Source: Lepidodermella squamata (taxonomy: Eukaryota > Animalia > Gastrotricha). Taken from it: a stretch of DNA of 64,000 nt. Position 1 is the first letter of the stretch. The number at the start of each line of letters is the position of its first letter. The stretch is taken from the NCBI GenBank assembly GCA_047495785.1, contig JBLDXI010000074.1, forward strand, positions 1 to 64,000, given 5' to 3'. A model generated the notes under the pieces. The model was not told the origin of the DNA. It saw nothing but the letters and a program-made list of their open reading frames with translations, and searched no databases. This document shows positions 1 through 64,000 of this stretch, piece after piece. The position numbers and the translations under genes were made by a program.

Positions 1-735
1 ACACGAAATTTTCTTATTAACCAGTATGATTTCCTAGTATAAAATTTGGCGTTATATAATAACCATTTTGAGAGCAACGCTGCCGCTGCCTGCCGTTATA
101 TCAGCAGCCGTCAATAATGTGTCGAAAAACAAGAGTCATCTGATGCACTGCACGAGTAGTACAGTTGTTTACAGCTTAATAAAATTACGATATTAAGCTT
201 TTAGCTGTAGTATATGAGGCAGAGTTTTTGGCGGCGGCGCCTTTTAATGACTGCGGCGTGATGGATGATACGAATCTCTCGCTGTTGTTGCGCCTTCGCT
301 TTTCCGATAGTTATCACACCAAACACGTGTGCTAAAAGGTGCGCCCGGGTTGGTTGATGAAAATATTTTTTTACAAACTGCCAACACGCGACATGGAGGC
401 GTGAAATACGTGTTTGTGATTGATATTTACATGGGTGCGTTTTTGGTGCCAACGCACGACCTAAAATATCAATGACATGTTCGAGATGGAAAACCCGGTC
501 AGGCCTTAGCCAACTGTTTTGAAGACGGTATATAAACCGCAACCCAGAGGTTTATGTTGTAATTAATTCAATAAAAATGGGCGTAGAAATTTAATTTACC
601 TATAGGGCTATTTCGCGGAATTTCAGAGTTAAAGTATTTTATGTACCACCTCAACATAATTTTCGGAGGGGTAAATCTTATGACGTGCCAAATTTCAATT
701 AATTCAATACAACCATTTTATTCGGTTATTTAACT

Positions 736-785
736 GGTTAGGGTTAGGGTTATAGTGTTATTAGGTTAGGGCTAGAGGCTTGGGA
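736..785 (+). repeat. Degenerate interstitial telomere-like (TTAGGG) tract
   Basis: ggttagggttagggttatagtgttattaggttagggctagaggcttggg; similar tracts at 4768-4813 (opposite strand) and 8765-8851. Confidence 0.6.
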
Positions 786-2121
786 ATTGGGGAATTGGAA
801 CTGATTGGAATAATTTGGTAATGAATTCACCAGTCCTCCGATTTTTTTTCGTGACTAGAAAGTGTCTGCCACTGGAATGAAATTCCGAAAAAGTGTACCG
901 AATTTGGAATAAATTGTGATTTTTTCGATTTTTTCGCTATGTTGCTGTCCATTGGTTGGAAGTTCGCGAAACTAGTTAATACGCGATTAAAATAGCACTG
1001 ATATAATTCCCCGAAGCTAAAAGCCTACAGTATTCGATGCTGTACTAGGGAGTAAGGTCTTTTATATTGCTAAAAAGGAAACAAAAAATAACATAACGAA
1101 ATAGAATGCAAGCGAAGCGAACTCATTTTTTGGCGATTCGCCTCTGAAAATGCGAAAAATGAGCATCTCGAAGCTGGTTTTTGTCTAAATAGGAAGGAAT
1201 TTTAGGTCTCCTTCTAACTTCCTTGCGGACAGATTCCAGATCATTGAAAATTGGCCCTCCGAATGAGACTGGGAACTGTTGGCTTAAGGTAATAGAAAAC
1301 AATAGGATAATGGATATTTGCGAGCGAAGCGAGCGAAGCGAGCAACATTTTCGGTTTAAAAGCACAAAAATTGCGTATTTTTAACTCAAAAAATCTCTAA
1401 ACCTGGCCGGTTTTGCAAGGTCTTAAAAGTGTACGCCGATTAACTATACCCCCTGCCCCTTTACTCAACGATTTCAATAAGGAACATTTGTTTGTGTCTG
1501 CCTCTGAGCGTGGTCCAGTGGGCAAAAATCGGAACACTGGAATTCACTATACCTATCCCTTTTCGGAGCCGCCGTCATTTTCCTATATTAAATAAATAAA
1601 ATCCATGCACAAAAACGGAGGAGTTAAGATTGGGGTTTCATGCTAGGAATACGAAGAACTTCACGCAAACTCTGACGGTGCCTAGGTCGACCCGTCAAAC
1701 TATGGGCGGCATCTTCAAAATCGAGGCTGGAAAGTTTCACTCTATAACGCGCATATCGGCGCGAAAAATAGTGCGATGCCTACTAAACAAAATCGAAAAA
1801 CGTATTTTTGAATCTTTGAAAATCTCGCAACATCGAAACTTCCAAAAACGAATGTCACCGATGCTATAAGAGTGGTAATCGACCAGCCCGTCTTAATGGC
1901 GTTATCCGTTTCTGCTAGGATTCGCCACTTGTTGCGCCACAGGTATAAATAGCCCTGCTTCGCATTTTTCAAGCGAATAAATGTTGTGCGGGCGCCTCCG
2001 GTTCGATTCTCTGCGGCCACCACATTTTCAATGCTCTGAAATTTGAATTCTTATTTTTTCTATAATCATTTCGGAGCCTGATGAGCTAATGTGCAAATTT
2101 TCAGCTCATTTGTTAATTGGC

Positions 2122-3150
2122 TTAAGATGATATTATTTCTTTATTATTATTTCTAGCAGCTAGTTGGCAATAAAATAATAATAGCTTTATCGTCACATCA
2201 CAGAAGCAGGTTATCAGAACCATGTCAGCCAATCGTAGATATTTTCTGCGGACTTCCTCCTCGGCCTTCCTGGACAATCCTAGATCGGGATTGGTGGTAA
2301 TATATGTCACCGGAATCACTGGTATCAATGTCACTCCAGAAATTCGCTCAAATCGATTGCTTGACCAACAAACTGGTTGTAGGCCTTCCCTAAAACATCG
2401 CTCAAACGTAATATATCAAATACTGTTACGTAAACGTTTTTCTGCGCTGTTGAAAAACGGGAAAGGAATTAATAAATCGACTAGCGGCTCCGTAAAAATG
2501 TTATCTTTTTCAATCACGGATGAGTCTTCATCATCCTTTCCGAATGTTAAGTGCAAAGAGATCGTTCAACGTCGTGCTTGAAGGCTCCTCTGACGTCGTA
2601 AAAATATTATCAACGAGCTTGAAGGCATCATCGATCACTTTGATTTGTTTGGCGAATGCTTCGTCGCCCCCACTTAACTTACAGAGCACGGCCACAAAAC
2701 TCTGAAATTTCGATGAATTTCAGATAGAAAAGCACCGGTGCGTGAGTTTCTCCTTGAGGAGTTTTACATAATCAAAACGGTAATTAAAAACAGTTTGAAA
2801 AATCATGCAGCAATTTATTTTCAGAAGTTTCGAGACACAATCACCCATCACTATCAACGTCAGGCAACAATTGGAGAGGCATTCGAGATCATCGCGTTGA
2901 GTGAATATTTCTGTCAAATAACTTCAAGTCTGGCGTGTATTGATGTCCATTAGTCAGAGAAAATGTTTTCTGCAGATGGTCATTCTTTGAAAATTGTTGA
3001 TCTTCGAAGAACAATCGTTGGTAGATTTCTGATACAGGCGTAGTTCACTGGAGTAATTCGGAGTTAACTGCTCAACACGCGTAGCCCTTCACCAAGCAGC
3101 ATATTTCGATTCCATAGGCCTCATCTTGAAATTCTTAAAAGCACAAGCGC
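2122..3150 (-). pseudogene. Decayed coding-like sequence of unknown family
   Basis: Minus-strand protein-like runs broken by stops and frameshifts (LTEIFTQRDDLECLSNCC..., QSFVAVLCKLSGGDEAFAKQIKVIDDAFKLVDNIF..., VTVFDILRLSDVLGKAYNQFVGQAIDLSEFLE); no recognised motif. Confidence 0.25.
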
Positions 3151-4767
3151 GTAAAATCGAGCACATTATCTATGGAAACATGAACAGAAATCAAGGAAAT
3201 CAACCAAAAAATGTTCATAAGCCATAATAAATTAATAAAAAAATGAAGATTTGATGACGGATTGATCTATCAATAAGCTCGTGGCAAACACATTCACTCA
3301 AGGCAAACATTGCCCATTTTCCACTCGGAGTTTCAAAAAACAGTGCCGTTTAAATTGCTTGTTTTGTTCTCAGTGAAATTATCAGCTAATTGCGGAGCAT
3401 GCCGGGGATAATTATGATCCCCTATTCGGAACGACGAAACTTGGGGCGCGAAAATAGGAGTCTCGGAGGCACACAACACACGAGTTTCCGCTATGGCGCG
3501 TTCTAAATCTGTAGCGGCTTCCTTAATAGCGTTTCTGGCCAACTTTCACCCATGCAAAACAGGACGAAAGGCCATACAGAGTATCAATTTTTTCAGGCGT
3601 AGGTACGCAAAAGGAGGCAACACCGGCCACGACTGATTTTCCAATATTTTATTTACCGAAAATTTGCCGTGGCCATAAATGGCAGTAGCTCACTCTCTAT
3701 TCAACCATATAAATGTTGAAGCTGTGTCATGCAAATTTCCTCAAAAATCAGGGCTTTAAAAACTGTGAGACCCTGCCTTGCAATTTGCCCCATCTCGGAT
3801 TCCAGAATGGTACTAATGGTATCAATGCAGAATTTTGTGAGCTTTCTTTATGATACGCGTAGTATCAACACTGCAGGGAACATTTGATTTGGTTTGAATA
3901 ATTTGATTCGTTTCGGTCATCAGATTTGATTCAAATAAGAAACCGAATCGTTCAATTTGATTGAAAATGATAAATTTAGAGGCTCGATGACTTATAGGTG
4001 AATTTAAATCAAGTTTATTAACACCCACTGCATCAGATTCACATTTAGGGTTGACGCGCTATTTGGCAAATAGATTCCCAGATCTCCGCACTATTGCGTG
4101 TCCTGTATTATGCCTTTCGTCGGATTCGCTGCAATAGCGCTCTTTCATCCATAACCGGAGCAGATGGGAGATGGGGGTGCCGAAGAAAGCGCAATGCAGA
4201 GTTAAATCTCTCGAAAAAACTCGTTTTGACGATTTCAGCAGTTTTTTCAGATGTTAGTCACGGAGAATCTTGGGATTTTCGGAAGATCTGATTGAGAGCG
4301 ATACGTTATTCGAGCACAAAAGCAGAGCTAGGATGATGGGCTTGCTGTGGAGTTTCGGCACCATCAGAGCTGCTGACATAAATGATTGGACGATGGTTTA
4401 TTCTTACGAGGACGAGTGCTTAAGAAAAGGCGACATTCCCATGCTAACTCATTTCTTGAATGAGTCGCTTTCTGCCTATCATCGATCAGTACCGTTCACC
4501 AGTTTAAGAAGAGCGGCAGTATGGAATGGGCAATGCTATTTCAAAAGATCTCCAATAGCCACTTACTACGCGGAATTTTCAACTCATTTAGATATTAGAT
4601 TGAGTAACGGTAGCTAGGTGGGCGAGCGTCTGCATACTTAACCTATTTGAGATAACAGCCGGCGAGACTATTATAATTTATAATTATCGAGACTGGAGGA
4701 ATACTTTGCCCTCTTGGTCAGGATAAACTTGGTACTCCTGTACTAGTGGTACGAATCCACTTTCAGA

Positions 4768-4813
4768 AAACCCCAAACCTAACCCTAACCCTTTCCCGAA
4801 CCCTAGCCCTAAC
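4768..4813 (-). repeat. Degenerate (CCCTAA)n tract
   Basis: aaaccccaaacctaaccctaaccctttcccgaaccctagccctaac. Confidence 0.55.
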
Positions 4814-7729
4814 ACAACAACAATAGTTAAGCATACCAAAAACTCAACAAGTACCCATAGTGCAATAGTGCAAAAGTGGGATGGCTGGGGACAATAAAAA
4901 ATCACATCGAAGTGAGACAGACCCTAGCAGTGATATCCAAATCCATTTTCCAATCCAAAAAAATCGCTCAAAAAGCTCAAACGCGGTCCTTGCCATGGAA
5001 ACAATTTATTTAATTTAAAAACATGTTTAACAATAAAAACAAATCAGTCAAACAATTAAAATAAAATAACGTCAGTAATGAATATTTAAAGCGTCCTTAG
5101 GTACGATGTTGGCGTCCATCGACGTGAGACGTTGTATCGTCTCTACTTTCTGTTCATTTACTATTCTCTACTCATACTCACACACTCTTCACTCTTTCTA
5201 TGCTTATCTTTTTGCGAAGAATCTTTTTGTGTGAAGAGAAATGCTATTGTGCTATTGGAAACCTGATGGGAAACCTGTTTGGAAATTTCGATTAATTAGC
5301 ATCTTGGGTACTCCCTCGTGGAAATGATTGATGATTGATGAATTTGAAGCATGAGAGGGAAGCAAGGATACCAATGAAATCTCGATAAATGATGCAACAG
5401 TCGAACTCAAAATCGGGAAAACATTGCACGCGGTCCTTGTATGACAAAACTGGAACAATATTTTAATGCTTTTAGCGCGGACGGTCCCGTGTTAATGTGC
5501 CAGGAAAACATTCTCACAATTCTTCGGTGGCTTTATGACTTGCTTGCAGGTAAGAATAGATTAGAAAAAATACAGTAGACAATGGCTGCGAATTTTTATC
5601 GTCATTGTGTTATGCTCCTTGAAAGTTTGGTTGTAGTCCGTTTATAATGTAAAGCTGTTGCTTTAGATATTTCATTGGAAAGATCCTGGAACACTCGTTA
5701 TTCCTACGTAGGTTTTCGCCTATTTAATGTTCAATTCATGAAATTCTCCGTGATTTTCTGTATAAGACCTGGTCCTTACTTCCAGAACTCGTCGCCGTCG
5801 TGATCTAAATGAATTGCCTTACTGCCCGGAAAAAAACCACGCTCAACCCATAAATATTAATAGAGACTGAAATTTAAGCCTAAGTGACCAAAATAGCATA
5901 TATTTCTTGATGATTTACCGGATTTACGGCTAAATAATTGGTTTCTGAGCTCGCTAAGTGCCTCAAATAAGAGCCATTTCCAAACGAAGTCTAATCCCTG
6001 ACTTTGAGGCTGACTATGAGGCGTTAATTTGAGGCTGAAAGTTTTTTCGGGCAGTACGAAATTTGAAAAATGGTACTTTTTGAGTTAGATGGTGAGCGCT
6101 GCAAAAAGATAAGTTAACGTCGCTAATGATGAGTGAGTATAGAGTGTAGCAAACTTTGCATGCGATTATGCTACAACACACTGGATATTGTGACTTTGAC
6201 TCATGTTTTGCGTGTTGATATTTCCGGTTCATTTTAAAGTGACATTATAAGGACTCGCTATTGAGGTGCACTCGTAGTCCGGTTTTTGGCTCACGAGAAG
6301 TGCACCAGGTTTGATGATTATTTGACTTTGTTCAATGGTTTGAATTGGCACACGTGCGCTTAGAGCGCGTGGTTTAGCACATGCCTTTTCTCGATAATTC
6401 AGGCTCGTGCTGTATCATACCTGTTGCGCAATTCAAATAACCGTAGCATGTTTAGCCCATCAAAATGTTCGCTTTTGACAGAATTCATTTAATTTAATTT
6501 GGTCGCTACTTTTCAAAGGATAACTCATAAATTTTCCAATAATTTTCAACATATTGAATAATTTTCTAATTTTTTCTTCTAATTTTCCTTGCCTAAGTAA
6601 TTTGACCTATGATGCTCCTTTGCACCCTTGTTACACCCTATTCTCAGGGTTGCATCCTCTTGGTAGTATGGATTACACCCTTTATTAAAAAATAAACATT
6701 TCAAATATCGAATACCAAAAGGTCCCGTTGGGCTCAGCTACCTCAAAATCTCGCAGCCTACCCATGGAAGTTAAACAAAAATTGTAGTATTAACCGCACT
6801 GTCATTAATTCCGCATCCACATTTTACAAGATTTTTCAAAATAGCAATCCTTGCAAATTGCCGCGGCCTTGATACTAAGGACCGAGACTTACGGACGAAC
6901 TTTCCTTTTCTCTTTTCTCTTCCCCTTTTTGCTCTTCCCCCACCTAAATAATATCAAAACTAATAAAGTCATATGAAAATGTTAATTTCATGATTTAGCA
7001 AGACCAATTCAGACCAATCGGTGAAATTTTTCATGTCATGCAACTGATGCAACCAAGTAGTCGGTGATTATTCTGTAAATTTGCAAGAGCTCATTTCCGT
7101 CTCGCCATAACTTATTCGACCATCAATTTTACTTGCACACCACCGTACTAGCAGTTATTTTGGACAAATACATGGTTTTCAGCTCTAGAAAATCGGGAAA
7201 TTTTTTATAAAGATGTGGCAATTTCAGGGTATGACCCAATTCCCATGTCTGCAAAATGTTCAAAATGCAATGCAATGTAACGGGATCATCATAGCCAAAG
7301 TGGGACCCTCTTAACCACCCGCCGTCTCAATCGGGGCCAGAACCTGCCACCTTAAAAATCAACTCCACCCGCTATCTTTAGCTCGACGCATTTATCAGGT
7401 CCAAAATTACCCCTCGTGAAATTTGAGCTCACCTGTAAAAAACTAGCTACGTCAAATGTCTAATTTTTTAAAGTCGACAGTTCATGGTGTCAGCTACTGC
7501 CGTTAAATGTTTCAGAGCAATCGGCTTTCAGGTTGACCGGGATTAAGGGGGTCCCAAATTGACTTTTTGAGACATCCCACTTTTTATTTATGATAAATCA
7601 GGCAACTATCTGAATACCTTTAATTTGGTACCGTTGGAAAGCCCGTCTTTCAAGGCTTCTTGAGATTTTAATGGTCATTTTTTTCTAAATTTTTGATTGA
7701 ACACTTACGCGTAGAAGTTTTTCTGAATC

Positions 7730-10700
7730 ATGTCTGCTGACGCTACTGCTGCTGGAGCTGCTGCTGCTGGTCTGCTGCTGCTTCCCGAAAACGCTCTAAA
7801 CCAGTTGGGAAAAGCAGAGCTGGTACAACTCTGCCTCCAGTTCCAGCAGGTGATCAAGCTCATAGCGAACGAGAAGAATGCTCAGCTCGCGGCAAAAGAC
7901 GAGGAGATACAGAAGCTGCTACAAATCGCAGCCTCGCTGTCCGCCGCAAAACCTGCCGATGCCACTCGAGAGCGACCCAGCCCTGTAAGATTTTGATTTT
8001 TATCATACCGCCATGCCTTGACAGATGCATATTTCCAAAATTCCACTCAGGTTTACAAACGAAAATTTGGTGGTGACTAAAAGTAATAATTAGTGTTGTC
8101 CGTCTTTGCATGTTTTTTGTTACATCTTACATGCGTTCTAAACGCAGCACCTATGCTTGCACTAATTTTTTGTTTTTATCCGCTTGACGTGATTTATCCT
8201 TCTAGCGATATACCCTAACATAGTTACTATACTAACCTGATATAGGGTCGTATATCACATTAAGCAAAATAACGCCTGCTTACGCGTTGTCAAGCGTTAA
8301 ACCCAGACTATACTATCGCCACACAAAAATCAGTCCGGATGTTTGTTACATTTTCGAAAGCATGGCCTGTTTTCTCTTTCAAAGACATTCAAAAATACAA
8401 AACACCATTGCCTTTCTCGTTTCGGAGTTTTTAGGGGGGATTTATTTATCTATGAACACTCCAGAACTCCCCTAGAAATGAGGGGAAGAAATAAGAAAAT
8501 ATTTGAATAACCAGCAAATAAGGAAGGTAATTTTCGAAAATGCTAGGAATAAAAAAAAAATTCTACCAGACACCGTGCGATTTATATTAGAATATATATT
8601 TTACCGTTTATTTAACCTTCCTCTTCGTGCTTCTGGCGTTTGGTAGCGATTGGCATAATTTGAAAAATTCGACCTTTCTTTATCCATATTATGTACGAAA
8701 TTTTAATATTTTCTCTTACTTTTTATAATGTTGTGTTTTTTTAGCAAAACTATGGTTAATAATTGGGGTTGGGGGTTAGGGCTAGTTGGCAAGGTTCGGA
8801 CTCTGGTTAGGGTTAGGCTTAGGGTTAGGGATAGGTCGAGTTTGGGGTTATTATTAAGTTCGATTTAATTATTTATCTATACCTTGCATTTTGCCGGTAA
8901 CCATTTTCAAGCGGAAAATTGACTACGTCATTGGCTAATGACTGCAGTTTTGCTTAACCCTTTCATGGCCGACTGTTTTTTCAGCCAGCCAAAAAAATCG
9001 AATTATTAAATTTTTAGGAAAATGTTTTTAGGCATTTTTAGGCATTTTTAGGCAAAGAACCTAGTCGGAAAATCGGCAACCGTATGCCAAACTAGGCACT
9101 TGGGCGAATAGTTCACCTCAGGTTCTGATTTCACTGAAAATTTCAATCACCATAGAATTTTGAATATAGATTCATCCAGATGAATTCATAGGATTCGTCA
9201 GCCAGGTTCCCGTTTTGCCATTTTTAGATGAAAGGTCATAAAAACGGAATACGTAGTCAATGAGACCCTGCCGGACACAGGTGTTAAGTCAGATCTAGCA
9301 GAAAAAATTCTGAGATGTCGATTTCTTCGATTGAAAAATGAAAAATAAAAAATCGCCCCTCGGTTTGAAATTTTGAAATTGCTCGCTTTCCGAGAAGCAC
9401 AGGAGTACTGAAATTCGGGTTTCCGATTCTTGTGGGTAACATCCAAAAGCAGTATTTTACAAAAGGAGACACGAAAATACGAAAAACATAGAGAACGTAG
9501 TGATCAGAGTGTGCACTCACGCTTTTTTCTTGAAACAAAAACTTCTTTTTGTGCGCGCGCATCTTTTTTGAAAACATGCATGTTTTACATAGTAATTTCT
9601 TGTTTTTCAACATTTTCCCGCGGAAATCGGTCGTCTATTATTTGCTGTCAAGTGGCACCTTCCGAATAATTCAAACCTGCTCTTTCACGTGGTAATGGCC
9701 GCTTGTTGCCGAAAATGACCTATCATGGCAATATTCCAGTGGATATCGAATCGTCCCCTATGAGGTCGCCCTCACTAACTTTTTTTTTTATTTACCGAAT
9801 ATTTTTAGCTATAATCAAAGATTAAGGCCTAGGGAGTTCATCTGCAGTTTAAAAAAAGTTGATGTCGGTGTTTTCGGGGAAACATCTGGCCGGAAGGCTA
9901 TTCCATCTTGTGAAGATCTCATTGAGTCGTTGTAGTGGCTCAATCTCCGTACCTGGTTTTCGTCGAACAACACTTTGCCACGGTGTAGACAGACGCACCT
10001 GATATTTGTGACGGGCAATCGAACCACGAAGCGTTCGCGTGTCCCTACTTGGTTCAAAGCTTAGCTATTAGCAGTTACTAGGAACTAACCATGTCCCGGT
10101 TTGGATACTGTAAGATTCTTCATGAAACAAGCTTTCGGCAGATATATATAAAACTCCTAATTTTGATCACGCTATGCGTGCAAAATGAGTCTTAAACTTC
10201 AGTGCATTTTATTCTAATTTTTCGGAGCAATTTAAAATTTAGATTTGAAAAGTTGAATTTTTCTTCAGCGATTTTTCAGTTTTTCATACAAAGCGTGCTG
10301 AGTTCGTTGTTTAGCATTCCTGAACTAATTTTGCATGAGCTTTTCAAATATTTCGGTTACAGACCTATAACTCGCTTCCATTATCGGCAAAAAACGGGGG
10401 AATCTAATGTGGCAACGGAATTTTGAAAAACTCAATTTCTGGCTCCTAAGGAGACGCATGGATAACTTGGCATGCTGTTTTGAGCTTTTAGCCAGATTCC
10501 TCACCTTCAAATACCCTAATGATGAGCTACAACTGAGTGCATGAGGTTAACATTGGTGTGTGCAGTGAAGCAAATTACGAATGTTTGCCAATAATTTAGA
10601 TTTTTGATAGCGCATTTCGAAAATCTGCATTTTTTGGTCGTACAATTTGAAGCTGTGTTTCTCAACAACCGTGATAGCTACGAACGCCGTTCAGATATCG

Positions 10701-11605
10701 ATTTACTCCTTGTGCTTCGACCTTTGCTTTAGTCATGACATTTTACCTGGCTGAAATTTCTGATGACGTGGATAGCTCCTTTTTCGGTGCCACTGGTCAC
10801 TACAGTGTTTGTATTTGTAAGTAAGATACTAAGTGATACAAAAATTTCGGCATGGTGGGATTTTCATGAAAAGATAGAGCAAGAAACAATCTACGTGACG
10901 CATATTATAAGAAAAAAATATAAAATGACCGACGTCAAGTAAAAATCTTCAAAAAAATCAAAATTTGCATGTAAAAGGGCTATCCAAGAAAGTCGAAAAA
11001 ATCGGAAAAAAGAATTAAGGAGGGGTTTTTCATTTATTTTTTGTTTCAATTTCGCATCGTGAGTGCGCAGTCTGATCACTACGTTCCCTATGACGAAAAA
11101 TTAGCCGAGCTGTGAACGTGCAAAGTCAGAATTCCGAAATCGTCCTTATGGCCATGAAAGGGTTAAATAAACCAGCATTCATGATTTCCATGATTCCAGC
11201 TCGACTTTATTAAAAAAAATATGTATGGAAGATTGCACCCTCAAAAATTATTGCGCAATGCCCCATTATTTCTTCTATGATTCGTTTGTCCGAAGAAAAG
11301 TGATGACAACTACTTGGCTTTATTTCAGCATATCGAGAAATTAAAAGTAACCTACCCTGTTTAAAATTATTTTTGGGCACATTTCTAATTATTAAGGCTT
11401 CTTTGTTGTACGTGCGTATTGTTTTAAATTGTGTTACTAGTGGATCTAATTATTTTTAAAGAATTATTTACGACGCAATTTATCGTTTCAGATGGAACGA
11501 GATCGAACGAAACTTCTGGATCACACGATTGTCAACCGCGAGGCGCTGATGAACGTGGCCGCCGAGTCCGAAACGAAAATGAATCTCGAACCGAAACGAA
11601 AATGA
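7730..11605 (+). CDS. Small two-exon coiled-coil protein (~122 aa) of an unrecognised local family; exons 7730-7984 and 11492-11605
   Basis: Exon 1 MSADAT...LPENALNQLGKAELVQLCLQFQQ...QLAAKDEEIQKLL...ERPSP ends at phase-0 donor GTAAGA (7985). Phase-0 acceptor tttcag precedes MERDRTKLLDHTIVNREALMNVAAESETKMNLEPKRK*. Both exons and intron ends have homologous copies at 31.9-35.5 kb. Confidence 0.6.
8765..8851 (+). repeat. Degenerate TTAGGG/TTAGGC tract
   Basis: ggggttgggggttagggctag...ggttagggttaggcttagggttagggatagg. Confidence 0.55.
8958..11162. mobile_element. Non-autonomous piggyBac-like DNA transposon (2205 bp)
   Basis: TTAA on both sides (8954-8957, 11163-11166); perfect 13-bp TIR CCCTTTCATGGCC (8958-8970) / GGCCATGAAAGGG (11150-11162); internal inverted repeat ~9488-9523 vs ~11058-11091; 10-bp tandem ttttaggcat near the left end; no intact transposase ORF. 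Confidence 0.88.
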
Positions 11606-13404
11606 ACGAACTGAAATGAATCTCGCACTTCTCGTCCATCTACCTCCTTCGTCCTACTGATCGTCCATCCTATCCACAGCATCAAAGATCTAGGTCTCCA
11701 TGTTGATGATTCTCTGCGTCCTTCAATCTGTCCTCTGTGTTTCATCTTTAAAATTATTGATTGGCTCTGTAGCTACCACCCTTAAAAATAATATTTTACT
11801 AATTAATCTACTCCATCGACTGCGCGTACATAAGTTCCTGATGGCTCTTACAAAAACGCTACCTCTGTCTGTTTCCACAATTTCTTGCTAAATAGAATTT
11901 TTAATATTTAGAATGAGCTACCTGAAAGTATTTTTGAAATTGATAGCACTCTTTTATATTGTTATGCAAAATGATATTATCTTTAAAAATAATACCTATT
12001 AGAAAGACTGACTTTAAAAATTATCTAACTTCAAGGTTTGAATGTCTGCTGACCCTTTCTGTCCGCGAAACCTTGGTGTCGAAATAGAAATTATTATTGT
12101 TATTATTATTCAGAAATAATGTAGAACCGATCAATGTAGATTTTCCTTTGGTTATCGTTTAGCTCCTATTTGGAATAGTCTTACTGATGAAATCGTTTCC
12201 TTAAGTAATTCTCGAATATTTGAATATAAATTAATGAACACTAATTTATCACAGCATTTACGCTGCTCTTTACTGTAAATTAACTGTACCAATTTAATGT
12301 GAAAGTGTGCTCTATTGACAGCCAATTTCGGATAGTCTTTTTGTTTCAAAAATGAATGCAAAAAAAAATAAATTAAAATGCATCAACAAGTTGTTTCAAA
12401 ATAAATTGCGTCGCAAAATTGCTACTCTGTGTTTGATTCGTGAAAACGCTTTTATTATTTGTCGGAAGCTTATGGCTGCGATGCAGCCGCAAAAGATGAC
12501 GGAAAGGGTGTACCAAGGTTCCAGCGCTAAATTTGCGACACTAGTAACATGCTTCTTTTTCAGCTGAGCTGTCCTACATCCCTTGGATATTAATGCTCAT
12601 AAATAAATAATAGATAAATAACAGATTTCTCAAAACTTCTCGCTTGAATCTCAATTTATTTTGGCATGCCTATAGCCGATGGATCAAATTTCTGCCTGCA
12701 GAGCAGCTATGAATATTCCAAGTATCGATTTTAGAAATCACTTACCTTATTTGTTTCTATCGCAGCCGCGCTGCTAAAATTTCAACCCGAAATTTTGAAA
12801 AATTCGAAAATTAATTTTCGGTATAATTGTTCATTTTTGGTGTTTTCGAACCGACTTGACCCCTCAGCCCTGCGCTATTATTATGGATGGGCGAATATTA
12901 TAGGGTTATCAGCGACTGTGCTACTATTGGAACAAATACGGTACTTATTCTCAACCGTCTTGGAACCCATCAACGTCGATAATAATCTTTCCACATTGCT
13001 TAAGGGGCACCCACCCATGGAGCAAAAAGAAAAATAACTTTTTCTATGAGGTCACCATAATAAATGTTTTTTAAATATTATAGAAAAATCCCAGGTCATG
13101 AGGGGAAATCAACAAGAGGGATAAACAGAAAAGCCTGAAGCGCAAAGAATCAGGAAAATGCAGGTAGTGTCAGAACGCTTAATAATGGCTGGAACCTCAT
13201 CTCTACATACTGGAATTTTGCCAACCTATGTAGCAGAGCCTGTGTTTTATTTTCGACGTTACAATAAGGCCTCATAGTTTTATTCAAAGTTCGAAGATTC
13301 GCAAAAGCGACTTGAATAATTCATTTTTCTAACATCATTTATGCTCATATCACCAAATAAGAGGCATGGACCTGTAAATAGCATTGCTTATTCCACAGCT
13401 TCAT

Positions 13405-13779
13405 TTAATTAGTTTTAAGCTGCTTTGCAGTTCGATCTGCGGGAATCGGCACAATCGGCATATCGTCCCAGTCCCATTCGCCGGACGCGAACTCGACCGC
13501 CGCTCCGATGTAGGGCGCCGATGCACCCGGCCAAACTGGAGCACCCAGGGTGCCGGCACCCTGACCCTGGCCGAATTTGTTCGCACCCTGATTGGGCCAG
13601 TTCCAAGCTTCTGGGGTGCAGCATTCGCCAGATTGCGACGCAATTTCAACTCGATTGATGTTTTCCTCTGAAGATAACCCGTCGTTATTGTCATTTGTTC
13701 CGGACAGTCGTATCACTGAACCATTGACAATGGCAACCAAAAGGCCAACGATGTAGAAGATGACCCGAAAAATTCTCAT
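13405..13779 (-). CDS. Single-exon predicted secreted small protein (~124 aa), unknown family
   Basis: Signal peptide MRIFRVIFYIVGLLVAIVNG, acidic segment ending NINR, then CC and a Trp/Gly/Pro-rich region; GC-rich against AT-rich flanks. Confidence 0.65.
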   Translation of the reverse strand: MRIFRVIFYIVGLLVAIVNGSVIRLSGTNDNNDGLSSEENINRVEIASQSGECCTPEAWNWPNQGANKFGQGQGAGTLGAPVWPGASAPYIGAAVEFASGEWDWDDMPIVPIPADRTAKQLKTN

Positions 13780-14032
13780 TTTTTCGTAGCAAAAATTTGA
13801 AAAATAATTTGTGATAATGATAAAAAAGACCATCAGTTAATTAAAAGACGAGTCAATTTATTGACCAAGTTCGTGATCATAAAAATTATAATGACAACAA
13901 TAAAATGACGACGCTAAAATAATCATTATTATTTACAGGCGAGTGCTCAACTTTTTACACCACCGGACCAAAAATCCGACATGATTTTGGCTTTGGAATG
14001 ATTTTACGAATCTTGCCGATGAATTTTACGTA

Positions 14033-15814
14033 TCATTTGTGTAGCGAGTAACACAGGTAGGCGGCCAGGTTCCAGGCGGATAGCTCATCGACGGATGGTT
14101 TAGATTCGCTGCATATCGACCCTAGCATGTAGATGCTTTGCGGGTCGTCGGCTAGCATCCGAAGGTTTCGCACGTTCACGCGTGATGTCACGCCATTTAC
14201 GCCGACAAATACGACGGGTGCCAGCATTTCTCGGCGAACCTGCGAAAAATAAAGATTGGGCCCGAATTTAAAATTAAAAATAAAAAGTGACAAAATAATA
14301 CGACACGCTCTGCTGCAATGCCCCGTAAAATTATTGTATAAAAAATGAGAAAATTTCCTGAATTTTTCCGACTCGTGGCTAGTTTCCTCCGAAAGCAGTA
14401 AGGAATAAATGTGACTCAAATTATCCGGCATAAAATGAACTAAACAGCAATAATCATTAGGTCCCCAGATTACAAAATTTAAAATTTCTCGTTTTATCTC
14501 TATTGTTGGTTACAAGGTGTGTTTCGAGTTTTAGTTGTTAGGGCACTGAAATAAAATTAACACAAAAATTCAAACCCATCCTATAATAGCTTCTGGAAAA
14601 GCGCAAGCAAGTTGACGAGTTCGGAGAATTGAGGTCAAATTGTTGGTTCTCGGATGGCGTCAGCAATGCGTCAAATTTTCTTTCAATTTTATCCTATTTT
14701 TATATTGCAAATTTATTCCTAATTTTTATCTAAATAAGGAACTTTAAAATTTGGCAACAAATTTCAGTTTCTTGAGGCGTGTTCTCGATGTTTCGTTATA
14801 TTTGGTTACGGGTTATAGTTTCCAAAGCGGAACCGAAGTGCAATACTCATATCTCCAACTAATTTGCAATTTTCAATAGTTTGAAATTTTTGAATCCTTT
14901 ACAGGTTCAGTTACCGATTTCTTATTTACTAATTGTTACTCGGAATTTACGCAGGAGATAACATAAATTTTGCTTAAAAATACCGAAATTGGAAGCTCAA
15001 TAGGAATTTCGCTACAATTTAAAAAGACGAAGTATCATGAAAAATTAACAAATTAAAAAAGGAGATTAAAATAAGCGATTTTTACCGATAGCGTCGCCAG
15101 CATCATACCAGTCTCGGAATCGCCGAAATTGCCATCAGTGAAAACGACCAATAACCGGCGCCGTTTCGCCTTCACTTCGTCTTCGATTTTATTCATATAA
15201 GGCATGCCGGGTTCATCGAACATTGATTTAACGCCTTTATTGCGGTGAATCCTCGGATAGCGCCCTGTTAGTCGTGCCAACTTTCCGCTGTACTGATCGA
15301 ACTTGGGCGGCGGGTAGACAGGCTCCCAGAGCGAGGCTGAAGTCAGTAGTCTGAAGGCTCGAACTATACTAGACAAGCCACCGCCAGCATAGGGTAGCTG
15401 CTCCATAGCTTCGAGTAGCGACGTATCATTAGGCGGGACTAGGCCTGATACAACGTCAGCTCGAGACGAAAATCGAACTAGGCCAATGTTCAAATCGCGA
15501 TATTGAACCTGCTCGGGCGAGAACATAGACGCAACAACTCGGACGTAGTTTTTCAGCTGATTGAACGCAGCTTCGCCGATGGAAGATGAAGAATCGAGGG
15601 CGAAATAGAAATCGCCGTTACAGTCCGATTTGTTCGCCAGCATCGCTAGCACGTTTTTGTACCGCCAATTGTGGCCAGGAACAGCGACGCGGCGTAAATT
15701 ATTCGTATTTTGCCACGGCCATGGCGCCGCCTTAACTTCACTCGATCGGCATAGATCGACGGCGAAAATCGCGGTTAAAATAATTGAGTGAATAATAACC
15801 AGGACTCGCGACAT
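14033..15814 (-). CDS. Secreted single von Willebrand factor A (vWA) domain protein; exons 15814-15086, 14239-14033
   Basis: Signal peptide; DFYFALDSSSSIG (MIDAS DxSxS), IGLVRFSS, LLVVFTDG, exon 2 VVFVGV...LRMLADDP; phase-0 GT/AG junction. Confidence 0.85.
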
Positions 15815-17755
15815 TTTTTCTCAGCGATTATGATGGCGATAATGATACGACAAAATATTCTCGTCTTTCATAACAACTTTCCGGCGCCAGACAAAATATT
15901 AGTTGAGAAAAATTGACATTTTGCTATAAAGTAAATATTAATAATATTATAAAAAGACACCTTTTCTGTTTATTACAATTCTGTTATTTATTGCCGGCCA
16001 AGCCTAGCGGTCTAGTGACGCGTGGCTTTCTGAATTTTCTGAAAAGCGCGCGCGTTAAATGTCTCTCGGTGCGCTTTTTGCAGGTGCAAAATTGCCGGCC
16101 ATTCATGCGCGCATTAAACAATGTAGGATATAATAAGCAATAATTGAATTAAATAATTATGTATGAAAGTTATATGATGTGCTGCGAATTTTATATGTAT
16201 AAAATTTTAATATTCAGTTATACGATATTATATCATTTTATTGCCCAGTCTAAATTTTGTGTAGCCGCGACAGTTGACGCCTATTTGCACGTGGAAGCCG
16301 GGTAAATTAGAGGCTGTACAGACTGTATCGCGTACTGGATTTAGGTGCAAGACACCGCGAGTGCCGCACGACTTCTTGGTGGTATAAGCCACGCGCTGAA
16401 AACGACAACGGAAGCTTGGATACCTATGATGATAATGATGATGCGCTGCTTTCTCACGGATGGCATCGCGTTGCACTGCTTAAAACAATCGCAGAAAACG
16501 CACTTGCTTCAACTACCTGCATATCTTGATCTAACATGATTAATATTTTGCGAGTTTAGTAGTTAAGCTGCATTTCCTAATCCCTAAATAATCATACCTA
16601 TGTCCCTAAATTTATAATTATAAAACCCTAATAAAAACCGGGTTTTCATTCGCGAAAATGATAAATTCCGGCTTATTTAATCAAATTTGACGAATCAAAA
16701 AACGACATCTTAGTGGGAACCAGTGAATCCCAAATTTTTGGTAGTTTCAGAGGACACGCGAAAAGCATCACTTGAAAAGTGTGATCGTCGAAAAAAGTCA
16801 AATGGCTCCTGTCGCCAGCTTTTTGAGCCAACCGATATGGTTTAAAACCTTCCGACCAATCAGAAAACTGAGGATTCAATGGTTCCACTAAGCAAGCCTC
16901 TTTAAGTGGGTCACGAAGTGGGGGTAAAAATATACCTGAAAAGCCGAAAATAGCCAAAAAGGTCGAAATTTTGGGGGTGGGTTGAGGGTGGCTAGATAAA
17001 ACCTTGCCACTAAAATTCGCCCAAACGGCAACAACTGCACATCAGATGTTAGCAGCGCAAATGACGTTCATACTCTTCCGCATTAATATCTATATTGATT
17101 TCGAAATATTTCAAAGACTCGGCCGATTTTGGTTCAATTTGTTAAATAATGAGAGAAATAACGGCCTACGTAGGCCTACAGGGACCGGCAGAAGTTACAG
17201 TACTAGGCGCAGAATGGTACCCGCGAAAAGTAAAGCGCTGATACCTCATATTATGTCGAAATAATTAATCTGCAAAACATGGCTATATGCATTTTAGCCC
17301 TATTCCTATGCCTTTTTAGCGCTGATCTGGCCGAGCCGATTGAGGAAATCATTTTCAATGAATTCTAAGATCTAAGATCGCAAATTTATCATAATTTGTG
17401 AATTCCATGTTTGTAAGCTCGAATATATTTGCCATAAATATGCCACGAAACATCTGGGACGTCAGGGAAAATTTCGTTTAAATGATCAAAAATCATGAAA
17501 AATTCTCGATCAGATTTTATCACGTTGTAATTTGAAATGAAATAGTGGTACAATTAGCTTCTCATTTGTTTATCAAAGTAACAATGACACTCCCAGGGGA
17601 GAGATAAACAAATAGCCCGTTTGCCATATTTTTATTTGCATGTCCATCGGCAGCGTGGGTAATAATTAATCAGCAACAAAATAGTCATTCATGAGAATGC
17701 ATTTTTGATTAAGCCTTCATCTGCTCCATCATTATAGTCGTCTCCGTAAATAGCC

Positions 17756-18152
17756 ATTCATTTGTTTTGAAGCTGCCATCGAAAAAGAAACACCGTTATT
17801 AAACTTTCATCATATTTTATTATGACCACCACAAACATTTGCAATTTTAGTCAATATCAGCCGTTCGTTATTCGGTATCCATTTCAGCGTAGAAAAAGGA
17901 GACGAAGATGTATTGAACCCTCGCCCCGTTTTGCTGCTGCTGATTACCCCAGTAATTCGGCCCGACCGAACTGCCGCCCACCGACCCGACATTTTCTGAA
18001 TAGCGCGACGGTGACATAGGCCGGAACTCCGGGGGTGGTAGTTTCGAATTGCTGAAATTCGTATTATAAGGCCCGCTGGTTATCGTGGCAATGCCTAAAA
18101 ATTGACTACGTTGACAAGACTGTTACCGCCCTGAACGGCGGACCCGGTTCTT
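17756..18152 (-). pseudogene. Partial, internally deleted tandem duplicate of the 3' region of the CUB-LDLa gene
   Basis: 17756-17909 matches 19686-19839 and 17908-18152 matches 21154-21408, same orientation, few substitutions. Confidence 0.9.
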
Positions 18153-18400
18153 CCCTAGGAATAAAACTTCATTGCATTTCAGTGCATGGGAATGCATGGG
18201 TCCTGCATTACAATGCATGGGAATGTTTGGTGGATCTATAGTGGTTGCATGTAAATGCATGGAGATTGATGTAGGCCCTTGGATGTACATGCGCGTACTT
18301 GCGTGTAAATGCGAGCACATTCAATGGCATGCATCGTCCATGCAAGTTCATGCGAGTACTCGCATGTACACGCATGTAAACGCAATACGACTTAACTAAT
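18153..18400. repeat. TGCATG-rich degenerate repeat, probably TE-derived
   Basis: Dense repeated tgcatg/gcatgt motifs starting exactly at the duplication breakpoint. Confidence 0.5.
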
Positions 18401-18431
18401 TAAATTACTGTATACCTGGTATTCACTACCC

Positions 18432-18640
18432 CAGAGTTGTCCTCGGGTCTTAAATTTTGGACCCGATCCGAACCGGCCTTCGGAATCCCAAACCCGGGTC
18501 CGATCCGATCCGATCCGATCCGAGGTCAAAACCAGGCGCTTTTCTGGGGTTTTTCCTGGTCGGATAAGTTACTTATGACTCGTCACGATTTTTTGCTTTT
18601 TGGGTCGCGGGTCGCGGGCCCGAAGAAATCACTTGATGAG
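18432..18640. mobile_element. hAT/MITE-like terminus with CCGAT subterminal repeats
   Basis: cagagttgtcctcgggtc...gacccgatccgaacc...ccgatccgatccgatccgatccga; matching other end not found. Confidence 0.35.
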
Positions 18641-19278
18641 GGTAATAATCTGTATTTGAAAATTATATGAATTGACTTGGATATTGGCCAGACTCTATAG
18701 AATCGGCAGAAAACGCTGGTTCTCCTCCCACACTTGTCATTGCGAAGATCGCCCATCTGATCCTAGCATGGCAGGTACACGGGAGTGAAGTTTATTCCGT
18801 CGTCTCTTTCTCTTTCTGTATTAGTTTTTGTTGTTTTTTACTCTTTCGCTCAAGACGATGAATAATGTAATGTAAAAAGATGATGTAATGTGATGATGTA
18901 ATGTCATTGCGTGATCGCCGCACTAATCCACCTTAATCCGCCCCTCAAGGCGAAAAGCCGCACCTGACTGATAATCAGACGCCTTGAAATGTAAAACGTC
19001 GCCCGTTAAAATAAGAAAAACGCAAATGTGATGATGATGCCTATTAGACGCCACTTTTTGGAATCAATTTTACATCGGCTAAACCGGTATATGAACCAAA
19101 ATACCTACCACCTGGGATATGATTAACAGCGCTCGTACGATTTTTTGGGACAATTTGTCACATATTACGAATAGCGATCGCTTTTAGATCAACGATAGCG
19201 CTAACCTATACGTGTAGCGTTATTAGGTAGACCGCGCTATATATCGCCCATCGGGCTGTTCAAGGTCCTCAAGGTCTT

Positions 19279-19520
19279 ATTCAAACAGTGCCCGCGAACT
19301 TTTTCACCATCGGCATATTTGGCGGCTGGAAAGCCTTAGCTCCAGCCACAATTTTGGCTGAAAATAGCGCAAAACAGGCTGATTTTCGGGTTATGATCGT
19401 GCGAAACTAGGCATCCGGGCGCATGCCAGGTATTCTTTGAGAAATCCTACCGACCGCCATGAACTGCCATGACCTGCACATCGGGAAAAAAATCCGAGTT
19501 CGCGGAGCGCTGATTTAAAT
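19279..19520. mobile_element. MITE-like element with imperfect TIRs
   Basis: attcaaacagtgcccgcgaact at the left vs agttcgcggagcgctgatttaaat at the right. Confidence 0.4.
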
Positions 19521-20577
19521 AAAAATTGTGCTGAAAGCCGCCCAAGTTGAATAAATGAAATTGGGCGGTGGTTTAACCAGCCAGGGCGACTTTGTTTACT
19601 TCGAGGGCGCGCTATTATTAAATGAGGGCCGAGATTAAACGAGGGCGAAATTTTACCTTTTGGGGCGGCAGATTTTATTTTACCGATTCATTTGCTTTGA
19701 AGCTGCCATCGAAAAAGAAACACCGTTATTAAACTTTCCTCATATTTTATTATGACAACCACAAAAATTTGCAATTTTAGTCAATATTAGCCGTTCGTTA
19801 TTAGGTATCCATTTCAGCGTAGAAAAAAGAGGCGAAGATACACGAGCGTAACAATTAGTGTACAAGGTGATTTCTTTTCGATCAAGCCACCTCAAACGAT
19901 AATATATTTATATGTATAATCGCACCATTCTTGAAGTACACACTCATTTTTAGGTCGGAAAGATAAGACACGCGTTGTTCGGAATTTTTCTCACGCGAGG
20001 CGCGCAGATGTGCATTCTCGCGGCGATAACCGCCCGGAAAATTACGCAATTCAAATCGAACTCCAGTGTTTACAATCGTGGCAACAAACACACAAATATG
20101 CAAAATTCAGAGTAAATAAAGCAATTTAGATATAGGTATTTGGCGAATCTAATGCACCGTTGTGGTTTTTGGCCGAGAAAAACGCAACAATTGGTCGTTG
20201 TACCCACAAATCATTGTTAAGTAGAAAATTATTTAATGAAGCGAATTGAGCTTTTTCAAATTTTACAGTTTTGAGACAGAAATCCCAGCAGTTTTATCAG
20301 GCGAAGAAAAAAAACAAAAAAAACGCGGTGAAGAGATCAAAATTTCGTTTATATTTTATACAAGTTCAGGGACCACACGTAAATTATATGCATCCAGCCT
20401 AATAGTGTGAAAAACATAAAGATTGATTCAGATAGTGATTTCCACGTCAATCGCAACAAATAAATCGTTGAGGAGGCGAAAAACGGAAGATTGATTGCAT
20501 CAAAACAGTTTCAAATATCATATATTGCAGTCTGGAAGGGTGATTCAGGTGATGAGCTATATATTATTGGCTTGAAA

Positions 20578-20765
20578 CAGGACCGGATTAATTTTTTTGA
20601 AAATAACGCGGTAATTGAAAAAATCCTTTAAGCTGGAATTTTTCAAATTTTCCCCCGAAATTTTATTTTCGTCGAAATAGCACCCATCTGTCACGCGGAA
20701 TTTCCGTTGGAAAAACGGCTCAAATAACAGGTTTTAGGCACGTGCCCGTGATTAATCCGGCCCTG
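20578..20765. mobile_element. 188-bp hAT-like MITE downstream of the CUB-LDLa stop codon
   Basis: TIR CAGGACCGGATTAAT / ATTAATCCGGCCCTG (14/15 match); no clear 8-bp TSD. Confidence 0.55.
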
Positions 20766-20846
20766 GACGTGTAATGACCATCTCGAAAATACTGCTCTGA
20801 CCGTGCTAATTGCAGCGTTGATAATAATAATAATAACACGTCATTT

Positions 20847-23184
20847 TTACAAGTTGACTTGCTGTTGCGATCTTTGCTGCGCGTAATTATTACTGTACAT
20901 TAACGCCTCATCCACATGTATGTCGGTTGGCTTCATATTATTGACGTAACTCGACGCCGCTGCGGAACGTGCCGATTTCGATGAGGGCGTTGTCGAGCGC
21001 TGCGTTTGCAACACGCCGTCGAAATTATTATGCGACCCGGGCATCGCCTGGCCCTGCGACCCGCCGAAACCCGACGACGAAACCTGAGACGGCCTCGTGT
21101 TATGCGGCGAATTCGAATCGTCGTACTGCGTTTGAAAATGCCTCGGAGCTGCCATGTATTGAACCCTCACCCCGTTTTGCTGCTGCTGATTACCCCAGTA
21201 ATTCGGCCCGACCGAACTGCCGCCCACCGACCCGACATTTTCTGAATAGCGCGACGGCGACATAGGCCGGAATTCCGGGGGCGGTAGTTTCGAATTGCTG
21301 AAATTCGTATTATAAGGCCCACTGGTTATCGTGGCATTGCCTAGAAATTGACTCCGCTGACTCGCGCTGACAAAACTGTTACCGCCCTGAACGGCGGACC
21401 CGGTTCTTGAATTAGCGCAATACGCCCCATTCGGCCCGATTTGGTAACTCGCCCCGGCTAGACTGCCGCTGCCGGGTCCGCGGCGTTTTTTCTCGCGGCA
21501 AATAAAACGCCGGCACAGACAAATCGACGCGATTAAACAAACAATAATGACTAGAACACTTCCGATTGAGATTGAAAGAGACGCGGCGACTCCGAGTGAT
21601 AGTAATTTGTCGATTAAGGAGACAGGTTGTTGTTGATTTTTCAGTGAGCAACTGCGGAACGGCGGTTCGTCGGCCGCGTCTTTCGAGCCAGGGCAATTTG
21701 GCGAATTATCGCAGGTTAGATTTGAGTTGATGCAAATAACTTCTTGATTGTATGTTTTCGACGAGCAAGGGAAAAGAGCCGAGTCTTTGGTATCTCTCGA
21801 ATTGGCACATACTTCTGATGTCGTAGATGTGGTGAAGGCGGTTAGTAACAGCTTAAAACCACCGCCTCTCGCAATACTTCCGGTCCTATAAAAAAGAATC
21901 AAATTCATGTGAGGACATAGATGTAAAATTCATTTCGATTTTCTCAAATTTTCTTCAATTCTCGCAATAAAAACTAAAACCTTCCCCGATTTTATGTATG
22001 ATATCCTTTTTCTCATTAGCTCTTCAAACATAAGTTGCAAAGACGTTTTTTCCAGCAAGGTAATCGAGTACAATTTTTTCCAACAATAATTAGCTGTCCA
22101 TGCGGTAATTTTTTCACCCCTAGTATCAGTTTCAAGAGGCGTCAAGCCTCGAGCAAAAAAACGCCAATCATTGTTTTTCATCGCTCTGAGAAGTTGTTTA
22201 CTTCTCCGCGTGTGGCTCGCGGAAGTTAACGATAAGCAGAACCTGTGGCGGAATGGCGAATGGTTAGGTTTATCAGGGCACCATCTTACAAACTAAATTG
22301 ATGCAGCTAGTCTCGAGAGTAATGCGCGCGCGCACTAATTGGAATGTTCATAGCATCGCTACTTCCGTGCGTAATTCGCACATTCTCGTTACTGTGGCGG
22401 CCGCAAGTGGAATCTATATATCACATATGCTAATGCTGAAAATACCACTAAACCAGACATCATAAATCAGCTAGCCAATAATAGTTTGAACTAATAAACA
22501 AACATAGCTTCCATGTGTGTGTATTTGGCTACTTCTATCCCAGCAATAACAATAAAAAGCGCGCCGCTAATGGATTGAACAATTAAATAGTACTCACTCG
22601 AAACCGACGAAGAATCGCGATTCGGCCTCTGAAAAATACTCCAATGTGCCGTTGAACTTCTTCTTCATATGGTTACAGATGTAAGTGGCCTCGCCGCTGG
22701 CAAACTGTGGCAGTAACAACAATAAGATAAGTGCTCGATAAATAATAGAAAGCAGAAACCAACTTGATGGCGCTCATCGAACACTGCGATTTTGTTGTTA
22801 TAGTAGTTGAGCGTTAAATTCGATAATATCAAATGGTCACTGCAGCCTTCAACGTACGGCTCTACTGGCAGATCGTAACTTAGCACTTTCACGGCTATTC
22901 GCCACTTGGGTAGAGCTGTTGTGAAGCGCAGAATACAGCGAAAGCCGAAATCGTATTTCAAGCCTGTTAAATATCCTCGGTGCGAATAGACGACAGCGCT
23001 TGAAGCTATGCTGTAAAACAAGTCGCTGTTGTCGGAACAATCATCCATGAAAACTAGATATAGTCATAACAAATTAGCAGCTCCCGAGATAAAAAATAAA
23101 CCTACACTTGAGGTGAGATGATGACGCGATTTGAGTTGACAGAGCCAAAATGAGTAAAACTGCCGATAATTTCCATGGTTTCAT
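20847..23184 (-). CDS. Type I membrane protein: signal peptide, CUB, LDLa, TM, low-complexity tail; 4 exons (23184-23106, 23053-~22764, ~22704-22598, ~21886-20847)
   Basis: MKPWKLSAVLLILALS signal; CUB: CILRFTT...YDLP...CSDHL...FFVGFE|TGSIARGGGFKLLLTAF; LDLa: FPC...CINSNLTCDNSPNCPGSKDAADE; TM ISIGSVLVIIVCLIASICLC followed by RR; C-terminal QVNL could be a PDZ ligand. Confidence 0.85.
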
Positions 23185-24421
23185 AGTAATAACCTAAAGA
23201 AAATATGGGTTATTAAAAAGATATAAATTAAGACTGTTCACAAGTTTACAGCAAGCGGTACCTACTACCTACTAGCGATAAAGTTAGAAGCAAAGGAGAA
23301 TTTTTTTGAAAGTTAAGCAATTGTGAAACCGTAAACAATAAAAGCCATTGAGATACTGAGGACTAGGAAAAAGGAAAAACATACTTGGAACAATTTAGAT
23401 GACTCTCTATCGGCATATCAATGATCAATTTCAAGTAATAATCATATGAAATAGCATTGCTAACGGTTGAATATCGAACATCTTCTTTGTAAGCTGTGAT
23501 GTTACCCGACCGCCGACCAGAGAAGACAGTATAGAAGTAAGATGTTATGGTTCGATTTGAGATGAGCTTGGTTACGGGTTACGGCTAATCGAATCGAATC
23601 CACAAATCAAAAATGCCGGATTATGAAATTAGACTTGTCCATAAAGAACGCAGAAAATCTGCCTTCTCCTAAAGCTAAAAGCCACAAAGGCTTTCTTTTA
23701 AAGAATATCATCCGATGCAATGTGATATTTATAGAACCAATAACCGTACCTTCAAGAATTCCAAATATATGCTCGAAGCTAAATCCTAATTCAAGCCCCA
23801 AATAAATGATGTATTTTTTAGCATCAGTACCATCTTGTCTGCAGGCTTTTATGAAGTAGAAAAAAGCAGAAGCAAAACAATAAGTCAACAAACAAGTCAA
23901 CAAACAACACAGGAGACTCGAGCGATATGCGATACTTTCAGAATTCCTCCATAAAATGTGTTTTTCAAAGTTCAAGGAAATAGGAATTATATGCCACATC
24001 GGAAACAGCTTTCGTGGGTTAAGTGTCTGCAAAAAAGTTTACCAGCATCCACATGACTGATTTCCATGGAAGTAACTCGGATACATACCTACATACAACC
24101 CACAACTCTGTTTCCCGTTTCTCAAAACTCCGAAACCCCTCACAAAAACCGAAACCCGAAACCCGAGAGAGACGAGAACCGCGCGCCGCCGTTTTGAAAA
24201 ATTCAATTTTCTAAATTTTGTATATCTGTCAATTATATTAAATGACGGCTCAGAAATTCTCAATACAAAACATGAGTCATAAAAGTTTCATATTTGCCGC
24301 GCATTTCGCAAACCTCGCCTCATTTTTCGCGCATACGGCTTCCATATGCCTTGTATGCTGACGTTTCCTTGTGCCGTGAACAAGTTTGGAGCGAATACGA
24401 ATCATCTGCGACTTAAAGCGC

Positions 24422-25956
24422 GTTGAGACCGACATTATTTCATTCATCGACGAGCGCGCAGACCCCAACTGGAGAAAAGTCATCGATCTTACTGGGGCCA
24501 ACTTCACGGAGTTTGTCGAAAAGCATGACATTTCTTTTGTTGGTTGAATTCTACGCCCCTTGGTGTGGTCATAGCAAACGTTTGGCACCTGAATACGAGA
24601 AGGCTGCCCGTAAACTCAGCGAACGCCCAACTGAAGCTCCCATTCCTCTGGCTAAGGTCGATGCTACCTCAACAGAGAATACTGGTTTTGTGAAGCAATA
24701 TGTCGTTACTGTTTACCCGACGCTAAAATTTTCCGAAAAGGTCGTGTTTTTGATTTCAAGTTGAAGGGGGCTCCGGATGAACATTCGATAGTCGCGTATA
24801 TGGAAAAACAAGCGCAACCTGCTAGCTCGGAAATCTTCTACCGGAACAACGTTAAGGAATTAGTCGGGCGCTCAGTTGAAGACGTGCTTGTTGTTGGATT
24901 TTTCGAATCGGAGACCGATAAATTCTACCAAACATACATCGAAGCTGCCAATGAAATGCGTGACGAAAAGCTTGACGATGACAAGTTCCTCCATGTTATT
25001 GGCCGTGAAGCATGGAAAGACTACAATGTGACGAAGCCTCTAGTCGCTATCTACTTACCAACGCGTTTCCAGACCAAGTACGAACCTAAACGACACGAAT
25101 TTACCACTGCCAATGCCAAGCGATCAGAAATTGTCGCTTTCATTCAAGCGAACTCCGTTCCCCTCGTTGGCCATTACAACTCGAATACTCATGAGAAGCG
25201 GTACAAATCCAAGCGTCCGCTTTGCCTGTTCTTTTACTCAGTCGATTTCTCGCCCAAATATCATGATACCACCCAGATGTGGCGTCGCAAGGTCGCCGAT
25301 ATTGCCAACGACTACCGTGACATTACCTTCGCTATTGCCAATGACGAAGAGTTCGACAGCGTTATGCGCGAAATGGGTTTCGAATACTCCAGGGAAGAAA
25401 TCAACATCGCCTGCTACGATTCTAGGAGTACGAAGTTCCCTCTTGATCCTCCGATGGAGGAATGGAGTGACGAACACGTCCGAAGCTACCTGAATAAAAT
25501 GAAAAAGGGCGAACTGGAAGCTTTCTTCAAATCTCAACCCGTCCCGGCGAGGGCAAGGATAAATATGGCCAGATCACTATTGTTGTGGGTGAAACTTTCA
25601 ACGACATCGTCATGAACTCTGAAAAAGATGTCTTGGTCTTCATCCACGCACCTTGGAGTCGCCATTGCAAGAACCTAGCCCTCGAGTACAAGAAGTTAGC
25701 CGAGAGGGTCATCCCGAAGGAAGGCAATAATTTGATTATTGCTAAGATCGACGGTACAGCCAACGAACTTCACCCCGGCTTCACTGCCACAGACTTCCCG
25801 ACCATTTACTTCGCGCCAGCTGGTCGCAAAGAGACCCCGCTTGAATACGGAGGCATTGGTACTGTCGACGACATGATCACCTTCATGAAGCAGCACTCGA
25901 CTAAGTCGTTCATCGCCGACAAGAAAACCGACGATTCGAAGAAAGAAGAGCTCTGA
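24422..25956 (+). pseudogene. PDIA4: Protein disulfide-isomerase A4 (ERp72)-like copy, 5'-truncated, three frameshifts
   Basis: [13 protein letters not shown] (end of a0 domain and linker), [13 protein letters not shown], b-b' domains, a' domain IHAPWSRHCK, C-terminal KEEL; frameshifts near 24531, 24726 and 25546; no signal peptide or first thioredoxin domain. Confidence 0.8.
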
Positions 25957-26616
25957 AACAAGTCACTCAATTATTATTATGACGAGGACACTAATCAGCA
26001 TGAAAATGTTTGATTCTAGTTTGTGATAAAATGGCTTGTTTATTGTTTAAATTAATTTGTATTCACTCAAAGTGGAGTTGTTTTCCCGGTGATGTTCTTG
26101 TTTTTCTGGGCGTTGTCTTGCCGTTTTACTGCGTTGTATTAGTAGCCCTCAAAAGCGCTCAGGTGATCACAACACAAGTTGAAGATTATTACTGTGGCCT
26201 ATCTGGGAACTGTTCTCATTACTGATGCAATTCATTGAGCGTAACTTGAACATCTTACTTCTTTACCGGGAAAAGAAGGTGCGAATACGAACAGAAGGTC
26301 AAATTTCAACCTTTCGATCTGCTCCAGGCTTCTTCTATGTGCAGAGTTTTGTTGACCCTGACATGATTTAATAATTTCGATGCGGTATGAGCGAAACGCC
26401 TAGAAATCTGTATAGAGAGTCAAAAGTGGTGGTCTTAATTTCAAAACTTGCACTCCTGGAAGAACTATCAAGAGGCTTCCGCAATTGTGTTGATCTTTCA
26501 CTTGCCATTGCTTGTATAAGAGAGAATTGTTTCATGAGAAAATAACTAAGTATGCTTCTATATTTTATAGATTATAAATTACGGTCTGGTTGGAAACTTC
26601 AGATATTGCGGGGCTT

Positions 26617-29600
26617 ATGGTAACTGCAGATAAATGTTGCTTTATGACTGCTAACATGCGACTTTTTATAACAGGATCTCAAAGCCTTTTCCAAAGATGA
26701 TTTCGATTCAAAAACGTGGATCAATGAGTTCTTGAATGGCTTACCTACCGAGCCAGTCAGTGGAGACAAAGACGCCACCCAACTAGTGTCGGCTGCAGTG
26801 ATGAAACTTCAAGCAACATTCCACGAAACAGACGGCGAAATTCAGGCCATTGCTGATGAGTTGCCACTGTTGCTGCCCAGGTAAAATGAACATTCTAATT
26901 TATGCTTCCAATTAAATTATGCCTATTAAATTATGCTTATTAGAACACTGCAAGATCTCGAGCTACTATCAAAAGACTTGATTTTACTGAAAGATCAAAT
27001 GAATACTGTGGGCAACGACGTTCGACACGTAAGTCAGATACTGTATTAAATACTTTACTATTTTCTGCGAGGACTTAATTTCACCTGCGAGAAAAATTCG
27101 ATTCGCACAAATTTTCGAAAAATCGCTCAAACACATCAAATTAAACGAGCGGGTATATTTCAAATGGCTGACTTGTGTCAATTTCGGCGACATCACAGGG
27201 CGCTCGATGCTCGATCCAAGGCGAATTAGTTTAATGTAAAAAATAAACTAAAATAGTTGAAGCGTATATATGTTTAAGTTGAGTTTGCATCGTAAATTGC
27301 TGCCGTCTGTTATATTTGTTTCAGTCATCACCGGCGAGCAAATGTGGAAAATAACAAAAATTCATACGAGTAAGGACGAGAAAATGAAAATATACTGTCA
27401 TCGATAGGGTTCGCTTGCATCGGCATTGCAATTCGCTCGCCATCGTAAATTCCATAGTAGTCTTCCCATCTATCAGTGATTCATGAGAATTCCACAGATT
27501 TCCCATTCCGCTATTCAGGTTCTCTTGAAGCTTTCATGAGCCATCTCGACCGAATCAGTTTCAATATCGAGAGTCTGAGGTCATCTGTAGCATTCAGCTT
27601 TTTCACTGCGAAACTAGCAGCCAATCTCTCGGAGTAATATTCTCCTAAAGATGCCCTCATGTTCTATTTGATTAACTCGAAATTGATATAGCAATTCTGG
27701 GGCGTAGTTCGGTTACTGCGCCTGGAACTCAGTCTTTGCTGATCTCAGGATCTCATCGATGTCAATCAAAATTTCATCCTCGTCCAAATCGACCGAATTC
27801 GAATCCACAGATTTATCCAAAATATTTGTACATTGATCGGCTGGCTAGCACTGACCCGTGAGACAAGCTGGCACGAAAATCGGCAAAAAATTGTGATCGC
27901 CGAGAAGTTCGATGAATGCGTCCTCACGATGGCAGGCGTATAGGTCCAAAATGACAACACCAGGTTGCTCAGCGGGTGCTTTTCAAAACCGATCACAATA
28001 AAGCGAGAGAATATCTTGAACGTATTTCGATAAGGTTTCGGATTTGTTCCAGTGAATCGAAGAGTGTGTGACGCTCAGATTGCTAGGATATGGCAGATTG
28101 GCATGACAGCGGTCAATGGCACCCTGGTAAATCATTTGAGGGGGCAGAACGTGCCCCGACTGCGTTGTACCCACCACCACAGTCATTTCTCGTTTGTCGT
28201 CGTAGCTGCGATGGGGAACGGCTTTGACCCGGAAAAATTACAAGTTTTATGAAAATGACCAGAACGAACTCTTGAAGCTTTAGGAAATGCGAAAATAGGA
28301 GTCCTGGTCGCTCCCATTCGCGAAAAAATTCCTCGCAGAAATTAAAACCTGAAAATAAGGCCCCTCGCAATACTTGAGTCCTCGTAGAAAATAGTACAGA
28401 ATAATGAGATTTATTCAATTTAACTATTTCTGTATATCATAGGCTGAAAAACAATCGACAGAAGCTATGAAAACCTTGTTCACTCTCGAAACTATGAAAC
28501 AGCGCATGATGCAAACCGAAAAAGCTCTAAAGGAAACTGACAACTGGATCTCTCTAACTTCTGATATCGATGAATTATGCTCGGCTGGAGATTCGGAAAA
28601 GGTTCGTCTTATTTAAAACAAAATCGAGAAATCTTCAATTTTGCATTTTAGCTTTCTGATCGATTGGTCAAACTTCACAAATGCTTAGCCCTTCTCGCGC
28701 CGGGTTTATCTGTCGAAGCCGTCACAGAACGGCGAAACGTTCTATCATCATTGGCCGATAAATACGAGGCAATTGTCAGCCCAGCTTTGGTGAAGGCTTT
28801 CAATGATTTAGACCGAGATAATGTCGCTAAATTCGTCGAAGTCTTCATTCTAATCGGCCGAACCGAACAGCTGCAATCGTATTACTGGCACTCCCGAGTT
28901 ACAAAATACATGAGCCATTGGGATACGCTTCTGGAGCGCCACGGCTCTGCGAAATTCTGCTACGCACTATCTGAGTTCTACGTTGATTTAACTCGAAATT
29001 GGCAGCAAGAAGTCCAGTGGTGTAGTTTGCTGTTCGACCAGCCTGCCCTGCTGTCATGCCGAGTTCTTGTTGAGCTGTCAAAAAAGCTAGAGTCGACTTT
29101 CACGTCAACGTTGGCGTCAAAAATCGAGCCAGAATCTGAATCGGCAATCGCGACTCTGATCGAATTCAAAGACGCTTGCGATAATTTCACAGAATCAGTA
29201 ACAACATCAGGTTACTTGCCTCACCACTCTGATTTGCCGAAACAGCTGTTCAAACTCGTCTACCACCCGTTGACGAGCTCTTTCGACAAATTTCAACCAG
29301 CCTTTGAGAAACAGTTCCGCCGCACCTTGGACGCGATTATTTTAGATCACGTTGATATTGGCGAGTGTGTTCAGTTGTTAACTCGATCTGAGGAGAAGAT
29401 TTTCGAGCAAGGCATTTCGGTGAAAGATAACTGCGATCGATTGCTAGACGGGTTCATCGCCCCAGTTTTCATTCCGGCGTTCGAAACGTTCTTGGTCGAG
29501 TATTTCAATGAAATCAAACGTGTGACTAGCAATTTACGTGAGCGAGTTTTCACGAAAATCATCACAGGTGAAACGCTATCGCCTGACCATTGGTCTGTCG

Positions 29601-30511
29601 TTAATAACTCGATTCAAATCGCTGTAATTGCCGGTAGTTGCTCCTTCGAATTAGCCGCAAAAGCTGGTGAATTATGCTCGGAGATCACCCCTATCCCTGA
29701 CATCAATCGATCGGGTAGTACCTCGTCGGACCAGGGTGAATTGACCCTATTCGTTGAGTGCCTTATGCAGGAATGTCCGAGATTCCGCCAATTGTACCGA
29801 ACGTTTGTAACAGCCGCGAATTCTGACGATAAAATCAAGGCAGTTTTGAATAAGGGTCTAACAGCGATTTCCGCCATGGCTACTACGATAATCACGTTTG
29901 TTCTGGATGTTTTGACAAAACCAGCGTTTTCTCAGCTGAAATCTCTGGTTTCTGGTCAAGACGAACAACAATCGCAAATTCATTCGTCGGTTTCTAGCGA
30001 TCTGTTGCCCGACTATTCATTCGCTCCGAGGCATCAAATCGCCGAATTGGGGCAGTATTTATTGACTCTACCGCATCACCTCGACACATTCGGCTCGGGG
30101 AATGAGAAAAAACTAGCCGAGGCGCTACGAATTTGTTCGCATGGTTCGATAACTGTAGAAAAACAGAGAGCGTTATCGATTTCAGACCCTGATTCTTCGT
30201 TGCAAACTCAGCAAACCTCCGAGTTACTCCTCGAACCTGTGAGTCGAATGTTGGCTGATGAGTTGATTCAAATTCTTCAGAAAAGCAATTATAAATGTTC
30301 AAATGCCGGCGCGGCTAAACAACTAGCGACTGATATTGATTATTTGCTGGGCGTTTTCGATGATTTGGGCCAAATGCCGGCTGGTGCGGCGAAATTGAAG
30401 CAGCTATCCGGGATGCTACGCAGCGGATCGACTTCGCTGAATGATCAAAGTGAACCTGTTCCGGCTGATGTTTTGAAATTGGCTAAACTGCTGTTGCCTC
30501 AAAATAACTAA
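26617..30511 (+). CDS. COG7: Conserved oligomeric Golgi complex subunit 7; exons 26617-26619, 26675-26880, 26944-27028, 28443-28601, 28652-30511
   Basis: M|DLKAFSKDDFDSKTWINEF, LKETDNWISLTSDIDE, LPDYSFAPRHQIAELGQYLLTLPHHLD, AAKQLATDIDYL are COG7 hallmarks; all junctions GT-AG and frame-consistent. Confidence 0.92.
27510..28235 (-). mobile_element. Decayed pogo-family (DDE_1) transposase in COG7 intron 3
   Basis: DDKREMTVVVGTTQSGHVLPPQMIYQG...HSSIHWN...VVILDLYACHR...IFVPAS; after a ~120-nt interruption, MRASLGEYYSERL...DLRLSILKLIRSRWL; contains stops and frameshifts. Confidence 0.8.
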
Positions 30512-30718
30512 TTTCTGAATAATTAATTTATCCATAATAATGAGTCATTCGTTGTGATGGTTGTGGTTAATAAATAACCAAAAAATAACAGGTTTGGATT
30601 CGAAATTTTTAATTTATTAAATTAGAATTTCGCAAAAATTCCGCTAATTTGTCTAACTTCTGAGGAATGGCCGATCTTGAAAATTCATTAAAAATTAGTT
30701 TCTAGGGATTAAATCTAA

Positions 30719-33700
30719 ATGACATCTCAAGAATCGAATTTGGTGGTAATTTCGCCCAAGGAGGGTCTTTTCTTCAAATCCTTGAACACAGCCGTTCATT
30801 TCGAGCTGCGAAAAACCGTCGCAGAGCCAGTTGCGTTCAAAGTCCTGTCAAAATTCCAGAAAATCTACCGCGTCAATCCGAATGTCGGCGTGATCGAGGG
30901 CCCAGTCGACCGAACAAAATCAATTTCAGTCACGTTGAACACTGATATTTCATCGATTTCCCAGGCTGATATAACCGGTTTGGCGAACGATGTTCTTCTG
31001 ATTGATATTGTTCGGGTTGATGAAGTGGCTCAGAATGGCAATCCACCAGCGAAAAAGGCGCATAAATCCAGCCATTTTGACTGGTCAAAGGTGGAAGATA
31101 GATCGAAAGTTCAAACGCTGAAATTGAGGTCGAAATTGGACCCGTTGTTTAAAATTCAGTTGACGAATCAAATGCTAGAAATTGTCAACGCGAAGCATGC
31201 GAAATTGATGGAAGAAGCGAAAAAACCTGAAGAAATTGTGTCAACGGAGTGTCAAACTCAGGAAAGCCAGGAAACTTCTGATCAGCCTGTTCAAACGCAA
31301 TCTCAAGTGATGGAAGTTGAACCTAGCCAGGAGAAGCCAGTTGAAATATCGAATTCTGAAAATGAGCCACCTGTTGGAAATGCGACTGTTGAGATGACGA
31401 TGGTCTCCGAGGCGGAGGTGGAAAATCTCCCGGAAAAAATACCGATGCCTGAAATTATGGATTTGCTCAAGGAAATTCGCCAAATCGAGCTCAAAGCTGA
31501 AATTGTGAGTTTAATTCATCATTTTTTTAAAATTCAAGTTGAAAAATATCTTCGAAAATTCTAAATTAAAACAAATTGTGAAAAAATATTTAAAATGAAT
31601 ACCATATCGTGAGGTGAAAAGCGTTTGGCGCGAGAGTAATCAAATAGATCCAGAAGAGTGTGAAAGTCTTGACCGATAGTGACCTATTGTAATCTCGTCT
31701 TTATAGATTTTAAATAGTTGTTTAGAACAATTGCAAGATGAAAAATATGAATTATGACCCGCGTCCTTAATGAGTGGGCCGATCATTGGCTCTGTCGCAC
31801 CTATGTTCGTAGCAGATGTACTAAAGAAAAATAAGAAATGAGATATTCTTACCAAAGATTCGTTTGTAAGCCTGAGTGGAATTTCGAAAAATGAATGTTG
31901 AAAACGAGGTAAATATCAAAATCCTACAAGGCTGGGTCGATCTTCGGCGATTTCCGCAGCTTTCGGAGCGGATCGCGAGGCGGCCAGTAGTGATAAGCTG
32001 GTCCTTCTGATAACTCTGCTGGTCCGTCCGTTTCATCTCTTGATCTTTTTCGTCAAGGCTCCGCTGGAGCTGGACGCAGAGTTTTACCAGCGCTTCTTTT
32101 CCTAGTTGGTTTAGGGCGCTCTCGGGCAGCAGCAGCTCCAGCAGCAGTAGCATCGGCAGACATTATAAGTCAGAAAAATTGGTCAGAAAAACTTCTACGA
32201 GTAAGTGTTCAATCAAAAATGTAGAAAAAATGACCATTAAAATATCAAGTAGCCTTGAAAGACGGGCTTTCACTCGAGCTTCTCCGTTGAAGCCTGACGC
32301 ACAGGTCGGCCAGCTCAGCCATGTCCAGATCAAGCAAGACGGCTTTTGACAGTAACAGCTTACCTTTATCGGCGGACATGGTGTGGAAAGGTAGATATTA
32401 TCATAATCGTCAACGATCGAGCCGTCCCCTAACTCAAAAACACAATAAGTATAAATCCCCGATTTCTGTCATTCCTGGGGGTTGCATTAGCTGTAAGTAT
32501 CTAGCTATAAGTAGCAACTTTGGCAGCGCACTTTATTTTGTTTATATCATTTATTTTAAGACATCGAGAATATTTGAAATTCAGTACGCTGCGTTATTTT
32601 CTGGAATTTCATTCCAAAGCCAAACGCTTCAGCATTTCGACGTCGCATTTGCCCTCGTCGAGCACCCGTGTAGCGTCTCTATCGATCTGAAACGATAAAA
32701 TGTGTAGTAAATAATCTCAAAAACGAAAACTGAAACACAAATAAGTATAAGTCACCCGTTGCTCGAGATGTCACACAGAAATGGAAACAGAAGTCAGAAG
32801 TCATGATTGATTGCCAGCTGATATTGCTAGTACAGTCAATAAATTGATGAAGAAATTTAGCACGTGTTCTGTTGTTTTTCAACTGGAACTTGATTTCGTT
32901 AGCGTCGAGGCGGCATTGATCGTCAACGGTCGAGCCGTCCCTTAACACAAATAGGTATGTATGGATCACCAATTTCAAAGACTGGCCAAAATTGCCAGAA
33001 ACTGAACACACGCTAAATGTACAATTGAGCAGGACTAGCGCCGCTCGCAGTTTTTGAAGAAATCGAAATTCTACACGCTGTCTGTTATAACTGCTTTATT
33101 TTGAGGTGGCCAGTCGCTTCAGCATCTCGACGTCGCATTTGCCCTCATCGAGCACCCTTGTAGCGTCCCTTTCGATCTGACACGATAAAATGTGTGATAA
33201 TGGCGGAAACATTTAATTGGTGCTGCTTTTTAGCGCCAACGATCCACGGAGGTAATTGAGCACATGCAAGATGTAAAACAATATAGCATGCAAATACGGA
33301 CGAATTGATATATTAATACGTAGGCGGAATTTAGCTGTGGGGGAAGTTAGGACTGGCGGGAATCATGGCGGAAATCATAGGACTGGTGCTGACAGCATTA
33401 TGGCATTTCGGGATATTTTGTTTGGGACGAGGCGGCCACGATCACAAGCGCACCGCCGTCGCTCTTCGTGCGGCCCAAAATCATGGTAGCATCTCGTTCG
33501 ATCTGAATCGATAAATTGCGTCGGCCATGCAAGCACAATGAACTTTAAAAATTACTATTAATCGTAATCGTAGGACTAATGTTGGAAAAGTGTGGACGGA
33601 TAGTGATGCGACCAGCGTGCCTATCAGCCGGTCTTTCTCCTCTAGATGAGATTCCCTTCTGCTAGCTCAGACTTGTCCAGTTGGAGCAGGAATTGCTTAT

Positions 33701-35916
33701 TAAGAGGCATTTTGTTGACTTGAAATATTTGAACAAATTTCAATTTAAATGAAAAAACTAAAAACCCTATCTCTGAGATAGGGACGGCTCAGAACTAGAT
33801 CTCAGAATTATCTCATAATTTGAAAATTGCAACAGAAATAACTAGAGATCACTCATTTCTGTCATTTTTGGGGGTTGCATGAGCCATAAGCATTCTTTTA
33901 GTCACCGCAAAATTTTCGTTTGTAAACCTGAGTGGAAGTTTGGAAAATGCATTCTGTAAAGACATGGCGGCTATGATAAACAAAAATAAAAATCTTGACA
34001 GTTGGGTCGCTCTTGAGCGGCTTCAGCTGCGTGTGCGGCGGAACGTGAGGCGACGAGGAGGCCAACTAGGGTCTTCTCGTTTTCAAGCAGCATGGTCGGA
34101 ATATACCTGATGGTCTTTGGCCGCGAGCTGCTTCTCCTTGACCGCGAGCTGTTGCTGAAGGCTGATACACAAGTCTACCAGCTCAGGCAGGTTTTGCGGC
34201 GGACAACAAAGTGACGATTTCCAGCAGCTTCTGAATCTGCGTGTCTTTCGCTGCGAGCTGCTCGTCTGTAGCCGTGATGCGGGCTGCGAACTCCCTGTCC
34301 TTTGCTGCGAGCTTCTGCTGGAAGCTGGTACACAAGTCTGCCAGCTCAGACTTGTCCAGCTTGAGCAGCATCTTCGATAGAAGAACCTTGTCTTCGTTAG
34401 CGGACATCATTGGATCTCAGCACAATAAATTACTATAATCGTACAATTAAGGATTAACGTATGATACATTTTCAACTAAATATTGACAATGCTATTTTTT
34501 GAGGTCCAAAATCAAAACTGTTGACGTTTAGCCATATGAAATAAATTCGCTCAACGATTTCAGTCAGATATTCAGCTGATATTCAGCTGATATTGAGCCA
34601 TCAGATGACTATCGTGACTTCTGACTGAAATGGCTATGGTGTTTAGCCGCGAGCTGTTGTTCCTTGGCCGTAAGCTGTTGCTCCTTGGCCGCGGGCTGTT
34701 GCTCCTTGGCCGCGAGCCGTTGTTCCTTGGCCGTAAGCTGTTGTTCATTTGCCGCGGGCTGTTGCTCCTTGGCCGCGAGCCGTTGTTCCTTGGCCGTAAG
34801 CTGTTGCTCCTTGGCCGCGGGCTGTTGCTCCTTGGCCGCGAGCCGTTGTTCCTTGGCCGTAAGCTGTTGTTCCGTTGCCGTGAGCTTCCGAATAAAAAAA
34901 ATAAACATCTTACAGGGCTGGGTCGGCTAGCGGTTGTGGCTGCCTGTTGGGGCGGCAATGCTGCGACCAGCGTGGCTATCAGTCTTGTCTTTTTCTTCCA
35001 GCTGATGTTGAAGATTTACGCATAAGTCGACCAACTCGGACTTGCCCAGCTGCTGTAAGGCGATTTTCGGCAGCACCAGCTTATCATCATCGCTGGACAT
35101 TGTAGTTTGCAAGAAGCAAATAAAAAATGAAAGAAGCAAATCAAAGGACTGGCGCTGACAGCATTATGGCATTTCGGGATATTTTGTTTGGGACGAGGCG
35201 GTCACGATCACCAGCGTCCCGCGGTCGACAATCGTGCGCTCCAAAATTTTGGTAGCGTCTCGTTCGATCTGAAACGGCAAATAGCGTCGTAATTTCAAAA
35301 CATCATTCAAAAAAAATCACTGTTGAGTCAGCCATTTGCTTCGATTGAGTTCAATCGATTAGCTAAGTTCAATTTGGTCGAGGAAGATTCACGAATTACA
35401 ATCTCTATTCAATGTCGGCAATTGCTTTAAGCAGCTTCTCATCGAACTTTCCATCGATGAGCACCTTCTCGAGCATCTTTCAATCTGAGATGATAAAGTG
35501 CGCTCAAGTGCAAAATAACCCAAAAAAACAATGAAGTTGTGGTGAATTTTAGCCTATGCCTGGAAATATACTAATACGAGATGAAGTTATTATGATTTGA
35601 TTTGACTTGCGTTTAAATGAAAATTCAAATTTTTTTATTTATTTCTAAAAAAATCTGATTAAACGCTAGAAAACTTGAAATGATACAAAAAGTTATTTGC
35701 GTAATTTTTGCGAGACATTTTTGTTTCTTTTCATGTCATTAAATTGTTTCATTTATTTATTCTTAGGCCAATCGAGCGATTCGAGTTATGCGATGTGCGA
35801 CCAGTCGAAACGTGCCGCCGCTGCTCGGCATCGTGAAGCGCGTCCACGACGCGGCCCAGTATCGCCTCGCCATGCGGACCGGTGACGAGAACATTTTCAT
35901 GGAATTTGAGCAATAG
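30719..35916 (+). CDS. MSP (major sperm protein/VAP-type) domain protein; exons 30719-31504 and 35767-35916
   Basis: LVVISPKEGLFF...VAFKVLSKFQKIYRVNPNVGVIE...ISVTL...NDVLLI is an MSP fold; phase-0 donor GTGAGT at 31505 fits phase-0 acceptor ttcttag before ANRAIRVMRC...FMEFEQ*; AATAAA near 36014. Exon 2 link is inferred. Confidence 0.7.
31860..35490 (-). pseudogene. Mosaic cluster of exon-1 and exon-2 modules of the 7730-11605 gene family
   Basis: Exon-1 types start at 35100, 34410, 33710, 32379, 32163 (motif LL-x-K/E-xx-L-xx-L-[DG]-K-x-EL-[VA]-x-LC-xx-[LF]-Q). Exon-2 types follow cag acceptors at 35484, 35268, 33502, 33176, 32686 (I[ED]RDAT...). Confidence 0.75.
34646..34885 (-). repeat. 21-bp coding minisatellite with 63-bp higher-order period encoding heptads EQQLTAK/EQRLAAK/EQQPAAK
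   Basis: Units ccgtaagctgttgctccttgg, ccgcgggctgttgctccttgg, ccgcgagccgttgttccttgg recur in order, about 11 units. Confidence 0.9.
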
Positions 35917-36983
35917 TTGAACTGATTGCGCGATCTCTGTCTCTACCGATATCTCATTACTTATTCGCTTTTTTGTATTGTACTTGATTTTTCGCCGGTC
36001 GGCTAAACTTCGCAATAAACATGCTGCCATACAATTGTCGTGTTGTTTTTATTTTGGAAAAATGGGCGATGACTCATGAAAAATTCACCAGGACTATTCG
36101 GACTATCGGTGAATTTGCTGGGACATGTTTCGAAGCGGGAAAATCGATTTCCAGGCAGAAATAATCAGTTGGAATTGTGCACTCGAAATTGAGCTTTTTT
36201 GCGTCGTGGGAAAACTGAATCCACGCGCAATTTTAGACCAATGTTACGCCTCGGAACTAAAGCGTGTCGCATAATTTTTTTATAACAATTTATCGACTTT
36301 CCCAAAACCTTCTTCTACCTGAGTTATAAACGAAAAATTTAAAATTTACCGTAGAAAACCCAGAAATAACGCGATATGGTAATTTTCGGTTTTTCATCCG
36401 ATTATTTATTCCCTTTGACAAGTTAGATACTTAATATGTTTTCATGACATTTCAAATTTTTTTGGCCTTGGAAAAGGGCATCGTGCCTCATTTCTGGCTT
36501 GCCTACCCGTTTTCTGTGAATCTTTAACGCTTGGGACACAGCGTAAATTTCTGCCAGCCGTTTTTTTTTAATTTCTCATGACGTTTTTTTGTGACCGAAG
36601 TTCGCTTATTCCCCCGATCACTCTTACTGATGCACGAACCATTTTTCCTCTAAATATTTGGTAACCTAAATAGGCGCATTTTGTAGAGGGGTCACACGTC
36701 AGACATCGAGAAGTTTTCGCAAGCTCTGCTGTTAATCTGCTGTTATTTCTTTACGATTTATCTTAATTTTAAAATCGAGGGATTTTTTTTAATTTATTTA
36801 TGAATTTTAGACCCTTGTACAATGCTTACGTGTTTCGATTGCTCGCGCCAACACGTTATGGCGAACATGGCGAATCGCGAGCCAACAGATCGCGTGCTGT
36901 CATCACAACTGTTCGCCCGAGAAATTTTCCAAAAAATACCCCAAATTTTTCAAAACAGCTTCATCACTACTAACATACGGAAA

Positions 36984-38595
36984 ATGCTACGTTTCATACC
37001 TATAAGCGCGGTACTTGTTGCGTTAGCCGCGTCACAGAGTGTCACAAATTCGGTTACCAAATCGCCGACAATTCCCGACTACGTCAACGTGGTCAATGGC
37101 GGGCTAGCTTCAAGCGCGTCGAAATCGAGCGGGAATTTCGGGAATTATGACTCGAACACAGCCTGGATTTTTACCTCAACACCGAAAATTGAGCCTTCAA
37201 CAACCATGGCAACCACACCTGCAACTACGACCACCTTAATAACTGCTGAAGCTTCCACTACATCTTCGATTTTAACCACAATAGATTCTACTACAACGCC
37301 TGTTTTGTTGGTTAATTCAACTGAACTAGTTTCGGACAACAACACCTCTACGACAAATGCTACTACTACTACTACTGCCATCGCTATTTCAACAACGACA
37401 TTGGTCGGTAATGAGACGATTGGTAATGATAGAATTATCATGAATGCAGCTGGCGATGTTACTACTGAGAAAATTTACGACGCAACTGCTGACATTTTGC
37501 CGACGCTTACGAGCAGCTCGGTCGCGGTAAAGCTCGGCGTCGTTGAGGAAAGCTCTGGATCAGGCGCGGCTGCTGTTGAAGAGGTGCCGGTATCTATTGG
37601 TGCTGGAGGTGGCCTGCCTGGTATGCCTGGTCTGCCTGGTATGGGTGGAGGAGCGGATATTCTCGGTAGTTTATTCGGAGGTGGTGGCGGTGGCCTTTTT
37701 GGTGGCGGAGCCGCTGGTGGTGACGAGGAAGGTAAGCTTGCGAGAGACAGCATTTCCGTTTTGAATTGATTCAAAATTCAAAATATTTGAAATTCGGTTC
37801 CGCCAACGGTAAATTTGATGATTTATTAGATAGCGATTTCAGTGTGCCCGATAATTCGACTTATATAAGATGCATACGATTGAAACAGCTACCCAAGGGT
37901 CCAAACTTCGGGCAAAACACGTTTTATAATTTTTTTAATCAACCTTTCGTCTGAAAAATCTGGAAAAAATGTGAACCTAGGGGCGACGATTCTGGATCGA
38001 CAGGTAAATTTTGAGAAATTTCGGAGTTCACCTTGATATTTAAGAAATAGGTGAAGAAACCGCTAAATTTGGACACATCATTTGCATAAGCTTAGGCCTT
38101 ACGCAAGTTGTATTCGAATTTGGTATTCGCAGTCTGTCTTCGAAATTTAAAATTTTAAGGAATTAATTTCTTAATTAATATTCATTTTCATTATTTCTAA
38201 CTCCTAATTTATTAGGCAACTTGAAGTGTTTTGCTTGCGAATCGTGCCCTGAAACTACGGATAAAATGCGGAAAGAAACTTGCCTCGATTTTTCGGCTCT
38301 TTGCGTGGTAAGTATGGAAAAATCACTTGAATTTCTCTAATTCTCTCGGAACTTTTCCACCTTAAAATAGACAAAAATTCACTACACAATGCGCCGCGGT
38401 AAGCTCTACTACGTCCGAAAGAGCCGATTCTGCGGCCCATCGTCCTGCCCACCCAGCTCATTGATGGCCCGGTTCCAATGCTGCTCCGGAGACCTGTGCA
38501 ATGGCTCAGCATCTCGCCATGACGCTAAACGAGTCGCTGTCGCGTTAGTCGCAGCTATCACCGCTCTTCTCGCGATTTTCCGCCAATCACGTTGA
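36984..38595 (+). CDS. GPI-anchored Ly6/uPAR (three-finger) protein with long N-terminal Thr-rich and Gly-rich region; exons 36984-37731, 38216-38307, 38371-38595
   Basis: Signal MLRFIPISAVLVALAAS; LKCFACESC...C...C|...C...C...CCSGDLCN; hydrophobic C-terminal tail VAVALVAAITALLAIF; junction phases 1 and 0 are consistent. Confidence 0.8.
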
Positions 38596-38875
38596 TGCAA
38601 CAAATTTCGGACATTTTAATCTTATACCATCACGTTTCTTTTCCTTTTTTGAAATTTTATCGTGGAAGAACATGTTTTCTACTCACACATACCTCATAAT
38701 ATACTGCTTATAAATTATTCTTAGTTGAAATAATGTGATTTTATCATCCTTGTCTAGAACGGATTGATAAGCTGATTTTAATAAAAAGAAGTGCGTCTTT
38801 AACTAGGTCAAAACTTGCCGATGTAATTTCACAATTTTTTTTATTAAAAATTCACTAGATTATAAAACCAATTTG

Positions 38876-41800
38876 CTACCGAAGTCGATTGGAAAGTTGG
38901 TGGAATAGACAGAACTGTAATAAAATACATGTCACAAATCTAGGCGCTAACAAAACACTGCCAGTGTTCTTCCTGCCCCACTGGCCTTTCGGACGCGGGG
39001 TCGGCTGCAAATCAATCACTCGCTCTTGTAAGGAATTGCCGTTATTCGAGCCGAATTTCCCGTCAGCTTTAACATCAGGCGACGGCACCGCTGTATCCGG
39101 CACATCGACGTCTTTGTCAATATTGGCCAATAAATTGCCTGTTGATGAAGATTCAGTCATGTCATTGCCCTGGTAGTAGTAGACCTCGGGCGTTTCGATT
39201 GGCAGGGTGTTTGCAAGGGAGGGAGGTATCATTGGAAACGGGCTAGAAACAGTTGGCGCAACGAGGGGCGGAGGTAAAACAGCGTCATTTTCAGCATCTT
39301 CTTGCTGAGCTTCAGATATTATCTCCGGATCTGATAGCACATTAGTTTCTTCGATTGCCGGCGCTGGTGCAGTTGTAGTCGTCTGTGTAGTTGATGTCGA
39401 TGCAGTTGTAGTAGCCATTTTTGCGAAGTTTTCGTCGTACATGAAAATTAGGTCACGGCATTTTATGAGAGGTTCCAAGAATGAAGTAGGCCGGATGAGT
39501 TCGAAAAGTGACAAGTCGACGCCGATTTTAAGCTCGGCTGATGTCGATTCTCGATAGCCGTTGCCAGCAATACCATAGGAATTCGTGGATCTAGAAAAGT
39601 TGACAAATTATTTTAGAAAATTAATATAGAACGATGAGACCAATGGTGTCTTGATTTTTCGAAATTTTAAGTTAAGATAGGTATGGAAAATTGGTATAAC
39701 TTGAACTTGGTTCCAAGGTATAGAAACTTGGCGAAATTACACTTGGAGAAACTATAACTAGTATCGATTTCATGTATCAGTTTTGTAAATCAGTGATTTT
39801 CTTATTGATATGCGAAGTAGAAGCCCTAACTTTAGGGTTCCAGCTCTAATTGGAGGCTCCGGAAATGGATTTTCTTTTCCAAAAAATGGTTTCTCGAGTT
39901 TCCTTATTGTTTCCTTAATATTGCCACGCCTAGCCGAGAGATTCGTCAGTATGGGAATTATCTTAAAAGCCGATATCGATTCCAAGTATCGATTTTAGAA
40001 ATTTGTGATTTTTCAGTAATCAGGCATCTTGGTGGCCAATACTGAAAAGGTTACTACTGAGCTGATCGAGCCTAGTTGCCCAACTACGAAATTTGTCTAA
40101 CGGGATCTTCACGAATAAGGAAATAAAAAATCCCATTAGTATCCGTGTAGTATCCTAGTAAAAAAAAATCAAAAGCAAAAAATTAGAAAATGTGTTGCTA
40201 GGGCCCTTTAAATTAATGCCGGAACTTGTAAAAACTTCCTAAATGTTTGCTTATTTTTTCGAATTTTTTTTGAAAGCTTAGCTTACAGTTTAGATAAATG
40301 ATTTAATTATTATCAAGCTTCCCATTTTTTTATCAATAGTTTGTAGATTTTAGTAAATTTATACATTTTCGGCGGAAAGATTTCAGAAGAATGAATTCAA
40401 ATTGTGATGATTTCTATGCAAAAATACTGTCACATTTCACTTACATTGCAGACGGGGCCATAAGTGAAGGTGAAAGCGGCCTCTTGCTCTGCGCGTCGCC
40501 CACGTACAAAAAAGTCGCTCGATTAATCGCATCAATCGACGTCTCTAGCCTAATAAGCTGCAGCTCCTCAGTTGGCACCCGAATGCCAATCGCCAGACAC
40601 CCACCAGTCGGCGACACATCCTGCCACTCATGCAACCGCCACCGACTCGCCCTGCCACAATTTCCACCATGACTATACTCACTCAGGGTGGTCACAGCCT
40701 GGAAATTCCGAGGCCTAATACGGGCCCAATTCGTGTTGAACAAATAAGCAGCGCCGAACGGGGTCGTTGTATTCCGGCTGTTTCGATAAACCTTCGACTC
40801 AGCACTCGGGAAGGCGTTGTAGATACCCCGAACCAGCCGAAAATCTCCCCCGATTTCAACGTCATAAGTCGGAATACTACACAACGGGTCTTCGTAGTAC
40901 TGGAACAAACCTCGGAACAACGCGGCAGAAACTTCGCTGAAAATGATTTGCCGCATCAAAAACACGCCATAGGGCCGGGTTTCGCATCTTGTAGACACCC
41001 AGCGTTCGCTATTTTTGATGGTTTCATCGTACATTCTAACACTAGGCACGGGCTTGGGTCGTAGATTCGGCATTAGAAAGCTCGCATCAGGCGCCGAAAT
41101 TCTCAGGTTATTCAGGCGAGTTTCCAGTGACATTGCGCTGACGAAAAATTTCGAATAACAATTTTCTTCAATGTCATTCTGGCCCAAGGCGGCGCAGAGT
41201 GGGCACAAATGGGCGATGAAACTCTGCGATTTGTACTGGATTAGCAGATTAGCGGCGTACATTGACGGCTTGTAGTTGAGTTCGCCGAAAATTCCTCGGA
41301 AAATTTGGCCCGTTTTCAACACGGCAATTTCGCTCCAGTTTCGATCGCCGTTATTTTCGTCGATATTTTCGTGGAAAACGCGCCGTTTGTCGACGCGCAG
41401 TAGCAGCAGTTCGTCGATGTTGAAGCCGGCTTTTTTCAGGCAGTCGAGCCGGTCAATGTTTTTGCTGCGTTCCGCTTCGTCGACGATGCGCTGCACGGGC
41501 CGGCTGTTGACGGGCTCTGGCGGCCAGCGGAACATGTCCGGCGTCTGGTCGATTTCGTTGTACATTTCGAACACGACCAAATTGCTGTCTGTTATACTAG
41601 CGTTTTTCGCTAGAATTGGTAATTGTTGGGCGAGATGTGGCCACAACCTAGGAAAAGAAATTCGAATTTTAAATCAAAATTATGAAAAAATTAAAAATTA
41701 ATATTAAAATTGTTCTAATTAAAATAAAATTTAATAACAAAAATGGAAATTTTACAGGTGCAAACAGGGTCAAAAGTTGGTCACGCGATCTCGCCCGATG

Positions 41801-43114
41801 TCACACTTGAGTGATTTTATATCGAAAACGGCTGGGAAGCCGCTTTCGAAGGAAAAGCTTGTCATCACGGTGAGATCTATTATCCCTCGGTGAACAAAAT
41901 TCAGAATGAGTTTCTAAATTGTTGGGAATTTCATAATTAATTAAAAAATAATTAGTATAAATAGTCGTAAAATTCCTTTTATATGCCTTTTAGACACCCT
42001 GAGGTTGTGGTCACCCTAAAAATTATTCAACTGAGAATGAGATGTGGAAGAAAAAATAGAAAGAATAAATAATTTAAAAAATGTTTTTTAGAATTAATTT
42101 ATAAAATTTGGAAAATAATTTTATAGTTATTATTACCTGCCCATGTTGCATGACGGCCTAAATCTGGCCGCTTTTCGTTCCCGCCGCGTCTCCTCATCCT
42201 CACCGGCGTCTTCATCCTCGACCGTCACACCCTGATCATCCCCGCTCGCCATTGTCGTAGTCGGTTGATCGAACAACACGGCCTGGGTTAGGGTTTCCTC
42301 GCCATCGACCGACGACGGGGTGACATGAAGCGGCTGTTGGATGGAAAAGACGCTGTAGTTACTCGCTAGAAATGCCGACGCGTTGAAAACGGTTATCGAA
42401 ACGCGGAAGACGTTTATCTCGGCCTCTTCACCGCCAGGGGTCGACGAGAAAAATTGACGTGAGGGTGATTGGACCACAGTAATCTCACCCTGAAAATCGC
42501 AAAAAAATCAGAAAAATTTGTGAAAAAACTTCACTTCTAAAATATGTTGAGGATTTTTTTTATTTTAAAATTTTATTTAGAAATTAATAAATTATTATCC
42601 GCTGAATTACCTCAGCATTAAATGCGAAAATCGGTATTTTACAACCCGGATCGGCGAATTTGAAGTGTATAGACCGGAAAAACAGCCGCGATGATATCTG
42701 GTTCCACTCACTGCCGTAACTCGGGTTAGGCGGGATCGGATTTTCGTTGTCCTGTGAGGTCGTGTAAAACACATAGCGCCGGTACGTGAACTCAGGCCCA
42801 GGCGCTATTTCGCACCGCATCGACGTCCAAATGCCGTTTAGAGACGCGACAAATTTAGCTGAATCTGTGCCCGAAGCGGGTGAGGGCAGGGAGTTTGAGG
42901 CTAGAAGGGGTGAGTTGATAGCTGTGGCGCATTGCTTAGCGCTCTGGTCGTCTTTATCGGTTATTAGCGGGGCGGTAACCGGGGAGCCGGCCGGCGGAAC
43001 CCCGTCTCCCGAATCATCTGCGAGTGGGTTAAACTGGTATGTCCTAGTTTTTGCCTCTTCGATTAGGAAATCAGCGATTAATGCCAAAATGACTACAAAT
43101 CGTGGCGATATCAT
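38876..43114 (-). CDS. APCDD1: APCDD1-like protein (two APCDD1 repeats); exons 43114-42611, 42489-42137, 41647-40445, 39590-38876
   Basis: LNGIWTSMRCEIAPGPEFTYRRYVFY, WVSTRCETRPYGVFLMR, YYEDPLCSIPTY, WQDVSPTGGCLAIGIRVPTEELQL, RPTSFLEPLIKC; signal peptide and hydrophobic C-terminus; frame-consistent junctions. Confidence 0.88.
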
Positions 43115-45159
43115 AATACTTCCTAGATAATAATAAAAATTAGGTTAATTAAATTTTCTAGGTTAAACTAATAAAGAGAAAAGGATCCTCATTGCAGGAA
43201 AATGGGTCGATAATTTTTTCTGTTGACCCAAATCAATAACCAATTTTCCACACCCACTCGTACAAATTGTGAATGAATAATCGATAAAATGAAGGAGTGT
43301 CCCGTTTAAGATAAAAGTTGTTGGCTATGTATAGACTTGTTTTCCCTAACCTAAAGTGCGGTATCAGAAAAAGATGGTTTGATGAGTAAAAATATGAAAA
43401 AATGTCCGATTTTTCTGGAACGGGAGTTTGAAATTGCCCGTACGATGGAAGGATGAAAACGGGCTGTAGTTATCTTAAAAATCTTGAAAAAATCATAAAA
43501 TATATAAATTTTTATTGAAGCTCATCAGCAGCAAAAATCAACCCAAAAATCCGAAATTTGTACTTGAATATGCGTAGCAATTAGCATTTTCTAATCACTA
43601 TAATTGTATGGGAATCCGTAATGCGAAATTCGAAAATACTGCATATTTTTAGGAACTCGTAAATTACAATAATAGTTATTGTTTGTTTATCGTAAAAACA
43701 AAAATCTGATGGTAAAAGCAGAGATATAAAATAAGTGCAGTTAAATTGGCCAAAACAAATATTTATTTTTAAGTGAAAAGATATTTCGAAAAAATTTGCA
43801 AAATATTTAACGATTATCAAGGACAATGGGGGCGCGTTAGCGGCGCGGCGAGTGTTAAAAAAGATTTCGCCGGCTATTTTTATTCGGCCGCGCCTGTTTT
43901 GTTTTTCGATAATATATCAGCAGAGACCAAGGCGACGATGAAGAAACGCCAGTTGATGGCAATAATAATAATAATAATACAGTGACGAAGATGATGACGA
44001 TGATGAGTTGTTATTTTTCTACTGTCATTATTTGACCATTACCAAATTTTCAGCGATAAAAAGGCGCGCAATTCGATCTCTCACGAGACGCACAACTTGT
44101 TGCGCATGTTATATATTGCGGCTATGATTCGCGCACTAAGATTGGGTTATATACGCCTTAGATGACGGCAAAAAAAGCTGGGAGATTTACGACCCCAACA
44201 GTTCGGTCCCAGTGGCCTGGCTAGAGACAATTATTGCTTATATATTTGAAACATAGAAATAAAAAATCAACAAAGCACGCAATTTTTTGCACCCATATAT
44301 AAAATTGCGGTCGTCGAAATTTATGCTAATAGAGGTGCACTGTATAATAAAAATTCGCGCGCGTTTAGACCTCATTATTGCGGATGTTGCGTAACACCCC
44401 ACGCGCGCGACTTTTGACAAGGAAATTGCGCAACGGTGAGAAGATAAAAACGCGCTTCTGATTAGCGCGCCTTTCTCTCTGTGAACTGCAGCCGTGTTAT
44501 TTATTTGTTGTTCGGTCGACGGCTGAGTGGCAACTCGCGCCGGCTTATCGGGCGCCTACTTTACGCGCGTAAGGTCGTAGGCAGTTCTTGATGGCAGTTC
44601 CGTGTTATATTCGCGCGCTTAAATAAACGATGATGATTGAGGAGCGATAACGATGAACAGCGCGCGTAAATTTGACATTTAGCCATTGCGATTAACGCAA
44701 GCGATGGAACCCAATATCCCCCTAGTTGGCGAAAACTAATTGCTCGCAAAAAATACTGAATTCGCTTGGTTGTAAGTTGATCGAAATACGCTGATTGGAA
44801 AGGAGAGTTTTGTCAACATCAGAGTTTTGATCGGGAATTGCGTGATTGAACAAAGTATTAGGGATCAATGAACGACCGAAAAAAGCTCATGGGACACGCT
44901 TCGATGGATGGACGAGGAAAGCTAAAGAGAGGCACCTGCGAAACCTTCGAAATATTCTTGTGAATTTCCTCTGCGAGAGATGGAAATTCAACCTTTCTAT
45001 CAAAGCCAATCTACTTCAATATTTCGTTGATTTTTGATACGATATTTGCCGATTGCTTGACGAAGATAACCGAATTGTTTGGCCATCAAGCGGTTTACCG
45101 AGGTGAAATTTACGAAAAAATTAAAATTTCTAATTTCTAACCAGGCTTCCATTGGAAAA

Positions 45160-45990
45160 GCTATTTGCAAAATCGATATTAGAAATCGATGCGTGGGGCA
45201 TAGATTGCATTATCTCTAGCAGAATACGCAAAAAGAGCGAGAGATCTTCAGTTGATCCTCTACAATTGAAAATTGGAGGACTCAAACGGGCCGGAATATT
45301 GTATAGTCAAAACCGCATTTCGAAGAATGGTTTTGATACTGATCAGGAAAGCCATCAGAAATTATTGCCGGAGAAAAAACAAATGATAACTGTCAAAAAT
45401 CAAGCGATATTTTATTGCCGTATTCTCCGAAAGCAAACACTAAGCCGAAATGAGAGCACACCACACATTTATGCGAAAATCAGCTCATAGAGGCACTTTT
45501 TCCTGAATTCATAGTGATTTTTGGTGATGGTTTCTGTTTGATTACGTATTATTGCTGCTGTTGTTAGATCAGAAGAAGTCGACTCCTGGCCGCCGACCAT
45601 GGCCGAGTCGGCGTAGCTGGGCGAGGCAGCCGAAGAGCAAATAGTCGCCGGAGAAGGTCGAGTACTCGCCGGCGATCGAACTGCCGCGGTACAGCAAAAC
45701 GTAGACTTCATCGCCGCGCCGCAACTGCCCAACGTAATTGGCTACCTGTGCGTGTTTTTTATTTACAAAAGAATTAATTATAAAATAATCGAAAATCTCG
45801 CATCGGTCAATTGATAATGACATTCATTCTGTTGGCTGAAAACTATTTTTTTCAGCCAAAAATAAACGATAAAACACGAAGGATGAAAACGTGGAAACAA
45901 TTATTTTATATATAATTCAAATTTTTTTAATACTCTACTTATACCGATCCTCCGTCGAGGCGTACTGGGTTACATCATGATAGGATGGCC
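45160..45990 (-). pseudogene. Partial tandem duplicate of the C1q gene 3' end (end of exon 2, intron, last exon, 3' flank)
   Basis: Matches ~49400-50200 in the same orientation; last exon 45569-45744 VANYVGQLRRGDEVYVLL...VDFF; preceding donor and exon remnant degraded. Confidence 0.85.
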
Positions 45991-46229
45991 TCCACACAGC
46001 CCGCTATTTTTTTATACCTGTTCAGGCTTCCTTTATACCTCATTTCATTAGAGTGAATGTAATCTGTTTGATGTTGGTGAACACCGTTGCAGCATGTGAA
46101 ATTAAGCGTTTTAGACTTCAATAATTCTCATATCATTTTATTCGAATCCGTTGCGCCAAGTGAAAACATGATTTTTTATAGTTACAGATTGTTATTAAAA
46201 ACGGATGAATGGAACGAGACGGTTATAGC

Positions 46230-47695
46230 TCATTTAGTGGCCTCTTCGATCATTCCACGAATTCGACTGCAAATTCCACGAAGCATGGATTGGTTATGTG
46301 ACGTGCGTTCTCCAAAGATATTAAGGAATAGATCGTAAGGTTCTGAAACAAAATAGACGCCATCCATACGAAGCTTCAGGAAATACCAGCGCATAGTGTC
46401 GGTCACAATTCCGAAGGAAAATTTGTTGCCAAACTGAGAGCCTAGATGCTCAACGGTCAATCTTTTCTAAAATAGAGACTACTGATATGATATGGATGAA
46501 TCGGAGGAATTGCGCTAGTCATACCTTTGATAGACAATCCATTGCAACTAGGGCTTGAGGTATTCCAGATTCCGGGTTGTCCTGGCTCGAAGCAATAACT
46601 GCTATTTCAACATCCCCGCAGAAGATAACGATGTCTGCATCACCATTAAGCTTGCTGTACTCGTCATTGATGCCCACTTCGCGATCCAATACAAATTTAG
46701 GATCAAGTCCTTCTATTTTTTAATCAATATTACGAACACTGTTAAAGAGAACGCCAACACTTACGCAACGCAAAGAGGAAAAACGGCATGCTGAGAAACG
46801 ACCTTTTGGCTTCACGATCAATAGTGGAAAAAGGCATTCGCTTCGAAAAGAGCTACAATTTAGTAAAAATTACATTAGCTCTCATTAAAGTACAGTAACG
46901 AACATCAAGCATTTTATGAAAATCATCAAAATCGGTATCCGAAATTGGCGATTCAATGGGGCGGAAGGTTTCATATCTGAGACATAAAAATGCATTTTAC
47001 AAGCATTTCAAATTCGAAATCACTCACGATTTTATGTAGAACCGATCGAGTAAATTCATCCTGTCACAGAGAGAACGAAAGCAGGTGTCGATGCCCTTTC
47101 TTTCCAGTGCTTCAGCAATAGCCTTCAGTCGTTTGCTGATCGCATCATACTTAGGAATGGCTTCAGGTTTAAGTCGCGCTAAAATTTATTTGAAAAAGTG
47201 ACATAGAATACCTATTCACGCTTTGATTCTTACCTCTGACTTTATCCCCAACTGAAAAATGCAAAGAGATAACGCAAATTAATTAAATGACATAGATATG
47301 AAACTACCTTGAAGTTCCAATTCGTGAATTCTGGGCTTGTACTCTGCTAGGACTATTTCGATAGAACTTTTAGAAAGCGCAACAGATTGCTTCAAATTAT
47401 GCACAAGCCCAACGATGACATCCAACTGTTCTTGCAAATAGTTTCTGTCATCGCTGTCGGTTGTTGTCTCCAGCTCTTCACGCAGTGATGCAATTTCTAT
47501 CCGCCTTTCGGCAAGTTCTTCCCTCAGTTTAGCGCCCTTCGCGAGCAGTGGCTTCAGTTCGGCGTCTAACTGGTCTTTCAGCGCGTCGATATCTTTTAGA
47601 CTTGGTGATGGTTTGCTGGGAGGAGATTCATTGCTTGTTCCTGCGGTAGCTGTGCCATCTTCAGCTGATCGCATCCGTTTAGAGTTGTTCATCAT
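46230..47695 (-). CDS. 380-aa coiled-coil plus PD-(D/E)xK restriction-endonuclease-like (CR-REase/Crinkler-type) protein; exons 47695-47308, 47251-47234, 47178-47028, 46976-46904, 46852-46765, 46712-46525, 46466-46230
   Basis: Seven exons joined by 50-58-nt GT-AG introns give an open 1143-nt frame; C-terminal half REAKRSFLSMPFF...LDREVGI...LNGDADIVIF...IAVIASSQDNPESGIPQALVAM...FSFGIVTDTMRWYFLKL...VSEPY. Confidence 0.75.
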
Positions 47696-48443
47696 GCGAT
47701 CAAAGCTAGCTATAACAAGAGCTATATTCAAATTAATGTATCAAGATATAAATATTTAAAAACGATCCGGAATTTGGTATCCTAAAATTAGAGCATTTGA
47801 TGCTTCTAATTGTACAATGCAAATCGCATGATTTCTAATGTTGAGTTGTTTTTTCATTCAGAACGCGCACGTTTTTCGCGTATTTTCTCATTCATAAAAC
47901 AGCAACGCATTTTTACGCACAGCAATAATTTTATTTCTATTGCACACACAAAACGATGTTAATAACCGAGTACAGAAGGCGAGTGAAGCGAGCCTGGATG
48001 AGACGTTGAAACGAATCGAAGCAAAAGTGGAACGAGTGCGGAGACGAGTTTCAACGTTTCCCACTTTGTAGGCCACTTATCGCAGCCTATGCTTTTTATT
48101 GAACGTAGTATCCCCAAGCAAGTGACTCATTCTTCGTGCGGCGAGTGCTAAGTTATTGCCCTCAATAAAGCACTCACACACACACATAAACACGCACCTT
48201 CGGTGTTAGCAATAATGCGAGCGTTGCAAAACTAGCGCGAATTTCAGTAAATTGACTTCGCTCTCTACGGTGGTCATAATTTCGCTGAGCGGGGCATGTT
48301 CAGCGAGGTACTATAGCTGATGCTCACTTTCAGCACAAAATTTGATTCAAATGAGGTGAAAAAACCCGCATAACTTTTCAGAAGTCCATGAAAATTGGAA
48401 GCTGTTAGATCACTCGTTTTGATCCTAATCTCGAAAACGCTCC

Positions 48444-48536
48444 CTCGAGTAAACGGGGACGAGTGAAAAACGAGCAAGCGGAACGAGGCGCAGCCGAGTG
48501 GAGCGCTAGTTTGTTCACGAGTCGAAGTTTACGAGC
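48444..48536. repeat. Imperfect palindrome centred on cgaggcgcagccgag, probably TE-derived
   Basis: ctcgagtaaac...gtgaaaaacgagcaagcg vs cgctagtttgttcacgag...gtttacgag. Confidence 0.4.
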
Positions 48537-49756
48537 GGATACTTAACGGCGGATTTTTTTCGCATTTTTATTAGATGAAGAATTGAAACCCTAAATGTAT
48601 TGAAGAGCTTTATAGGTGTCATGGAGAGGAGAAATACGGCGTTTCGGAAAGTTGTCTAGAGTACCAGAATTTTTTCGTACCGGTCTAAAATTTATCGTAG
48701 TGATTACTACCAAGTAAAGTCAATGTAAACGTAATGGAAACACACCTGTTTCACAGAGTTTCGTTTCAAATCCATGCAAATTTTAAAAATTTTGCACACC
48801 TGTTCACCATATTGCGCAAATGCCGCAACAGGTGGGAATGCCTCTTCTTGCACGCAAGTCTTATTCTCATTAACAAGACGACGCTCAAAATCAGCCTTAA
48901 TGATGTGCAGATGACGGACTCGATAAAATTACAGCTGTTTTAGAATGCTTGTTTTGTCTAGAGTCTGATGATGGTATGAGCTAGTACCGAAACATCACTA
49001 TCAAATCAAAATGTCAGCAGAACATTGCTATGTTTCTTGTTAAAATTATTAGAAACAAATATCATTTCTCGAAATTGTGTTTAGCTTGAATCTTTGGATT
49101 TCATTTTCTTTGGCTCCAGTAATTTTTATCACAATTTCTCTTGCTGCGGTTGCCAATAATTTAGCTGTGATTTCGCGCAAAAGGTGAAATACAAATTCAC
49201 GACAAAAATTGCCATGTGAAGAAAAATATGAATATCGAAAAATGAATTAAGGCCCAATATTATATTTACGGCGAAAATTCTGCAATTTGTGACCGCAGCT
49301 TTATGTGTCAATGTATCTGATTCTCTGGCCAGTTGACCGGTTACTTCCAAGAAAGCCTAGTCATTTCGGATAGCGGCTATGATGATTTACCATAGATCAT
49401 ACTTATATTTGCAAAATCGATATTTGAAATTGATGCATGTTTTGTTATATCTGGGGAGGGAACCTATTGCCCTATTGAATATGTTAACGAAATAATACGA
49501 AAGATCTTCCTTTGATCCTCGATAATTGATATACAATCTGAAGAAAACATGAGGTATTGATAGCTGACAAAAATCAAGCGGTATTTTATTGCCGTAATTT
49601 TCGCCTCACATCTCTCCGAAAGCAAACACAAAGCCGAAATGAGAGCACACCACACATTTATGCGCAAATCAGCTCATAGAGGCACTTTTTCCTGAATTCA
49701 CAGTGATTTTTGGCGGTTTCTGTTTGATTATGTATTTTATTGCTGCTGTTGTTAGA

Positions 49757-51172
49757 TCAGAAGAAGTCGACCGGCGTCAGTGGATTCGTCGACTCCTGGC
49801 CGCCGAACATGGCCGAGTCGGCGTAGCTGGGCGAGGCAGCCGGCGGGTCGGCGAAGAGCAAATAGCCGGAGAAGGTCGAGTACTCGCCGGCGATCGAACT
49901 GCCGCGGTACAGCAAAACGTAGACTTCATCGCCGCGCCGCAACTGCGCAACGTAATTGGCTACCTGTGCGTGTTTTTTATTTACAAAAGAATTAATTATA
50001 AAATAATCGAAAATCTCGCATCGGTCAATTGAAAATGGCATGTGACTAAAAGCTATCTTTATCAGTCAACAATTGATGGTGAAAGATGAAGAATGAAAAC
50101 GTGGAAAAATTATTTCTATGAGTTTCCATTAAATAGTCTACTTACCGATCCGCCGTCTTGAGTCGAGGCGTAAAGGGCTACAGCATGATAGGATCCATGC
50201 ATGATGAAAGCAGTGATTCCGGCGCCGGCAGTTTGCGCGCGAAGGGTGACAAAAAATGCGTAGATGCCCCCAATGGGTGCCACGAATTTATACGAGTATT
50301 CATTGTATCCTTTGCCAGCATTGAGGCGGACGTCCTTGAAAGCCGTGGCGTTGTGCTGGGACAAGGGTCCTTGCGGCTCTGGGGCCATGGCGAAGAAGGC
50401 GATGCGGTCACGTGAAACGGCGGCTGTTGGAGGTCCAAAGCCTTGTGGTGCGGGTGGTCCCGGCTCACCCTTCTCACCCTTCGTTCCGTCTTCACCTTTC
50501 GGACCGCTAAAACGAGGATAAAGTAAAGACTGAGTAATATTTCAATCAAGTTGAAATTTTTAAAATTTTATTCGACTCGCAATCAAGAGGATCTTTGATT
50601 GGGTGATTAGGGTGACATGTGACATGGGTGATCTATAAGGTTACAAAAAGCTAATGATTTCCGGACTTGTGATGCCTTTAGTCACCCTATCACCCAATAG
50701 GTGACTAAAGGAATCCCAAATGTACGATTCTTTGGTGCCTTTTTTTCATGAAATTTCTGGTTCTCTGCTTCCCCCATCACCCCAGCGTCACCCAGCTGAT
50801 CCGGGGTGCCATTGTGGAACTGATGTTTGGTTATTTCCTCTTTTGAAATATCACCCATCAAATTGTTCACTAAAATACTTACCGCCGGCCCGGTCGTCCA
50901 ATCTCCCCTAGCTCGCCCTTTTCACCCTTCGTACCCATCTGGCCGGGTATGCCAGGAATACCAGCCGTCGCTATGCAACAACACTGATTGCCGCCATTTT
51001 GGCAGCACTCTCGCTTGTCGCCAGTCGCGTAGACGCTACTCTGGCCGCCTGGTCCAACAGGACTCAACGGAATGTTGTTATCCTGAGCAAGAAACGACTT
51101 GATCTGAAACTCCTCGCCGTAAACTAGCAGAAACGAAGCGGCAAAAACGGTTAATTTAAACGCCGCTGCCAT
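49757..51172 (-). CDS. Secreted collagen-C1q (C1qTNF/C1QL-like) protein; exons 51172-50883, 50506-50146, 49963-49757
   Basis: Signal MAAAFKLTVFAASFLLVYG; CC...CCC cluster; Gly-X-Y repeats; gC1q RIAFFA...FKDVRLNAGKGY...FVAPIGGIYAF...QLRRGDEVYV...STFSGYLLF. Confidence 0.9.
50598..50860. repeat. GGGTGA/TCACCC motif-rich foldback element in C1q intron 1
   Basis: gggtga repeated on the left and tcaccc repeated on the right. Confidence 0.4.
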
Positions 51173-52456
51173 TTCCCGAAAATTTCGAACCGAAAAATGT
51201 GTGTATTCTACTGGCGTTGTATTGTTATTAGGTTCGTCAAAACAAGTTGTGATGGCGACAACAACGCGCTCTGGAACCAATAAATAACAACAAGTTATCG
51301 AATTACGCCGAGACAGTAGAAGTAGTCGTGCTCATCCTCGGGGCGGTTCTTCGCATCAAATTACGCGGGTCAGTAAATTTGCGGCAAATCATCTTTCATC
51401 CGCGCATTAGTCGTCCGCCTTAATGCATTGCGACATTGGCGTTATCAAGGCGGCGGCACCTTGGTCGATACATACACTATACCCTCAAATCGAGCGTGAA
51501 TTTTATGTTTGAAACACCCTGCTTGAGGCGACTTTCTAGCAGCTTCTATGATTTTCCACTTTTATTTATACAACTCCCGTTATTCATTCATTCACTTGTC
51601 TTCTCTCAATTATTTGATTATCGCGACATACACTGCTGACGATTTTCATGTACACAACGACAGGTGAGACGATAGGTGTGGTCAGAAATCAATAGCAAAA
51701 TTTGGTCAGAAGAACAAGAAGAAGAAGAAGACACAATAATCATCAACAACAACAACAATAACAGTAAAATTTGCGCAAGGAAGCGTCGCTCATCAATCAT
51801 CCACTCGCCCATCATTATTATATATACGTAAAAATTATTTTTCTCACTTTTTTCTGTAGAAAAAGATGCGCGTGTGAAATAAAGCGATATAGAATATTAT
51901 TATAATATAATTAAACAATAAAATTTTTACAATTTTTTTCAACATTGATTGTGCCGTAGTAATCATTTCCAGCGGTAAAAAAGAGTGGTCCTTAGGTCAG
52001 TATTTTTTCCCCGCAATTTTTTTTCATGTAATACACATCGAGAAAGCTCATGTTTAAATTAGTGTTTTGTGTTCAGAAGCGCTGTTTTGGCATGCGGCGG
52101 CGAAAAAAATTAGTGAAAAATTAAACCCAGCCATCGACATAGAATTTCCAAGGTCAATTTTTTGCATGTCAACATAAATTATATTTATAGGCGAAATTGG
52201 CGGAAAAAACGTGGCTGCGATCATCAAAATAACGGAGTACGTAAAAAACGCGGAGACGGTGGACAAAAATTGGCGAAAAAACACTATAGCCATCACAGAT
52301 AGCGGGATAAAATTAAACGACAACAACTTGAAAAATCGACACTTTTCTATCCTATGCAATGTTGAAATTTGTAATTATTCACTCGAAAGAAATTGTTCCA
52401 TGCCCTCTTCCGGGTTCATTTTTCGATTTTTTTACGGGTACTTTTTGATTGATCAA

Positions 52457-55400
52457 CTACGCTGTTGTCGTAAATTTGCGAAGAGCTTCCTTTTCCTCGT
52501 CGGTCAGCTCGCGGTTCAACGTACGTCTCGCCGATTTTCTCTCCCGTAACCGCGTCCTAAATCGGTCTCGAGACGGTGATTTGTGATTGGCGACTGCCGT
52601 GCTGATGCACGCTTCCAGCATCGCGTCTTCCATGTTCGTTGTGCTGCTCACGGTTGAAACCGGGCTCATATCTGAGCCGCCGTTCTGACCGTAACCGTTA
52701 CCATTGATTGAATTTGTCGAATCGCAAACGGACATGTAAGCAGGTGAGAAACCATTGTGCGAAACACGACGGCCTCGTTCTAAAATTATTAGAAAATGAC
52801 AATAAAAATAATAGAAAAACCAATTTCGAATAATTAATAGTGAACAATTAGGAAGATATCAGGGGTATAGATCAGAGAGTTATTATTGTATCTAGAATAA
52901 TTGTATGAAAATTTAAATTTACGCACTTTTCTTTCAGTTTTCTTCCTAGATAACCTTTTTCAGAACATTAAATACCTTAACGAGGAGTAACTTTGCTCAA
53001 AACCATTCATTTTGAAGGTGGAAAATCTAGAAATTTAGCCAAGGCGATTCCCGATTTTTTTGCTAATTTTGGGGATTTTTTATCTTTCACTGATAATTTG
53101 CAAACCAAGGAACATTTCTGTCAATTTGGCTTTGTGTGTTTCAAGATTCGCGGTTAAAATTTGGATTGGGTAGAATTTTGAATAAGTTTAATTCAGGAAA
53201 ATTCAAGTGCATATTCAATCCAAAAACTGATTTTAGTCACACTACTTGTAAATTTTTCTGAAAATGTATTTTCGCTCCAATCACCTCGAGTTTCATTTCA
53301 ATTTATTAATTTCAAACCAATTTATTTCAAGTTCCATCCTCAAAACTCGAGCACTTGCATAGCCCAAGATGTCACCGCGCGTTACAGGAGGAGAAAAAGG
53401 TTATTTGAAAGGATATTTTCATGCACATTCTGTTCCTTAGGTATTCAACTATCCTATATTAAGGAGGATTTAATTCTATTCTAACATTTCTGTCTATAAG
53501 TATCTACGCATCTCATTTTACCTCGCACGAAATAAAAGTAACACCGCAATGGGTCAATCAACGCTATTATTATCCAAGGTAAATAACACAAGTATTTTTT
53601 CCTCCGGTCAATATAACAAATATATGTATAATATAAAAGCGCAGTCGGAAATTGACCACACACCTATATAGCCTATATAGCTTACCGTCTTCGGTGAAAC
53701 TCGACAGCGACGCCCGGCCGTTGTACTGAGAGCCGTTGCTATTCAAGTGACCATTGCCATTCTGCATCGTCGGCTGCACTGAGAATCGCCGACTCGCACT
53801 CGGGTGGCGAGATGCGGCGGGGTAGTACAGGCTGTCCATCGACTGGTCCGTCGATAGGCTCGGGTGCTTCGTAAACCCTGTTGAGGTGTTGTGAATGGCC
53901 GATGAATCCTCAATTGGACCACCGTTAGGTTGCTGCTCACCATATTGATCAATCTATTGATAAAAAATTCGAGTATAATGAAAATTCGACGAAAAATGTT
54001 TAAAATTCGATTGGAATATTTCTCAGAATTTATGGAAAAATAAATTTGAAACATTTCTTCAGCAAACCAGAATTTAACGGTTTCGAAACAAAATCAATCA
54101 AACCCGGGCACCGAATTCAAATTATGCAAATTTTGATGAATTTCATGAAAAATTTATAGAAATTAAAAATTAATTTATTCTAAGCAGAATTTAATCAACA
54201 TTCTCTCATTTTCGTTCTTTCCCAAAAATTTAGAAGTTATTCTTTAAATTAACAATTCGAGATTCGGTTTTGAATTTCCAAAATTTTCAAAACATGGTCA
54301 AATTTGTTCACATTTGAGAAAAAATTTCAGCACTGTAAAACTTTGTCTTTCATTTTTTCAGTCATTTTCAGGTCATTTCAGTCCAATATTTATGTTTACC
54401 AAACTTACAATCATTTTTCCGCGCGTTTTCCTCCTCTCTCGGTTCCTGTCTTTTTTCTCGCGTTGTTGTAGCACTTTTTCGCGCGTCGTGCGGTATTCGA
54501 GCGCAAACTCGGACACGACCTTGCAAATATTGTTAATTTTCACCTGAGGACACAAAAAAGCGCATTCTTAGTTCATCTTTCAATTTCTTCAGATTTTTCT
54601 GTATCCATACCGCTCTTGCCGCGGCTGGTGAATAGCCGAAAAATGCCAGCAGCTTGTTGAAGCGGTTTGTGACTCGATTGTACACAACGTTGAGTATCAC
54701 AATTCTCTCGTGAGCGTCGTTCAAGAACTCGGACAGCCTGATAACAAACGGCGGCGTGAGATGGCAAGATTATTTTTACTTCAAGGTGGATAATAAGTCC
54801 ACTTACCTTTGTTTCAACTGCGACGCCGCCGGCTCATGCTTTGTGACGAGTTTCAAATTCTCATCGCTCATTTGACAGTCACGTTCCAAGCTGAAATACA
54901 TACAAACAATAATAATAATAATAATAAAACGGTAATATTCGTTAACGCGAAAAGCCAATTTAACGACACAATAAAAGTATAATTATAAATACTCGTCATA
55001 AAATTAGAAGTATGAGAAAATTGCATGCTCGAGAATACCGAAAAATAAAATTAGATTATACATAATCAAAATATTTGAAGAGCCCAAATGGCCGAAATAA
55101 TGACGACCATGGAAATTCAAAATACAAAATTTAATAATTTCTTTCAAAACCTCAAATTTTAGCAAATTTATCAAATTTTTTCAAATTAAAATTAAAAAAT
55201 TAAAAAAATTTGAAAAAAATTCGAGTTTTTTTATATTTTTTTATTCGATTAAATTTACCGTTCAAGTTTATCAGCCAGTTCTTCCCACTCGACTTTGGCG
55301 CATCGCGTCGTAGCACCAATTTCCGAATACAGATCGGTACTATCCGGAAATTGGTCGATAACAAGGTTCGCAACGTGGTACAGCAACGAGTGTTTATAAA

Positions 55401-58400
55401 CCGTGTCCTTCACCTCAGGCACGCGACTCAAATACTCGATATTGAACCCCTGAGCGTGAACTCCATTCAAACAATTTCCAACCGCGAGAAGGGTCGACAT
55501 GATGTATCGAAGTGTCGAGTTATTTTGCAGCTCAACGCAGCATTGCTTCAAATCCATTAGCGGTTCGACGATTTCACGCTCCAGTGAGTCGAAATCGAGC
55601 CGGAACGCCCATAGCTGTAAACGAGCGTTGATTTCCGGTATTTGTGACAGCATATAGAGAAATTGCTCGGCAGTGGCTAGCGGCACGCCTGGATTTGCTT
55701 GAATCGCGTCCTGAATTTTCACCTTCTCTTCTTCAGTCGGCAGCATTGTTGACATAATTTTCTAAAATATCAGCATATTTAACAAAAAATCGATAAAATT
55801 CAGGAAATTCAAACCTCAATTGCCTCGCGATTCATGACGGTCGTGTCCATTTTGAGGACGGCTTGTTTAATCACTCGAGGGGCGGGTAAGATGGTCATTC
55901 CGATATTAACAGCATTTGACCGTTTTGCATCGAGGACGCTGATTTCCCTAGGTCGAGCCATATTCGAATCAGCATTGCTTTTCTGAAATAATTAAAACGA
56001 AAATGATAAAATAATGCAAAAATTAAAAATTTCTCAAGAATGCAGGTGAATATTTTTGTCATCAGCAAACAAAGTCAATTTTTCAAAGATTTTTCACGAA
56101 AATCAAAATGAACCCCAAAACAACATCATTTTTCGCGAATTTTTCAATTTTTCACTCGGCCCTGGTTATTAAACATGCGTTCAAACTGGGTTAATTCAAA
56201 ATTTTGCATTCAAAACACCCGCATTCTCGAAAATAAAATATTAAAAAATCAACTCACGAAATCCTGTATGAGACAAGCGCGATTGAATCATCATCAAAGA
56301 CATCGAAATTGCGACAGTGTCGAGCAGCCATGATTCAAATGAAACGAAAAAAATGCACAAACAAGACAAGTTATTTTATAGCGAAAAACACGGCAAACTG
56401 ACTAGAAATTATAACTACTCAGAAAATACTAGTCTACTAAAATTGAAGACCATGCTTACAAAGAAATGAAATTCTCGAATTTTTATACATTTAATTCCAT
56501 GCGAAAAACTTGAAATTAAAATAACCGACCTTTTGCTTCAGCTCAGTAGCTTTTGTTTCGAACAGATATTCGAACTGATCTGCGTTGATTTGAACGTTAG
56601 GCAGTCGTTGCCAGAACGACGAGACGCCAACTGGTTGTAGGACCTCATCTTCCGCCCTAACTTCCCGCCAATGCAATCGGACAGTTTTGCGCTGTTTCTG
56701 GGTCGGAACCGGGGGTGGGGGAGGAGGAGGCCCGCCGCCGTTCGACATGCCGTTCGGCAGCGGTGGCGGCGGTGGGATGTTGCCAGGCATCATCGGAGGC
56801 GGTGGCGGTGGAGGCGCCGGCGGGATGCTAGACCCGTTCGGCCTCACTTTCATGATGACTGAAAACACATTCACGTCATCCTTCTCCGTCAAATCGTCGA
56901 AATCGAGGTCTTTCAGCCGCAACGGCCGGCGCAGCGTTTTCGCGAGTTCTGCGAAATTCTTGCGTAGCCGACCCACCCCGGCGGGTATTTCGAGTTCCGG
57001 TGCCTGGGCAGCGGCCTGTTGAGCCGCCATTGCTTGTACAGCCTGTTGGACGGCTAGACTGGCTGCTGATACGGCGGACTGGCCGTTTGATGGTCGCAGC
57101 AAGGCCGAGCCTTCGACAATGTCGGACGGTAGAAAACCTCGTCCGTTTTGATTTGGAGGAAGGTTCGATTGCGGAGGCATTGGCGGGGGAGGGGGTGGAG
57201 GAGGTGGAGGTGGTACAGGTATTGAAATATTGTTCTGAGCTGAAATTACACAAAATCCAATTAAAATTTCCGCAAACAAAATTGGAGACAAATAAGAAAA
57301 AAAATTATTTTCGGAATTTTCAATTTCCATTCAAGACGAAATTGAAAGAATTGAGTTAAAATTGATCATAAAATGAAAGGAAAGTGAGCACAATTTTGAA
57401 TAATTTTAAAGCGACATCCGAGCAAACGAAAAAGGAGCAAACTTGAATGGATCTCGAGGTTGGACCTCAACAATGTCCCCATTGAAATATCTGGAAAAAA
57501 TGTCCGTTCACGTTTGCTCAGTTTTCGTTAGATCAAATCTAGGCACACAGATCAATTACAAGATTATTGAATTTTCTTTTCAGTATTTTTTTAAATTAAA
57601 ATGTAATTTTTACACACCACCGTGCATCATGCTGTTAGAAAATTCCACAACAAACTGCATCCAAAGGTCTTCATCGGTCTGAATCGACGCCTGTTTGACA
57701 ATTTTCTCACTCGCCTCGCCGATGCCACTCGAATTAGACGGCGAGCGTGTGTTGTGCTGATCGTCACCCAGCTTCAAAATCGGCCCACAAGGCGGTACGG
57801 ATAGAGTAAGAAAATTTGAATTATCACCCGCGGTTAACACCGCGCAATTAACGTCAACCTCCGAAATCATTTGCAACATTTTTAGATCTTCAATAGTCAT
57901 CGTCTGCTCAGCAATTCCACACTCGACAGCTGCAGCAGTTAATTTCTGATGATTGAGTATATCTTGTTTCGTCACTTCAGTAGAAGGCGACGCCGAGGCA
58001 GGAGATAGCGAATCAGTGGTCAGCGTGGCTGATTTTACGGAAAGATCCGGCTCGATAACACAGGACATTGGAATGTTTACGGGCGAGGTTAGGGAATTCG
58101 TGCACGAACTACTAATTGCAGTACTAGTAATTGTTGTTGTTGTTGTTATTGCCGCTGGCGAAGTAGAGGAAGTCATCGACACCGATCGGCCGACGACGGT
58201 GAAAGCTGTAATTTGAAACAAACACACGGCAAAATAGAATCATGCAAGGTTATTGATGCAATAAAAATAATATAAAATGCCAAAAAACAAGGTTATTTTG
58301 ATTTGAGATCGAAAGGTAGACGGAATTTGGAAAATATTTTTAGAATTAAATCATTAATTTTTCCATCCAAAAATGAAATATCGGCAAAATATTGCTAATT

Positions 58401-61400
58401 TTCCAGGAATTAAAAAATTGATAAAAAACTGAGATAAATGGTAAAACATCGTATAAAAATATTGGAGCTCTTAACATGAAATCATATTTCATCTAAAAAT
58501 CCAGGGTTAAATGAGGTTTAATACTTTCTCTAATTTCGAGATGCCTAATTCAAAGCTCATAAACTTTTATAGCGGTAATTATTATTGCCCCAATCCCAGA
58601 TAAAGTGCTAATTCAAAAATTCAAGATATGAAAGTAACGCCGCAAGTCTTGCTGTTTTTTTTTACAATTTTGGGAAATTTTATACTGTCGCAAAGAATAT
58701 TCATGATAAATCGGATTTAATTATCTTCAATTTCTCCTAAGGAAAAATTTGTATTCTGCATGCATTTTTCAAGTCATTCATTTTCGAGGTTTATTCAAGG
58801 AATATTTTCATCTTTTAATTTCAGGCTTAATTTTATGCGAGACTTATTTTCGTTAGTACCTAGTTCCATATCAAAACAGTATCACTCCACGTCATTTCCA
58901 TTTTTCACATGCTCATTTTTCAGGGATAAATTTACCTTCAGTTTGAGGTTGGGGCTGCCACTCAGGCACTGTTTGCTGCGGCTTTTGGCTGACATTACTG
59001 CCATACGGACTACTCGGCCGCAGCTGAACAATTTGACGCGATTGGTAAATACTCGGCGCCGATAGCAAATTGTTATTATTGCCGTTGCTGTTGTCACTGT
59101 AACTCGCGTCGTTTTCGTTACTACCCATCATCTGCTGGGGAGAAGTCGCGCCGTTTACATGCTCACGAATCGACTTCAAACTGCCGCCGCCATTCTGATG
59201 GCCATTACCCACTTCATGATTATTTCCGTTAATTTTAGTAACACCCAACAGCGAATTCGACGATAGAGAGGCGCGGATGCTTTTACGACCCGGGTCTTCC
59301 GTCGGCTGCCGCTGGTAGTTGCTGTTTTCATTATAATGATGGTGGCCGTTGCTCAACTGCGAGCCGTTTTGCTCAGTCGACCCGGTCGATACGTTGTCCT
59401 CCTTCGCCAATTCGCGCTCGTACAACTCTAATTGGCGGCGCAGGTCTGGCTCCGTGTTGGGCCGCGCCAACAGCTTCTTAATTAACGACTCCATGCCCTG
59501 CGTCTCCAGAGCATCGGTCACGTCAAAGAACGAATCCTGATCCGGCAAACTGCATATCACCTGTTTGAGCAAATACAAACCGAGTTTATAAAGAGGGTAA
59601 ATAATTTTTCAGGGTGTAATTTATTACGCACCTTGTTTACCAAGGTCATTGAGAGGGTGAGCAACTCTGGATCAGAGTCACGGTCGTCGAGATTTGCCAT
59701 GACGCGAGACCACGCCTGCCGCCCCTCTGACCGCTCCACTGAATTCACGGCCTCGATTAGCAGAGGGCAGTTTTGCTCCGAGTAGTCAACAAACATTACC
59801 AACAACTTCACCGCAGTTTTAGCCACCAAGCGAAACTAATAACAAATAAAATGTATATTAGAAAAATTAATAAATACTCAATTTCATTTCATCAAAAACC
59901 ACTGAAAAATTTAAAATGGTAGATTTATGTAAAATCATCTCTTAGACGAATCAAGTATCTACTGTTGACATTTTTCCAGCAAAAAAATTGAAAATTCATA
60001 AATTAACCAGAAAATACATAGATTTTTTGAAAAAATTGTAAACTTTTTTCATTTTCATCTTTTTTATGACCGGGTAGACTTTTACGCCGGTGAAACGAGA
60101 TGAATTAAAAATAATCGCGGGTATTTTGAAAACTTCAGTTTCAAGATTTTTTTAATGATTATTTTGCATCTTTTAATTGAGGAAGACGCTCACTTTAGAT
60201 GACAACAACTGGTACAGCCATTGAATAGTCGTCGCATGCCCGGCCACGCCATTCATGCCATCAACGTAGACCATAATTTCGCCGAGAGCTGCGTGGGAAA
60301 AACACAGCGAAAACTGAATAAAAGCGGCTCACATCTTCGCGAGTGCCTACTTACCTTTCAAAATGTAATTCTGCGAGCTTTGGTCCGACTTTTGGCCGAT
60401 TTTCAACAAACAATCAAGCCCGCCACTTGACACAAACTCGTGTACGAGGTCTTTGTCGTCTTTGAAAATTTGCTTCAGCGAAAATAACGCCCGCCTCAAC
60501 TGCTGCCCTTCGAGAGTTTGAAGCCGCTCTAAAAATCAAATTTTTCAATTTTTTTTCATCATTCACTCCAATAATCAATCCTGTACCGATGCATGTTTGA
60601 ACTCTGATTGAAAGTTGAGTTCGTAGAATAAAAGCTAGGCGTTTAGGATCGCCAAACTGCTCAACGTCTTCCCATTGCTCTTGCAAGGACTGTTCGAGGT
60701 CGAGGTACACGCCGAATTCGGACGGTTGTTTCTGCGACGGCAGGCGGTAGAGCTGAAGCGCGCAGTCCTCGAGCTGAAAACACAACACAAACACGTTTTT
60801 GTCCTGTCTCGTCGCTATGTTAAGAAAGACACGGAACTGGCGCAAACAACGCGGCTTGCCCGCCTACAAAGAAAGGCTTTTCGCGCCACTTAGCCAACAC
60901 GGTGTTTTCGAATAAAAAAGCAGGTAACGTCAGCTGTTCACCTCGCGCAATAATAACGCTATTTAAGCGGCATCGCGGCTCTGGAGCACGGCGCATTATA
61001 TTCACTTGGTTATGTATCTTAACACAATCACAACATCCTATGCAAATGAACATCCCGGTATACGTGGCCCGATTGTTTACGCCTATATGGAAAGAACAAT
61101 ATTATTAGCCAATAGTACGCAGGCGCCAGAGGCGTACATGCCGCAATGCATAAAATAAACAAATTTCGCCCATCAGCATAAATAACAATTGCAGGCGAGA
61201 GAGATGGGCAGAAAAAATTCTCGCGCATTGAACCTAAAACATACAATATTATAAAAACATGCTTTACCTTGTGCGGCGCGGAAAGTCTTTTCGATATTGC
61301 ATTCAAGTGAATATTGAGCGGGTCGAATTTAGACAACGAATAAACAACTGGCGCGTGCCCGACTGGACACAAGTCTGTAAACGATGCGAACGGATCGCGA

Positions 61401-61438
61401 TCGTCAATATAGTAAATTCGAAACGATATCAGAGCCAT
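52457..61438 (-). CDS. FHOD: FHOD-family formin (GBD/FH3, FH1, FH2, DAD), multi-exon
   Basis: YIDDRDPF...LSAPHK|LEDCALQ; DLVHEFV; RLVAKTAVKLL; LPDQDSFFDVTDALETQGME; poly-Pro FH1; KTVRLHW; LPTEEEKVKIQ...VPEVKDTVYKHSLL; SEFALEYRTTREKV; RKSARRTL DAD region. Confidence 0.93.
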
Positions 61439-64000
61439 CGACCATCATGTGTGTTGTAAAATGTAAACTGTCTCAACTACATCCGGAAAGAGTTTCGCAG
61501 CATTAAAATTGGACTAAAAAAAGAACATCACGTACGATGCCGGCCAGTGCATCACACATTTGCGGTTTATTACTCGCAAAACATACGGCCGGGAGATAAA
61601 TGAGCGACAGGTGGCTAGTGGAAAATTACGCGATTTGCAATCCACACTTAGTACCATAAATTTACGTTCTAATAATAAACAAGAACGTTCGATAAAAAAA
61701 TGCGGTGCATTGTTGCAATAATGCATAATAAACCCATCAAAACACATCATCGATGTATACTTGAGTTCGAAAGACGAAAGAAGTAAATAAAAACAACCTC
61801 TTTCTCAGGAAAGACGATAAAATCATTTTATAGCTACTTTTCCACAAATGGAAGTACGCTGTCTTGTTTTCAGCAACAGAGCAAATGCAAACAAGAGAGC
61901 GGATACAAAATAACACCTTGCACTGACCAATCTTTCCAGGAAAAGGAAACAAGGACGAGATCTTTACAAGCCGAGTCATGGATGTTTGATTTTCAGAGTA
62001 CCGTGATACCGTTACTTAAGAGTCGTTATAGTCTACTTTGGCATATATACTGCTGTTAGCACAGGTATAAAGTATGAAGTGTATTTAGAACAGTGAATGT
62101 GAAATTCTCTCAAACTCTACGGCGTCCCAAAGCCTTAGCGAAAAACTAGATATGATAACATTTACTGGAGAATTCAGGTCAGCCAATTTGCTAAAGCGTA
62201 ATTTATCGCGTAATAATCGAAGCGAGATTTGGCGAATCCAAGAGGTGATCTTACATCTTACTTCAAACTATATTCTCAATAGTCCAGCTACGTTCAAATA
62301 ATTGAAACAAGAGATTTCAAATTGATTCATAATTCACGCGAACTTGAGCGAATCCATGAACGTAACACCCACCCCAATATTCTCAACAAATCAGCAGTGT
62401 CGTGAATAGCAGAGTGATCGCAACACCACAGATTGAGTACGGTGGTGACAATTTCTTCCCAGCAATATCTGAGCAAAGCTCCAACTACGAACGAAAATTA
62501 GTTGGTCAATGCTACGCCCATTGCCCAGTAAGGGTTAAGGGTCCCGCGTGCTCTCATTACAAATTACGCCAAAGAACATCTTGAGGGCAAAGACTAGGGT
62601 CGCAGTGCGATTGGTCTCGACCGCATAGTATCTGTGCCACTGCCCACTGCGGATCAGCCTTAAGCAATAATCAGCAAAGAAAAACGTGAATTAGTAAGTG
62701 AAACTAAGTAATATTTGCAATGGCGAAGCAGCCTAAAAGAGGCTGAAGGAATTATTTAGAATGCAACATTGCCATGCAGTTACTTCCGCATTTGGCAGAT
62801 TTAACTCAGACTGAAACGAATGAAAGGTTGCATTAAATGTATACCATAAACGATGAGCAAACATATACGGAAAATTTCAAACCGCAAATATGCTTACACG
62901 AGAAGAAAAAGTAAGAGGGGTCAACCAAGTGTGAAATGGTGGGTGGATGATGACTGAAGCGACCGTAAGTACTAACCACTTGCTAACGACTTAGTTGCGC
63001 GCATTCAGACGGTCTTTTGGCTCAAGCTTCAAAAATTCAAAAGGCCGGTAAAAATGTTATTGAATTATATTTTCTGGGGACAATTTTATTTAGCTAAAAG
63101 TAAATTATACTATATATAAAAATTATAATTAAATTAAAATAAAATTAATTCGGCCGATAGCGACGAAACCTGCGGCGAATGCGTCCTTCGCAACAGGCCA
63201 AAAGTTCGCGGGGGTTCGATTATTTCGCGCAGCCAACTTGTGACGGGTGATATTCATCATTCATTTGGTTTAAATCATTAACAATGAGCAAATTTTGAGC
63301 AAAACGGGAGCAAAAAATTCAGTTGAACAATGGTTACGACATGATAAGCGATTCGCGTTCAAGTCAATGGGTCAGTTGTCGGTGCAACTTAGACAATGGC
63401 GATATGGCTTTATATGCAAGCCGCCACATATACTTCAGCAGTTTGAGATACTTATTCTTTGGTCAAACACATCGTAACACGCATTGATACAGCGCATTAT
63501 TCTGTCAGCCAAAGACTATCTTACAGAGCGAAGGCGGAGATACAGAAACTTGGTAAACTTGGTTGAGAAACCGGCCTAGCACCTACACTGTGTGAAAAAG
63601 GTATTTCAACGTACGATGTTCCGAGATTTTTCTAGTACAAATAACTGAAACAATACTATGGAAAAAATCATCTCGAGATATTTTCTCAATTAAAGGGCTC
63701 CAGATAGTTTCAATGTGGCGCCAGCATATCATAAGCACGAGGGCGAGGTTGAAATATAAGTGTTAACAAATTACAGCCGGCGCCTTAAATATGCAATAAA
63801 GACGCAAATGGGAGGTGGGAAAGTTATAAGAAGGTTGCCGAATAAAAATGCATGCCGGGCGCTGAAAAAATAGATGCCATAAACCATAACAAATAATGAA
63901 TATCAAAGTGCTATAAAATATGCATACGCGGCCGAGCATTGCAGAAGTCGTCTTGCAAATGAAAACACGTTATTTTTAGCGCACAGAATTTACGCGCGCT

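What the first reader, a model, noticed from the sequence alone, without database searches (positions are those of the whole stretch)
46230..47695. Intact spliced Crinkler/CR-REase-type gene in an animal genome, with a degenerate nuclease active site
Seen: the ORF track shows only two fragments, but seven exons (one an 18-nt microexon, 47251-47234) join through canonical ~50-58-nt introns into a clean 380-aa frame. It has a coiled-coil N-terminus and the ordered motifs E-helix, E...G-x-x-D-hhh, hhh-[ExK], G-x-x-Q, FGIVTD-x-x-x-W-x-F. Known: that order matches PD-(D/E)xK REase domains related to the HsdR N-terminus and found in Crinkler-RHS effector families, best described in fungi, oomycetes and protists. 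Seen: the ExK position reads IAVI-A-S-S while the preceding Asp (NGDAD) is kept. Inference: a maintained pseudo-nuclease (nucleic-acid binder, decoy or antidote to active paralogues) or a domesticated or horizontally acquired conflict gene that has gained host-type introns.
Basis: partly seen in the sequence, partly recalled or inferred. Interest (0 to 1): 0.8.

Follow-up and report, generated by a model that had tools for sequence, protein, structure and literature searches.

The report
Expressed nuclease-fold gene lacking catalytic motif
A real, spliced and transcribed gene of a small invertebrate joins a helical N-terminal region to a domain resembling a bacterial restriction-enzyme nuclease, but this copy has lost the seven codons for the catalytic E-x-K motif that two of its roughly nine paralogues still keep.

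Summary
Seven minus-strand exons (47695-46230), including the 18-nt microexon, give a clean 380-codon frame. RNA-like contigs of a public run skip all six introns at the predicted bases and end in a poly(A) tail at 46117. The gene belongs to a family of about nine intact paralogues plus fragments in this 121-Mb genome. A full HMMER search of 1.84 billion proteins found one outside relative, on environmental contigs.

Exons 5-7 read as a PD-(D/E)xK domain of the HsdR-N/Cas4 type. The support is only convergent and sub-threshold: profile hits, language-model neighbours and the secondary structure of exon pieces. Structure searches on half-domains gave nothing significant.

The "A-S-S" site is a clean 21-nt in-frame deletion, shared with the 95%-identical copy on contig C13. 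It removes the E-x-K that paralogues C99 and C42 keep; other copies lost it by substitution. C99 is transcribed in the same sample.

Most likely this is a maintained non-catalytic nuclease-fold protein. A Crinkler identity is not supported, gene transfer could not be tested and the EAD9 hit is unproven.

The parts
47308..47695 (-). Exon 1 (codons 1-129). It holds a low-complexity, basic N-terminus and then two long predicted helices around a conserved TTDS turn. This is the family-specific 'header'.
   Evidence: Frame and ATG. RNA-like contigs cover 47308-47679. Conserved columns are in alignment A4. Pfam EAD9 scores 24.5 bits against a cut-off of 25, alongside other coiled-coil-type hits.
47234..47251 (-). 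Exon 2, an 18-nt microexon (reads V-G-D-K-V-R across the phase-1 junctions).
   Evidence: AG/GT flanks. An X1 contig has 18 letters between 47308 and 47178, and the depth bins fit these bases. It is conserved in four paralogues.
47028..47178 (-). Exon 3, helical linker region.
   Evidence: joint 46976/47028; contig piece 47028-47178; paralogue matches.
46904..46976 (-). Exon 4.
   Evidence: joints 46852/46904 and 46976/47028.
46765..46852 (-). Exon 5. It holds the conserved RMP...D-x-E-A-K-R-x-F-L-S-x-P-F-F motif, taken as helix alpha-1 of the nuclease-like domain with its Glu.
   Evidence: Alignment A3; joints. The helix assignment is inferred from the motif pattern and was not folded.
46525..46712 (-). 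Exon 6, with predicted strand-strand-strand-helix. It carries the invariant Asp (GDADIVIF) and the Gln helix (IPQALV). The strand that should carry E-x-K is shortened.
   Evidence: Alignment A2. AF2 fragment model: E5-15, E20-31, E34-38, H46-60, pLDDT 63. Weak PD-(D/E)xK profile hits come from the paralogues' exon 6, and the nearest Atlas clusters are HSDR_N.
46593..46594 (-). Junction of the 21-nt in-frame deletion that removes the E-x-K-containing stretch present in paralogue C99.
   Evidence: Nucleotide alignment of exon 6 of C74, C13, C99, C1 and C42. RNA-like (X1) and DNA (X2) contigs cross the junction without any difference.
46230..46466 (-). Exon 7 with the stop codon. It holds the FGIVTD-x3-W-Y-F strands, a further strand and a long C-terminal helix.
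   Evidence: Alignment A1. AF2 fragment model: E16-22, E26-33, E38-40, H56-77, pLDDT 75. PADLOC PD_DExK E = 5e-3, and 5e-4 for C99.
46117..46229 (-). 3' UTR, with AATAAA at 46142-46137 and the poly(A) site near 46117.
   Evidence: Loose end of T's on the + strand at 46117 in X1; sequence. The UTR is conserved in C99 up to the poly(A) site.
47710..47718 (-). TTGTTATAG, an acceptor-like motif 15 nt upstream of the ATG and conserved in C13 and C99. It could be the acceptor of a 5'-UTR intron or of trans-splicing.
   Evidence: Alignment A5. No read evidence: X1 contigs stop at 47679.

Best explanation
WHAT IT IS. The locus is an expressed seven-exon gene of a lineage-restricted animal family. Each member has a disordered basic N-terminus, a roughly 95-residue two-helix header, a helical linker, and a C-terminal domain of the PD-(D/E)xK (restriction-endonuclease-like) fold. 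Its motif order is that of the HsdR N-terminal type: Glu helix, G-x-x-D strand, E-x-K strand, Gln helix, then G-I-V-T-D-x3-W-x-F strands.

WHAT IS SHOWN. In this copy, and in its 95%-identical twin on contig C13, a 21-nt in-frame deletion has removed the strand segment that carries E-x-K.

WHAT IS INFERRED. The protein should therefore be unable to do canonical metal-dependent phosphodiester cleavage. It most likely acts as a non-catalytic nucleic-acid-binding or regulatory subunit. It may work in a complex with the E-x-K-bearing paralogues C99 or C42, in the way ERCC1, EME1 or RecC partner active relatives.

The family repeatedly produces such dead copies. At least two, and probably three, independent losses occurred, while the rest of the domain was conserved.
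For: - **Gene, splicing and poly(A) site:**
- **Family:** intact loci on C13, C99, C1, C42 and C32 (three copies), a divergent one on C54, and fragments on C2 and C32.
- **Deletion:**
- **E-x-K status:** kept only in C99 (E-E-K) and C42 (E-V-K). C1 reads E-E-I. The C32 copies read D/N-x-M. The clades are (C74/C13, C99), (C1, C42) and (C32a, b, c).
- **Linked losses:** the alpha-1 Glu is also lost in C1 and C32c, as expected if these residues form one site.
- **Fold, profile hits:** every informative sub-threshold hit on exons 6 and 7 falls in one clan. They are PADLOC PD_DExK 5e-4/5e-3 and Cas4c 9e-3, Pfam HSDR_N_2 0.011, and TIGR cas4 0.03 and RecU 8e-3.
- **Fold, language-model neighbours:** HSDR_N at 0.86 for C99 exon 6, and PDDEXK_12 and HSDR_N for exon 7.
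- **Fold, fragment models:** strand-strand-strand-helix twice.
- **Constraint:** dN/dS is about 0.15-0.2 against distant paralogues (with dS saturated) and 0.40 against C13. The window copy has 6 private changes against 11 in C99.
- **Co-expression:** the variant contig in X1 matches C99 base for base and is spliced.
- **Background:** inactive PD-(D/E)xK members serving as structural or binding units are established (PMC3424549).
Against: - No profile hit reaches a curated threshold.
- Profile searches of PDB sequences found nothing.
- Foldseek and VIA-align on the two half-domain models gave no significant match.
- The whole domain was never folded.
- E-x-K is present in only 2 of about 10 members and absent in the C54/environmental outgroup. 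It may be a late gain or a coincidence.
- dN/dS against C99 is 0.72, which fits relaxed constraint as well as diversifying selection, and dS varies along the gene (0.45 to 0.15), so gene conversion may distort it.
- Nothing shows nucleic-acid binding or binding to a paralogue.
- The homodimer test of the header gave no verdict.
Confidence: 0.55

Rival explanations
1. It is an expressed but functionless copy on its way to becoming a pseudogene. Loss of the catalytic stretch ended its function, and the intact frame only reflects the short time since then.
For: dN/dS is 0.72 against C99. Against C13 it is 0.40, but that rests on only 17 changes. The family does leave dead relics on C2 and at C32:663456.
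Against: The deletion predates the split of C74 and C13 (about 4-5% DNA divergence). Even so, all seven exons, six splice-site pairs, the microexon and the 3' UTR are intact in both copies. It has fewer private changes than C99, 6 against 11. It is transcribed and correctly spliced. Other E-x-K-less copies (C1 and the C32 trio) are also intact across saturated dS.
Confidence: 0.15
2. The domain is not a nuclease relative at all. The family would be a novel alpha/beta domain behind a coiled coil, and the D...E-x-K...Q pattern in two members would be chance.
For: No hit passes a curated cut-off. Structural searches on fragments are blank. The motif is absent in most members and in the outgroup.
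Against: Five of the seven family hits with E below 0.05 on exons 6 and 7 are PD-(D/E)xK families. They come from four libraries, two different exons and paralogues only 30-50% identical. Language-model neighbours of both exons are HSDR_N-type. The order of secondary-structure elements and the motif spacing fit that type.
Confidence: 0.13
3. It is still an active nuclease that uses other residues, for example the invariant Glu at the start of strand 3, in place of the lost E-x-K.
For: D26, E35 and Q52 of exon 6 are invariant in the main clade, even in copies without E-x-K. Migration of active-site residues is known in this superfamily (PMC3424549).
Against: In the fragment model the invariant Glu lies next to the hairpin turn, far from the Asp at the other end of the hairpin. 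No Lys or Arg replaces the lost Lys nearby in this copy.
Confidence: 0.08
4. It is a Crinkler/CR-type effector, or an EAD9-linked effector recruited by a STAND/NTPase sensor, as in bacterial conflict systems.
For: The architecture is a non-catalytic header plus a C-terminal REase-like domain. The family is expanded in one lineage and evolves fast. EAD9 scores 24.5 bits here and 25.4 in C13, and the family gives the top EAD9 hits in the genome.
Against: There is no Crinkler Ubl header and no signal peptide-like start. The header is found with no other C-terminal domain. No other gene carries a convincing EAD9: the only outside hit is an enkurin-like gene, so the model also rings on ordinary charged helices. 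EAD9 also rings below its cut-off in 3 of 14 control genomes.
Confidence: 0.05

Closest known systems
HsdR N-terminal-type PD-(D/E)xK domains (Pfam HSDR_N PF04313, HSDR_N_2 PF13588)
   Same: The motif order and spacing match: Glu helix, x-D-h-h-h strand, h-h-h-E-x-K strand (in paralogues), Gln helix, then G-h-h-T-x-x-x-W-x-F strands. One paralogue gives a weak HSDR_N_2 hit. The nearest named Atlas clusters for both exons are of this type.
   Different: This is a eukaryotic, seven-exon gene with no helicase or motor module, and it sits behind a helical header. All scores are below threshold. This copy lacks E-x-K. In 2012 the group was listed as prokaryotic only (PMC3424549).
CR-REase domains of Crinkler-RHS-type effectors (Zhang et al. 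2016, as summarised in PMC5289972)
   Same: Both are eukaryotic proteins with a non-enzymatic N-terminal header and a C-terminal REase-superfamily domain. Both show lineage-specific expansion. Alpha-helical headers are described for some CR proteins.
   Different: There is no Ubl/LxLFLAK header and no NTPase, HTH or kinase companion. The header is not shared with other C-terminal domains. PDDEXK_12 gave no match. I could not read the primary paper, which is not held.
Cas4/RecB-like and RecU nucleases
   Same: Exon 6 of C99, C42 and the environmental relative gives weak hits to Cas4c, TIGR00372 cas4 and RecU over the D...E-x-K region.
   Different: The E-values are only 0.008-0.03, and there is no Fe-S cysteine cluster. 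These hits indicate the superfamily, not family membership.
Non-catalytic PD-(D/E)xK paralogues that partner active ones (ERCC1 with XPF, EME1 with MUS81, RecC with RecB)
   Same: A copy without catalytic residues is kept intact beside a sister paralogue that has them, and both are transcribed in one sample.
   Different: There is no evidence of physical association here, no sequence relationship to those families, and the family is restricted to one lineage.

Membership tests
PD-(D/E)xK (restriction-endonuclease-like) superfamily, HsdR-N type | A significant profile match to a member family | tested here: not met
   The best hits are PD_DExK 5e-4 (C99 exon 7), RecU 8e-3, Cas4c 9e-3, HSDR_N_2 0.011 and cas4 0.03. 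All are far below curated cut-offs. Profile searches of PDB sequences were blank. The searches had to be run exon by exon, which halves the signal.
PD-(D/E)xK (restriction-endonuclease-like) superfamily, HsdR-N type | Core order of elements: alpha, beta-beta-beta, alpha, beta | tested here: met
   The exon 6 model gives strand-strand-strand-helix and the exon 7 model gives strand-strand-strand-helix. The alpha-1 helix in exon 5 is inferred only. These are fragment models with pLDDT 63 and 75.
PD-(D/E)xK (restriction-endonuclease-like) superfamily, HsdR-N type | Three-dimensional similarity to solved members | tested here: inconclusive
   Foldseek found no match at E <= 0.001, and VIA-align gave best Z of 4.4 and 3.9 on the half-domains. 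Several PD-(D/E)xK chains (Cas4, SduA, BsaXI, AddAB, Bax1, AF1548) appear among the non-significant exon 6 rows. The whole domain was not folded.
PD-(D/E)xK (restriction-endonuclease-like) superfamily, HsdR-N type | Catalytic D...(D/E)-x-K | tested here: not met
   The Asp is present, but the E-x-K stretch is deleted in the window copy and in C13. It is present in paralogues C99 and C42.
Crinkler / CR effectors | N-terminal Crinkler (Ubl, LxLFLAK-type) header | tested here: not met
   A Pfam scan of exon 1 at E up to 10 lists no Crinkler domain.
Crinkler / CR effectors | One header combined with varied C-terminal toxin domains in the same genome | tested here: not met
   Exon 1 finds only the loci of this family in the 121-Mb genome, apart from weak coiled-coil noise.
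Crinkler / CR effectors | C-terminal domain belongs to a described CR-REase family | tested here: inconclusive
   PF20516 (PDDEXK_12) found nothing in the genome, but it rang in no control genome either. It is only a 0.82 language-model lead.
EAD9-linked effectors of NTP-dependent conflict systems (Kaur et al. 2020, PMC7159879) | EAD9 domain above the Pfam cut-off | tested here: inconclusive
   The score is 24.5 bits against a cut-off of 25 here. In the genome search it is 25.4 bits in C13 and 22.9-23.1 in C74 and C99. An unrelated enkurin-like gene scores 21.8.
EAD9-linked effectors of NTP-dependent conflict systems (Kaur et al. 2020, PMC7159879) | A core or sensor protein carrying the same EAD | tested here: not met
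   No other convincing EAD9 or header match exists in the genome.

The most novel reading that the evidence does not exclude
The family may be an animal-born system of paired nuclease-fold proteins. Catalytically dead copies such as this one would be kept because they bind and restrain, or re-target, their E-x-K-bearing sisters C99 and C42. That would be a self-made toxin/antidote or active/regulator pair, arising repeatedly by duplication and loss of the active site. It could serve in defence against mobile DNA or act as a selfish element.
Probability: 0.12. Interest if true: 0.75.

Novelty: new variant of a known kind. Interest (0 to 1): 0.42.

Why it matters
If the fold assignment holds, this is an undescribed animal family of restriction-enzyme-like proteins with its own N-terminal header. 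It is invisible to ordinary sequence searches: a search of 1.84 billion proteins found one relative. It also offers natural matched pairs of active-looking and dead-looking paralogues, expressed together. That makes it a convenient case for asking how pseudo-enzymes arise and what they are kept for. It is not evidence of a Crinkler effector or of recent gene transfer into an animal.

Tried and rejected
- **Pfam, NCBIfam, PHROGs and PADLOC on single exons:** only sub-threshold hits.
- **Genome-wide scans with PF20516 and PF13588:** nothing found.
- **PDB sequence profiles:** nothing relevant.
- **Full HMMER search with the exon 7 profile:** 8 hits, but only P0001 is real. The other seven are long proteins, mostly repetitive (four examined), with piled-up scores.
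- **JGI metagenome scan:** no relative.
- **Foldseek and VIA-align on half-domain models:** not significant.
- **Complex prediction on a homodimer of header residues 30-129:** no verdict (score 0.00), which is neither for nor against.
- **EAD9 as a real homology:** rejected as unproven, because an enkurin-like gene and control genomes also ring.
- **Terminal repeats around the gene, as a sign of a mobile cassette:** none found.
- **Organism:** the nematode SL1 leader is absent. Rfam found nothing in the window. The organism stays unidentified.
- **Literature:** the Zhang et al. 2016 paper is not held.

Full report

Yes. Reading the minus strand and joining the predicted exons in a local script gives seven exons:
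- 47695-47308
- 47251-47234
- 47178-47028
- 46976-46904
- 46852-46765
- 46712-46525
- 46466-46230

Together they make 1143 nt, 380 codons and a stop. The six GT..AG introns are 51-58 nt long.

One public run (X1, guessed to be RNA) holds contigs that skip introns 3-6 at exactly these bases. One of its contigs has 18 letters between 47308 and 47178, and the depth in the two bins there equals 6 and 12 bases of the microexon. A run of T's at 46117 marks a poly(A) tail, 20 nt downstream of an AATAAA. A second run (X2, DNA-like) keeps the introns. No intron-less copy of the gene turned up in the genome searches, so these joints are splicing.

The microexon is conserved in position and length in paralogues that are saturated at synonymous sites. 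The joined sequence was used only to check the frame. It went to no search or fold tool.

**2. What surrounds it?**

The window is part of contig C74 of a 121-Mb assembly. C74 is collinear with C13:4605478-4624237 at 94-95% identity over at least 14 kb. This is either a second haplotype or a very recent segmental copy.

The neighbours are ordinary animal genes:
- C1q-domain gene pieces on both sides (45572-45823; 49760-51280, with a collagen stalk)
- an APCDD1-like gene (40444-43114)
- a formin (55258-57330)

A repeat with more than 25 genomic copies lies just upstream, at 47787-48539. No terminal repeats flank the gene.

The organism is unidentified. Earlier notes of this scan call it a spiralian, perhaps a rotifer, and I could not confirm this. 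The nematode SL1 leader is absent.

**3. The family**

Exon-by-exon searches of the genome find these loci:
- intact seven-exon relatives on C13, C99, C1, C42 and C32 (three copies)
- a divergent one on C54
- fragments on C2 and at C32:663456
- a spare header exon at C32:726140

Distances over exons 6 and 7 give three clades: (C74/C13, C99), (C1, C42) and (C32a, b, c).

Outside this genome the family is almost invisible. A full HMMER search of 1.84 billion representative proteins with the exon 7 profile found one real relative, P0001. It lies on three environmental contigs beside a GPCR gene. It is the counterpart of the C54 copy, at 40-75% identity per exon. The other seven hits are long proteins, mostly repetitive in the four I examined. 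A scan of JGI metagenome contigs found nothing.

**4. What is the C-terminal domain?**

No single test is significant, but the weak signals agree.

Across four libraries, seven families hit exons 6 or 7 with E below 0.05. Five of them are PD-(D/E)xK families:

| Library and family | Hit on | E-value |
|---|---|---|
| PADLOC PD_DExK | window exon 7 | 5e-3 |
| PADLOC PD_DExK | C99 exon 7 | 5e-4 |
| PADLOC Cas4c | C99 exon 6 | 9e-3 |
| Pfam HSDR_N_2 | one exon 6 | 0.011 |
| TIGR00372 cas4 | C42 exon 6 | 0.03 |
| NCBIfam RecU | exon 6 of the environmental relative | 8e-3 |

The other two are GDH2_N and a PHROG of unknown function.

The exon 6 hits map to the middle of those profiles, and the exon 7 hits map to positions 97-127 of 146. 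That is the collinear order expected of one split domain.

Language-model neighbours point the same way. For C99 exon 6 they are HSDR_N clusters (0.86, 0.86, 0.84), XisH and HSDR_N_2. For the window's exon 7 the named ones are PDDEXK_12 and HSDR_N.

AlphaFold2 on the two exon pieces gives strand-strand-strand-helix for each. With the conserved helix motif of exon 5, that is the alpha-beta-beta-beta-alpha-beta order of the superfamily (PMC3424549).

Foldseek and VIA-align on these half-domains were not significant. Profile searches of PDB sequences were blank. I put the fold assignment at about 85%. The decisive test is a fold of the whole domain, and it was left out because the joined model has no reference.

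**5. The active site**

The protein and nucleotide alignments of exon 6 show that C74 and C13 lack exactly 21 nt between 46594 and 46593. Contigs of both runs cross the junction unchanged, so it is not an assembly error.

| Copy | Reading at the E-x-K position |
|---|---|
| C99 | E-E-K |
| C42 | E-V-K |
| C1 | E-E-I |
| C32 copies | D/N-x-M |
| C54 and its environmental relative | no motif |

With an intact member in each of two clades, the simplest history is at least two, and probably three, independent losses.

C1 and C32c have also lost the alpha-1 Glu, as expected if these residues form one site. The upstream Asp, a Glu at the start of strand 3 and the Gln of the next helix are invariant in the main clade.

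In a beta-2/beta-3 hairpin the Asp faces the far end of strand 3, which is exactly the part this copy has lost.

**6. Is the dead copy maintained?**

The deletion is older than the C74/C13 split, yet both copies keep every exon, splice site and the 3' UTR.

| Comparison | dN/dS | Note |
|---|---|---|
| vs C13 | 0.40 | 17 changes only |
| vs C99 | 0.72 | |
| vs other clades | 0.15-0.2 | dS saturated |

Relative to the outgroups, the window copy has 6 private changes in exons 6-7 against 11 for C99. It is therefore not the faster-evolving sister.

dS falls from 0.45 in exon 1 to 0.15 in exons 6-7. Similarity to the C99 locus starts about 40 nt before the ATG and stops at the poly(A) site. Gene conversion between the two loci is therefore possible and would distort these ratios.

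C99 itself is transcribed and spliced in the same run. The variant contig differs from the window at exactly the seven exonic positions where C99 differs.

**7. The N-terminal header**

Exon 1 has conserved ESPP, EL-x-PLL, TTDS and Y-x-P-x-I-x-E-L motifs around two long helices.

Pfam EAD9 scores 24.5 bits against a cut-off of 25, and the family gives the best EAD9 hits in the genome. However, an enkurin-like gene scores almost as well, and three control genomes ring below the cut-off. I treat this as unproven.

No Crinkler domain is found. The header occurs with no other C-terminal domain. A homodimer prediction gave no verdict.

**8. Most likely mechanism**

- **Shown:** an expressed protein with a helical header and a nuclease-like domain that lacks the E-x-K strand segment.
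- **Inferred:** it cannot cleave by the canonical mechanism. It is kept as a binding or regulatory subunit, possibly together with the intact sisters. This rests on analogy with ERCC1, EME1 and RecC, from established knowledge and PMC3424549.
- **Rivals:** a decaying copy, a non-nuclease fold, residual activity through other residues, or a Crinkler/EAD-type effector. The last is the least likely.

**9. Comparison and novelty**

The domain works like, and most probably belongs to, the PD-(D/E)xK superfamily near the HsdR-N type. That group was listed as prokaryotic in the 2012 survey.

It fails the membership tests for Crinkler/CR effectors. Horizontal transfer cannot be judged, because no donor-side relative is detectable and the intron structure is shared by all paralogues.

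I rate it a new variant of a known kind, of moderate interest.

I found this gene's header in no other gene.
Noticed in passing
window 47787-48539: A repeat with more than 25 copies across the genome lies directly upstream of the gene. Its end pieces match in inverted orientation at other loci, which suggests a non-autonomous DNA transposon. A second repeat family lies at about 48792-49045.
   Followed up: partly
window 40000-54000 vs G000:C13:4605478-4624237: The two stretches are collinear at 94-95% identity, with an extra segment of about 4.9 kb in C13 (4614434-4619357). C74 is either a diverged second haplotype or a recent segmental duplicate. Both carry the 21-nt deletion.
   Followed up: partly
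window 46114-47736 vs G000:C99:17084-18735: Similarity between the two paralogous loci, introns included, begins about 40 nt before the ATG and ends at the poly(A) site. The 3' UTR is better conserved than synonymous sites, and dS falls from 0.45 (exon 1) to 0.15 (exons 6-7). The pattern suggests gene conversion or a duplication unit equal to the transcription unit.
   Followed up: partly
window 47710-47718: An acceptor-like TTGTTATAG lies 15 nt upstream of the ATG and is conserved in C74, C13 and C99. It could mark a 5'-UTR intron or spliced-leader trans-splicing. No read evidence was available.
   Followed up: no
window 45572-45823 and 49760-51280: C1q-domain gene pieces lie on both sides of the gene, the upstream one with a collagen-repeat exon. 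The nuclease-like gene and the repeats sit between two C1q-type paralogues.
   Followed up: partly
G000:C32:663456-773457: Three intact family members, one exon 7 relic and a spare header exon (C32:726140-726424) lie within about 110 kb. This is a local cluster of E-x-K-less copies.
   Followed up: partly
L026-L028 (ENA metagenome contigs): The only outside relative lies on environmental contigs that also carry a 7TM receptor gene. They presumably come from an unsampled animal related to this one.
   Followed up: partly
G000:C24:299540-299680 (L023): An enkurin-like gene (judged by eye from the ORF) gives a near-threshold EAD9 hit. This shows that the Pfam EAD9 model rings on ordinary charged helices.
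   Followed up: partly
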